Under the pieces are notes generated by a model. It saw only the letters and a list, made by a program, of their open reading frames with translations. It was not told where the DNA came from and ran no database searches. A stretch of 64,000 nucleotides of DNA. It comes from Adineta vaga. Lineage: Eukaryota; Animalia; Rotifera. Of this stretch, positions 1 to 64,000 are shown piece by piece. The stretch spans positions 744,001 through 808,000 of the forward strand of contig CP075496.1 of NCBI GenBank assembly GCA_021613535.1, given 5' to 3'. The stretch's first letter is position 1; each line of letters opens with the position of its first letter. The translations under genes were made by a program, and so were the position numbers.

Positions 1-221
1 TTTTACCGTCAAAATGATATCTCAAATATTATAAATAAATTGAATGTGAAAAATCCTCGACATATGGATTATTAATTAACTCATCTCTACATACAAATAA
101 ATATTTATTTCATGTGAATAATAAATATGTAAACATCGGAATGAAATCCGAAAGTTATGTAATACTTCAAAAACTTTCATGACGATAGGTATTGCTAGTA
201 ACGCGGCGAAATAGCCGCACA

Positions 222-1385
222 CCCTCTACTGAAAGGATATAGTCAGATCGCTTATGTCACTTGGACTAAGGGCAGAATTGTATCCATTCGTAAGTCCAAT
301 CACTTGTTAATTTGTCCAACAGTCTTCTATTCATGTTCATCTTGCTTACTTTGACCTTCTCAAACTAACGTGTAGTCGTTCGTCGGCCTCCCTTTGGTCA
401 GCGACTCACGGCTAGCTGTTGATATACAATCAATTTTTCTATTTTAACACCTCAAAATAACTCGTTCTTAGTGGATCGGTTCCTAATCGAGCATATTGCA
501 ACTTTATGTAACAGTATGATGTGTATTACATATTTTATTTTTCCTATTATTTTCAGGCATGGATAATCTGTTGAGTCCGTTCTTAAAGAGACTTCAAGTA
601 CGTTCCTTCGAAAACCCATTCAAGGTACCGGAGACTCTCAAATATAGTCGTTGAAGTAACTCTAGAAATAAACGTCTAGCCGTTTCTACCGAAATATCCA
701 TTGTACTCTCCATTTTTCATTTTCTTTACAAGCGAATGAATGAGTTGACTTTTATTCTAAACCCTCCTCAAGAGTATAAGCCCACTGGGCTTCTAATGTG
801 TCCAGAAAATTATAAGTCTAAAGGTGGGCTTATATTTGGGCACTATTTTTTTCGCATTGCTGATTAGGTGGCTTCTATTATATCTGGAAAATTATAACAT
901 TGATAGTGGGCTTTTATTCTGGAGGGGGATTTATGTCCAAAACCAATGACATTATATTGTATATAAGCCCCACGCACAATTAGAATGAATCAGAAAATGT
1001 TAGCTCTAGAGTACTATTTCTAACCGCTCATAATCATTTCTCAAATTCTAACAGCATAGTTGATTGCCTCGTATGCTAAGTACCAGAAAAGACGTGAGAA
1101 AATAGTCCACAAAAAACTAACGTCTGATTCAGTTTCTCCGACCGCGATTATCTTTGATCAAACTTTATTGCAAAATAATAATTATTGAATAATTAGTTAA
1201 TTAACAAATTAAATAATTAATAATTCAGCAAAACTAACATTAGATTCGCTTTTCTCGACTTCGATTACCCTTCGGTGAAGTTTCGTTCAGGACTACTCTC
1301 ATTAAATAAAATATCTAACAATGTTATGATGAACGAACGAACGAACTTTAACTCATTCTGCGTATACCCTCCTTTCAGTAGAGGG
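222..1385. mobile_element. Non-autonomous TIR DNA element, ~1.16 kb, CCC...GGG termini
   Basis: Perfect 16-bp terminal inverted repeats CCCTCTACTGAAAGGA (222-237) and TCCTTTCAGTAGAGGG (1370-1385). No ORF inside; internal small inverted and direct repeats (775-970, 1115-1270). TSD not clear. Confidence 0.7.
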
Positions 1386-1388
1386 AAT

Positions 1389-1610
1389 AAAGACTGATAA
1401 CTAATGCAGATATCATCAAGACGAAGTTCACCCAAATTCCTCTGATGACTTTCATCGTAGTGGTTTCACCTTCATACTGATCTTCCACTACACATTAGCG
1501 ACTGTGAGCGAAAGTTTGATGGCGGCAGCTATTGCGTAGATGGACAACTGACATGAAGATCATCTGGGTGAAATTCGTTCCGATAAGTTTTCTATCAGTT
1601 ACTAGTCCCT
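1389..1610. mobile_element. Degenerate MITE
   Basis: Imperfect long inverted repeat: AGACTGATAACTAAT...CGAAGTTCACCCAAAT vs ATCTGGGTGAAATTCG...ATCAGTTACTAGTCCCT. Confidence 0.45.
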
Positions 1611-1691
1611 ATAGTCGTTACTATCATGAAACTTCTTTCGAAGTACACACAATTCTCGGATTTCAATAGGAGGTTTTTGTTTCAATTAAGT

Positions 1692-1823
1692 TATTCGTTG
1701 TTTAGCATTATTTAATGAAAATTTCAAACTTCATGCTATTCGAATTACAATTAAAACAAAAACATCTCAAACTATACAAATTATTCCATTACCAATTCAA
1801 CAAATTTTGCTGAATATGACATT
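1692..1823 (+). pseudogene. Fragment of the terminal exon of uncharacterised gene X; left arm of an inverted repeat with ~5820-5952
   Basis: Almost exact reverse complement of 5820-5952; encodes LALFNENFKLHAIRITIKTKTSQTIQIIPLPIQQ. Confidence 0.8.
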
Positions 1824-2198
1824 TTCTAAACAAAGACTAGAACCTTTCACTTTCGACATGGGACTGTTTCTCTGACTCATCATCTATAGAATATTGCACA
1901 ACTCAATGAAAGTCTATTTTTTTGCCATATAGAAATATTTTTCATAAAAATGTCTGATTTCGTGAAGACAATGTATGTTATTCATGATTTACAGAGACAG
2001 AAGCGTGTTTTTTCCATATTTACTCCCCCTAGATTTCATCGCAAATGTTCTTTATCCTTATTCACTGGGTATATTTTTATTAAACGACGTCATTACTATG
2101 ATTCATCGATGAGTTTTACATAGTCAAGCTCATCGTATATATAAAGAGAGAAAAAAAACAAAGATAGAAACACTTCTGCATATTAACATAGTCAAACA

Positions 2199-4754
2199 AT
2201 GCTTCGAATAAAAAGTATTTTGCAAGGTGGAAATAATGTTTCCGTTAAAGAAAAATATGTTCCTTTGAAAGAAGTTCGTGTTGAAGGAAAGATTCATTCT
2301 TTTGCAGCTGATGTAACAATCAAACAAATCTTTCGTAATGAAGAAACCAATCCAATTGAAGCTGTTTATTGTTTTCCAATTGAAGAACAAGCAGCAATTT
2401 ATAAATTTGTTGCACAAATTGATGATCGACAAATTGAAGCTGAATTAAAAGAAAAAAAAGAAGCACAAAAAGAATACAACGATGCTCTTCAACAAGGTCA
2501 TGGTGCATATTTACTCGAACAAAATGAACAATCACAAGATAATTTCATCATTAATGTTGGTGCACTTTTACCTGGAAAAGAATGTCATATAACAATATCA
2601 TATGTAACTGAATTAGATCTAATTGAAAATGGAAAAAAAATTCATTTTGTTGTTCCAACAACCATTGCACCTCGTTATAATCCATCCCAAGGTGGAATAT
2701 CATCACCAGCTGGAACAAATTCTCAATATATTCAAACAACACCATATACAATTGATTTTCAATGTCAAATTGATAAAACAAATGTTTCAAGTGTTAGTTC
2801 ATCATCTCATCCAATTCAAATTGATTTAAATCAAACAGATTATTATTTAATAAAATTTAGTCAAACTAATACACATTTAGATCGTGATATTCTTGTTGAT
2901 ATTCATTTAAATGAACAACGATCAAATACAATTTTAGCAATTGAATCAAATGTTTTTATGATTTCATTTACACCAAATGAAGAAGATTGTCGACGTGCAA
3001 TGAAGAATGTTGAAACAACAAATGAATTTCTCTTTATTGTTGATTGTAGTGGATCAATGCAAGATGAAAATAAAATTGGTTATGCTCAACAATCAATGTT
3101 ACTTTTTCTTAAAAGTCTCCCATTAAATTCTCAATTTAATATTATTCGATTTGGATCAGATTATCAATCATTATTTGATTCAGCAACTGTTGTTTATAAT
3201 GAAGAAAACTCAAAAAAAGCAGAACATTTAATTAAAAACATGCGAGCAGATTTAGGTGGAACAGAATTAGTAAGTGAAACGTATTTTATTTAAAACTTTA
3301 ATTTAATTCTTTTATTCTTATTTTAGTTAAATCCATTAAAATGGCTTGAAGAACATCCACCACAAGAAGGTCGTTCTCGACAAATCTTTCTTTTAACTGA
3401 TGGTGAAATCTCTAATGTTGATCAAGTTCTTGATTTATGTCGTTCAATGTCAAAATCATCTCGAATCTTTTCATTTGGCTTAGGAGCTTCGCCAAGTCGT
3501 TCATTAGTCAAAGGTTTAGCACGTTCAACAAATGGTCGTTTTTGTTTTATTCCACCATCAACAAAAGTTGATACATTTGTTGGACAACAATTAGAAAAAG
3601 CACTTCAACCATCAATAACAAATATTCAAATTAAATCGAATTTATCTTCACAAATAACAACAGCACCAAAAGTTCTCCCACCCGTTTATGCAAATGATCG
3701 TTTGATTATCTATGGATTTCTTGATAACTCATCATATGAATTTGATCATAATATTGAAATTGAATTATTTAATAATGAAAATAAATTAAGTGAAGCAAAA
3801 ATTACACAAATACCAAATATAATTACGAATCAAACAATTAGTCGTTTAGCTGGAAAAGCTTTAATACTTGAATTACAACATTCAAAATTAGCACCAATTC
3901 GTAAAGGATCAACGCAACCAAGATTTCAAGAAGAAAATAAACAATCTATTGACGAACAAAAAGAAGAACAAAAGAAACGTATTATTGATTTATCATTAAA
4001 ATATCATATTTTAAGTCCTCATACATCTTTTATTGGAATTGAAAAACGTTTAAATGGAAATAATGATCAAATGGTTTTACGTGAAGTTCCAATTCAAATT
4101 TCAGCTGATGATCAACACTTACAAACGCCACGTTTTGCAAGTTTATCTAGTGCAAGTGGAATGCTTAACAGTTGTATGATGTCGTGTGCACCCAAACGTT
4201 CGTATCAAAATCATATTATGAATAGTTGCGTGAATATGGTAGGTTCTAATGCTTCATGTCACATGCTAATGAATTCGTACAATGAGGAATCTCTTTCTAT
4301 GGATTGTAACAACTCTTCCTACCTTCAAATGTCGCGCCCCAACCTCAATCGTACTAGTCCACCATCTCCTCCTGTGTATTTATCTAATATGCGAGGATTC
4401 CTAAAGCATGAAGAAGGCAGCGTAGAAAAAGAATATAAAGAAAAATTTCCAAGCGATGATGAAGATATTGTTCGTTATTTAATCGATAAACAAAATTTCG
4501 ATGGTCTATGGTCATTTGACCCGAAAATTATTGAAAAATTAACTGGAAAATCTTTAAAAGAATTTCAATATTCAATCAAAAAAGAATTAATTATTTCGAT
4601 GATAATTCTTATTCTATTAGAAACACGTTTTTCATCATATTCATCAATGTGTCATGGAATTATACAAAAATCAAAAAAACGAATTTTAGATTTACTTAAC
4701 AAAGATCAAAATCAATATCAATCTTTTTACGATCAAATTCGTCAACAACTTTAA
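2199..4754 (+). CDS. VIT + von Willebrand factor A domain protein (VWA5A/PARP4 C-terminal-like), 2 exons: 2199-3269, 3327-4754
   Basis: VIT motifs (NPIEAVYCFP, EAQKEYNDAL, INVGAL), MIDAS DCSGSM, ADLGGTEL, IFLLTDGEI, IFSFGLG, C-terminal QNFDGLW domain. A 57-nt GTAAGT..TTTTAG intron (3270-3326) joins the two ORFs in frame. Confidence 0.92.
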
Positions 4755-5471
4755 AGATTTTATTTGTTGCTTTCAATAAATCAGATTTATATTTTAAAAG
4801 TTTTATTAAAATAAAGACAAAGAGAATCATCAAAAAATGTTTTTATTTGTAAGAATTAAAGTTAAATAATATGAAGGAACTACTTAAAGTAATATATTAT
4901 AAAAGAAAACACGGAATAAAATGAGAAAGATAAAATACCTTATTCTTTCATAAATATGACTATTGACTGGAGAATTTCTTTTGTTTTCGTTTCTATTTAT
5001 TGTTTTGTCATTAATTGTGTTAAACCATGAATATCATCTATTGTTCGTATCATGACTTATCGTAGTAAGAACAACATTTTTCTTTTCCTTCTCTTTCATT
5101 CTTACGCATGTACACATCAAATTTCAAGTACATAGTCGTGTTTTTTTTCCTTGTGGAATTTTCCACTAGGTCTTTTCCCTTACTGTTCTCTCTTGTATGT
5201 GATTGCTCTGGTGTTTTTCCGTGCATAAAGAAATACTTTGGAATAACTCATTTTTGATAATCTATAATATAAATATTTCGTATCTCATATATAAAACTTG
5301 CTATGTTATATAAAGAACATAAAAACAAATAGTTAAGTGATATTCAACTGACTATCAAATGTAGTCGGGTTGTCAAGACACGTCTGTTCAAAAAATGACA
5401 ATATAATTAATTGATAGTTAGGGACAGAAATTAATGGAGAACTCATATACTTTACAAATTTGAAATGAATT

Positions 5472-5634
5472 CTTCAATTCAATTCTTTTCAACATTACGA
5501 AAGATTTGTTTGATTGTTATATCACTCGGAAATGAATGAATTTTTCCTTCCATATGAACTTCCTTTAAAGAAACATATTTGTCTTCCACAAAAACATTTG
5601 TTGCATCCTGTAAAATATTATTTATTCAAAGCAT
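5472..5634 (-). pseudogene. Inverted, degenerate 5' fragment of the VWA5A-like gene
   Basis: Minus strand from ATG 5634 reads ML*INNILQDATNVFVEDKYVSLKEVHMEGKIHSFPSDITIKQIFRNVEKN*IE, homologous to MLRIKSILQGGNNVSVKEKYVPLKEVRVEGKIHSFAADVTIKQIFRNEETNPIE. Upstream 5640-5800 matches the promoter region of the other copies. Confidence 0.85.
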
Positions 5635-5813
5635 CGTCAGATTATATTAACGTGTTTCTATCTTATTTTTTCCTCTTTATATATGCAACAACCAGGAGTA
5701 TGTAAATATACTTGATAAAGAAGACTAAAGAACATTCACGATGAAATTCAGGTTCTATTCTTGATGAATCCTAGAATATTCCTATGTTGGAAGTGAAAGG
5801 ATTTATTTTTTAT

Positions 5814-6720
5814 TTAAAAAATATCATATTCAGCAAAAATTTGTTGAATTGGTAATGGAATAATTTGTATAGTTTGAGATGTTTTTGTTTTAATTGTAAT
5901 TCGAATAGCATGAAGTTTGAAATTTTCATTAAATAATGCTAAACAATGAATAAATGAATCGAAAATATCTTCGTGAACAATTAATTGAAATTGTTCTTCT
6001 TTTTTTGCCCGTTTTTGTAAAGTTTTAATGAATTGTTTATCCCATGTTGGTGAACGAAAACACGAAAGATCACAACCAAATGTAAATTTAATAAAAGAAT
6101 TCTTTTTATCATCATTTATTGAATAAATTAAAACAAAATATCGAATTTCAATTGAACAATCATCAGTAGAAACAAAACCAAGAATAGTTGATGAAGATAA
6201 ATGCAGTTTATCAATTAATTTCTCTAATGTTGGTAAATTTAATGGTTGATTGATCTAAAATTTTCATCAAGTTATTTTCTAATAAAAAAATATTGAAATA
6301 ATACTTGTTCAATAAGAAGATTGGAATGTTTCATTTGTGTATCTTCAATTTGAATTCGAATTCGAAGTGGTTGTGGTAAAAGAGGATGTGCTCGAAGACG
6401 ATGTTGATTATCAATACCAGGTGTACCGGTTATTTGAATTTGAATTGTTAATGAACATAGGAAAAGTTTATTTGGATCAAGATTAATTATCTCATCATTA
6501 TTATTTTGTTTTATTTGACAAGATTTCCATTCTTTACTTCCATCTTCTGATGAAATTTGTTCATATTCAGCAGATAATGTAAATGAATTGAAAAATTGAC
6601 CATTTCTTGCGTATAAATCTTGATTACGTTCAATTAGAGATGATTGATTTATGAGATGAATGAATGAAAAACCTTCATTAGAATAGATTTGAGGAGCTAA
6701 AAATGCTTTTTTGGACAATC
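5814..6720 (-). pseudogene. Last two exons of uncharacterised gene X (6305-~6720, 5814-6254); 5' part decayed or missing
   Basis: ORF 6272-6718 splices via a 50-nt intron (6255-6304) to an open terminal exon INQPLNLPTLEKL...QQIFAEYDIF*. No intact upstream exon or start was found. Confidence 0.6.
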
Positions 6721-7155
6721 TAAAAGTACTAAGAATGATGCTGAATTGAATTAGTATTTTTCAATAATTCTTCATGTTTCTAAAACTAACTTTTTAGTCA
6801 ATCGAACTATTTTTCAACATAATTCTAAATAGATTTTCATTCAAAATAATCATCAACAAATTGGAAAATACAAACAGCAACGATATGAATTCTCTAAAAA
6901 AATGATTAGATTAAGACTTCATAAATATTGTCTTTGTTTTTCTTTTTCCAACAGAATAAATTTTTCTCTCGTATATTATTTAAAGCCTATTGAATGGCAA
7001 TAATAGAGAGAAAAAAAATAGCAACATTTTTTTTCATTTCCTCATTCATTATCTCATCGAATAATTGAAAAGGATGTTATTGTTTTCATTGACGATATCG
7101 GTCAACACAGAATCAATCAGTGTATATCTGGAAAAAAAGATGATCGCACACAAAT

Positions 7156-9219
7156 ATGCAACATTTATTCATTCATTTAGACGAATTACCTGATGAAATA
7201 CTTATTGATATATTTAAAAAATTGCACAATGTCCAAGTAATTTATTCTTTAATGGATGTCAATCAACGACTTACTCGAATCGTACATGATACATACTTTA
7301 CTCGTAGCCTATATTTTCTAGAATATTCACCAGATAACGAAACAATATCTCCATTATCAGATCTAACACTCGATCGATTTTGTTCAAAAATATTACCGGA
7401 AATTGGACACCGAATTCAAACTTTTTATCTCGAACGGATGTCAATAAAACGTATTCTTCACGCTACAAATTATCCTAATTTAAATAATCTTAGTTTATAT
7501 GACATGGATTATGAAGTTGCTATGTCTTTATTTGATGGTAAGAAATTTTCTCTTATTGATTTTATTGTATAATTAAGTAGTTATTAGACAAGAGAATGAG
7601 TGATAAAAATAGATATTCATAATGAAACAAGTAATAATTGAAAAATTACTTTTTCTGTTTTATGTTTATTGACTCTGCAGAGATGTCTTCACGAAGAAAA
7701 GAATTCGGTTATTGATTTGTATAAGAAAAATTTGTTGAAAAAGATAATCGATTGAAGGTTTTTTTTACATTATTGATCGAAAGGAAAAATCAATACTATA
7801 AGTAAATGAGACAACAGTATCAATCATATAGAATAAAATTTATGAAAAAATTCAGAAGAAAAGAAAACGTGACATAGATTATAAGACTGTTAAATAGAAA
7901 ATCTTTTATTTAGATAAAAATCCCTTAGCTTATGTATTCAAGAATCAAATTTCATCATTATTTATCAGTTTTAATATGGTGAAGAAATCGCTTCCAAAGG
8001 GCATGATCTATTCAGATATATTTGCAAAAATTTTGACGATATTTACTAATCTACGATGTTTAACATTCAATCCATGTGCATCTTTTCTTGATGCTGTATT
8101 CTTTACTTTGATACATAAAACTGCTGTGTCTTCGACGTTAGTAGAGTTACATATCAGTGTGGCAGAAATTCATGATTGTCTTAATTTACTTGATGGACGT
8201 TTTGATAAACTTCATATACTACATGTTACTGTTTGTAACATTTACTCGTGGCTAAGTGAAATTAAAGTTGAAGTAGGTTATATTTATTAATATTTTGTTT
8301 GAATGTACTCATTTGTTTTGATTTTCAGTAAAAGGTATTACCAAATTTACGAATTTTTTCTTTGTCCTCCGACTATAAGATACATGATTTTGATGAAGTA
8401 ATTGTGTCACTTCTACGTCGAATGTTAAATTCAGAAGAACTACATTTAAATATTCGAGTCAAATGTTATGAGAAATTTATTGATGGTTATAAATTAAAGA
8501 ATGATATTCTTATTCATATGCCAAGGTTACATAAATTCATATTTAATATTTTTTCAATTCTTAATCATTGTGATCAAACAAATTTCCCATCAAATGAGCA
8601 TATTGAAAAAACGTTTGAATATTTTTATGATGAAAAAGTAATTACTTGTATTGATCATTTCGAAGAAGGAGGATATAGTCAATGTCATATCTACTCATAT
8701 CCATATAAATCGAAAGTTTACAATAATATAACAAATAATTTTCAAGGTGGATTATTTACTAATGTTACTGAAGTATTATTATATGATGAACATCCATTTG
8801 AATACGAATTTTTATTACAAATTTCAAAATCATTCCCATTTATGAAAGAATTAACGTTAAGGAATTCGAAATCATTGAATAATAAACAACTTAGAAAATT
8901 AAATAAGAATAATGAAATCTTATCAATTATTGGATATCCTAATCTTAAACGACTTGATCTTACTGATGCTCATGTTGATTATGTCGAATTATTCTTATTT
9001 GATAGGAAAATAGCGTTGCCAAATAATCTTCATCTTTGTGTGGAATATCGATCATTAGAAAATGTGACATACAATTTTACAAGATATACAAGACCAAATA
9101 ACTGTGAAAAGCTTACTGATTTATATTTTTATCCAGCAGATCAAATCAGTGAACGTATTAAAAGATATTTTTCTTATACATGTATACGTTGTAGTTCTGA
9201 TTTTCGATTATGTAAATAA
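7156..9219 (+). CDS. F-box/LRR-like protein of the type expanded in bdelloid rotifers, 3 exons (7156-7537, 7914-8272, 8329/8335-9219)
   Basis: N-terminal F-box LDELPDEILIDIFKKL; family-type motifs LDRFCSKILPEI, CHIYSYPY, YDEHPFEYEFLLQISKSFPFMKEL; canonical splice sites. The strongest exon-3 acceptor is followed by an in-frame TAA. Confidence 0.75.
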
Positions 9220-9495
9220 GAAATAGATGAAATTATTGAAATAAACGAAAGAAAAATGAAGCAAGATACAATTATATTGAAAATTGTGGTACAACTGAGA
9301 AATGACAGCAACGAAATTTATCCGTATAGAATTTATATTTATATATAAAAATGATTTAATTAATGATCGACATGTTGAAAGTTTCTATATGATATCTAAG
9401 ATATCATTTTGATAATAGAATATCGAGTTTAAAAGATATTTCTATGTTTGAAAGAAGAAAACCAAAGAAAAAGAAATAACAAATACATTTTATTT

Positions 9496-11469
9496 TTAAA
9501 AATCAATGAAAATTTGTAAAAGTTGTGTAATATAGATCAATAGGTGTGAGATTTTCGACTGAGTCATGTGACATTCATCATTAGAATCAGTAATTTCTGA
9601 TAAGCTTTGAAAAACTTGTTCCAATTGTAGCAAATGTGCAGATGAAGTTCCAGCATGTTTTACAACATCAACAAATTGTTTAATTGATTGAGAAAATAAT
9701 TTTGATGATGATAATTTATCAAGTAATATTTCCATAGATAAATCATGTTGTGTATCACCATATATCAATAAAGAGTATTGTTCAGCTGAGATACAAATAC
9801 CTTTAATATGTAAAAAATTTATTGAATTTAATTTGAACAAAAGAAACAAATAATTACTTCACCTTGTTTCATTAGCATTTCAATAATTTTTGAATTATAT
9901 GCAGCACCAATATCTTCATAATTTGTAAGTTCTTGTTCAATTGCATTAATGAACAATTTCTCTTTTGATGGGCCTAATATAGAAAAAAAAGCATATGATA
10001 GAATGATTTCTTTTGTTATTCCTATATATTTATTTGAAAGCAAGATGCACCAGCAAGTAAGTCAATAATAGGTCGAATGGCATGTCGATCATTTCCAGGT
10101 ATATCTTTCTTTACAAAACTGACAATATCTTCAGCACGTGATTCTTCATGACTTTCGAAAAAGGCCAAAATGCGGTTCAGTACATTTACTTGTACAGCTA
10201 AAGTAATAAACAATTCATTAAAATGAACAAGTTTGGAGAAAAACTCAAACCTCGATCATGAAATATTTCATTTTGAAAACTAGTACTTGACCAAACTTTA
10301 TTTTTTTATTGTTGAGGATTTTTATGAGCAATAAAAAGTTCAGCACGTATGCATTCACTAAGAATACGTATTGTTCTAATAGATTCCAAACAACTTTGAT
10401 TATCAATATATTGACTTTTAATTAAGAAAATATTTTTCTTATCAACGAACGACTGAATATTGATTCACATTCTTTACTATTAACTAAAAAATTAATCATA
10501 TAAAAAAAGTAATATAAACTCTTAAGTTTTTCTTACTTATTTTCTTAATTTTGATTGATATATCAATAAGAATTTCTTCTATATTATCAAACGATTTTTT
10601 TGTTTCATCATCAAGGTTCATATAAGATCGACATTGACTATGACGTTCTGTACATTCTACAGGTAACTATGTTTAAATTAAACAAAAAAGAAATTTTTAT
10701 TTTAATGTTTAATAATTAATTCTAATATTTACTTGCGATGGATCATATAGAATAAATAGTAATGGATAATTTATTGGTAACCGATCAACCGATGTACGAT
10801 CAATCTCATTGGAAATTTGTTCTTGTGAACCTTGTCTTTCATTATGTATTTTATCAACACATTATTTACATATTGTATAATGACGTGTTGATGATGTTAT
10901 TGGAAGATATGATTGATTTTCCTATTGAAACATATGGAAGCAAGTACCTAGATCGACAAATCCGATATTGGATCCGATAGAACCCCATAGAATCCAACTT
11001 TTCTACAAAATCCTATCGGATTCCTGGTGACGGATCTGTATTGGAATCTGTACATAGCCCAAAAGTAATCGTTTTGAAGGAAAATACAGTTGGTTTTCGA
11101 TGCCGTAAAACTGCGCCCGTGATTACAGACCGAAACGGCCTGTTTACTGCCGTAAGGGTACCGTTTCATCACAGTTCACGTTCCGAAAACGCACTGTGTA
11201 CGGCTACGTTTTGATTAACCTGGGTACGATCTTATGTCCACCTGTCGAATCCGTCGAAATTCGTTTTTTGGAAACTATAGAATCCGCAACCGACAGAATC
11301 CGAAGTGATTCTGTCACCAGGAATCCGATAGAATATTGTCAGATCATAAGATTCCGATATAAATCGGCATGGGATTCGATCAGATCCGAGTATCGGATTG
11401 GTCGACCTCGGTGCTACAACGTAAAAATTGCATATAATATGGTTCAATTAACTTATTGGATTTGGACAT
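9496..11469 (-). pseudogene. Roquin-like (RING + ROQ domain) pseudogene, interrupted by a MITE
   Basis: MSKSNKLIEPYYMQFLRCS[MITE]TCFHMF..YLPIT..YTICK*C..RLPINYPLL (RING). HKNPQQ*KNKVWS, LLAGASCFQI, CSLMQL and ISAEQYSLLIYGDTQHDLSMEILLDKL parallel Roquin HQNPQQLSSNLW, LLYRASCFKV, SSLMQL and [27 protein letters not shown]. In-frame stops at 10922, 10862 and 10306, plus frameshifts. Confidence 0.8.
10947..11411. mobile_element. MITE, TIR consensus CCCAGGTCGACCAATCC, 2-bp TA/TG target duplication; carries a nested element end at 11224
   Basis: Left CCTAGATCGACAAATCCGAT and right ATCGGATTGGTCGACCTCGG. Removing the element plus 2 bp restores R-C-S-T-C in the host RING exon. Internal ...ACGTTTTGATTAACCTGGG-TA end. 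Confidence 0.85.
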
Positions 11470-12009
11470 TTTCTTTTAAATATCTATAAATAGATGAATA
11501 AAATAAATGTTTTGTTTTTTCGTCAATATAGATAGATAGAGCTTCTTATTAATAAACAATTTATTGAGTATGTTTTGTAATGATGATAACAGACAAAATT
11601 ATTTCTTTGTATCACTATTTAACTGACTGGTTAAAGAGATAAATAGCAGAGAGAGACAGAGAGGGAGAAGAAGAAAAGAAATAGATGGCGACGAACGTAT
11701 TTGTCTTCACTTTCTCTCTTTTTCCTTATTTCTTGTGGTTCACATGTATGTGATTATGTGTCTATAGTAAGGATAACACAGAAAAGAGATTTGACGATAA
11801 CAAATATACATACATTCGTTTGAAAACAAGCATTTCTATTGTTGTATAAGAAAACAACCAAAGATCACTGAAAAGAAATTAACTAAAAAGGAGTTGTTAT
11901 CTTTTTGTTTTTAATCGATGTTTATTAAAATTGATTTTTATCTGATTTTTGTAAGAAAACATTCTGTATAAATAGATGATGATAAAAAAAAATTTTTTCA
12001 TAGAATTTT

Positions 12010-12235
12010 CATTCGGTTGTGATCTTTCAAGTTTTCGTTCACCAACATAGGATAAACAATTCATTAAAACTTTACAAAAAAACGAGCAAAAAAAGCGAAT
12101 CAATTTCAATTAATAGTTCATAAAGATAATTTCGATTGATTTATTCATTGTTTAGCACTATTTAATCAATCTTTTAGAAGTAAAACAGAAACATCAACAA
12201 CTATTCAAATATTTGCTGAATATGACATTCTTTAA
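12010..12235 (+). pseudogene. Degenerate remnant of the gene X terminal exon upstream of VWA5A copy 2
   Basis: TTCGGTTGTGATCTTTCAAGTTTTCGTTCACCAACATAGGATAAACAATTC... matches the reverse complement of ~5820-6080, with a stop and deletions. Confidence 0.75.
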
Positions 12236-12600
12236 TTAAAAAATAAATCCTTTCACTTCTGACATAGGAACATTGCTATGACTCATCATGAATAGAATAT
12301 ATTGCACAAGTCAATGAAAGTGTATTTTCTTGCCATATGGAAATATTTGTAATAAATGCTTATCTTATTTTATAGAGATAATGTATGTTATTCATAATTT
12401 TTAAAGCCAAAAACTCTTTTTTCCTCGTATTTGTTCACCCTGGATTCTATCGAGAACATTCTTTCGTCTTATTCACTAGGTAAATTTTTATTAAATGACG
12501 TCATTACTATGATTCATCGATGAGTTTTACATAGTCAAGCTCATCGTATATATAAAGAGAGAGAAAAACAAAGATAGAAACACATTGGCAAAGTCAAACG

Positions 12601-15095
12601 ATGCTTCGAATAAAAAGTATTTTACAAGGTGGAAATAATGTTTCCGTTAAAGAAAAATATGTTCCTTTGAAAGAAGTTCGTGTTGAAGGAAAGATTCATT
12701 CTTTTGCAGCTGATGTAACAATCAAACAAATCTTTCGTAATGAAGAAACAAATCCAATTGAAGCTGTTTATTGTTTTCCAATTGAAGAACAAGCAGCAAT
12801 TTATAAATTTGTTGCACAAATTGATGATCGACAAATTGAAGCTGAATTAAAAGAAAAAAAAGAAGCACAAAAAGAATACAACGATGCTCTTCAACAAGGT
12901 CATGGTGCATATTTACTCGAACAAAATGAACAATCACAAGATAATTTCATCATTAATGTTGGTGCACTTTTACCTGGAAAAGAATGTCATATAACAATAT
13001 CATATGTAACTGAATTAGATCTAATTGAAAATGGAAAAAAAATTCATTTTGTTGTTCCAACAACCATTGCACCTCGTTATAATCCATCCCAAGGTGGAAT
13101 ATCATCACCAGCTGGAACAAATTCTCAATATATTCAAACAACACCATATACAATTGATTTTCAATGTCAAATTGATAAAACAAATGTTTCAAGTGTTAGT
13201 TCATCATCTCATCCAATTCAAATTTAAATCAAACAGATTATTATTTAATAAAATTTAGTCAAACTAATACACATTTAGATCGTGATATTCTTGTTGATAT
13301 TCATTTAAATGAACAACGATCAAATACAATTTTAGCAATTGAATCAAATGTTTTTATGATTTCATTTACACCAAATGAAGAAGATTGTCGACGTGCAATG
13401 AAGAATGTTGAAACAACAAATGAATTTCTCTTTATTGTTGATTGTAGTGGATCAATGCAAGATGAAAATAAAATTGGTTATGCTCAACAATCAATGTTAC
13501 TTTTTCTTAAAAGTCTCCCATTAAATTCTCAATTTAATATTATTCGATTTGGATCAGATTATCAATCATTATTTGATTCAGCAACTGTTGTTTATAATGA
13601 AGAAAACTCAAAAAAAGCAGAACATTTAATTAAAAACATGCGAGCAGATTTAGGTGGAACAGAATTAGTAAGTGAAACGTATTTTATTTAAAACTTTAAT
13701 TTAATTCTTTTATTCTTATTTTAGTTAAATCCATTAAAATGGCTTGAAGAACATCCACCACAAGAAGGTCGTTCTCGACAAATCTTTCTTTTAACTGATG
13801 GTGAAATCTCTAATGTTGATCAAGTTCTTGATTTATGTCGTTCAATGTCAAAATCATCTCGAATCTTTTCATTTGGCTTAGGAGCTTCGCCAAGTCGTTC
13901 ATTAGTCAAAGGTTTAGCACGTTCAACAAATGGTCGTTTTTGTTTTATTCCACCATCAACAAAAGTTGATACATTTGTTGGACAACAATTAGAAAAAGCA
14001 CTTCAACCATCAATAACAAATATTCAAATTAAATCGAATTTATCTTCACAAATAACAACAGCACCAAAAGTTCTCCCACCCGTTTATGCAAATGATCGTT
14101 TGATTATCTATGGATTTCTTGATAACTCATCATATGAATTTGATCATAATATTGAAATTGAATTATTTAATAATGAAAATAAATTAAGTGAAGCAAAAAT
14201 TACACAAATACCAAATATAATTACGAATCAAACAATTAGTCGTTTAGCTGGAAAAGCTTTAATACTTGAATTACAACATTCAAAATTAGCACCAATTCGT
14301 AAAGGATCAACGCAACCAAGATTTCAAGAAGAAAACAAGCAATCTATTGACGAACAAAAAGAAGAACAAAAGAAACGTATTATTGATTTATCATTAAAAT
14401 ATCATATTCTTAGTCCTCATACATCTTTTATTGGAATTGAAAAACGTTTAAATGGAAATAATGATCAAATGGTTTTACGTGAAGTTCCAATTCAAATTTC
14501 AGCTGATGATCAACATTTACGAATGCAAAACTTTGCAAGTTCATCTAGTGCAAGTGGAATGCTTAACATGTGTATGATGCCGTGTGCACCCAAACTTTGG
14601 TCTCAAAATCATATTGTGACTAGTTGCGCGATGAAGACAAGTTCTATGAATTATGGCAATTTCTGCCAAGCACAAATGTCGCACCTCACCTTCGATCGTA
14701 CTATTCCACCATTTCCTTCTGATTGTTTATCTAATTCTCGACGATTCCTAGACCATGAAAGCGTAGAAAAAGAATATAAAGAAGAATTTCCAAGAGACGA
14801 TGAAGATATTGTTCGTTATTTAATCGATAAACAAAATTTCGATGGTCTTTGGGCATTTGATTCTGAAATTATTGAAAAATTAACTGGAAAATCTTTAAAA
14901 GAATTTCAATATTCAATCAAAAAAGAATTAATTATTTCAATAATAATTCTTATTCTATTAGAAACACGTTTTTCCTCATATTCATCAATGTGTCATGGAA
15001 TTATACAAAAATCAAAAAAACGAATTTTAGATTTACTCAACAAAGATCAAAATCAATATCAATCTTTTTACGATCAAATTCGTCAACAACTTTAA
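12601..15095 (+). pseudogene. Second VWA5A-like copy with a 4-bp deletion frameshift (stop 13225-13227); intron 13668-13724
   Basis: Nearly identical to 2199-4754, including the intron. CAAATTGATTTAAATC in copy 1 is CAAATTTAAATC here. Could be a true null or an assembly error. Confidence 0.85.
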
Positions 15096-15847
15096 TGAAT
15101 TACTTTATTTGTTTGTTTTTTTTAAATAGAAAATAAATTAGATCTTCATAAAACAACGAAAAGGAAATGTCGTCATATATTTTATAATAATATAAATTGA
15201 AGATTATTATTTTTCTAAAGTTTTATTAAAAGACAGAATAAGAAAATCAGCGGAAAATGTTTTATCTATGACTAACGGTTAACAAATGAAGCAACTACTT
15301 TGAGTAATACATTATAAAAAAAGAAACGAAATGAGAAAGAGAATTTCCTAAGAAAGAACAATAAAAGAAAAGAATCAGAAGTTAAAATATCTTGTTCTTC
15401 CATAACGATGAATTTGACTAGAAAATTTCTTTTGTTTCCTTCAATTTATTTCTTCATTCGATTTTCCGTTTGTTGTTTTGTTGATAATTGTGTTAAACCA
15501 CGAAGAGATGTTCCATTATCTAAATAAAATTAATAATTAAAAACAATCTTTTTTTCTTCTTCTTTTATATTCAAATGGATTGTGCTAATTCGTGTTCCCC
15601 GTTGAATGACGCGTATCTGTTTTCTTTGATGAATATTAATGTATATATGTATCTTACCGTGAGTCATACTGCTGTTATTTGAGCGTCGGATAACGACGAG
15701 GAACACCAAGTAGCACAAACTGATTGTATATGTTATTGCAACAAAAATTTTATCAAAAAGCCAAGCAAAATGTTCATTTGATTTCTTAACTAGAGTAAAA
15801 TCAATCACAATACTAACCAAAGCAAAGCATTTTACAAAAGCAAACTA

Positions 15848-18101
15848 TTACCCACCTGTTAAATCATTTCCAGGTAAAATTGTTGCATCTGAAAATAAAT
15901 TTAAATAGATATTTTTTTAAAAAGAAAAAGCATTTTTTCAAACCTTTCTTTTGTTTAATTGATGTTATTGTTGGAACATCATCGGATGATGAAGCATATG
16001 TTTCACTTACTACTTTACTTATTGATGTTGGTCCTGTTAAATTACCTACACCTGATAGAACACATAGAATAGATTAAATATTCAACTAATATGTTTTTCT
16101 TTACCTTGGCTATAACTTGTTACAATTGTTGATTTAACTGTCCAATTCGATTCCGGTATATGTGATGTTGTTTGATCATGTGAAAGAAGTGTTGATCTAA
16201 TTTGATTGAAAGAAAAAAAGAAATTTGATTTTTATAAGAAATGAATGAAACTAACGGAGAATGACCAAGTAAAGGCGTTGATGTTTTTTCATTCAAAAGT
16301 TTCTGTGAAAGAACGGTTGTTTTCGGAGCTTCTTCAATGATCTTTTGTGTAACAACAGTTGGTTTTGAAATAACATTTTGTGTGGCAACGGTTGTTTTTG
16401 GAGCTTCTTCAATGATCTTTTGTGTAACAACAGTTGATTTTGAAATAACATGTTGTGTGGCAACGGTTGGTTTTGGGCTCTCCGTAATGATCTTTTGTGT
16501 AAGAACGGTTGGTTTTGGAACTTCTGGAGTAACATTTTGTGTGACAACCGTTGGTTTTGGGCCTTCTGGAATAGTCTTTTGTGTACCAACGGTTACTTTT
16601 GGAATTTCTTCAATAATCTTTTGTGTAACAGTGATTGGTGTAGTTGATTGTTTAGTAGAATTCGTAACTTGCTGAGTTGATGATGAAAGAGTTGTTCCTT
16701 TGGATGAGGTTTTAGGAAGATTAGTAATTTGCTGTAATGGGATTGATGATTCTTTAGTTGTGACTGTTTTTTCAGGTAGAATTTGTCTTGGTTGTGATGG
16801 ATGATATTGTTGAGGAAGATGAGCAATATTTCGTTCTAATTGTTGTTGAATATTTGAAAACGAATCTCGACCAAAATAATCAATATGGCCAGCTTCCCAA
16901 GCACGACGATGTGCAGCTGATCCTGTTTCAACACCTCGATTACTTGTTAAATTTCCATAATTAAGTGAACCAGAATATTGACCAAAAGAGTTCTATAATT
17001 TATATTTTTTAAAGAAAATTCAAAGAAAAAAATCATTTACCTGTTGATGAAAAGCTGATTGATTATTTGAATCATCAATCTAAAGAAAATATTTTATATA
17101 ATAAAATTTGTAGAAGAAAAAAACAAATTTACTTTATTAAATTTTGATAATTTTGGCCAAACATTTCGATGCATAATTCTCCACCAAGAAAGAAGAAAAT
17201 CTCTTTGAACATCGCTTTGTCCTGTTGAATTTCCCGATAATTGTTCATTTTGTGGATTATATGTTAATTGCCATGGTTTAGTTGCACCAGCAAAATGAAC
17301 AACATGAATATCATTACGAAACCTATTTGAAAAACGAAATATTCATTTCATTGACAAAAAAAAACTCTTCCTTCTTACCTTGTAACTGCTGGTAAATATG
17401 AATAAAATGCATTTGCTGTAACATTATATGTAAATGGTAAATGTCGAGATATATCACCTGATCTCCAACTAGAAAAGAAATCATTTAAAAGACCTTGATC
17501 ACCACCTAAAAGAGATAATAAAAATCAAATAAATTCTTTTGTTTTGAAATAAACAAACCATCAAATGATGAATTTTGTTGTGATGCAAAGTTCATAAGTT
17601 TTCGAAATGTTTCTTTTGATGGTTGATAAACAAAAACACCTGAATTGAAACAATCAGGCCAACCAGCATCAGGTGCAGCTGAAAATTCTTCTCTTTCAAA
17701 TAAATCATCTATCGGACGTAGAACAACACAATCGGAATCCAAAAAAACACATTTTGTATATTGTTCTAATAACCAACAATTGATTTTTGTAAATGTAATT
17801 CCAAGTTCTGGTCGTGCTAATAATTTTAAATGTTCACTATCATTTGAATTTAATTCTTCAACAACAACTAATTCATCAAAACTTGTTTCTAATGCTTGTC
17901 TAAATAAAATATTTCATAAATTTATTCTTTTTCTTTACAATTAAAAATTACTTACTTAATTGTATCAGATAAATGATTTGATATAAGTACAACTAATTTT
18001 GCTTTTGTTCCAACTTGACGAATTGATTCAGCAAGTACAAGTGCACCAAGAGCATAAGCATCATTTGTTGCTAATGTTACAAATGCTTGGGATGTAGACA
18101 T
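15848..18101 (-). CDS. GYG1: Glycogenin (GT8) with a long Thr/Pro/Val-rich repetitive C-terminal extension, multi-exon
   Basis: [93 protein letters not shown], and the glycogen-synthase-binding motif [17 protein letters not shown]. Short GT-AG introns. Confidence 0.92.
16300..16632 (-). repeat. Coding tandem repeat of 30- and 39-nt units ([13 protein letters not shown] / [11 protein letters not shown]) inside glycogenin
   Basis: Repeated TCTTTTGTGTAACAACAGTT / TTTTGTGTGGCAACGGTTG units; a 69-nt higher-order unit is duplicated across ~16325-16465. Confidence 0.9.
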
Positions 18102-19580
18102 TTTTTATTGAAGAAATATCTTGATGAACTTTATTTGATATAAAAAGAAAACAAAGAGAAATGATTGTACACTTAAACATACCTCACTATTTAAATCAAT
18201 TCTTATCATCTATGTGTCGAACTGTTCCTTTGTACCATCACGCTGTCAGTGCATGCTTTCTGTTCGTTACACTCGTTCGTACAAAGAATAAAAGTTTCAA
18301 AATATTTTTTTTTAAAAATTGACCTTAATGCACTTTGATCTCAAACACTTTCTTTGCTGTAAAAAAACGTCTTGTCTAAGATAAAAAAATCTGAAAATGT
18401 TCTCTCATCGATATAACATTAAACAAAGGAGAGATTTTCCAGAAAAGAAAAGAAAAGAAATAGACGAAGACGAATGTTTCTTAAACTAAATGAACTGAAA
18501 AGAAAAGGAACTGTTAGGTAGAAATAACGAGTTAGAAAAGAATGTTACGAAACAATACAATCTTTCGATTTTTATTTAAATTCAATTATTCACTTTTATT
18601 AACAAATTATATTTCAAATAATAATTGAAGATTTCTTCATTTGAAAAACGAATTGATTTTCTTCAAAAAAAAGAAGATAATTTTAATTATAGATGTCAGT
18701 CACAAAAAGAGAAATTTAGATCTTTGGATTTTATTCGTTATCTAAAGATAAAGTTAGTAATAAAATAAGTTTTTTTGGTGAAACCATTATGTAAGTTTTG
18801 AAGATAAGGTGTTTTCGTGAGTTCCGTTTATTAATGAACAAGAACAAGAGTGAAAGCAACACACGTATATATATAGATATGATATAGAGAGAAGGAAGAG
18901 AGAAGAACTAGATGGCGCTCGGTGTACGAAATACGAAAGAGAACAAAGATACACGCACATATATATAGGTATATGTATTGGATAATTTCTTCGTATATGT
19001 GATGATATGAATAAGGAAAACTTCAATATACATATTTCGGAATTGTCCAAATACTAGCACATTAGATCAATTCATTATCTATTTTTGGACTTTGAACTTT
19101 CAAAGATATCTTTCATTTTTAATCTTCAATTACTTTTAGTAAATTCTAGACATAGATGAAAATTGTCCGGAAAATTATTGATAACTACTATCCGGATGAT
19201 GAGTGCGGGTGTTGACATGGAAGTAGAATATATCCTCACCCCCGCCCATACGAATCAAAACATTTTCAGTGGAGTGTGAACAATAGAAAACGTTAGCTTG
19301 TATTTGGCGGACGCCTGCGAATGCGAACTAGTCTGAAATGATAAGGATGATTGATTCGTCGATGACTTTTGTTTGATTTAATCAATTGTAGTCATTGAGT
19401 TATACATATATAGATAGATAGAGAGAGAGAGAAAAATATATAAATACTTTACATACAGAAAAGTTTGCGGTGATTTTGAATCATTATAGATTATTCATAC
19501 TGTTATTTTGATTAATCGAATGACACCAATAAATTGTTCACAATTCAATAAAAAATTTAAAGGAAAAGAACTTTCAAAAG

Positions 19581-20203
19581 ATGAATAATCAAAAGTAAGA
19601 TTTGTTTCATGAGTTCATAAATTACTGAGTGTATTTTTAGATCTTGAATAATTTTATTGCACAATGTGAAGTGATCGACAATCAACTGGAATATCGTTCA
19701 CATCGAGCTCTTATTCATTTTGATATGTCCAATTGGCAAGGTAAAGAATATTTCTATTTATTATCTTTACATGAATTATGCTTTTTTTCTTTTAGAAGTG
19801 TTGTCTGACATCCAATTTGTTGAAAATGTATCAAAATCTATCTGATTCTTTGCTTCTGATAAAATGGTACGTAAAAACTGTGTATTCTCTTTAAAACAAG
19901 ACTAATGTATTTTATTAAATAAGAAAGCAACTTTTTATTATGATGCATATAAACTTCGAGAAGAGATAAAAAGTGTCAAAGGATTGAATTGTAAGATAAT
20001 TCTTTTTATTTAACATATGTATTATTTAATATGTTTTTCAGTGTTTGTCAACAAATATCAGTCGGAGTTTTTCAATGCTAATAGTAGTGATAACATTGAT
20101 AAACTTTGTGCAGGTATGTTTACATTTGACTTTAAATAGGAAGACTATTTTCATTGATTTTAGAAAATAAAAAGAAACGGTTCTCATTGAAGCGATTAAA
20201 CTA
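19581..20203 (+). pseudogene. Small multi-exon decayed gene inside a ~1.35-kb segment absent from the duplicate block
   Basis: A chain of canonical donors and acceptors gives ILNNFIAQCEVIDNQLEYRSHRALIHFDMSNWQ-EVLSDIQFVENVSKSI*FFASDKM-KATFYYDAYKLREEIKSVKGLN-LFVNKYQSEFF..DKLCA-ENKKKRFSLKRLN*. One internal stop and a first-exon phase mismatch. Confidence 0.45.
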
Positions 20204-20484
20204 ATGTCTTTTTGAATTGTTGTTTTGTTTTCTTGAAATAATCAGAATATTTTCTGCGATTTTAGAAAAGAAAGCATCAATTGTCTTCAATCTAACTTTA
20301 TTTATTTTTTGTAAAATATGCGTATACCTATGCTTCAAATGATATTTCTTTTCCATGATCGAAATATGCGACTCTAATGTAATCAGATAATCATTATTTT
20401 TTTTCTTTCTTTATTCTATATTCAATAAATAGTCGTTGTGATTATTAATTTAATCCTTTCAATTCCATTGACGAATTTCATTTG

Positions 20485-21130
20485 AGATAAAAAATGAAGA
20501 TTTCGCAATTTATTTTTAGTAAAAGTTAATCGAAATAATAAAAAAGAAAAACTTCAAATAAAGATTATTTTCATACGATAAATAAATCTTTTTAAATTTG
20601 TCGATTCGACGTTAACTTTCGCAGCGAACTTTCAAAATAAATTTTCTTAAAAATAAAAATTCCAAATATTAAAGATCATATAAGATGCAGAAAAACAATA
20701 TATGCAAACAATTGAAGAATTAATTAAAAAAAGTTCAGCACATTGGGAACTTGTTCTTAATCGACCGGAAAAATATAATGCAATTACACAACCAATGTAT
20801 GAGAGATATATTGAAATTCTTGATCAAGCTGCTCAAGATAAACAATTAGTTTTACTTTCAATTACAGCGAAAGGAAAATTTTATTCATCTGGAACTGACT
20901 TAGCTGATTTTGCAAAATGGCTGTAAGCTTTTCTCATTAAAATGCCTTTTTTCTATCAGTTTACTTGACGGTGTTTTTGCTTCATCACGTGCAACATTTT
21001 CTTTACCATTTACACGAACTGCACAATCAGCTGTAGGTTGTTCTTCATTAGTATTTCCATCATTAATGGGTTCATTACATGCAAAAGATGTTCTTTTATT
21101 TGATCGTAAATTAACAGCACAAGAAGCTGA
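20485..21130 (+). pseudogene. Internally deleted copy of the ECI2-like gene and its upstream region
   Basis: Matches ~23890-24095, 24426-24468, 24547-24798 and 24954-25123. Start codon and most of the ACBP domain are deleted; 3' end truncated by the element at 21135. Confidence 0.9.
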
Positions 21131-21134
21131 AAAA

Positions 21135-22250
21135 CCCAGGTCAACCAATCCGATGTTGGATCAGATAGAATCCTATAGGATTTCTGGTGACGGAATCGAA
21201 TAGGAATCTGACTGTCAGAATCCAATACACTTCCGATAATATCCGATGAATTAAAAAAAATTTCAAAACACGTAATTTATTAGTATTTTCTAAAATTAAA
21301 AATCCTTTAATAATTCACTTGATATCTATCTTGTACGATTTCTCTGGATTGTTTCTCAGTTTAAAATCCTTTACCTATCCACTTCATATGTATCATGAAG
21401 GATTTCTCTCGATTGTTTTTCGATTTTAAATCCTTGAATTATATTCCGCATATGCTCGATTAGAGTATGATTCGTTTGGATTGGTTTAGGATGGAACACT
21501 TATTGTGTAGATTGTATAGTGGCCTAATTAAAGGGTGGAGGAAATGGATCGGCGTTGGAATGTGATTTATTTTCCTGGCTTTCAGATTCATACGAGATGA
21601 AATAGATGAAAGAATGTCAATGTCAAAGTTTGTTTGTGGAGAATTAATCGAATGTTTCGGTGGAAACTAAAGATTTTTTTGGGTGATATAGTTGGAAATG
21701 TGAGTTGATGTTTTGGTTTCTTTTGGATATGTTGCTCTGAGTTGTTGGGGATGCCTGGCAGTGCTAATTATTTTCATAAGCAGTATTTGTACATCGGTAG
21801 GTAGTGTTGCTTTGACGAAAGCACGAAGCTGGCAGTTATATTAGCAAAGTAAATGTTTTCAGTGGGAATGGGTAGTCATGGAAGACGACAATGGATGATA
21901 TGTGTTGTTGAAGAATGCTCGCTGTTGCTGGCGCTGTGGTTGTTAAGATGGTGGATGCCGTAGATTTTTGTAGATGATACTTTATGATGGAGTTATAAGG
22001 TATGAAATAGGAAAAATACGGTCTGCTTTAAATGTGATTTGTTGGAAAATATGTATTTCGGTGGCAGTTAGGTAATGTATATTCATAAATAGCGTCAAAT
22101 AGTTTGAATATCGTTTTTCAGGTTCACCTAATGCGTCTTTTTGGCTGTTTATTATATTCATTTTAAGATTTATGTCGGAATATGTTGGAAATCGTTGGAA
22201 GTCATGGGTTCAGATTACTAGGATCCGAGTCTGGGATTGGTCGACCTGGG
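21135..22250. mobile_element. TIR element of the same family as 10947-11411, with ~0.9 kb of unrelated internal sequence
   Basis: CCCAGGTCAACCAATCCGAT (21135) and GGATTGGTCGACCTGGG (ends 22250). Subterminal GGATTTCTGGTGACGGAATC is shared with the other copy. Confidence 0.85.
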
Positions 22251-22514
22251 ATGCGATAATCAAGTAAAGATGAACTGTTGTGTAATGCAGTGATGTACCG
22301 AATGAAATGAAACGGCAGTATTTCACTGTAAAGAAGACATAAAGAAAGTATAAAATCGTCCGCAAAGAAACATGTTCCGATGCACTAGAAAGAAAAGAAA
22401 ACGGAAACTATTACGATCACGTCGAATTATAACGAAAGAAAAAGATAAATTATTTCTCTTTCGATCTACCAGACTTATAATTTGAACAGCATGTTTACCC
22501 TATGGATATCCTTC

Positions 22515-22612
22515 TTTCTTTACAAACACGCTTTTCATCATATTCATCGATGTGTCGTAGAATGATGCAAAATCAATATCAATCCTTCTATGAACAAATC
22601 CAAAAACATCTT
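22515..22612 (+). pseudogene. Remnant of the VWA5A-like 3' end
   Basis: LQTRFSSYSSMCRRMMQNQYQSFYEQIQKHL vs LETRFSSYSSMCHGIIQ...NQYQSFYDQIRQQL. Confidence 0.8.
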
Positions 22613-23039
22613 TATTATGAGTTTTTTAGTTTTATAAACTTATTTTTATTATTAAAAAGAAAATCATCGCAAAAATGTTTTCTTTTTATGTTTGTCTAGG
22701 ACGAAATTTTCATAAATGGAACAACTAAATATAAAAAAAGAATCTGAAGTTTAAAATGTTAATTGATGAATTGATGTTCGATTATCTATAGAGAAATAAA
22801 AAAATATAAAATTTCTGATCAACTTTTAAGGTATGTGCAGATTTCCAAAAAACGAAATTTCTCAACATTTAAAATACATTCAAATCAATCAAATGATCCC
22901 AAACAAACAATTTCGAAAAATTCGGAGAAAGTTTGTTTATGCTTAAAATACTGATGAAGAGATTTTGGAAATTACATTTTAAGGAAATCTGTACAGTGCT
23001 GCCCAAAACCAAAGCACTATACAATTCAACATAAACACA

Positions 23040-23300
23040 TTTGTTAAATCATTTCGAGAAGAAATTGTTATGTCTAAAATGATATTTAAAAGAAATGTTT
23101 TTTTATTGATTCGTTTTTCTTAGATATAAAATATGAACCTTTTCTTTGGTTTAATGATGTTATACTTGGAATATCATTGGCAGATGATGTAGATGTTTCA
23201 TTGAATACTTTGCTTTTTACGGTTGATCCTGTTAAATGATTTACACTTTGAGTATAACTATAGTCACAATTGGATTCAGGTATATGTGATGTGGTTGTTG
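23040..23300 (-). pseudogene. Remnant of glycogenin 3' exons
   Basis: TGTTAAATCATTTC, CCTTTTTCTTTGGTTTAATGATGTTAT, GTTGATCCTGTTAAAT and GATTCAGGTATATGTGATGTGGTT resemble 15857-16170. Confidence 0.6.
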
Positions 23301-24148
23301 TTGTTGTTCTAGAGGTTTTTAAATGAATATCTTTGATATGTTTTTTATATTCAGATATTGTTGAACATGACGTTTTACAAAATAAACATCAGTATGTTAA
23401 TTATTCAATTTTAACTATATAACCTGATAAATTGTTTAAATCTTCACGTGTATTTAAAGAAATAGATAATACTGATGATGATATTTGCCAACAAAGTTAT
23501 GTATGACATCGGCATAATTCATATAGTGGTGTTTCATTCGATTTATTTTCCATATAAAACAACTTACAAACAAAATTACATCTTTTACAAGTATAATGAA
23601 CATGTGTTAGATGAGAATCTAATCTACTTATAAATATTTTTGTTATACGAAAATATTCGAATGTGCTCAAATAGAATTTTTCGATCTTTATTATAGATGT
23701 CAGTAACTACAAGTGAAGTATAGATCTTCAATTTTTATTTGTTATACAGATAAAACCAATGATAGAATAATTTTTTTTCGTTCGTAAAGAAATACTAAAG
23801 TCAATTCACTATATTGTCTTTCGACCTTGAACTTACAAGGATATTTTTCATCGTTAATTTCAATGATTTATTTTTAAATATATTAATTAAAGATACGAAA
23901 AATGCAGATTTATTTCGCAATTTATTTTTAGTAAAAATTAATCGAAATAATAAAAGAAAAAAAAACGATTTCATTAGAGATTATATTCATTCATTAGATA
24001 AATTCTTTTAAAATTGTCGATTTGACATTAATTTTTGAAGAAAACTTTCTAAATTAATTTTCTTTAAAATAGAATATTTGAATCCTAAAGATCATTTTCT
24101 GTTATTTAAATAGAAAATGTTAAAATGATAACCTTTTCATCTTTAGAT

Positions 24149-25376
24149 ATGAAATCTTCCGTAAGACTTTTTCAACCATCAATTCTTAATAATTTTATTC
24201 GTCGTTATGCTTCAACTGAAGGAACAATTTCTTCTGATTTCGACAAAGCAAAAAGTCGTTTAGAATCATCATCAGTCGACGTTGATAATGAAACAAAGTT
24301 AAAACTTTATAGTTTATATAAACAATCAACAATCGGTGCTTGTACAACAGCAAAACCTGGTCTAACTGATTTTGTTGGTCGTGCTAAATGGACAGCATGG
24401 TCAAGTTTAGGTAAATTGTCACAAGAAGATGCACAAAAACAATATATTCAAACAATTGAACAATTAATTTCATCTTCATCAAATGAAAATGAAAGTAAAG
24501 GTAAAAAAGATGAAGAAAAATCCTCTTCATCAGATCATGAACATATACAATTAATTAAAAAAAGTTCAGCACATTGGGAACTTGTTCTTAATCGACCTGA
24601 AAAATATAATGCAATTACACAACCAATGTATGAGAGATATATTGAAATTCTTGATCAAGCTGCTCAAGATAAACAATTAGTTTTACTTTCAATTACAGCG
24701 AAAGGAAAATTTTATTCATCTGGAACTGATTTAGCTGATTTTGCAAAAATGGCTGTAAGATTTTCTTATTAAAATGCTTTTTTTCTATCAGTTTACTTTT
24801 CCTTAGACATCAACAACAACTGATTTAAAAGCATCTGTTGAACGTGGACAAGCAATGTTAGAAAAATTTATTGGAAAATTTATTGACTTTCCTAAAATAG
24901 CCATTGCTTTTATCAATGGACCAGCAGTTGGAATATCAGTTTCAACATTAGGCTTACTTGATGGTGTTTTTGCTTCATCACGTGCAACATTTTCTTTACC
25001 ATTTACACGAACAGCACAATCAGCTGAAGGTTGTTCTTCATTAGTATTTCCATCATTAATGGGTTCATTACATGCAAAAGATGTTCTTTTATTTGATCGT
25101 AAATTAACAGCACAAGAAGCTGAACAACGTGGTTTAGTCACACGTGTTATTGATGAAAAGAATTTTGAAGAAGAAAAAGAGAAAATTTGTCAACATATTC
25201 TTTCATTACCAAAAGGAAGTCTTTTAACAAGTAAATTATTATTACAAAAATGGACAAAAGAAACACTTCATAGTGTTAATAAACATGAAGTTGAAACATT
25301 GAAACAACGATGGTTAACTGAAGAATTTGTTCAAGCTATGATGGAATTTATGAGAGGAAGAAAAAAATCGAAATAA
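24149..25376 (+). CDS. ECI2: Enoyl-CoA delta isomerase 2-like (acyl-CoA-binding domain + crotonase fold), 2 exons; intron 24755-24806; alternative ATG at 24125
   Basis: ACBP motif KLKLYSLYKQSTIG...GRAKWTAWSSLG; crotonase motifs LNRPEKYNAIT, FYSSGTDL, INGPAVGISV, QSAEGCSS; N-terminal mitochondrial-type presequence. Confidence 0.92.
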
Positions 25377-25462
25377 ATTTTAAACATTTTTTTTCTTTTT
25401 CTTTTTATTTGATTCTTTTTCCAGTTGGTATTTCTTAGTTTTTTTTAGATTAAAATAACAAA

Positions 25463-27662
25463 ATGAATTCATTAACAAATGAAAATCATTCTTCATCTTA
25501 TCAAAAATATTATTTTGGTCCAAGTCGTCTTCTAACAAAACGAATTCATGTACAATCTCATAATGGAACATTAGATTTTACAATAACTGGTGGAAATGAT
25601 ATGCAACCTATTCATATAGCTTCTGTTGTTTGGGCTTCACAAGCTTATTTACAAGGAATGAGACCAGGAGATCAAATTATTTCAGTCAATGGAATTTCCT
25701 TTCAACAAAATATTACTTATACAAAAGCTTTACAAGTTTGTTCAATTTCTTCTAGAGAAAAAACCCTTCTATATCTTAGATTCTTTAAGATTTTATATTC
25801 AACATCCGATCTTGATATTATGATTCGAACACTTCGTGTAAATTCTCTTGATGCAACATTATATGATTGGTATGATCCTGTACAACAACGATCAACATCA
25901 CCACCACCTGGATCTTATCTTTCTCTTGATACACAATTACCTTATTTTGAAAGAACAGTTCGAATTCATGTAGGAAAAGGTAAACGTCTTGGTTTAGTTA
26001 TTCGTGGTGGTGCTGAATATGGTCTTGGAATCTTCATATCTGGAGTTGATAAAGGTTCTCTTAGTGATCAAGCTGGTCTTTGTATTGGTGATCAAATTTT
26101 ATCTGTTAATGGAATTGATTTTCTTCATATAACACATACAGATGCTGTTCAATTATTAAGAAATGTTGATCAAATGATCTTTCATTTACGACAAATGAAT
26201 AAATTACCTAAACCAAAAGATGAAAATCAACTAAAAAAACATTTTCCAATCAAAAAAACAAATCGTTTAATTGATACAAAAAAGAATTTTATTGAACAAA
26301 TTCTTAATGAAAATGATCAAATTTTATTGAAAAATAATTTAAAAGAATATTTAGAAGAAAAACTTCATTTAGATCAATTAATTAAATTATTATTCGAAAT
26401 TTTAAATAAACAAAATCAGCAATATCGAGTAAAAACAGACAGTTTTCTTCTTATTCGATAAAAACAAATGTTTTATTCATTTTAAGATTGAAATTATTGA
26501 TTCAATTAGAAAATTTATTCGTACAAATGATCTTGATCGATTTGATATTCAAATATTAAAAGATGATTTAAATACTTTAAAGGTTAGTTCAAAAACAAAA
26601 CTCATTCAAATCAAATATTTAGAATAATTCCATTCTAGTAAAAAGAATTAAAAGTAAAGGTAAAAAAAACAGACAATGTTATGTTTGTTTGTGTGTGTGT
26701 GTGTGTGTGTTGCTCTGATATATCTATTTGCCCATATTGCTTCAATGTTGTCTAACTATAAAAAAAAACGATATTACTGACAAGATAAACTAACCTATTG
26801 ACATAAAAAGATTTTATTGTTTAATTTTGAAATTTATTTTTCTTTTGAATATTTTTAGTTATCACATGAACGTATTCTACGTCAATCTGTAACACCATCA
26901 CGATTGTCAACATATTCACCAATGATTAATTTGGTTTGATATAAAAGTTTTATTTAATAAATTAAGTTGAAAATAAAAATTTTCTTTTTAGTCAAAATCA
27001 GTTGATAATTTAACAGATGAAACAAGTTCACGTTTAATTCGTCCAAAATCATTAATATTTAATAGTGAAACAAAGAAATCATTTGATAATGATTATTCTC
27101 CAATTCATGAACGAAAATTTCAATCGAAAAATAATTTAAATTCATTAAAAAAAGCTCAAAGTCTTCATAATATCAATCAATCTGAACAATTTTTATTATT
27201 TAATAAAACTTCAAGAAATTTAAATATTGAAGAAACAAATCTTATTGATAATTTTCTTCAAGTAAATTCAATTTGTTTTTGTTTTTCTTCTCGATTATTT
27301 GAATTGTTTTTTTTCCTAAGGATTATTCTTCACCATATCCAGTTACAATTCATAAAATTCGTTCAACATTAGGTGTTGCTATTGAAGGTGGTTTTCAAGA
27401 TCGAATACCTTTACCAAGAATTGTTTATATGCAGGTACGAGAAAGACTATTTTATATAAAATAATAAAACGTTTTTTTAAAGCCTGATGGATGTGCATAT
27501 ATTTCAAGTGGTCTTCGAGTTGGTCATGTTATAATCGCTTTAAATGGATATTCAATGAAAGGTTTATTACATCGTGAAGCTGCTTTATTTATTGCATCAA
27601 CATTTAAAGATAAAACAAGTTCACATATGGATTTATTAGTTGTTGAACCATTAATTGATTAA
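25463..27662 (+). CDS. WHRN: Whirlin-like multi-PDZ scaffold (PDZ1, PDZ2, harmonin-N-like, PDZ3), multi-exon
   Basis: LGLVIRGGAEYGLGIFISGVDKGS (PDZ2). Final exons TLGVAIEGG..PLPRIV..GLRVGHVI..HREAALFIA match whirlin PDZ3. Introns include 25736-25789 and 26583-26858. Confidence 0.8.
26691..26710. repeat. (GT)n microsatellite in a whirlin intron
   Basis: GTGTGTGTGTGTGTGTGTGT. Confidence 0.9.
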
Positions 27663-27799
27663 AATTATTGTTTTGTTTTTTAAATTGTATAAAGAAAAAA
27701 CAAGTCCTATCTTGTCTTGAACAGTTAATATTTCTTTCTTTTGAAAAAATAATAAAATCTTAGTTAAAAAATAATGTCTTATAGATAAATAATTTTCAA

Positions 27800-28516
27800 A
27801 TGAAATCTTGTTATAATTCGATAATAATTCATTTATTTCTTCAAATATTTTTAACATTAATATCTTCAATTGATTGGAAATGTTTATTTATTTCATTGAT
27901 AATTTATTTCTTTATATTAATTAAAGAATTCAATCAAACAGATTTGTTTTATAAACATTATTTATCTTCATTAATCTTTTCTTTTCTTCATTATTTATTA
28001 TTTACATTATCTTATGCAGAAATTCTTCCATGGGAAACAGCACTTGTCATTATTTTTATGTTATTTACTATTTTTTATCAAAGAAAACTTTCATTATTAA
28101 CAAAAAAATCTTATTTAAATAGGTAAATTGAATTCATTATTAAATAATCAATAGATTTCAATTCATTTTTTAGTATTTTATTCGAAAAGAATGATGAAGA
28201 AAATGATTCGAATAGAACTATTTTAGTACTAAAATGTTATTTATCAAGTATTTGTTTGTTTTTCTATACATTTCATTTATGTTTAACAACAATATGTACA
28301 CCACAAATGTATTTTAATTGGTTTCTATTTATTAAAAATTGTCGATATACTTATACAAGATTATTGTATGAAATTGAACATAGATTTTTTCTTTTCAATT
28401 GTTTCTTTTCTTTTATTTATTTTAGTTCAAGTTATACTTTCGCCGGTGGATTACTTATTTCATTAACATGGACAATAATGTTAACTTATTGTTTAATCAG
28501 ATTAAAATTCAGATAG
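27800..28516 (+). CDS. Small multi-pass membrane protein, function unknown, probably 3 or more exons
   Basis: Hydrophobic ORFs 27800-28126 and 28256-28516 with splice signals (donor GTAAAT at ~28123). Very AT-rich, so partly compositional. Confidence 0.4.
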
Positions 28517-28691
28517 AATAACATTTCCATGTCTCGTCAACCGATCTTCGTAATAAAAGAACCGAGAATTTTTACAACGGTACAAAAAGATGAGCTTGTT
28601 TATTTATTGAATATATATATATATATCTGAGATGAAAGAAAAGATAAAGCTTGATTAAATCAAATGAAAACTAATAATTTGCATTTTGTAT

Positions 28692-29459
28692 TTATGATGA
28701 AGTTGCTGTAACTTGTGCATAAGTTTGTCCCTGAACTGAATGAATTTGTTCGGTTTGTCCTTGTGCAACAGCTTGTGTTGTAATAACAGTTGTTGTTGAA
28801 GATGCTAAACGATTTGCTGAATCTTCTTGTCCAATATGAACAACTTGTTCAGTAATTTGTTCTATACGAGCATTTGTTACTTCTTGTGCTTGTTGAAGAA
28901 TATTAATTTTACGCTAAAAAGAAAAGAAATAAATAGACAAAGAAATATTTAAAAAAAACTCTAAATCTACTTGATTTGCATCTTGTTGTAATTGATCAAT
29001 CGTATTTCTTGCATTTATTAAAATTAATTCTTGTTGTTGATTTAAGGATTTTTCAAGTAATGCTAATTGTTGTGCTTTTTCTTCATTTAATTGATTAACT
29101 TTATTTTGTAAATCATTTTGATATTCTTGTTGAAATTCTTCGGATTTTGTTTGTGCTTCTAATAAAAGTAATCGTTGTTTATCTTTAGTTTCTTCTAAAA
29201 TTTTATTAATTATATTTTGAGTTTCAATTGAGATTTGTTGTGTACGTTTTTGTGTATAATTATCCAATTGAGCATGTGTTGTTGATAAACGATCCATTAA
29301 TTGAGATAATTTTTCTGAACCAATGTTTAATGCAACTTTATTTTTGGCATCATGACTGATTGCTGATGAGACTTGAACATTATCTTTATGAATTGTTGAA
29401 TGTTGAACATCAGTTGATGTGACATTTTCAATTGTTTCGATATTTGATTGAGAAGACAT
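28692..29459 (-). CDS. Hydrophilic Gln-rich coiled-coil protein with S/T/V-rich tails (CAHS/LEA-like architecture), 2 exons; intron 28914-28970
   Basis: The ORF splices in frame to RKINILQQAQEVTNARIEQITEQVVHIGQEDSANRLASSTTTVITTQAVAQGQ...TSS*. No Cys or Trp seen; long amphipathic helix. Confidence 0.8.
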
Positions 29460-30447
29460 GGTTGAAATAGTGAGAAATGTTCGAAAGAATCGACATATTT
29501 ATATTCAATGATAGGTTGATCATCTTTTCTGATACGGTTATCTTATCGAATAGAGAGAGATATCTATTCAGTTCAAAGTGTAAAATATTTGAATTTGTTT
29601 TAAGATAAAAAAAATAAGCGCCTTTTTTGGACTTTGAACTGAGTCATTTATCTATTGATATAAAAATTTCGTAGTTTAATCGTGTACTCAATGACTGATT
29701 TCAATTAAATGAAGAATAGAAGAAGAAGAAGAAGAAAAAGAGACGACGACATTTGTCTATTTTAAATGTATTCTTATCAAAGATTATTAAGTCGAAAGTC
29801 TATTCTTTTTTGAATAGAAATTTCAATATGAGTTGTGTTTTTCTTTTTATCAAGATATAAAAGATGTGAAGTCAATTCGTGTGAACAATTATCGATAAAA
29901 ATCTTGTTGAAAAATAAATCAACCAATGAAATTTAAGATGCTCTATTGAAAAACTAGTTATTGTCAGTTATCTTAATTTTCTTAATGATTGAACACGTGT
30001 CTTCTCACTGACTTAAATCACAATCGACATTTTCGAAAAATTCTAATGATCATATTCGCCCAAATTTGATTAAACGAATAAATCATGATAAAAACGTTTG
30101 TTATCGACAGATGAAAAAGTAAATGATTAAGCTCTTTTGATTGATGACAATAAGAAAAGAAAATAATCGATTTATTTTGTATAATAAATGTTAATTAGAT
30201 TGTTGTAAAAGAGATATGATAATAATGTCCTTGTAGAAAAATAACAAAAGATATTTCTTTATTATCGATCAATCAAGAGATTATTTATGAAGGATATTCA
30301 TGTAAACAATTATCTTTTTATATTTATTCAAATCACTATTAACAAAAAAACAAACACATTAATTTAAAAAAAACAACAAGAAAATGAATAAGTAAACGAA
30401 GAAGAAAAAGAAACTAAATAGTAAAAAAGAAAAGAACTCGTTTTTGT

Positions 30448-32138
30448 TTATAATCGTTCAATATATAAAGCAGGAGAGGTGGCAGGATCATATGAATGAT
30501 TGAGTTGTGATGAACGTCGAGAATGTGAATCTCCAATAACAGCTATTGGATGTCTTGGTGAATTTTCATTAGGTTTAGCATTTAATGTTCCTCTCATTAA
30601 AGCAATTAAATTTGAAGGTGCTGTTTCTTGTATAACTTCAATTGTATTTGGATTATTTGGTAGTTCAATAGGTGTTTCATCAAGTCTCATTTGAGTTGGT
30701 AAAATATTTTTAATTAAAGAACCTAATGCTGAATCTTCTGCAACAAAATCTTTTGGTACATGCCAATTAAGACTATCATCAAAATAAGAATCATTATCTG
30801 GAGAGGCAAATATTGGTAAACGAAGAAATATTCCTGTTCCTAATCCTCCAATAATTGCCATACCTAATGTTAAAATAAGACCAGCACATTGATAACCTGC
30901 ATGAGTTCCAACAGATCGATCTACTCCTCCACCCAAACATTGTGATGTTAAATTTTCATGATAAAGTGATCGCCATGGCATACTTGCAAGTACAATACCA
31001 GCTATTCCAGATAAAAGTCCAGGTATTCCATGTAAATTATGAACACCACATGTATCATGAATATGATATTCTTTTAATTTTTCAAGTAAATATTTATAAC
31101 CTAATGTTGATACTGTACCTGCAACACTTCCAATAATCATTGCTCCAAAAAGACCAATATTTTTATCAGCAACTGTTCCCACAGCAACACCACCGGCTAA
31201 TGTTGCATTTTGTATATGAATAATTTCTTCTTTACCTTTTCCAACAAGTGCTGATACAACAAATGTTAAAATAACAGATGCACTTATACTAACATATGTA
31301 TTAACAATAGCACGCGTTCTTCCATCTCCATATGCCGTTCCAGCATTGAATGATGGCCAAAAACAGAATAAAAATAATGTACCTATCATTGAAAAGATAT
31401 CTGATGCATAACTTGAACTTTCTTTTTCCGATTCTACAGTTCTTCTACGTTGAAGTGCATACGAAGTAGCCATACCAAAATAAGCACCAAAAACATGAAC
31501 ATATATAGATCTAAATAAATCGCAAAGAGTTACTTCTTAAAAAAAAAGAAATCAAAGATTTTAACTTACTCTCCAGCATCATATGTACAGAAATAAGTTA
31601 AACCAACATATTCATTCCAAACTTGAATAACAACTTCAATTAATGCCATCATAATCAATTGAGCAGGATTTGTTTTACCAAGAACAGCACCAAATGAAAT
31701 TAAAATTGATGCACAAACAAAATCAGCATGAAGAAGACTTTTAACATCGACAACAAAGGATTTTTTATCAACATTCCATTCAAAAACATAACCACGAATT
31801 AAAATCGCCCATTCTAAGACAAATGCAGCGACTAGAAAATTGAATGAAACCGATGAAAATGAATATCGACGTAAAAAGGTCATTAAAAATCCAAAACCAA
31901 TAAACATCATAACATGAACATCTTGAAAAAATGAATAATAAAATTCCACTTCACCTTCAGCAGGTGCACTATTATGTGATTTTGCATAAGATTCACTTTC
32001 ATCATGTTGATAACCATATTCAGCATGAACGGCATATAAAACAATAAAAACACTTTGGAAAACAACTAAACCAAATGGAAACATATATTTTTTTGACCAA
32101 TAATTGATCATTTCTTTAATTTCATCGAAATCCACCAT
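30448..32138 (-). CDS. Rhesus-type (Rh50/RhCG-like) ammonium transporter, 2 exons; intron 31511-31569
   Basis: YSFFQDVHVMMFIGFGFLMTFLRRY, ISFGAVLGK, HVFGAYFG, SDIFSMIGTLFLFCFWPSFN, HIQNATLAGGVAVG, HDTCGVHNLHGIPG. Confidence 0.93.
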
Positions 32139-32231
32139 GATTATTTGAAAAGCCGAAATAAATCTCTTCAATTTCTTTCTTTTGATGATAATCATTTGTT
32201 TTTATAGAAGATTTTCATGTAGGTGGATTTA

Positions 32232-32261
<30 letters not shown>
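32232..32261. repeat. (CT)n microsatellite upstream of the Rh gene
   Basis: TCTCTCCCTCTCTCTCTCTCTCTCTCTCT. Confidence 0.85.
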
Positions 32262-32262
<1 letters not shown>

Positions 32263-33423
32263 TTGTTTTTCTCTTAGATGTATTTTATTTTTTCTTTTAT
32301 TTCGATATAGTTAGCTTCTACAAGGTCCATACCCTAAATCTAGATTTGACAATTAAACTCGAATACGAAAACAAACAAAAACAATATCGAAATGAATTTC
32401 ATATATCAATATGTCAAATCATGATTATTATCATTAATCTAAATGAATCTGTCAGATCAATTACAGAAATCACAATACAAAACAAATATTTTCTCTTTTT
32501 TTTATTATATCATTTTTTAGATTTGCAATTATTCATAAATTGTATTATCAATATTAAAGAGATTATATTATTTTGATTGCAAAAGTCATATTGTGAACGT
32601 AGACTGTCGTTTACGGACTCTGTCTAAATTTGAAAATAGCATAAAGTCAACCAAAAACTGTTTAATTTCTCTGTCAAAAGTTTTATTGTGATGTCATTTT
32701 TTGTTCGATGAGACATGTTTCAAATAATATAGAATTCAATATGAAAAGATAAAAGATGAGATATGATAACCATGTCATCTACTTCAATTGATTATTGTCA
32801 CGCATTGTCTTTCTCGCTTTGTAATCGAATTAATATTATATCTATAATTTCATGTTTTGTTTTTTGATTTTTTTCTATGATAAAGATTCGAAAATTGCTG
32901 TCATTATATCTGAATCATTGATTTTGGTAACCCTTGATTATCATCAAACACTCATTCTAGATTATTTTGAAAAGTTTTTCAATTGAGATTATTTTCAAAA
33001 GAAATAGATATTTTATCTCTATATCATAATATTCGATTCTAATGTTTTTCTATCCATCAAATCGATCGATTTGCACTGAAAAGACGAAAAATAACCTAAA
33101 ATGATTATTTGGTTGAAAGAATGTGTTTTGATTGGATGATTATCGTGATAAAAAAGAAATAAGATTGATTGATGAATATCCTTTGACAAGTCTACAATGA
33201 TGAATATCATATCTCAACTTTAACATTTTACCATCAAATCTATAGAACACAATAATTTATCAATTCAACATATAAATATTTCTGAGAAGGATTTATAATG
33301 ATACATTGATCAGAAATGGAAAACAAAGGATTAATATTGAAAAATCATTGATTTTTATCAACCAATAAAAATAAAGCAAAATATGTTAAGAACATTTCTA
33401 TAAAAACAATCTTGATTATTCAT

Positions 33424-34780
33424 TCAATATGTTTGATCAATATCACTAAGAGGTGTGTCGATTTCCAAATTCAAAGATTTATTTAATCGTCGATAATAAT
33501 AAATACATAAAAGAATTCCAATTCCAATTAAACAAATGAAAATAAATATCTAAATATAAAAAGAACAGTAATCGATAATCTTGTCTCTCGTCTTGTCAGA
33601 TTCTTGATTATCTCGAAAGAATTGTAAGTGAGAGAATATGAGTCATACTTTGTCTATTACGTATCTTATCGCTCATTTCTATACAAGCCGTTAGATCGTT
33701 AATCGACTCCATATGCAGACAAAACTGTAAACTATTTTTCCACTCGTGTTTTTTTTCAAATATTTGTAACTGCAGCAGAATTCTATAATAAAATATTAAA
33801 TCAAGAATCTGGTAAGATCGTCGATCAATGGAAATCTTTTCTCTCTAATAAACAATAAACATAGAATCATTCGGATGGTGTTTTCGTTAATAGGAAGATG
33901 ATTTAATAGAGAAAGCTATCGTCAGATGATGAAACATGTTGCAAGGTGTGAAATAAACTTTTTCGTGATAGTAGATTTAAATGATCTTAAAGAAATTCTC
34001 AAAACTTTACTCTTCTTACAATAATGATTGAATAATTGTTATTTTGTGTTTGATATTGTTTTGAAGAAATCGTTTGATTGAATTCTAATGGATAAATTTG
34101 TTGTTGAAGAAGAGAATTTTGTGATTCAATTTGAATTTGTGTTGGACATGGTGATTTTTGTTGAATAGTCTTTTCATTTTCATAGAAAATCCAATGTAAA
34201 AAAGTTGAATTGACATAACAAAAAAAGAATAAATGAATTTGTTTAAAAGGTTGTTCTAAAAGAATATTTTCATCAATAAATTTTGTACAACTCATTTTTT
34301 CGTTTATCCATCGATTGATTTTCAATGAAAAAATATCAATTATATCATTTTCTCCTCCAAGATAAGTAAACATATCTAATGAAAGTAAATCATCATTTTC
34401 ATGACAATTATAAGAATCAATTTCAATCTAAAAGTTCGTTTAATTCAAAATAATTTATCAAGAACTTCTCAATTTACTTCAATTGTATTGTTCTGTTGAT
34501 CTGTTTCAAGAAAAAATTCTTCAATTAAAGTTTCACTTTGAAATTGATTTTCCATAAAATTGAAAAAATCGTCTTCAGTTGTAAAAAATAGTTTTAAAAA
34601 ATGAATTTGACATGAAGTTTTAAGAAGTTTTGTTGGATTTGATATTTCATTACATTTTAATGAAGAACATTCGAATTCTTTTGTTTCTTTTGCAAGTTTC
34701 AATAAACATTCACAGGAAGATTTGATCGAAAAATAAATTTCAATGAAAAAAATTATCAAATATATCGGAGAAGATTTCAT
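33424..34780 (-). CDS. Single-pass type I membrane protein, unknown function, 3 exons (34478-34780, 34020-34427, 33424-33549)
   Basis: Signal peptide MKSSPIYLIIFFIEIYF and a Cys-containing ectodomain. Phase-0 splicing yields TM YSIIIIFIFICLIGIGILLCIYYY-RR and a short tail. Confidence 0.7.
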
Positions 34781-35199
34781 TGAGGAAAAACAAAGTCAAT
34801 GCGCTTTTTTTAATTTTCAATACTGGAAAAATTCAATGCTTTCCTTGATCACAATCGATTCACATCGTAAACTTGAGAAAAAATTACAAATTACTATCGT
34901 TGTTCAACTACTTCACACCCTCAGTGTTAATCGCTTGTTTTCAATAGATGGTCACTGAAATATGGTTTTAAATACCTTTTCCGACAGAATAATTGACACA
35001 ATCTGTACAAATGAAAGTGAATATTAGTAGAAATTTCCTGTTCTAAACGATGGTATAGATGAAGACTGTGACGAATTATGAGAGTGACCGTTTATGTCTT
35101 TCGATATGATGATATAGTCATACAGGTGATCGAATATCTTATTCACAAATGAAATATTTATTGAATTTTTCGAAGAAAAGAAATTGTTTTTTTTTGTTA

Positions 35200-36138
35200 T
35201 TACATGATAACTTTAATTGCATTTGGTCGTTGTTTAATTAAAAACATGATTAAATAAAGAATCAATGAAATAATTGCAAAATAAAAAGCTAAAATTTCCA
35301 TTCCAAAACACCATCCAAGTTTTGTTGAATATTTTTCCGGCAGCGTACTTATATGTTCATTTTGATATTTTGCCACGTTTTCGGTATCTAAAAAAAAATA
35401 AAAAAAGAATATTTTCATTTTCAATATTCTTCAATATCTTTACCATTATAATGAATAATTTCTAAAATCGACCAACTAAATCGAAGTTCTCGTACATCTT
35501 CTTCTAAATCTGATCCAGCTGCAACTAATGTTATAAACATGAAGATAATTGCAACGAATAATAAAATATAACAAGCAGGTATTAACCATTTTAAAACAGT
35601 CTCTTTTTTAACAAAAGCAACTAAATGTGATAAAAAGATTAAAACTCCAAGTGATAATGCTGTCATAATACACGATGCTAAAACTAATTTTGTTCGAGTT
35701 AAATAACTATTAGAAAGAAAATTTCGTTTATTTATTTTATCTAATGAATAAAACTTACTCGCATTTACAATAATCTTTATTATAAGTTTTAGTAGCACAA
35801 GTCACATCACCATTTTCATTATTTTCTCGAAGACAATATGATGCTTGTTCAAGATAATTAACCATTAATATTTTATTTGAAACACAAACATCCGTTCGAA
35901 ATGCATTACCATCGATTATATTTGTTACATTTTTATATGGATTGAATATCGATTCCATTGATGCTTGATAACAACGTGAAACAATTCCTGTTGACCATGA
36001 TCCTAATATATCATAACGATTACAATTACTACAAGTTACATCTTTCCAATGAGAAAATGACATTGCAATTAAATGAAATATTAAACTGATTAAAACAGTT
36101 ACGAATGCAACACTACCCAAACGTTCAAATCGTTTCAT
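35200..36138 (-). CDS. Claudin/PMP22-like four-TM protein, 3 exons (35759-36138, 35444-35706, 35200-35387)
   Basis: TM1 followed by W..GIVSRC and a Cys-rich loop; three further TM helices, LGWCFGMEI before TM4; in-frame splicing. Confidence 0.75.
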
Positions 36139-36439
36139 TAGAAAAGATTTTTGAGTAAAATATAGTTACTAAAGTCAAAGTAAACAAAATGAATATGTCG
36201 TAAATAGAATCAATCAAGCATGAAAAATGAATCATTCATACGAATATTTTATATAAAAAAAAAGACAAAATAGATATCATACCTTGACCTTCCTTTTTCA
36301 TTTCGAATCAATAATTCTAAGGGAGAAAACTTGAAAATGTTAATCATTAGCACAAACTTTAATAATGAAAAGTAACTTTTCCCGGTACTTCTTTGTATCT
36401 GAAATATTTATATTCTGGGAAAACGTTTTCTAACGTACT

Positions 36440-37775
36440 GCCACTTAGGAGCTAAAATATAGAACTCACATAGTCTATTTGCATGATAGTTTGTACATAA
36501 GGGAGCTTTACCTATATAATAGGATCGTGTCTGCGATGAAGACTTATTTGTAAGAGAGGAGTGGGAATCTAAAATTTCTCGAGTTAAAATATACAATCGT
36601 TATTCTCATTTGTGTGTTGTTGTTGTTGTTTCGTTAGATGATGAATTTTATTAACAAAAAACGTATTTTTTCGATATAATCAAAACTCTTTTTCTTTCAA
36701 AAGAAAAGGATGTTCATAAAATATCTGCTAGATTGAAATATATAATAAATAGATGAAGGTATTTGAAAAATCACACAGAAAGGTTTTCTAAAGTTCTAAA
36801 AAGATTAATAAAATATTGTCAAATTAATTTGAACTCTAATCATTCGTTGTTATATCAGATTTCGAGTGACGATGATAAGGAAAATCTGCAGCTTTTGTTT
36901 CTGAATCTTCTCTTTTAAATGTTATCATTTGATCCTTGAGAAATAGTTCAGGTGGAACTTCAATTGTCATTTCCATTAAATCTTAAAAAAGAAAATTTAT
37001 TTAAAAGAAAATTTTTCTTTAAAAAAAATCTACCATTTGATTGAAGATGATCTCGTTTAGCAAATTGATTATTTGATAAATGATGTAATTGTTCTTTTTG
37101 ATAATCTTTAGTTTGTTTTAACGAAATATTACCTTTTTCAATAATAATCGTATTTCCTCGTTGTAAATAATCATTTCGTATTCCAATATGAATTTCTTTC
37201 TTATCCGAATGATCATTATAAAGATCTTCATAATTTTCTGAAACTTTTTCTTCATTGATCGAGTCAACTTTTTCTATTGTTATACTTTTCCCATCGTTCA
37301 AACTTTGTCCCGGAAATTCAATGATAATTTGTACAAATTCTAAATAGAACAGAGAGAGTTTATCAGTGAAGAACATATTTCATTTTTCTCATCTATAAGC
37401 AGGAGCTTGAAGTTATATCCTGCTTTGAAAAAGATGATTATCAAATCAGTTTAATCTGTGAACTACCAACTAGGATCCAAATGGAGTCTGCTCTTTAAAA
37501 GCAAGAAAATTCTATAAAATCGTAATTTTTGATTAACTCATACGGTTTTTATCAGATACTTGTTGACAAGAGAAGGAAATATTCTTCTAAAAATACATTC
37601 GATTTTTTATCGCTAAAAATAGTCTTGGGGGTATTAAGGTTGAAAAAGCTTTTCAGCGCGAATCTTTTAGGTCTAATATGCGGAACTCACGTACTCTATT
37701 TCCGATGATAGTAGAGTTTTGTTTATAATAGGATCGTGAGGGGGAAAAATCCAAAATTACTCGACTTAAAACTTC
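36440..37775. repeat. Two degenerate copies of a dispersed repeat (36440-36595 and 37680-37775)
   Basis: Shared GAACTCAC.TA.TCTATTT..ATGATAGT, TATAATAGGATCGTG and AAAATT.CTCGA.TTAAAA. Confidence 0.55.
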
Positions 37776-38125
37776 CACTCAAGAAAATATATGTCAGTTT
37801 TACAAAACGCATTTAATAAAGTTAAGCATACGAATATCATCAATAGTGGATTCTAATTGATGTGAATGATTAACTGATCTAGGATCTTGTTGTTGTGTAT
37901 CAATTAAACAAAATCCATGACTTTGTCGAATAAAATGTGATGGTTTTGATAAATGATACCCATCAACAAAGACTTCATCGTGTTTTTCAATTAATAATGT
38001 TTTGCCATTTTCTATGAATTCAGGAGGAATATTGATAAGAATATTGGTTGGTAATGAACCTTAAAACAAAAAAAACAGTCGTTTTTGTTAATAAGAAACT
38101 ATTTACTTTGGGTAGATGATGACAT
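36836..38125 (-). CDS. Uncharacterised protein with four copies of a ~20-aa motif, 4 exons
   Basis: The spliced product contains ILINIPPEFIENGKTLLIEK, IIIEFPGQSLNDGKSITIEK, IHIGIRNDYLQRGNTIIIEK and MTIEVPPELFLKDQMITFKR; splice phases are compatible. Confidence 0.7.
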
Positions 38126-38773
38126 ATTATTTTAGTTACGAATCTATGTGTATATCTAAATAGAAACACTAAATATATCCATTGAGAATAACAATAGTTG
38201 ATATGTTGTTATTGTTTTGACATCAAGTTGTTTCTTTTTCTTTTCGAAGAGAAATTTCGAAATCTTTCTTTGTTTATATTAAATAAAAGATTTAATTAAA
38301 CAAGAATAAATGTTGTGTTGTTTCTTGTATTACACGAATGTCTGATGATGAATTGTACAAGGTTGTATGTCTATTATGTATTGTCAGAATCAACAGTTAC
38401 CCTTATCAATCAACATTTCTTTTTTGTTTCTCGAACAAATTTTTCTGTCAAAGAGATTCTCTCACATTAATCAATATTTCAACTAAAAAGAATCCCAGTT
38501 GGAATGTATAGAAGAGAATTGTAGATGATTTCTTTTATATCAAATTTTGTTTTCGAAAATAGAATCATTATAATTTGTAGCAGACTAATGTAGAGAAACG
38601 ATCTGAACAGCAATGATGTGTAGCGTCCTCTATGGATAAGAAAAAAAATTGGTAGAGGTGTTCGTTGTTCATAAATTTTAATGTCATGTCGTTTTGCTGT
38701 GAACCAATCGAATAATCATTTTATTTCATTGATAGTTTCGCGTCAAAGTCGTGCGAAAAAAAACGTTACTTCA

Positions 38774-40131
38774 ATGTCATCATCATCAAGTTCCTCACGT
38801 CATCATCCAAATCGTCAAGATTATGAGGAAAAAGATGGTTCGAATGAAAATTTTCTTCATATAAAATTTCTTTTACCCGGAACAACAACCGGAAGTGTTA
38901 TTGGCAAAGGTGGAGAAAGAATTGCTTCGTTACAAAAAGAAACGAATACAAAAATGAAAATGTCGAAAGCTGGAGTAAATACTTTCCATTATTTTCAAAA
39001 ACAAAAAGAAAACCCTTTTTTCTTTAGGATTATTTTCCTGGAACACAAGAACGTGTTTGTCTTGTTATTGGAACCATTCCCAATGTTTTATCTGTTTATG
39101 AATTTTTATCAGAAAAAATCAAAGAAACATTTTCGGGCGATGTTCTTCGTACACGTCAAATCAAATTACTTATTCCAAATGCAACTGCTGGAGTTATTAT
39201 TGGAAAAGGTGGAACAACAATTGAAAATATAAAACAAGATACAAATGCTTCACTTACAATCACGCCGAAATCGGATATTTCAGAACGAGTTATGACAATT
39301 ACAGGTTTGATTTTGATAAAGAAAAGCGAAAAACTAAACGATTGATATTTTCATTTAGGCGATGAAAATATTCGAATAAAAGCTTTAGAAATTGTTTTAC
39401 AAAAGATCTTAGAAGATCCACATCATGATAGTATTACAAGTGTTAATTATTCAAATGAGAAAAATTTCCATCACAATTCTTTTAATCATTCATCAAATCT
39501 TAATGAATTTAATGATCGTAAGTTAAACTTTTTCTTAACCTAATTTAGTTTATGAATATAAGTTTGGTTGAGAAAAGAGTTCGACAAAGAATCAGAATTA
39601 ATTCGAATTGATCTGTATATTTGTTTAGATGGTTCAACTGGAAAAACTAATGGTTTAATGTCAATCAATCCATCTTCGTATATGTCACTTCAATTAAGTG
39701 GTTTACAACGTTTATCTCAACTAATAATAAGTGCTGGTGGAACAAATCATATCACTGTTGATTCACTTATGGTAAGCAATTTCTGTTGCTTTTTTTCCAA
39801 AGTAAAAATCTTTTTTTTTTCTTTAAGAGTTCATTAACTTCACTTGGTTTTATTGATTCACAAATTCGTGAGATTGTTCAATCGATTGGTGCATTGATTA
39901 ATTATGGATTAATCACAGTTGAAAATCCAAATCGAACAAATCTTTTTTCTCCAAATTACAATCAACAATTTTCATTTTCTCAAGTAAGAGATTTTCTTTT
40001 TCCTTTCTCTTTAAAATATTTTATTCTCTTTTCAGCGTGATCGTTCAGATAATTATTCTCGAAACAGTACTGATATGGATTACAAAAGATTTAAATCTGA
40101 TCAACAACGATCAACAAAATCTAAACGATAA
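38774..40131 (+). CDS. NOVA/pasilla-like KH-domain RNA-binding protein (two KH domains), multi-exon
   Basis: KH1 IKFLLPGTTTGSVIGKGGERIASLQKETNTKMKMSKAG-DYFPGTQERVCLVIG and KH2 QIKLLIPNATAGVIIGKGGTTI...KILEDP match NOVA1/2. Confidence 0.85.
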
Positions 40132-41335
40132 AATCAAAAAATTTGCTTTTATCTTTTGTACATTTTTCTTTGTTTGTAAACGTTAATCGTTTCTGATATT
40201 TTCTAAGAGAATATTAATTAAAAACAAATTTTGTTTTTCTTTTTTATTCATTTCAAAAACGATTATCAATCAAATAGATAGTAATTCATCTTTATAATAT
40301 CTTGTCGAATCTTTTTTCTTCTTCTTCTTCATGTCATTTAATCATAACGTGTTTTTTTCCTAATCAATCTATAAATAAAATTCAATAAATTCATTTTAAA
40401 AGTATGATGTACTTCATTAAATCAGTAGCTTTTTTCTAATCAAATTTTAACAGAAAGGAGTTGCATATTGAAATAATTCATGAAATTCTTTACTATTCTT
40501 TGATTCTGTATATATTTGATTTTGAACGATAATTATTAAAATAAGTAAATATAAAAATTTTTACCATTCTATAAGAACTATTGAAATCATCATTAGATAT
40601 TATCTGACAACAATACTACAAATTGGTTGCAGTCCATGATTAATTATCTAAATATTCTTAAGAGAAATGAGCTTAACCACTATTTATGACCAAGTTAGAT
40701 TAAGTACTGTGCTCTGAACATAATCATAGTTATTTACAATGATTAAAAACTACAGGTAATATAATATTGATTAACAAACACACGACAAATATCAAAACAA
40801 AAACATTTCTATCGTCAATGATCAAATTTTCATGAAAGTTTGAAGGATGGGTGTGGATGAGGGTGTTGGAAGACAAAGAGCAAAGTGAGATTGCACTGGA
40901 CCCCTCTATCACACTGGACACACGAAAAGCGTTCTCAGCGAGAAAGACACCGTTTGATAACAGTCTGCAAAGCATTTACAGCATATAACTTAAATGCCCA
41001 TTTAAAATAGTTGACGATACCATATGTTAGGCTACTTATGGAATTCTAACTGTAAAAATTTAGAAATTGAAGAAGAAGTTTACTAGTCGAATTGAATTAA
41101 GGATTTCTACACTACTCTTCCAATAGTATCTCGAGAGTAAGGATGTAGATTTTGTCTAAAGATTTCTCTTTATTATGGTAAAAGATTCTTTAATAAAATT
41201 TTATTTTAGCAACGTTTCTTTCAAAAGGAATTTTTTTATTAAAAACAAAGAAAATAAGTCATAAAACTCGCATGATAATGATTACTTAAAATAACGATCG
41301 TATCGGCGAATTATCCTTCATAGGAAAGAAACAGA

Positions 41336-44300
41336 TTATAGTACACGAATAATTGAATGATAAGAAACAATAGGTGAATCTTCTTCTAAATGAACAGCTG
41401 TTGCACCAACATCAACAGATTGTTCAAATTCACCACGAGCTTCCATTGCTAAACTTAATAAATACCTTGAAAAGAAAAAAAACTATTCATACAGAGAATA
41501 TTTGAATTTATTTCTTGTTACCAAGGTTGATAATTCGATGGTTGAATTGAAATAGCATCACGTGCATATTTTTCAGCTATTGAATAGTTTCCAATTTGAA
41601 TTAAAAGTTTAGTTAGTTGAATTAAAGTTGAAAAATGAAAAGGATTAATTGCTAAAGCATCATTATAATTTTGTTTTGCTAATTTAAATTGACCACGTGC
41701 ATCATTAATTAATCCACGTAAATAAAAGATTTGATGACAAAATGGATTTAATAATAAAATTTCTTTCAAACAACGTTCACTTTCATCAATTTTATCTAAT
41801 TTTATATAATATCGAACTAAAATATCGGCAAAACATGAAAAAAAGATTTTCAATGAAAAACGTTTTACCAAGATGTTCAAAGATTTGAATTAAATTAAAA
41901 TAAATTGGTTGAATCGAAAAGAAAGATGTCGATGAACGATGATTTATCAACGAATTGTTTTCATCATTAACTAAACCAGATGAAGACTGAATTCCTAATA
42001 ATAACAGGTTTTTCATTCCATCTTCAACTTTTATCATTCCTGTTGGGTTATTTTCATTTTCGATTTCCATATTTATTGAAGGATTTTGTGATCGACCGAT
42101 TGTTCGATTTCCAGCACTATAGAAATATTTCTTTCTCTCTCTTCTTTTTCTCTTTTCTCTTTACCTTGAATTTGAAATACCACGAACATGATGAATATTA
42201 TTCATTACCAATGGTTCAATTTCATTCTTCCAAACAACTAAAGCTTCTTTACAAGTAACAATGGATTGTTCACATCCATATAATTCTTCTTCGATTGATG
42301 CTTTTGTTAATAATAAACTAAACAAAATTCTTCACGTTTAAATTTCATTTTCTTCTTCTTCTGTCTTACTTGATATCAGGATATTCATTTGTTGCACGAT
42401 AGATTTGTGCATAAGCTTCAGGAATTTTCTTTTTTGCAGTTAATAGAAGTGTATGAAGATGAAGTGCATGTTTATCATCAGGTGATAATAATAAACATGT
42501 TTCAATTGATTTCAATGCTTCATTTGTCTAATGAAAAAAAGATTCGTTGTTTTCATTGATTTGAAAAAGAGAAGAAAACAAACTTGATTGAGAAAAGATA
42601 GATTTTGTGCTAGATGAAAATGTGCAATGGAATCATATGGATCAAGTTCAATACATCTATAAAAAAGCAAAAGATAGATTATAAGAAAGAAATTATGATT
42701 GCAAATAAATTTACTCTCGAAGTTCTTTGATGGCTGATTGAAATAGTTTTTGTCGATCATGATGAATTGATGATTGACGAGCTTTGAATGATTTGGCTAA
42801 TGCAAGAAGAAGTAATGAACGAGGAAGTGGTGGTGTTTGTAATTCTTTTGCTTGTTGACAATAATTGATTGCTTCATCAATCTTTTTGAAATTAACAGAA
42901 TACATGAAAAGAAAAGAAAAGAAAGAAATTTGAATTTACCAAATCAATAAATGGTGGTCGTTGTTCATGTTGATTGGATGTTTGATTTAGCATTGGTTGA
43001 ATATCTTCACTACTTGGTGGAAATGTTTTTAATACTGTTGGTAACTATAATCAAGAAAAATGAATTTATATTTCAGAATGAAATAGAAACAAACATCATA
43101 GATATCTTGAAGAATTATTTTTGAAAGTTGTAAATAAACTTGAATATTTTGTGGCTGCATTCGAAGACATTCTTTTAGAATTAAATATGCACGAAAAGAT
43201 TGACCAGATGAAATTAATGCTAAGCCATAATTATACCATGTTTGAAAATGTTCAAATGAAAATCGTAATGCTTGTTCATAGGACTTCAAGACAAAATTAA
43301 AATTATTCTTCGAAGAAAAGATTCATTTGTAAACTTACATCTGCAATTAAATGAAATGCTTGTTTACGAGAAAGAAATATCGCGAGAAGTGAAAGAATAT
43401 TATAAGCTGCTTGATGACTGCGTTCGCGTTGTGCTTCATATTCAGGTTGCCAATTGAGAACTGCTTCGTTCAAGGTTGATGATTGACCCAATAATAATAA
43501 TAATAGAATTTCTTCATCAATATCTCGGGGAACAAATAATGGTCTAAAAGATGTCTTTGTGTTTTTTTTCTAAATGAAATTTGAGGAGAAAGAGATGTTT
43601 ACTGAGAATTGTGATGATCTGGAAGAAAATGATGATGATGATGATGGTTATGGTGATGATCGTTTGAGCTAGAATTTATTATTGGGTAACTTCCTTTACA
43701 AACGCATTTAATTAATAATTCTGCATATTGTTTTAAAAATGCCTGAATAAACATTTGTTTCGTTTTTTCTCTTTTTTCAAAAAATTATACAAAACAAACT
43801 TGTTTTGTTTCTTCTGATAAATCGACCTGATCATTTTGAAAATATGAACGAAAGATATCAATAGCTGTTGATAGATTTCTAAATAGAATATAGCGAAACA
43901 TTTTCTCTATATCTTTTATAAACCGTATGAAATGACATTTCTTAGTGAACTCTATTGCATATGTTTCATGTCTCTAAATTTTCTCTTCCGATAAAACAAT
44001 TATGAAAAGATTCAATTTTATAAAAAGTATTTTATTTACGTATCGGAGACAATTAAGCGTGATAAACATTGATGAGCCGTTTCCATTAATTTTAAATATT
44101 GTGATAGATTGTATTAACAACGATACACTATTCGAATTCAAAACAAGTGCCCATGTACTGACTGATATCGAGTTTGACGGTAAAACGAATAGCGGGAAAT
44201 GCCAATCAACGTTGAATATATATTGAGTAGCAATGTCTGGTTTTTGATGAACAGATTCTAAACTTGAAATAACATAAATATAGCTTAAAATAAACCACCA

Positions 44301-44368
44301 TCAAAATTACAACCTGATTTTTTGATTAAAGTCAGTTTCGCATTATAGATGGCGTTACGATAAACGCC
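41336..44368 (-). CDS. TTC7: TTC7-like TPR protein (PI4KA complex scaffold), multi-exon; 5' end uncertain
   Basis: FVPRDIDEEILLLLL, SYEQALRFSFEHFQTWYNYGLAL, LHLHTLLLTAKK and the C-terminus LEEDSPIVSYHSIIRVL* resemble TTC7A/B. Confidence 0.8.
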
Positions 44369-45438
44369 TGTATTACAAAAATATATGCATTTAATTTCTT
44401 TTTCAAGCGTATCGATTGTTTAAATGTTTGCCGTTTTCATGATAGAAAAATGTTTCAAATAAAGAGATATGTCTGTGAGGCAGTCAAAGTTTATTGATAG
44501 ATAACAAGAACAGGATTGATTGATATTTATTCTACAAATATTACTTGTTAAACATTTTCCTATGATCGAAAAATATATAATGTTTTTATAGATGAAGAAG
44601 CGCAGTCAGAAATATATTTACAACTATATCAGGTAGTCCCCCGCGACCAGGTTCGACATGTTCCTCGAGTTTTAACTCATACCAATCTCTTGAAATCGGA
44701 CAGATCATCGTAAACATTTAAAAACTAACATTCTCCGACCAAACCGCACAGGTATAGCGTAACCTCAAAATTTAATATGCATAAATTTTTAGTTTCCTTA
44801 TTGTTCTAGCTTCTAACCACGTACGTCATTCGCTTAAGTGCTATCAAACTGATTCAAATCCAAAGAAAAGACCTCGACAGGTTTTCTTGTACATCACAGA
44901 TTATTTTCGTTTACAAATATTGAGCTTTAATAGTTTGCAAATGTCATTTTATCACTGTTCAAATAATGAATGGATGGCTACAACAACCATTGGTCACATG
45001 GTACACGATGAGCATGAAGACGAAATCTGATAATACTATACTGTAGTCGGATACTAAAAATGCTTACGGAATTGGATTGACTTTTCGATTTTTACACTAC
45101 TCATCTGAATAATTTTTACTGCTGTAATGATTTAATAATAAAAATGTTTAATCGAAATACTATGCTGTTGGAACGTCTGGGATGAAGCACTTACATTCAT
45201 ATCAGTATTAGCGTGTTTTTGTATGTACGACATACGGGTTGATGACATCATCGTTGCAAGAAAACTAATTCAAATAATCGTCTTTTTTCTCTTATCATAT
45301 ACATCTATAAACAAAAAAAAGAAAAGAAAAGGAGGTCTTTTTTTCGTAGGTCTGTTTATCTAATGATAAACATTGTTGAATAGAACTTTATTTAGAAAAC
45401 TTGTTACACAACAGAAATTGCAGTGAAATCAAAGAGAG

Positions 45439-47140
45439 ATGTGTGATCAAACTAAAATGTTAATAATAACATCAAATAAAGATCTAATTGGTGAATTATC
45501 GTCAAAAAGATCAGATGATACTCATATTATTAATTTAAATGAAAACAACAATTTTTCAGATTTCAATTTTCTCGCTCAACTTTCTGAACTTGTTTGTATT
45601 AATTTTTAGATTAAAAAACAAATCTGTATTCTTTTTCTTTTTATTCAGAATTCGAAGAATGATCAAATGTACAAACGAGTACTGGATCTTCCTCAAACAA
45701 ATAGATCAAAAATGACAAAAATGACTAAGAAATTAACTGATCTTGTTTGTGTTATTTGTGGAGATCATGCTATTGGTTTTAATTATGATGTCCTTACATG
45801 TGCTTCGTGTAAAGCTTTTTTCCGTCGAAATGCTCAGCATCAGCCAGTAAAGAAAAATCTTTTTTTTTGATTTATTAGTAATCTAATTCTGATTTTGTTT
45901 CTTCCTTCAAGGATAAACTTCGTTGTTTAACAGGAAAAAATAAATGCTACGTTGATTATAAAACTGCTCGAAAATGTCAACGATGTCGATTAGAAAAATG
46001 TCTTAATTTAGGAATGAGAAAAGATTTTATTCTCAGTGAAGAAGAAAAACAAAAACGAAAACAACGTTTAGAAGAAAATCGTTTACTTTCCAATGAATTT
46101 CAATCATCAACAAATAATATAAATTCTTCACAGTCAATTCATCAAGTAATTCATACTTTTTTTTTATTATAAAGATTACATTCATGTTAGAGAGTTAGTT
46201 GAATATTCATTCCTTCGTTTATTATCACATTTTCATTTTCAATTAGTTCTTGATTACAAAACTTCAAGTCAGAATATTTGAAAATCTATCAATAGATGAC
46301 AAATTTATAATCAATAATTAAAATCCATTTATATTTATTTAGATTTCGAGTGATATAACTGACAATGATGTCGATGAAATGGAGAGTTCTAAATGTGAAG
46401 ATCTTTCAATTGAAGATTGGTTATCAATTGAAAATATTCGATGTAATTATTCATCAATATTTTCGAATCCAAATTTAAAACGTTTTTCATTCAACACATC
46501 TGACCGTATATCAGCAATAATTTCATGGTCCGAAGTTGTGAATGAAAAAATATTAAAATTAATCAATTATTTTCGTCGAATCGATGAATTTGAACAATTA
46601 AATAATGATGATCGATTTTTATTAATTAAATATAATCTTCTTCCATTATATTTAGTACAAAGATGTTTAAATTATAATTTAGTAACGGGAACATTTTCAA
46701 CATTAAATGATGAAGAAAGAATACAACGTCAACAATTCTTTACATTATGTTATGGTACAAGTGGAATTCGTGATGGTTTTAAATCTTTAATAAGATCACT
46801 TGCGATTGTTACAGAACAAGATTTAACATTAATTGAATTAATTTTAATAGTTTTACTTTTTTCCAAAGGTTTATCAATGAATGAAAATGAACCTTTATTG
46901 AAAGATCATTTATCAGTTCATCGAGCACAATCTCATTATTTAAAATTAACTTGGAATTATTTAATATATAAACAAGGTTATTATAAAACCATTCGACAAT
47001 TTACACAATTAATAACTCAAATTACACGCATACAATCATTAATAATGCAATATGGTATTTTCTTTCGTACACAGTTTCAATCAACAGATGCATTAGAACG
47101 ATTTCCACCACTGATGCAAACTATTTTAAATATCACTTAG
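45439..47140 (+). CDS. Nuclear hormone receptor, NR1 (HR96/VDR-related) type, 4 exons
   Basis: C4 zinc fingers CVICGDHAIGFNYDVLTCASCKAFFRRNA and C..C..RKCQRCRLEKCLNLGM; LBD signature YFRRIDEFEQLNNDDRFLLIKYN; AF-2-like PPLMQTIL. Confidence 0.9.
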
Positions 47141-47572
47141 TTTTATTAACTTTGTTATTGGTTTTGAAATTTTGAAGTATCAACGATAATAAACATATAT
47201 ATATGTATTCGAGATGATTTATTCTATAAATATATTGCAGTTAATACATACAACAACACATTTCAGAGAAAGTATAAAAATAAATTTATCTCTACTGTAC
47301 GAATATGTCATGTATTTTTTTTAAATAAATTAATGCAATATCGAAGAAAAACATCAACACTATTGCTGATATATTAAGTTATTATCATGAAAGTCATATC
47401 TTGAGAAAAAACATATTTTTCTCTATTCTGTCAATCGTATTGATGACTTGATTTCTGAGTACACTTGATCATTGTTTCGCATGAATAAAAACGAAAGGAA
47501 GTGAAAATACAAGAACGACAGATGAAATTTATTTACTAAATTATTTTTCTTTCCAACTGAAAAGTATTGATC

Positions 47573-48345
47573 ATGGCGTATCGTCCACCATTTTTGCTTC
47601 AAGATCACCATATTGTTAAAATACAGTAAGATTTTGTAAAGAAAATTTATCAAATTGAATAAAATATTCATATGATTTTAGTTATTATAATACTCGTGTA
47701 TTTTCATCGGATTCAGATTTTCAAAAATTAGCTTCAAATAAAAGTCTTGGTCAATTAATCTTTTTTCTTGGTTTATGTCTAGTTGGAATAACTGGTGTTG
47801 ATTTAAGTCAAATTTCCTATACAATAACTGCAACTGAACAATCAATTTGGCCAAGTTCAGGTCGAGGTATATGGATTGGTTTATTCGTAATGGCAGTTGG
47901 TGCATTTACAATTCTTGCTGTACGTGAAGAAACACATGGAGCATTTTATATATTACTTCCATATGCAATTGTAGCAATGATTTTTTGTTTATTTGGTTTA
48001 TTAACATCAATAACTGTTCTTGAACGTTATACAAAAGATCCTGAATTATCCCAGAAAGAAAATCGAGGTAAACAAGAAGGAATACAATTTGCACTTGCCG
48101 GATTATTCATTGGAATATTTGGTTTAACTTTTCTATTTTTATCATGTCTTTCATGTATGATATGTTGGACAATACCAAATGCATGTACAAAATTTCAAGG
48201 AAGAGATCCGCAACCAATTTCATTAATAAAATCTTCACCTCCATTACACTTTTCTCTCGCATCATTAGGAACACCACGTCAACGATTAATTCTAAATAGT
48301 CCACGAACCCCGTTCTCACGACGACTTCGAGCGAATCAAGCTTAG
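47573..48345 (+). CDS. MS4A/CD20-like four-TM protein, 2 exons
   Basis: Exon 1 MAYRPPFLLQDHHIVKI splices to ~47682; GQLIFFLGLCLVGI, GRGIWIGLFVMAVGAFTILA (GIWxG motif) and two more TM helices. Confidence 0.65.
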
Positions 48346-48458
48346 ACTGTTGAAAACAATAAATTTTTCTGTAAAATTTTCTCTTCAATAGAATTATGAT
48401 TTAAAATCTATTTATTTGATTGATAGGAAAAGAAAAGAAGACATGAATTTGTATCTTA

Positions 48459-48932
48459 TTAATTACAATTTTGTAAAACTTCTTTCATTTTATCAAAACT
48501 AGGTAATAGTCCTGAATCCTCAAGTATTTCTGCATATTTGATGTGACCTTGTTTATCAATAATGAATGCACTTCGTTTTGTAACACCAGTAAAACCCAAT
48601 GAAAGTTCATCATAGAGTGAATCATATTTTCTCGCAACTTCTTTGTTAAAATCGGATAATAAATCGAATGGAAGTTGATTTTCTTCTCGAAATTTTGCTA
48701 AACAAAATGGTGAATCAACTGATATTCCAATAACAGTTGCATTTAAATCTTCATAGATGCTAATTTCATCACGAGTAGAACATACTTCTGTTGTACAAAC
48801 ACTTGTAAATGCAAATGGAAAGAATAAAATAACAACATTGGATTTCTTTATTAATTCTTTCAGAGAAATTTGTTTCAATTCAGTATTATAAAGAATAAAG
48901 TCCGGTGCTTGTTGTCCAACTTCGACTGACAT
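48459..48932 (-). CDS. Bacterial-type peroxiredoxin (AhpC/TSA; AhpE/BCP-like), intronless, copy 2
   Basis: GQQAPDF, FFPFAFTSVCTTEVC (PxxxTxxC), GISVDS, LLSDFN, KRSAFIID. Confidence 0.92.
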   Translation of the reverse strand: MSVEVGQQAPDFILYNTELKQISLKELIKKSNVVILFFPFAFTSVCTTEVCSTRDEISIYEDLNATVIGISVDSPFCLAKFREENQLPFDLLSDFNKEVARKYDSLYDELSLGFTGVTKRSAFIIDKQGHIKYAEILEDSGLLPSFDKMKEVLQNCN

Positions 48933-49310
48933 TATGAATACTAAATGAAATAAACTTTCGTCTTGTTAGAATATTTCAATATCATCTTTTCTTTTCTTTT
49001 CTTATCAGTAATAAAGTAAAAGATCAAACATAGTCATATAAACTCACATGTCTTTTCCTTTTATCATCATGATGATAAATATTCTTTAACTATTTTTAAA
49101 AAGTAATCATGATCTTAAATACTATATGTAAATGTCTATATAAATAATCCGTTTATGTATAAAAAGAATTTTCTTAATGAATGACGAAAAGTTTCTTTTA
49201 TTTGAATAAAAAGAGAAAAACTATGTTAGGATTTTTGTCAATGTAGATGAAAATGAAGGATGGTAATAATATCAAATTTAGTTGTACGTTTTAGATGATG
49301 TGTTTCATGA

Positions 49311-49790
49311 TTAATTTCCACATTGTTCTAAAGCTTCTTTAATTTTAGCAAAATCTGGAACTTTTCCTGCATCACTGAGTATTTCTGCATATTTGATTTG
49401 ACCTTGTTTATTAATAACAAAAGCACTTCGTTTTGTGACACCTTTTAAACCAAATAATGGAAAATCTTCATACAGTGAATCGTATTTTCTCGCAACTTCT
49501 TTGTTAAAATCGGATAATAAATCGAATGGAAGTTTTTGTTCTTCACGAAATTTTCCTAAAGTAAAAAGTGAATCAACTGATATTCCAATAACAGTTGCAT
49601 TTAATTTTTGATATTTGCTAATATCATCACGAGCTGAACATAATTCTGCTGTACAAACACTTGTAAAAGCCAATGGAAAAAATAATACAACAACATTTGA
49701 TTTCGATGTTAAATCTTTGAGTGATACTTCTTTTTGTTCTGTATTATAAAGAGTAAAATCCGGTGCTTGTTGACCAACTTCGACAGACAT
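49311..49790 (-). CDS. Bacterial-type peroxiredoxin (AhpC/TSA; AhpE/BCP-like), intronless, copy 1
   Basis: GQQAPDF, FFPLAFTSVCTAELC, GISVDSLFTL, LLSDFNKEV, KRSAFVIN. Confidence 0.93.
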   Translation of the reverse strand: MSVEVGQQAPDFTLYNTEQKEVSLKDLTSKSNVVVLFFPLAFTSVCTAELCSARDDISKYQKLNATVIGISVDSLFTLGKFREEQKLPFDLLSDFNKEVARKYDSLYEDFPLFGLKGVTKRSAFVINKQGQIKYAEILSDAGKVPDFAKIKEALEQCGN

Positions 49791-50698
49791 TATTTAATAA
49801 TATCACTGATATTTTCGTGCAAGTTATCTGAAAATATTAGAAATACTTTTTGAAAAAAGAAAAATTTTGTCAGTTTTGACGGTGAACTTTATAATGAAAA
49901 CGATAAGACAAACTGTCATGTCATTTTCTTTTTACGATACCGATAAGTCTGGATGATATGTAAAAAAAATCTAGAAGAAAGGTCTTATTAAAAAACTAAT
50001 TCTACTATGTTGTCACATGTGCTTCAGTTAACACGCACATATACTTTGTTTTCATACCCATTCTCGACTATTATAATGACAACGACGGGTAAAATAGAAG
50101 AAAAACAAGGACATATAAACATGCACGACTTGTGGACGATTTCGTACTTTGTTTTTCTCTTTCCAATCAGTTAAGATATGAAGAGAAAAAAAAACGACAA
50201 ATCAATAAGTAAGAAATACGAATACGAAGAACTATGGTTTATTTAGTTTGTCATTCAAAGAAATATCTTTTCTGATAAATAAACATAATATGATCTCAAT
50301 AGTATAGAAATCGAAATATGTAATTCAATTCGCAATTATTTCGAATATTGATTACTAATCTTACACGTGAAAATGGATTTTATTATTCATTAAATATTTC
50401 ATGTGATGGAGAAGCAAAAGTTGCTTGCAGAGACGGTTTATCATTAAGAAGAAAAAGATGAAATTTTAAAGCACCAGTAAGTTGAATAATTGAAATTACA
50501 TTGGATATATGATATACGCATCTTCAAAAGCCGAATCAGTTGGCAAATATTAAAATTACTACCGGTTTATGTTAATGTAAGTCATGAAAGTTTGTCTTGA
50601 TTCAATAGTTTATTTATATTGGCACTAATGCACGTCAGAAGAAATATATTAATTGTGAAAACAAAAGTGACTTTATTTATTAGAACGATCTGAAATTA

Positions 50699-50838
50699 TC
50701 CAAGACCAATCAATACTGATGTTAGATCCGATAGGTGCCGAAAACCATAATCTAATACTTCTACAAAGAATGGTCATAAGGTTTATAGTAATTGACATTT
50801 TGCCGACGGAATCCTTTGGGATTCGAACATATGGGTAC
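50699..50838. mobile_element. Highly decayed member of the CCCAGGTCGACCAATCC MITE family
   Basis: TCCAAGACCAATCAATACTGATGTTAGATCCGATAG resembles the left end at 21135; ends ...GGG-TA. Confidence 0.35.
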
Positions 50839-51081
50839 TTAGCATAAGATTCACATAGACATCTCCATTCAATTATTTTTAATCTTTTTTATATCTCTGC
50901 ATATAGTCTGTCTGTTTAGGTGTTTCATGAATGATAGTACATGTTATATAAATAAACTAAAATTTATATCCTCAAACGACTTTCTACTTTCGACATAAAC
51001 GTGATTACAATAGCAGATTAGAGTAAAATATTTTATTTGAAAATATAGAATACAAATCAATTTATTGAAAAATGGAATATT

Positions 51082-51483
51082 TTAGGAACTTATTTTCTTT
51101 TCTTGAATCGGTTTTTCTAAAATAACCGCACAATTTTCATTCATTTTTTGTTTAATTAAATTATAAACATAAGCAATATCATTGTCATTCATTGTAATTC
51201 CAATGGAAGGCCATTGATTTGCATCTAATAATATATAATATTTTCTTCCCATACGCTTGAAATCACAATGCCACCAAATCGGTGATAATGTCATTCCCCA
51301 TAATTTATAATCGAATATATCAAGATCATCTGTTGAATATAAGTCACATGTACGAATATTTTTATATAGAATTTTTTTCTTTCCAAATGGAAAATAATAT
51401 AAATTGATAGTAAAATAATCAGAATAACATGTAACAAAATTATTCGAATATATCGGAAGATTTGGATCGACAATACTTTTCAT
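51082..51483 (-). CDS. Intronless 133-aa uncharacterised protein, possibly PH-like fold
   Basis: Clean ORF with an upstream TATAAAT-like region; aromatic motifs TINLYYFPFGKKKILY, KLWGM, WWHCDFKR. Confidence 0.75.
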   Translation of the reverse strand: MKSIVDPNLPIYSNNFVTCYSDYFTINLYYFPFGKKKILYKNIRTCDLYSTDDLDIFDYKLWGMTLSPIWWHCDFKRMGRKYYILLDANQWPSIGITMNDNDIAYVYNLIKQKMNENCAVILEKPIQEKKISS

Positions 51484-51932
51484 TTTAGTACGAACTGATA
51501 TTCAACAATTCATTTGACATATAAATAAAAATGCGTAGAATATTTTTATTCTCACTCTTTAAAGATTAAGAAATAGATAAAGTGATTGACGTCATATTGA
51601 TATAATGAGTCACAAAATGTCATTTTATCAATATAAAAGTTCAAAATATACCGAGATTATAACAGTTCATGATTCATTCGTATTTCTCAATATTTGATAC
51701 ATTAATTCATTTCTGTATTAATTCTAACTTTCAATAAAAGATTTCAATAATAGAAAATAATGAATATCATGTTTGAAAGTAATCAAGCGGCATCTATTGT
51801 TAAAGAAAAATTTTTATCTAATCAAAAGTGATTTGTCATTTACCCAAACTAAAAGATCCTGATTTTATTCCACAGTTTTTTCAATGAATTAAAATAATCA
51901 TTTATTTGAAAATTCTACAATTTCTATGAAAA

Positions 51933-54127
51933 ATGTCATCATCAAACATATTCCGTATACCATTAACATTAGCAAATATTGATGTTTTTACATTTGGAGA
52001 ATCTTCCTTATATGGTTATGATTCATTAAATCATTGTTTAATTGTCTATTCATTAAATGATTTAAACAATTTAACATCTTCACCTATTCATTTACATCTC
52101 TCATCATCACCACCATCTTCAATAAAAAAATTAATTTTAAATCCAAATCAAACAATTCTTGCACTTATTTCTGATAAGACAGCACATTTTGTCTATTTAC
52201 CACAATTAAACAATTCACCTTCGAAAAGTTTGTAGTTTAAATAATCATCTATCTTTGATTTGAATAATTTCTTTAATTTAAAGATACTCGTCTTTGTCTA
52301 TTAAATATTCTTTCACCATTGGATTCGAATTCTTCACAATTAACAAATACTTTAATAGATTTTCTCTGGTTATCACCAAATCATTTCGTTATTGTAAATT
52401 CTTGTCCATCATCCAATGAATGTCATCTTTATCGAATTTGTCCATCAAAACATTCGATTATTGAATATCTTCAAACATTTTCTGTTGGATTATCATTTAG
52501 AGGACAAATTCGTAAAAGTGGAACACCAAATAAAAGTATTTCACTTCAACAACCAGAAAATATCATAAAATTAGATTTAGCAAAACGAAAACAAGATCAA
52601 TTGATATTAATTCTTCTATTTGCTTTAAAAGACAATGGAGATATGTTTCTACTTGAAATTGATGAAAATCAATTAATTAACAAGTCTGTTCATTATTTAT
52701 TTTATCAATAAATGAATAATTATTGATTATTTTTTTCAGTGAAAATTATTTGTATGGAGAATTTATTGGTCCACTTCGAATTCTTCCATCGACTTATAAT
52801 AATTATGGTTCAAATTATCGTCATTCAAAATTTCTTTGTTTATCATGTTCAGAAAATGCTTTAGTTGTCTTTACACCAAATTTAAATGAACTTAATCAAT
52901 GTATTCTTTTAAATCCATCAAATGAAACGTATTGTTTATATACAATTGATTCAATAAATTTACCAAAAACTTCGGAAAAGATTTCATTAATTAAATCGAT
53001 GATTAAAAATCCATTAAATTCTAATATTTATTATATTTCTGATTCATTATCGAATGTTTATTCAATTGAAATTTCATGGATTAATCAAATCGATCAGAAA
53101 TCCAATGAAATTCGTTCAACAAATATTCAATATTTATGTAAATCCGATCATTCAATTGAACAAATTGCTTTAATTCAAAGAAATAATAAAGGACAATGGT
53201 TAGCTATTCTAACAAACACATCACAAAATCAACAAAAAGTTTGAATAATTCGAAATTTCCAAAAAGTAAATCTTTCCTTTTTTAGGAATTAATTCTTCTT
53301 CGTCCAAATTCTTCTTCAATTTCATCAACGAATATTACAGAATCTCATTCTTCATTTGAACCAATTAAAACTAATCAATCAAATTTACCTTCAGAATTTC
53401 TTGAACGAATTCATTCAATTTTACGTCATGATCAAACATTACCTCTGTGACACTTTCATCATCTCAAACAAATATTTCAAATGAAGATTTTCAAAAGAAT
53501 CTTTACAAATTTCTTCAACTTTTTACAGAGGATTATTTAGAAAAACAAGAAAAAGTTCGATTAGAATTACAAAATAAAGAAAAATATTTGAATGATTTTC
53601 AAGAAATTCAATTAATTGCTAAACAAGAATTAGAACAAAAATTTCAACAAATACAAAATACATTTCAAACTTTAACTCAACAATATCAACAAGTAAAATT
53701 TAGTTTTCACTGAAGAATCTCAAAGGAGGAATATATCCGAAAAGTAGACATGATTTTCGAAACACGCGTTTAAACATATCTGACTAATAAAGATTTATAA
53801 ATTTGATTTAAGGAATGTTCTCGTCGAAAAGATTTATCATCAAATGTTGATGATCTATTATCCATAGTTGAACAACATACACCAGTTGTATCAAATGCTG
53901 AAATATTAATGCATCAACAATTAGAACGATATGAAATAGAAATAAATGCTCTTGCATCAAAAATAGAACTTTTACGACCATTTATTTCTCCACAATCATC
54001 ATTAAATTCAACTGGACAAAAAATTGATCAATCAGTAATGAATAATATTCAAGAATTTGTTCAATATTTTCAAAATGAGATTAGTCAAATGAAAGAACAA
54101 TTACATAGAATTGATCAACAAAACTAA
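51933..54127 (+). CDS. NUP88: Nucleoporin NUP88-like, 5 exons, with an apparent 1-nt frameshift near 53432-53447
   Basis: LFALKDNGDMFLL, GPLRILPSTYNNYG, EFLERIHSILR and LFTEDYLEKQEKVRLELQNK parallel NUP88; beta-propeller-like N-terminus and coiled-coil C-terminus. Confidence 0.72.
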
Positions 54128-54271
54128 ACTTACTGTGTCTTCTAAATATGAAAGTCTGATTATTATTTTTTCTTTTGTAAAATAACAGATTTCCTAACAT
54201 TGTCAATTAAAATGAAATTATAACGATAAAAAAAGAAAACAAATCTTGAATAGATAAAGAAAAATAGAATT

Positions 54272-56124
54272 TTAATCATAAAGTCGTTGAAGCCATTGTT
54301 TTTTTCTCAAACCTTCTAATTGTTCTCTATTTTCTTTCACTTCTGGATGATCAGCTGGTACTGATTTCAATAGTTGTTCAATTGATTTCTCAGCACAATT
54401 TATTGCTTCATCTAATCGATTTAATTTTGCATAAGCCGTTGATAAATTAAAATATGAAACAGATATTTTATGATCATTTTCAGGTAAATATTTCAATTCT
54501 AATTGTAATGCTTTTTCATAATTTGGAAGTGCATCTTCTGCTCGATCCATTCTCCAATAAATACAAGCTAAACGATCATAAATCATTGCAAGTGATAAAG
54601 ATTCTCCTAATTGTTGAAGTAATTGAAGTGAACGTTTATAATTAATCAATGCTTGTTCATATTTCTTTTGATCAAGATAAACAGCACCGATATTTCCAGA
54701 ATATGTTGCAATAGCTTCAATATCTGGTGATGAAGATTTCAATTGACATTGTAAAGCTTTTTGATGATAAATTATTGCTTGTTCATGTTCATCATCTTGA
54801 TAAAACATACTTCCAATATTGTTATATGTTGCTGATAACATTGGATGATCTTCAGGAATAAAACTTAGAAAGATTTTTAATGATTGTTCAAATTGAAGAC
54901 GAGCACTTCGATGATCATTTCTTCGATTATCAACACTACCAAGTAAATGATGAATAGCTGCTAATGCAGCTAATAATGTTGGATTATCTTTCATTGAATT
55001 ATCATTAAATAATAATCGAGCGAAATAATCTGCATGTAAATAATCATCATTTGCTAATAAAAGTTTACCGAATTGAATTAAAATAACGGGACTTTCAATT
55101 TTTGTTCTCATTTTAGTTATTAAGTCTTTATATTCTTCATTGACTTCTTTATCAATAGAAATTAAATGAATATTCCAATAAGAATTTTCATTATCAATTT
55201 TAGTTTCTTCAATTGATTCAATATGATAAATATTATCAAATGAAAGTAAGATTTCATATTTTGAATTGGAATAATCAAATTCTTTTAGATAAAAACCATT
55301 TTTTGATTGAATTGTAAACAGTATCGTTTGAAAATTGTTTTTAAATTCAATTGATAATGGTTTATTCATTTGACAACTAAGAAAATTTCCAAATGAAATC
55401 AATCCATCGGAAAGATTTTGTTGAAATAATTCGAATTGATTTGATGAAAGATATTCGATTCGATAAACATGATTTGAAAGGAGATTTTCTTGAATTTGTT
55501 CGTTTAATATTTGTAAAACCCATCGATTTTTATATAAAATATCAATTTCAAATGTTCGTAGAGCTCGATTAATCATTTTCCTTAGAAAAGAATCTTTTCT
55601 AAATAAAGAAAAAAGATTTTTTGGAGAAGAATCATCTTCCAATTGTTCAATAAGATTCATTTGAATTGAATTATGTTTATAATGAAATCGACAATAATCA
55701 AAATATTGTTTTTTTAAATCATCGTCATCATCTTTTCTTAAAAGTGTTTCTTTTAATAATTCTGAATAAATAAATGATTGATTCGATGAAAGAAAATCAA
55801 TTCTTAACAATTCATTATCAATTGAATTCTCTTTTTTCATTTGTTCAATAAGTTCGTTCAAAGAATTATCGGATAAAATATAAGTTGAAGAAAATCTCGT
55901 TAATTCTTTCAGATTTTCATTTGATATTAAAAGAATTCTTTCCAATATTAATGAATTAACAAATAAATCTAATTCTTCAATATCATCAAATGTTTTTATA
56001 AAATTTACAAATGAATTAATTACATTTAATTGATCTTTTAAACCATAAAGAATAACAATAAAATCTTCAACATTACCTTCATATCGTTCTGGTAATGGTT
56101 CACGAATTGTCATTTGAAGAAGAC
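54272..56124 (-). CDS. ADP-ribosyltransferase-like domain + TPR repeats (large terminal exon)
   Basis: SFLRKMINRALRT..IDIL, VYR, LISFGNFLS, ILFTI, YEILL, followed by kinesin-light-chain-type TPRs (ATYNNIGSMF..HEQAIIYHQKAL; YSGNIGAVY..YEQALINYKRSL). Confidence 0.88.
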
Positions 56125-56177
56125 CTTTTCATTTGAAATTAAGTTATTTGATTCATAAATCAATATGAATTACTTAC

Positions 56178-57838
56178 CATTTTGAAGATATTTTAATAAT
56201 GATTGAAAAAATCCTGGAGTATTATTAGTAGTTTCTGTTTTATTTTCATCATTGTCTATTTGTTCGACTTTTTCTATAAAATTAAGAGTATTTCTATCTT
56301 CGCAAAGAAGAAAAATCGGTTCCTGATTTCTCATAGTTTTAGAGAGATTCTTTAGTTTTCGTCAACTCTATAAGGAACAGACAGAGTCTTTTGATAGCCG
56401 TCAGAAATTGCTTTCTCTCCTTGCATTTTCGATTTTAGTCAATCAACTGATGGTCTTACAAAAGAAAAAACTTACCATTTGATTGTTGTGTATCAAGTTG
56501 TACCATTTGATGTTCTTGTTTAACTTGTATTTCTTTCGTTTCATCAATTTCTAGTAAAATAAATGATCTATAAAATGAAAAGAAGACGTAACTAAAACAT
56601 ACGATCATCCGTATGAGTTTCATCCGATAATTGAGACTAAAGAAAAAAAGTTTTTTTGAATTTTTTTCAATAAAAATATCAACATACACTTGTTGAGTGA
56701 AGAGATGTCTTCACCCTCTTTTCGTATATTTCATCATCATTTTCATCGGAAGAATTTTTTCGTCGTTGACATCTAACAAATTATTCCAAAAAACAAAAAA
56801 TTCAATAAAATCTCTTCTTGAACTCACTTAGAACATGGAATAGCTTTCTCAATTTGTTCAATTGTAAATAAATGACTAAGACGAAATTGATTTCGACTAT
56901 ATTTATATTCACAACAATCTTTAAAATGAATTTCCAAGAAACCATTAACATAGAATTTCACATCAAATGGATAATTAAGAATATGTTGAGATTTAAATGA
57001 AAATCTTTCTAAAAGAATCAAATTGAGCATGAGTTACCTAATTTGAATATAAATGCACATTAACCTATTTCATATTACTTCGAAAATAAATCACGAAACT
57101 TCACCTAGAGTTTTTCTGTAAGAATAGGAATAGTTTGATTTTTTTTTTTAAATCTAAATGTTTGAAAATCATCAGTTCTATTGGAAGTCGAATTAGACAG
57201 ATACTCGAGTTAATAAAGAATAAAAAATTGAATTTACCATTTTTCTTTAAAAATCCTTTATAAACAAGAATTGATCGATGATTTTCATTGATTTTTTGTT
57301 TAATAATAATTTCATCTGTTTTAGTTGATTTTGACGATGAATCTTTTCGATAAATCATCCTTATTTGACATGCTTGATAAATTTTATTCTATATGATTAA
57401 ATAAATTCACAATATATTCGATTCAATTGAAGAAAATTCATTACTTGAAAATTACGACGAAATGTATTTTGCTTTATTTGATCATCATATAACGATAAAA
57501 TATCTTTAAAAATTCGTCGAGATCGTTCATTTTGATAAAATCTTTAAAAACATATTCGATTTATCGTTTTATTATTATTCAATATCAATGAAATAAATAA
57601 CCTTGTTAAAGATTCTTCATTGACGTCATATCTTTCTCGTATTCGTTGTTTACGATTTATCTTTGAATAGCAAGAAAAAAAGAAGATATAATGTTGGAAA
57701 AAAGAATTTCTTCTACCTACAAATGAATTTCTTAATCGTAAATCATTTGATAATCTAAATTAAGAAATTTCAGAAAGTAGAAAAAGAATTTTGAAATACA
57801 AACGGTGATGATATTGAAGATGAATATCGACAATGCAT
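56178..57838 (-). CDS. Short upstream exons encoding a DUF4590/ERICH3-like Cys domain, spliceable in frame to the ART-TPR exon
   Basis: CQIRMIY..EIIIKQK..ILVYKGFLKKN-ERFSFKS..YPFDVKFYVNG..DCCEYKY..FTIEQIEKAIPCSKC resembles ERICH3 VYKG..FPFSLTFFLNG..SCCEYK..PCYKC. All junctions are GT-AG and phase-compatible. Confidence 0.7.
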
Positions 57839-58536
57839 AATCGTTATCGAAATGTCGTTAGGAGAAGAAGAAAAAAAGAAGCAGAAATTGACGGTTGGTG
57901 GAGAAAAAAGAAATGCTTCGTGTGAATATGTTTTGATGTTAGAAATGAAGTAAAGGAAAAGAAAAGTATGCAAACATTTTCTGTTCTTTTATTAAAAAAA
58001 AACACTTCTTAATTCAAGATTTCAACGAATGACTAAGAGAAATACAAGGAAGAAAGGAAAAGATTATTTTTTTAGAGAATTTTATTCATTTAATAAAGAA
58101 TATTTTCGAATTTTGTTTATATTCGATATATAGTTTTGTTACACTTCATTTTTCTTTTCTCTTTCATTTCATCATGTCATGCGTTTCGTAGTTTAGTCAA
58201 GGAATAAAATGAATACGAAATGCGTTGTATAAAACCTAATAAATAAAGATTAATCATGCGGAACATTTTGCTCTTCTATTTACATTTTTTCTAAAAAAAG
58301 CATCGTGTTTCACTCGAATCTAATGAACGATTGACAGGTAATACATTCAATTATTGAAAAACGAGAAAGAATTCAAATTTCGATTTTAAGGAGGTATATA
58401 GAAGATCTACTTTCATATCATTTGATTCAACTTACACGGATTTAGCATGAAAAACGCATTTAGTTTAACTGATAAAATTCGATCAATAGAAAATGTAGAT
58501 AAAGATTTGTTTTATTTCTTTAGAAATTTGATAAAC

Positions 58537-59442
58537 ATGGCAAGTTTACGTCGTATTTCATATATTCGTAAACGTTCTTATCGAATTCAAATTTGTTTCT
58601 TATTAATTTGTTTAATTTACTTCATTCAATATATAAAATCTTATAAAAACGATGTTCATTTCTTTGAAGATACTCATTGGTCAAATGTTCCTTTCTATAT
58701 TCGACAAATTCCCAAACAAATAATTCAAACTTCGAAATTTTCTTCTGATATCAATTTCTCTGAGAATTCTTTTATTCGTCTTAATCCAACCTATGATTAT
58801 CTTCATTATAACGATTCTTCTGCTGAACAATTTGTTTTTGAAACGATGCCAAATTTTGTCTATGAAACGTACAAAATCTTACCGAATTCGGTGATGAAAG
58901 CGGATTATTTTCGTTATATAGCTTTACTTGTTAAAGGTGGAATTTATTCTGATATGGACACAATTTGTCTTCGACCCATTGATACATGGACAAAAGCTAT
59001 GGAAATAAATCGATTTGGTTTAATTATTGGAATTGAAGCGGATGCAAATTTTTGGGATATTTTACAAGGAGATTATGTAAGACAAATTCAGTTTGTTCAA
59101 TGGACAATTGTCGCTGCACCTGGACATCCAATACTTTATGAAATTGTGAAAAGAATTGCGGATATGAGTTCGATAATGAAAGATGAGAAATTAAATAATC
59201 GATTGATTTTAGAATGGACTGGACCGGGTATTTGGACGGATGTTATTAAAAATTATTTAGAAATTAAATATAAATTTTCATTGAAACAATTAAAAAATTT
59301 ACAAGAAGAAATTTTAATTGAAAATGACATTTTTATTTTACCAATTACAGGTTTTTCACCAGGTATTAAACGTATGGGTTCAAAATCAATTCATCATTCA
59401 CAAGCGAAAGTTCAACATTTATTTGTTGGAAGTTGGAAATAG
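58537..59442 (+). CDS. OCH1/HOC1-like alpha-1,6-mannosyltransferase (GT32, DxD), intronless type II membrane protein
   Basis: IPKQIIQT, KADYFRY, GGIYSDMDT, IIGIEAD, RQIQFVQWTI, PGHPIL, LEWTGPGIWTD, ILPITGFSPG, HLFVGSWK; N-terminal TM. The ORF is open from 58447. Confidence 0.9.
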   Translation: MASLRRISYIRKRSYRIQICFLLICLIYFIQYIKSYKNDVHFFEDTHWSNVPFYIRQIPKQIIQTSKFSSDINFSENSFIRLNPTYDYLHYNDSSAEQFVFETMPNFVYETYKILPNSVMKADYFRYIALLVKGGIYSDMDTICLRPIDTWTKAMEINRFGLIIGIEADANFWDILQGDYVRQIQFVQWTIVAAPGHPILYEIVKRIADMSSIMKDEKLNNRLILEWTGPGIWTDVIKNYLEIKYKFSLKQLKNLQEEILIENDIFILPITGFSPGIKRMGSKSIHHSQAKVQHLFVGSWK

Positions 59443-60960
59443 AGAGTGATGTCAGATATCCTACGTTTCGGAGATACAGACACTTACCCAAATAACGACG
59501 TTGAGACTTCTTTGTCGCAGACCGGTGATATCTCTATGAAAACATGGACGAAACTCAACAAAAGAATACATCATTAGAAAGAGCGTCATCGAAAGATTCC
59601 CTGAATATAAAATTATTAGCGATCGATGTTAAAATAGATGAAAGCAAGCAAAAACAAAATGATGTACTCATTTTGCGTCGTTATTTGGGTAAGTGTCTGT
59701 ATATGACACAAGGAATAAAAACAATATTTTTTCATTCAAATTTAATCTATCTATACTATGACCACAAGAAATATAATAGATTGCTGTTTTTTCCTACTAC
59801 GCTGTTAAGATATTTCATATGTCGTCTTCTCTCTAAATTTCTCTTTCATTAAATGTATTTTAGTTTACTTTCATAGTTTTTGTCTACTATTCCATGTTAT
59901 ATACTTATTTGTAATTATATCTAAATAGTTCACATAAATTCTCAAATATGTTATAGCATAATTCTATACAGTCAATGTTCGAATAATAGTACTTGTGGAT
60001 TGTTTTCCTATGCCAGGTGCTGCGAATAATATTAGTGTTTTTGCATTTCTATGGAAGCCTTGTTCTCATCTCGTACAATGGGAATCATCATAGGATTGTT
60101 TGAATTCAAATTATATCTGTGTGCATCATTCTCTATGCAATAAATCACCAGTTTGTTATCCTGTATTCATAATGAACGAAACTTTGTGTAGTAGATAGAT
60201 TCAATCGTTGAATAATGTATTAATCAACGAAAGAAGATCAAATAATTGTTGGTGGAAATGGATTGAGACAAGAGTCAAATCAGTTGGATTGGATAATCTT
60301 ATTTGATTTAGAAAGACATCTTTATATTAGTGAATAGCAGAATCATTGAATCCAAAAATTTGATTGAATTTTTTAATGAAAGATTCGGTAGAAAAACATT
60401 TGTTTTTCTTGTTCTAAATCAAATCTTGTCTGTGAAGAAAAATATTTCATAAATGAATTCTTTTTTCAAAATAATAATTATTCATTATAATCAGTATGAA
60501 TAAATGATAAAAGTTTTGTTTAGATTATGATGAAACGTTCTAAACTGATAAATTTTAAGAGACTTTCTCTAAAAAAAACGAGAATATAATCGAAAGATTA
60601 ACAAATCGATTTCGATATGATTAATTATTTAAAAAAAAGACAAATAGTGTTTTCAATAAAAAATTTGGTCCTATTCCACACTGAGACCGGCTTCGCATGT
60701 TTATTTTTGTTCTTTTCTATTCTCTTTACATTTTTGATATTTCAATGTGTCAATACAAATAATAGATATTTTCCAGCAATCCACATGGAATTAGACTCCA
60801 CAAGAAAAAAAATCTCGATTTCGAAGCCCCACACACCTAGATTCACCCAAGGTGTGCCAGGTTGCCCATTGAACTCCTAAGTCATTTATAATGACCCAGC
60901 CACACAAGAAGATTTGTGCTAAATTTTACGAAAAAGCAGCGCACGACATCTTGTAAGTCC

Positions 60961-61480
60961 TTAAACATTCAGTTCTGATTGATGAAGCGCGTTCGTAAGC
61001 AAGTACACCGCGATTTAAGCAAAACGCGGTTATTAGCATCCACATCGCGGTGTGATATTCTTTGATACAGTTCGGTTTACAGAATGGAATATGACAATTT
61101 CGGCAATAAAATCTTGTAGCACTTCGATTTTTCCAGCTTCATTGTATGACTGCAGACAAAACAACGTTTTTCTTAACATTATCTCCGAGGATAAAAGCCA
61201 CAAAAATGACGAACAGTTAAACGCATTGAACAATCAATTGATGGTGTTTGTTTCGTTTGTGGCAGCATTCATCCATATTCTTGAATGAGTTCTCGAGCAA
61301 GCTAAAAACGAAAGGCTGAAAGTTCGAGATTTTCTGGATTTTTCGTAGTGTACATAGAATAAGAGCTCCGCATAGTGATATCAAAGGTTCAAATGAAAAT
61401 AAGAAAAAAGAAAATACCGATTATAATACGAACGTTTAAAAATACATTCGCAACATTTGCGTCGAAGAGATATGAGCAAA
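60961..61480 (-). mobile_element. Decayed 3' end of a piggyBac-like transposase
   Basis: Frameshifted minus-strand peptides DITMRSSYSMY, LARELIQEYG, RLTVRHF, KRCFVCSHT / RSATRFYCRNCHIPFCKPNCIKEYHT match the piggyBac C-terminal Cys-rich domain. TTAA at 60961 is a possible end. Confidence 0.7.
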
Positions 61481-62179
61481 AAACTCGGATTCGTACGCAT
61501 AGGAACATATGAAATCCCAATGGCACTTTAAAAGAACCTTTCGACTCGAAGAATTCTTGAAATGCACATAAATATATCGACAAATATCATCTTTAATAAA
61601 TATTTAGTTACTATCAAAAGTTATGAGAGAAAAATTCTGTTTTTTTTATACCATTTCGTTTGATGATTCAAAATATTTTTTTCTTCTCCCCTATCCTACA
61701 CAAAGCCCTACTGTGCTTCGTTTTACATGTATCGAGGTATCGAATTTAGTGTTAAGAAAAAACAAGCGAGATAGAATAAAATTTAAATGTCAAAAGATGT
61801 ATCTAATTGGATGAAGAAAGAAATCTCATATTACAACACATTTATCAATATATTTATTTTATTTTATCTATTACATGATATAGCAAATTTTGATTTTACC
61901 CACAGTTCTATCAGGATATAAATATCATTTGAATACTACAGATATTCACATACACAGATACCTATCATATTCTTTTAACAAAGGTAAGTTTAGATGTTAT
62001 TTTCTGCTTATGTGTCGTTTTTAATATTGATTCTTCTGTAAACTACGATAGGTTTCTTAGGATAAAATAGACATAAAATGATGGTAGAGAATACATGTAT
62101 AGTTGTTGATTTTGAAAAACATTATATTGTCAACATTATCACAGTTCTTCCATTTATGAACTTTGGATATAGTGAGTCC

Positions 62180-62430
62180 TTTTTGTGTACTCAAAAAGTG
62201 AGTACACTACTAGAATCGGTCAGTGTGTCCGGCCGGCCGTCTGTTTACACGATAACTCTTGAAAAATATAAGCCATTCGGTCAATTTTTTTTCTCACAAT
62301 TGTCCCATCAATATCTCGGTCCACTTCGAAGATGAGGTCGATTGGTCAAGAAACGGCTGTGTTATCGTAAAAACATTAATAATTGATCAGGTCATCCCTC
62401 AGGGGGACTAGAGGGATTTACAAAAGAATT
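62180..62430 (+). mobile_element. Helentron-associated (HINE/DINE-1-like) non-autonomous element, probably truncated
   Basis: T-run, then hairpin GTGTACTCA-AAAAG-TGAGTACAC, then GTCCGGCCGGCCGTCTGT and CACGATAACTC, which is the layout typical of this class. No 3' hairpin was found. Confidence 0.45.
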
Positions 62431-63257
62431 TTTTTAACTATTATTTAATATTATATTAATATAATTTATTATTAATTTACTTACTACATATATCAGTATA
62501 GTCAGTTTTATGAGGGCTACAGAGTCTTCAAGTCCCATAATATGGGGGTACTCTTGGGTCCTCATATGCTGTACTACGGCAACTGACTAAATAAGCGTCT
62601 ATACCGATGTAGTTAGATGATAGAATGCGTTGAATTAATAAGGCGGTAACATCTACGCTATAGCAGAATGTTATGTTTACTTCCAAAAGTGAAACTGACT
62701 GAGGATCGATTTTTATCGAATCGTCTGTAAAATTCATCCTCGAGCACACTAAGGAACCATCCTTTGAATCCTGCAAGTGCCGTTTTTTTGTCTCATAGGA
62801 CGGGACAAGGAGTTAGCTCCTACGATTCTGTTTTTCTCTATGCGTAAAAATTAATTTATTGTTTAATTGACAAGCTTCAATTGAACAGTCAAAGTATCAC
62901 CAACATGTTATTGACAACAGATATGAAATGTCGAACTTTTTCTAGTATATGGAAAAAGTGAGGGTTTTAGTAGAATCGATCAGTGTGTTCATCCATTCGT
63001 TCGTTTATATGACAACTCCTGAAAGACTAATTCAGTTGAGATGAAGTTTTCTGCAGAGTGTTGTCGCGTAAATATCTCGTTCGACTTCGATGATGAGTCT
63101 GATTGGGGGAGCTATTGTTGAGTTATTGAAAAAATACTGATATTTCTTTATGACTTGCCTATATTTTTTATCTCATACACTTTTTGCAGTACACATAACT
63201 TTCGGATAAAATCCGAAGTTTCCGCATTTATTTCTGTTTGTTTTAGTTATCGATACA

Positions 63258-64000
63258 ATGATATTATTCAAGTTCTTCTGTATATTGGTCTGGTTATATC
63301 AGATTAATGGTATCGCTCTTGATGTGAAATCAGGACCAGAAAAGTTAAGTTTAAATAACAGTGTGTTTAACAAAGAAATATTGACACAATTCAATTATCA
63401 TGGTAATGAAGTTTATGTTTATGGTGCTGTGTCAAACAACATCAAGAATAGTGATGCGCCTGGGAAATGGACTTTCTATTATGTACCACTTATGATACCA
63501 ATAAATAATAATCGTTCAGAAGACAAATGGATATATACAGTAGAAAATGATGTTAGAATCAAATTAATGTTAGGTAACAATGAAATTAAAGAATTAGCAG
63601 AAAAAGAAATCATCAAGAAATATGATCCAAATATAACTAAATATTCACAATCATGGGTTATTGCTCCATTAATGATTGATTCTTTAACAGCTTATATTGT
63701 TCGAAAAATAAATTCACCTATTAAAAATGTTTATCCTTTCAAAATTGAAAATCCAGATGGATTGGAAATAGAATTTCGATTTCAATGTTCATCAGAAATA
63801 CTTGCAAAAAAAATTAAAAAAAAGATTATTAATGAGATTTATGGAATTGAAGTCATATTTTATTTTGCTGGTTCTCGACAAGTAACAATTAATGCAATTT
63901 CATTCACCGGTGAAATTTTGAAGGCTATAATAAGTCGAACAGTTGCCGATGGTGGTAAAAGCAATATTAAATATATACAACGTAATCAAAGAGCAGCATT
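63258..64000 (+). CDS. Secreted uncharacterised protein, open to the window end
   Basis: ATG 63258, signal peptide MILFKFFCILVWLYQING, and no stop through ...WTFYYVP...WVIAPLMIDSLTAY...FYFAG...KYIQRNQRAA. Missing from the ORF track because it has no stop. Confidence 0.8.
   Translation, partial: MILFKFFCILVWLYQINGIALDVKSGPEKLSLNNSVFNKEILTQFNYHGNEVYVYGAVSNNIKNSDAPGKWTFYYVPLMIPINNNRSEDKWIYTVENDVRIKLMLGNNEIKELAEKEIIKKYDPNITKYSQSWVIAPLMIDSLTAYIVRKINSPIKNVYPFKIENPDGLEIEFRFQCSSEILAKKIKKKIINEIYGIEVIFYFAGSRQVTINAISFTGEILKAIISRTVADGGKSNIKYIQRNQRAA

Follow-up and report, generated by a model that had tools for sequence, protein, structure and literature searches.

Probable relaxed constraint in the disordered linker of conversion-homogenised VWA5A/PARP4-like paralogues of Adineta vaga

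The window, a 64,000-nucleotide stretch that is part of Adineta vaga chromosome 4, contains two of three clustered paralogues of a VWA5A/PARP4-like gene, here called copies A and B. The third paralogue, copy C, lies on the minus strand just upstream of the window and forms a near-perfect inverted pair with copy A; it had been missed by the first-pass annotation, as had a frameshift in exon 1 of copy B. The features of the locus are as follows.

2199-4754, plus strand: copy A, VWA5A/PARP4-like gene
2199..3269, plus strand: copy A exon 1, 357 aa, VIT and first half of vWA including the DxSxS MIDAS (ORF, Pfam)
3270..3326, plus strand: copy A intron, 57 nt, GT..AG (spliced joint in run contigs)
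3327..4754, plus strand: copy A exon 2, 475 aa and stop; remaining vWA, beta-rich region, linker and C-terminal helical domain
4120..4445, plus strand: copy A linker island, residues about 623-730, predicted disordered
4446..4751, plus strand: copy A C-terminal five-helix domain, MINT-like (AF2, VIA structure comparison, dN/dS)
4837, plus strand: copy A probable poly(A) addition site
5472..6120, minus strand: inverted, truncated 5' gene fragment (promoter and first-exon region; blastn)
12601-15095, plus strand: copy B, VWA5A/PARP4-like gene
12601..13667, plus strand: copy B exon 1, with a 4-bp deletion and premature stop
13668..13724, plus strand: copy B intron, same sequence as the copy A intron
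13725..15095, plus strand: copy B exon 2, 456 aa and stop (P0002, 416 aa from an internal Met)
14518..14786, plus strand: copy B linker island (protein alignment, site patterns)

The product of copy A exon 1 is identical to the N-terminus of the database protein P0001 (Adineta vaga I4U23_017356, 832 aa), which, together with exon references, served as query for the searches. Splicing is seen as a joint, 3269>3327, that skips the 57 nt; runs X3 and X13 have it in their contigs, the DNA run X4 does not. A contig of run X5 matches 4463-4837 exactly and continues behind 4837 into a loose end of A residues. In copy B, the assembly sequence lacks 4 bp between 13221 and 13222 (A 2820-2823), which leads to a stop at 13225-13227. 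The inverted 5' fragment shares 78-90 % identity with 1680-2361 and belongs to the duplicated unit, as the same fragment adjoins copy C. An Rfam search of positions 1-20000 gave no match.

The encoded protein is of the intracellular VWA5A/PARP4 type, with a VIT-vWA head, a disordered linker of roughly 100 aa and a five-helix C-terminal domain. Pfam places the VIT domain (PF08487, E 1.4e-34) at residues 23-135, directly followed by a vWA domain (PF13519, VWA_2, and PF13768, VWA_3) that runs across exons 1 and 2 and whose D-C-S-G-S MIDAS can be read in the exon 1 frame; residues 19-601 align to PARP4 619-1184 (phmmer, E 1.9e-48). No BRCT or PARP catalytic domain was found in the 832-aa protein, for which Pfam gives VIT and vWA only, and reading of the N-terminus reveals no signal peptide. 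The C-terminal domain is confidently predicted (AF2 pLDDT 94.8). VIA matches it to 9e5c_4t (Z 10.2), and its superposition on MINT residues 1570-1704 of PARP4 (9bw6_B; Z 6.0, rmsd 3.4 Å, 88 residues) falls in the chance range for helical bundles. Foldseek returned no match at E ≤ 0.001, and at sequence level a profile of the domain was significant neither for MINT nor for any PDB sequence, the one resemblance being a QW-like motif as in squalene cyclase. For PARP4 itself, predictions of the complex between the C-terminal domain and major vault protein are reported to fail even for the human pair (PMC12280208). Bdelloid rotifers have a strongly expanded set of these proteins, with at least 46 matches in this genome (haploid assembly, 100.8 Mb, 6 contigs) and 333 database matches at E ≤ 1e-20.

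Between head and C-terminal domain the linker is predicted to form a disordered tether: AlphaFold assigns it no secondary structure and a pLDDT of 32-38, with values below 40 over residues 613-727. The first-pass annotation had placed a low-complexity linker between vWA and a C-terminal "Q..DG.W" domain in the VWA5A/PARP4 family, and this holds, as Dictyostelium Vwa1, a member of the VWA5A clade, is described with a helical C-terminal domain behind a long disordered loop (PMC10539598) and PARP4 shares that architecture (PMC12280208). The linker cannot be aligned between any distant family members, including the relatives in A. ricciae and A. steineri, and its column entropy of 3.0-3.4 bits compares with 0.3-1.8 elsewhere in the protein. 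Across the family its length nevertheless stays within 86-128 aa, the reading frame is also kept, and the bulk composition persists, with a Ser/Met-rich first half and an acidic second half. Of the Met/Cys richness remarked on earlier, only the first part survives. Over 30 family linkers Met accounts for 5.8 % of residues, against a base-composition expectation of about 1.9 % and a share of 1.3 % elsewhere in the protein; its frequency is highest, 12 %, in the second linker tenth, and the linker of copy A has 8.9 %. Cys, at 3.0 %, is no more frequent than in random sequence of the same base composition. A search of the island for tandem or internal repeats, which might account for the Met/Cys richness or the 51-nt insertion, found none. 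As the Met enrichment is family-wide, the linker is not fully unconstrained.

Comparison of the copies shows how sharply this segment is set off. Pairwise alignment of A 2272-3871 with its counterpart in B contains no mismatch, one 4-bp indel excepted, so that the reported near-identity of the two genes, intron included, is confirmed over about 1.7 kb; all three copies are identical across A 2236-3936. Mismatches between A and B then rise from 2 per 100 bp at 3872-4071 through 9 at 4072-4171 to 14-21 at 4172-4371, where each 100 bp also holds 23-28 gap positions; past 4472 identity returns to 94-97 %. The abrupt divergence and reconvergence described previously are thus reproduced, at A 4120-4445 and B 14518-14786. 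Copy A matches copy C without a difference as far as 4203 and then over 4440-6591, a stretch that takes in 2 kb of non-coding sequence on the 3' side; in the 5' flank the closest pair is B and C. The island core, 4204-4440 in copy A, differs in all three copies. Island indels in the MAFFT alignment are all multiples of three, and protein alignment recovers the noted net difference of 19 aa between A and B (in-frame gaps of 17 and 2) together with the peptides on which it was based. A lax nucleotide alignment leaves room for a compensated +1/-1 frameshift pair in A near 4320-4335, an ambiguous placement. The raised GC content of the island is also borne out (0.39, with 0.24-0.28 in the coding flanks). 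Its GC3 of 0.27-0.32 equals the overall GC of the window (0.28) and compares with 0.06-0.11 in those flanks, ordinary coding sequence here having 0.06-0.2.

Substitution rates show what the first-pass annotation had overlooked: in the island, the increase in synonymous divergence is as large as that in non-synonymous divergence. Island dS is 0.14-0.29 (0.56 in the A-C core) and 0-0.02 in the converted flanks, an increase of 10-50 times. The dN/dS of the island is about 1.6 (pairwise 1.2-2.3; three-branch total 1.60), with a codon bootstrap interval of 1.09-2.69 whose variance is understated; one-sided P values for a ratio above 1 are 0.09 (binomial) and about 0.05 (log-ratio), from several tests and uncorrected. 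Structured parts have dN/dS of 0.07-0.2 (C-terminal domain, 0.15-0.2). The substitutions had been called overwhelmingly amino-acid-changing, which overstates the case, as 85 % are non-synonymous and 78 % would be under neutrality. The island is also no more diverged than non-coding DNA, the A-B p-distance being 0.23 in the island and 0.29 over 931 aligned non-coding positions. The combination typical of diversifying selection, a dN/dS significantly above 1 with unraised dS, is not seen in the island. The outcome is essentially the one that the first-pass annotation had itself taken to speak against its proposal, a dN/dS of about 1 or below where dS is equally high.

Homogenisation of the framework by gene conversion, in contrast, is supported. 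Site patterns among the three copies form a mosaic of identical tracts that fits no single tree, the closest pair shifting along the gene, and a Sawyer-type permutation of concordant runs gives P = 1e-4 for A-C, 0.005 for A-B and 0.008 for B-C. The tracts are 1.1-1.4 kb long, lie mostly within coding sequence and stop where divergence is high. As A and C are identical even in the non-coding 3' flank, their difference in the island requires two flanking conversion tracts or a patch from another donor; a genome-wide search of the haploid assembly for a further donor copy of the island found only A, B and C. Identical tracts that end at high divergence are familiar from concerted evolution of tandem or inverted paralogues with unconverted divergent segments, and by that standard nothing in A, B and C is unusual.

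The tract mosaic, the raised dS, a dN/dS close to 1, the disorder prediction and the family-wide variability together make it probable that the island is an unconverted linker under relaxed constraint within a framework homogenised by conversion. Repeated conversion between the copies would have made their well-conserved coding parts fully alike, leaving the linker, whose amino-acid sequence may change at a roughly neutral rate, with too much divergence and too many indels for conversion tracts to include it. It would thus retain the older divergence of the copies, sequence divergence itself presumably blocking conversion. Selection may at the same time keep frame, length and bulk composition, because the linker would have to act as a flexible tether of the C-terminal domain to the head. 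Several observations pull against a neutral linker: dN/dS exceeds 1 in 3/3 comparisons, with about 24 non-synonymous and about 1 synonymous changes on the B branch; recurrent positive selection has been reported for the homologous linker of PARP4 (PMC4038475); Met is enriched across the family; and the A-C island difference has no donor in the haploid assembly.

The alternative closest to the original proposal is that the linker is a recognition interface whose diversifying selection keeps the copies distinct against homogenisation, as proposed for vertebrate PARP4. We consider this possible but unlikely. In its favor are the dN/dS estimates and their bootstrap interval, as well as an abrupt switch at 4120, before which B-specific changes comprise 5 synonymous and 0 non-synonymous and after which they comprise 0 and 12, all 12/12 within the first 84 bp of the island. 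The A and B islands are, moreover, both present in RNA runs, with exact RNA contigs over the A island at 4152-4380, 4174-4380 and 4077-4414, and the B type recognizable by variants at 4389-4412 and by loose ends at A positions 4230 and 4419 (RNA runs X3 and X5, DNA run X4). Exon 30 of PARP4 has a dN/dS of 1.75 with positively selected sites (Daugherty et al. 2014, PMC4038475), a result that rests on 15 primate sequences, and the radiation response of A. vaga includes vault, PARP and vWA genes (PMC10809525), this gene not having been recognized among the entries listed. Yet the non-synonymous excess falls short of significance, positive selection leaves the raised dS unexplained, the divergence stays within that of non-coding DNA, and the branch with the highest ratio is that of the frameshifted copy B. 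The linker lies in a single open frame at only 7 loci, of which L007/L008 alone are sufficiently close for use as a control; in this pair, which shows no patchy conversion, dS is uniform (0.016-0.027) and linker dN/dS is 0.86. Nor did four runs, all probably from one clonal laboratory line, contain allelic variants of the A island. Extension of the idea to the whole bdelloid family of at least 46 stretches, with the linker as a rapidly diversifying target-recognition surface of the kind suggested for PARP4 in vault-mediated immunity and copies kept distinct, is more doubtful still. Given the raised dS, a dN/dS not significantly above 1 and the limited divergence, a diversified bait or recognition cassette is not supported, and nothing in the A, B and C data demonstrates an immune diversification system. 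An alpha-2-macroglobulin-type bait likewise found no support; without MG or thioester domains in Pfam and without a readable signal peptide, a secreted protease bait is unlikely.

Two further explanations concern composition and assembly. The linker could be a functional Met/Ser-rich low-complexity domain, for example a redox-sensitive or phase-separating one, that is selected on composition and not on sequence; its Met enrichment, conserved length and acidic second half would fit, but Cys sits at random expectation, the number of Met residues per linker spans 1 to 11, and a redox role would be by analogy with Met-rich domains. This account, which is compatible with a relaxed linker, appears quite improbable. 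Collapsed or duplicated haplotypes could in principle give falsely identical flanks, given that the assembly is haploid, that A and C are a near-perfect inverted pair and that the run evidence consists of contigs and not raw or long reads. Such an artefact is highly improbable, as A-type and B-type islands are joined to the shared flanks in independent DNA and RNA runs from 2013 to 2024, the three copies differ in their 5' and 3' flanks, and divergence is graded (0, then 2-9 %, then 25 %) with no single breakpoint.

An unconverted, relaxed linker is an ordinary finding, the pattern being already known in the VWA5A/PARP4 family. The locus offers a small, clean case in which conversion and relaxed constraint mimic a hypervariable cassette, a useful warning for scans that pick out islands of this type. 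It also indicates that the fast-evolving part of rotifer VIT-vWA proteins is the disordered linker before the C-terminal helical domain, as in vertebrate PARP4, and the expanded bdelloid family provides many natural linker variants for testing any PARP4-style conflict hypothesis.

Among known systems, the homologous position is held in vertebrate PARP4 by a disordered region (human exon 30) that lies between vWA and the MVP-binding MINT domain; both segments are highly variable in sequence and length, with dN/dS of 1.75 and about 1.6. The PARP4 region is longer (> 300 aa against about 100), and positive selection is shown there and non-significant in the rotifer linker. The rotifer protein also differs in lacking BRCT and PARP catalytic domains, and its contrast is sharpened by gene conversion among paralogues. 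The VWA5A/BCSC-1 clade, including Dictyostelium Vwa1, consists of intracellular proteins of about 800 aa with the architecture predicted here (PMC10539598), from which the bdelloids depart by strong expansion of the family. With alpha-2-macroglobulin and thioester proteins the rotifer protein shares a variable flexible segment within a conserved multidomain protein, and its C-terminal domain weakly resembles part of the alpha/alpha-toroid thioester domain (Z 7.3-7.4, rmsd 4.2-4.4), but it has five helices rather than twelve and no thioester motif. The VIT-vWA head recurs in ITIH1 and ITIH4 (E 5.5e-11 and 1.2e-7; Foldseek 6fpy); unlike the rotifer protein, these are secreted and processed at a C-terminal cleavage site, and have no equivalent of the linker and helical domain.

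Nucleotide and protein alignments confirm that copies A and B of the VWA5A/PARP4-like gene are near-identical on both sides of a divergent island, as the first-pass annotation had described, and reproduce its peptides. Between A and B there are zero mismatches over 2272-3871 except one 4-bp indel; beyond this, divergence climbs to a maximum at 4172-4371, where each 100 bp holds 14-21 mismatches and 23-28 gap positions, and identity is back to 94-97 % past 4472. The described preservation of the reading frame also holds, with in-frame gaps of 17 and 2 aa in the protein alignment, as does the raised GC of the island (0.39 versus 0.24-0.28 in the flanks). The island is “hypervariable” only against its constrained, homogenized neighbors; non-coding flanks have a higher p-distance (0.29) than the island itself (0.23).

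Searches of the haploid assembly (100.8 Mb, six contigs), run with separate exon references or with the database protein I4U23_017356 (832 aa), identified by database match as the protein of copy A, reveal a third paralogue, copy C, and no island copy beyond those of A, B, and C.

Features of the three copies (window positions unless prefixed C4, chromosome 4; the window spans C4:744001-808000)
2199-3269, plus strand: copy A, exon 1
3270-3326, plus strand: copy A, intron of 57 nt, GT..AG
3327-4751, plus strand: copy A, exon 2, stop codon next
5472-6120: inverted, truncated 5' gene fragment 3' of copy A; an equivalent fragment also follows copy C
between 13221 and 13222 (= A 2820-2823): 4-bp deletion in copy B, with a stop at 13225-13227
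C4:738492-741925, minus strand: copy C, intact, directly upstream of the window

Copy C lies head-to-head with copy A and encodes 810 aa in our own reading of its ORF, of which the NCBI annotation covers only the last 413 (I4U23_017355); with their 3' flanks included, A and C are the arms of an inverted repeat about 4.8 kb in size. Copy C, the deletion in B, and the inverted 5' fragments had escaped the first-pass annotation. The deletion in copy B, which brings a premature stop after 208 codons, sits in a tract otherwise 100 % identical to A and C, and either this copy became a pseudogene very recently or the assembly is wrong at this point.

The relationships among the three copies change along their length. 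In the 5' flank B and C resemble each other most, over A 2236-3936 the three sequences match completely or almost completely, and at 3936-4203 A equals C and B is different. At 4204-4440 all three copies differ, with substitutions private to A (22), to B (10), and to C (27) as well as indels of 51 and 6 nt in A and 9 nt in C. From 4440 to 6591, a stretch that includes 2 kb of non-coding flank, identity between A and C is 98.8-100 % and B diverges. A concordant-run permutation test (Sawyer-type) gives P = 1e-4 for A-C, 0.005 for A-B, and 0.008 for B-C. Together, the mosaic and the permutation result are the signature of repeated gene conversion. The earlier interpretation is partly supported: its framework homogenized by gene conversion stands, whereas the diversified bait that it placed within that framework is not supported.

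Pairwise estimates among the three copies (Nei-Gojobori) give a dN/dS of 0.07 in the N-part and about 0.15 in the C-terminal domain, rising to 1.2-2.3 in the island (dN 0.30-0.35, dS 0.14-0.29). Synonymous divergence in the island is elevated to the same degree as non-synonymous divergence, and the A-C dS falls from 0.56 in the core of the island to 0-0.017 in its flanks. Such equally raised dS fits an older, unconverted segment and is not predicted by positive selection. Ordinary coding sequence has a GC3 of 0.06-0.20. In the long ORFs of the whole window (250 aa or more) it is 0.07-0.20, far under the window GC of 0.28, which indicates that codons ending in A or T are strongly preferred in the A. 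vaga genome. Linker GC3 is 0.27-0.32, matching the GC of the window (mostly non-coding DNA), which fits relaxed constraint that extends to synonymous sites. The best reading, and one that we regard as fairly probable, is that the island is a disordered tether whose sequence constraint is relaxed and which has escaped the gene conversion that homogenizes its neighbors.

Its main rival, diversifying selection on the linker in the style of PARP4, seems rather unlikely. The homologous region of PARP4 has a dN/dS of 1.75 plus selected sites (PMC4038475), and the island shows a non-synonymous excess in the same direction, with a three-branch total of 81.5 non-synonymous and 14.0 synonymous changes (dN/dS 1.60) and a codon bootstrap interval of 1.09-2.69, in which the variance is understated. 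This excess is, however, not significant against a ratio of 1 (binomial one-sided P = 0.09; log-ratio P about 0.05), and it is strongest on the frameshifted copy B. With a mutation spectrum estimated from non-coding DNA (931 aligned positions; ts/tv 1.0, A-B p = 0.294), the non-synonymous fraction expected for the island is 0.78 versus 0.82-0.89 observed. In L007/L008, an independent recent pair of the same family that lacks patchy conversion, dS is uniform at 0.016-0.027 and linker dN/dS is 0.86. Essentially, then, the island has the equally high dS and the dN/dS of about 1 that had been named beforehand as speaking against diversification, although all three of its estimates are somewhat above 1. 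A bait of the alpha-2-macroglobulin type is likewise unsupported: Pfam finds VIT and vWA and nothing else in the copy A protein, hence no MG or thioester domains, and the N-terminus, in our own reading, is not signal-peptide-like.

Across the family, which includes at least 46 matching stretches in the A. vaga genome and 333 database proteins matching at E ≤ 1e-20 (bdelloid rotifers the majority), the linker is the sole unalignable segment in every alignment, with a column entropy of 3.0-3.4 bits versus 0.3-1.8 bits elsewhere. The gene models of A. steineri are entirely without it, which may be a prediction artifact. Length and bulk composition are nonetheless conserved: thirty linkers range from 86 to 128 aa (median 101 aa) and contain 15.7 % Ser and 5.8 % Met, with the Met maximum near the linker start and an acidic second half. 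Of the “Met/Cys-rich” character first ascribed to the island, the Met enrichment holds, as a family-wide trait not special to this cluster, but Cys, at 3.0 % in these linkers, equals random expectation. The Met-rich half might conceivably have a redox role.

The head (residues 19-601) shows homology to PARP4 619-1184 (E = 1.9e-48) and, more distantly, to ITIH4 and ITIH1. In an AlphaFold2 model from a 52-sequence alignment, residues 613-727, the island, have no secondary structure and a pLDDT of 32-38, and the final 105 residues form a five-helix domain (pLDDT 94.8). The top structural match of this domain, 9e5c_4t (Z 10.2, rmsd 2.7 Å, 97 residues), is the C-terminal end of a roughly 800-residue chain in a T. 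brucei axoneme (flagellar doublet-microtubule) structure; by this modeled likeness, the 9e5c chain (4t, 4s) may belong to a VWA5A-like protein that docks on the axoneme. Matches to parts of complement thioester domains reach Z 7.3-7.4 with worse rmsd, and the match to the PARP4 MINT domain (9bw6_B) has Z 6.0 (rmsd 3.4 Å, 88 residues). Because comparison with MINT at the sequence level gives no significant match, we name the domain MINT-like, not MINT. A head that a long disordered loop connects to a helical C-terminal domain is also described for Dictyostelium Vwa1 and the VWA5A clade (PMC10539598), and folded domains separated by long disordered regions are described for PARP4 (PMC12280208). 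The finding is a modest one that fits an already known kind of system.

All sequencing runs were examined as contigs, for the presence of sequence. The copy A intron is removed in contigs of RNA runs X3 and X13 and kept in DNA run X4, and a poly(A)-like end of this copy lies at about 4837. Exact contigs of the A island are present in RNA runs X3, X5, and X13, and B-type island sequence is present in RNA runs X3 and X5, despite the frameshift in copy B, and in DNA run X4; since both types are found in RNA-run contigs, both copies appear to be transcribed. An assembly artifact is unlikely, as both islands, joined to the shared flanks, recur in independent data sets. Separately, seven single-base variants specific to C lie within an otherwise identical tract at 2472-2756, and RNA and DNA contigs of different runs hold different subsets of them (e.g. 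2606 and 2756 together without 2556, 2621, 2624, or 2711), a pattern suggestive of conversion that is still under way, of allelic mosaics, or of contigs that are chimeric.

Between A and B, at 7156-9219, lies an F-box-like gene with leucine-rich-repeat-like ORFs. F-box/LRR genes seem common in bdelloids, so its position next to the copies is possibly a coincidence. In Dictyostelium, the VWA5A-like Vwa1 acts together with an F-box protein (PMC10539598). A GC-rich patch at 11005-11339 (GC 0.41), with 47-nt inverted arms that are 77 % complementary and 241 nt apart, has no match in an Rfam search; it may represent a foldback or MITE-like element of small size. At 16293-16675, overlapping ORFs on both strands, a repetitive peptide pattern, and a strongly positive GC skew look like a tandem repeat, coding or non-coding.
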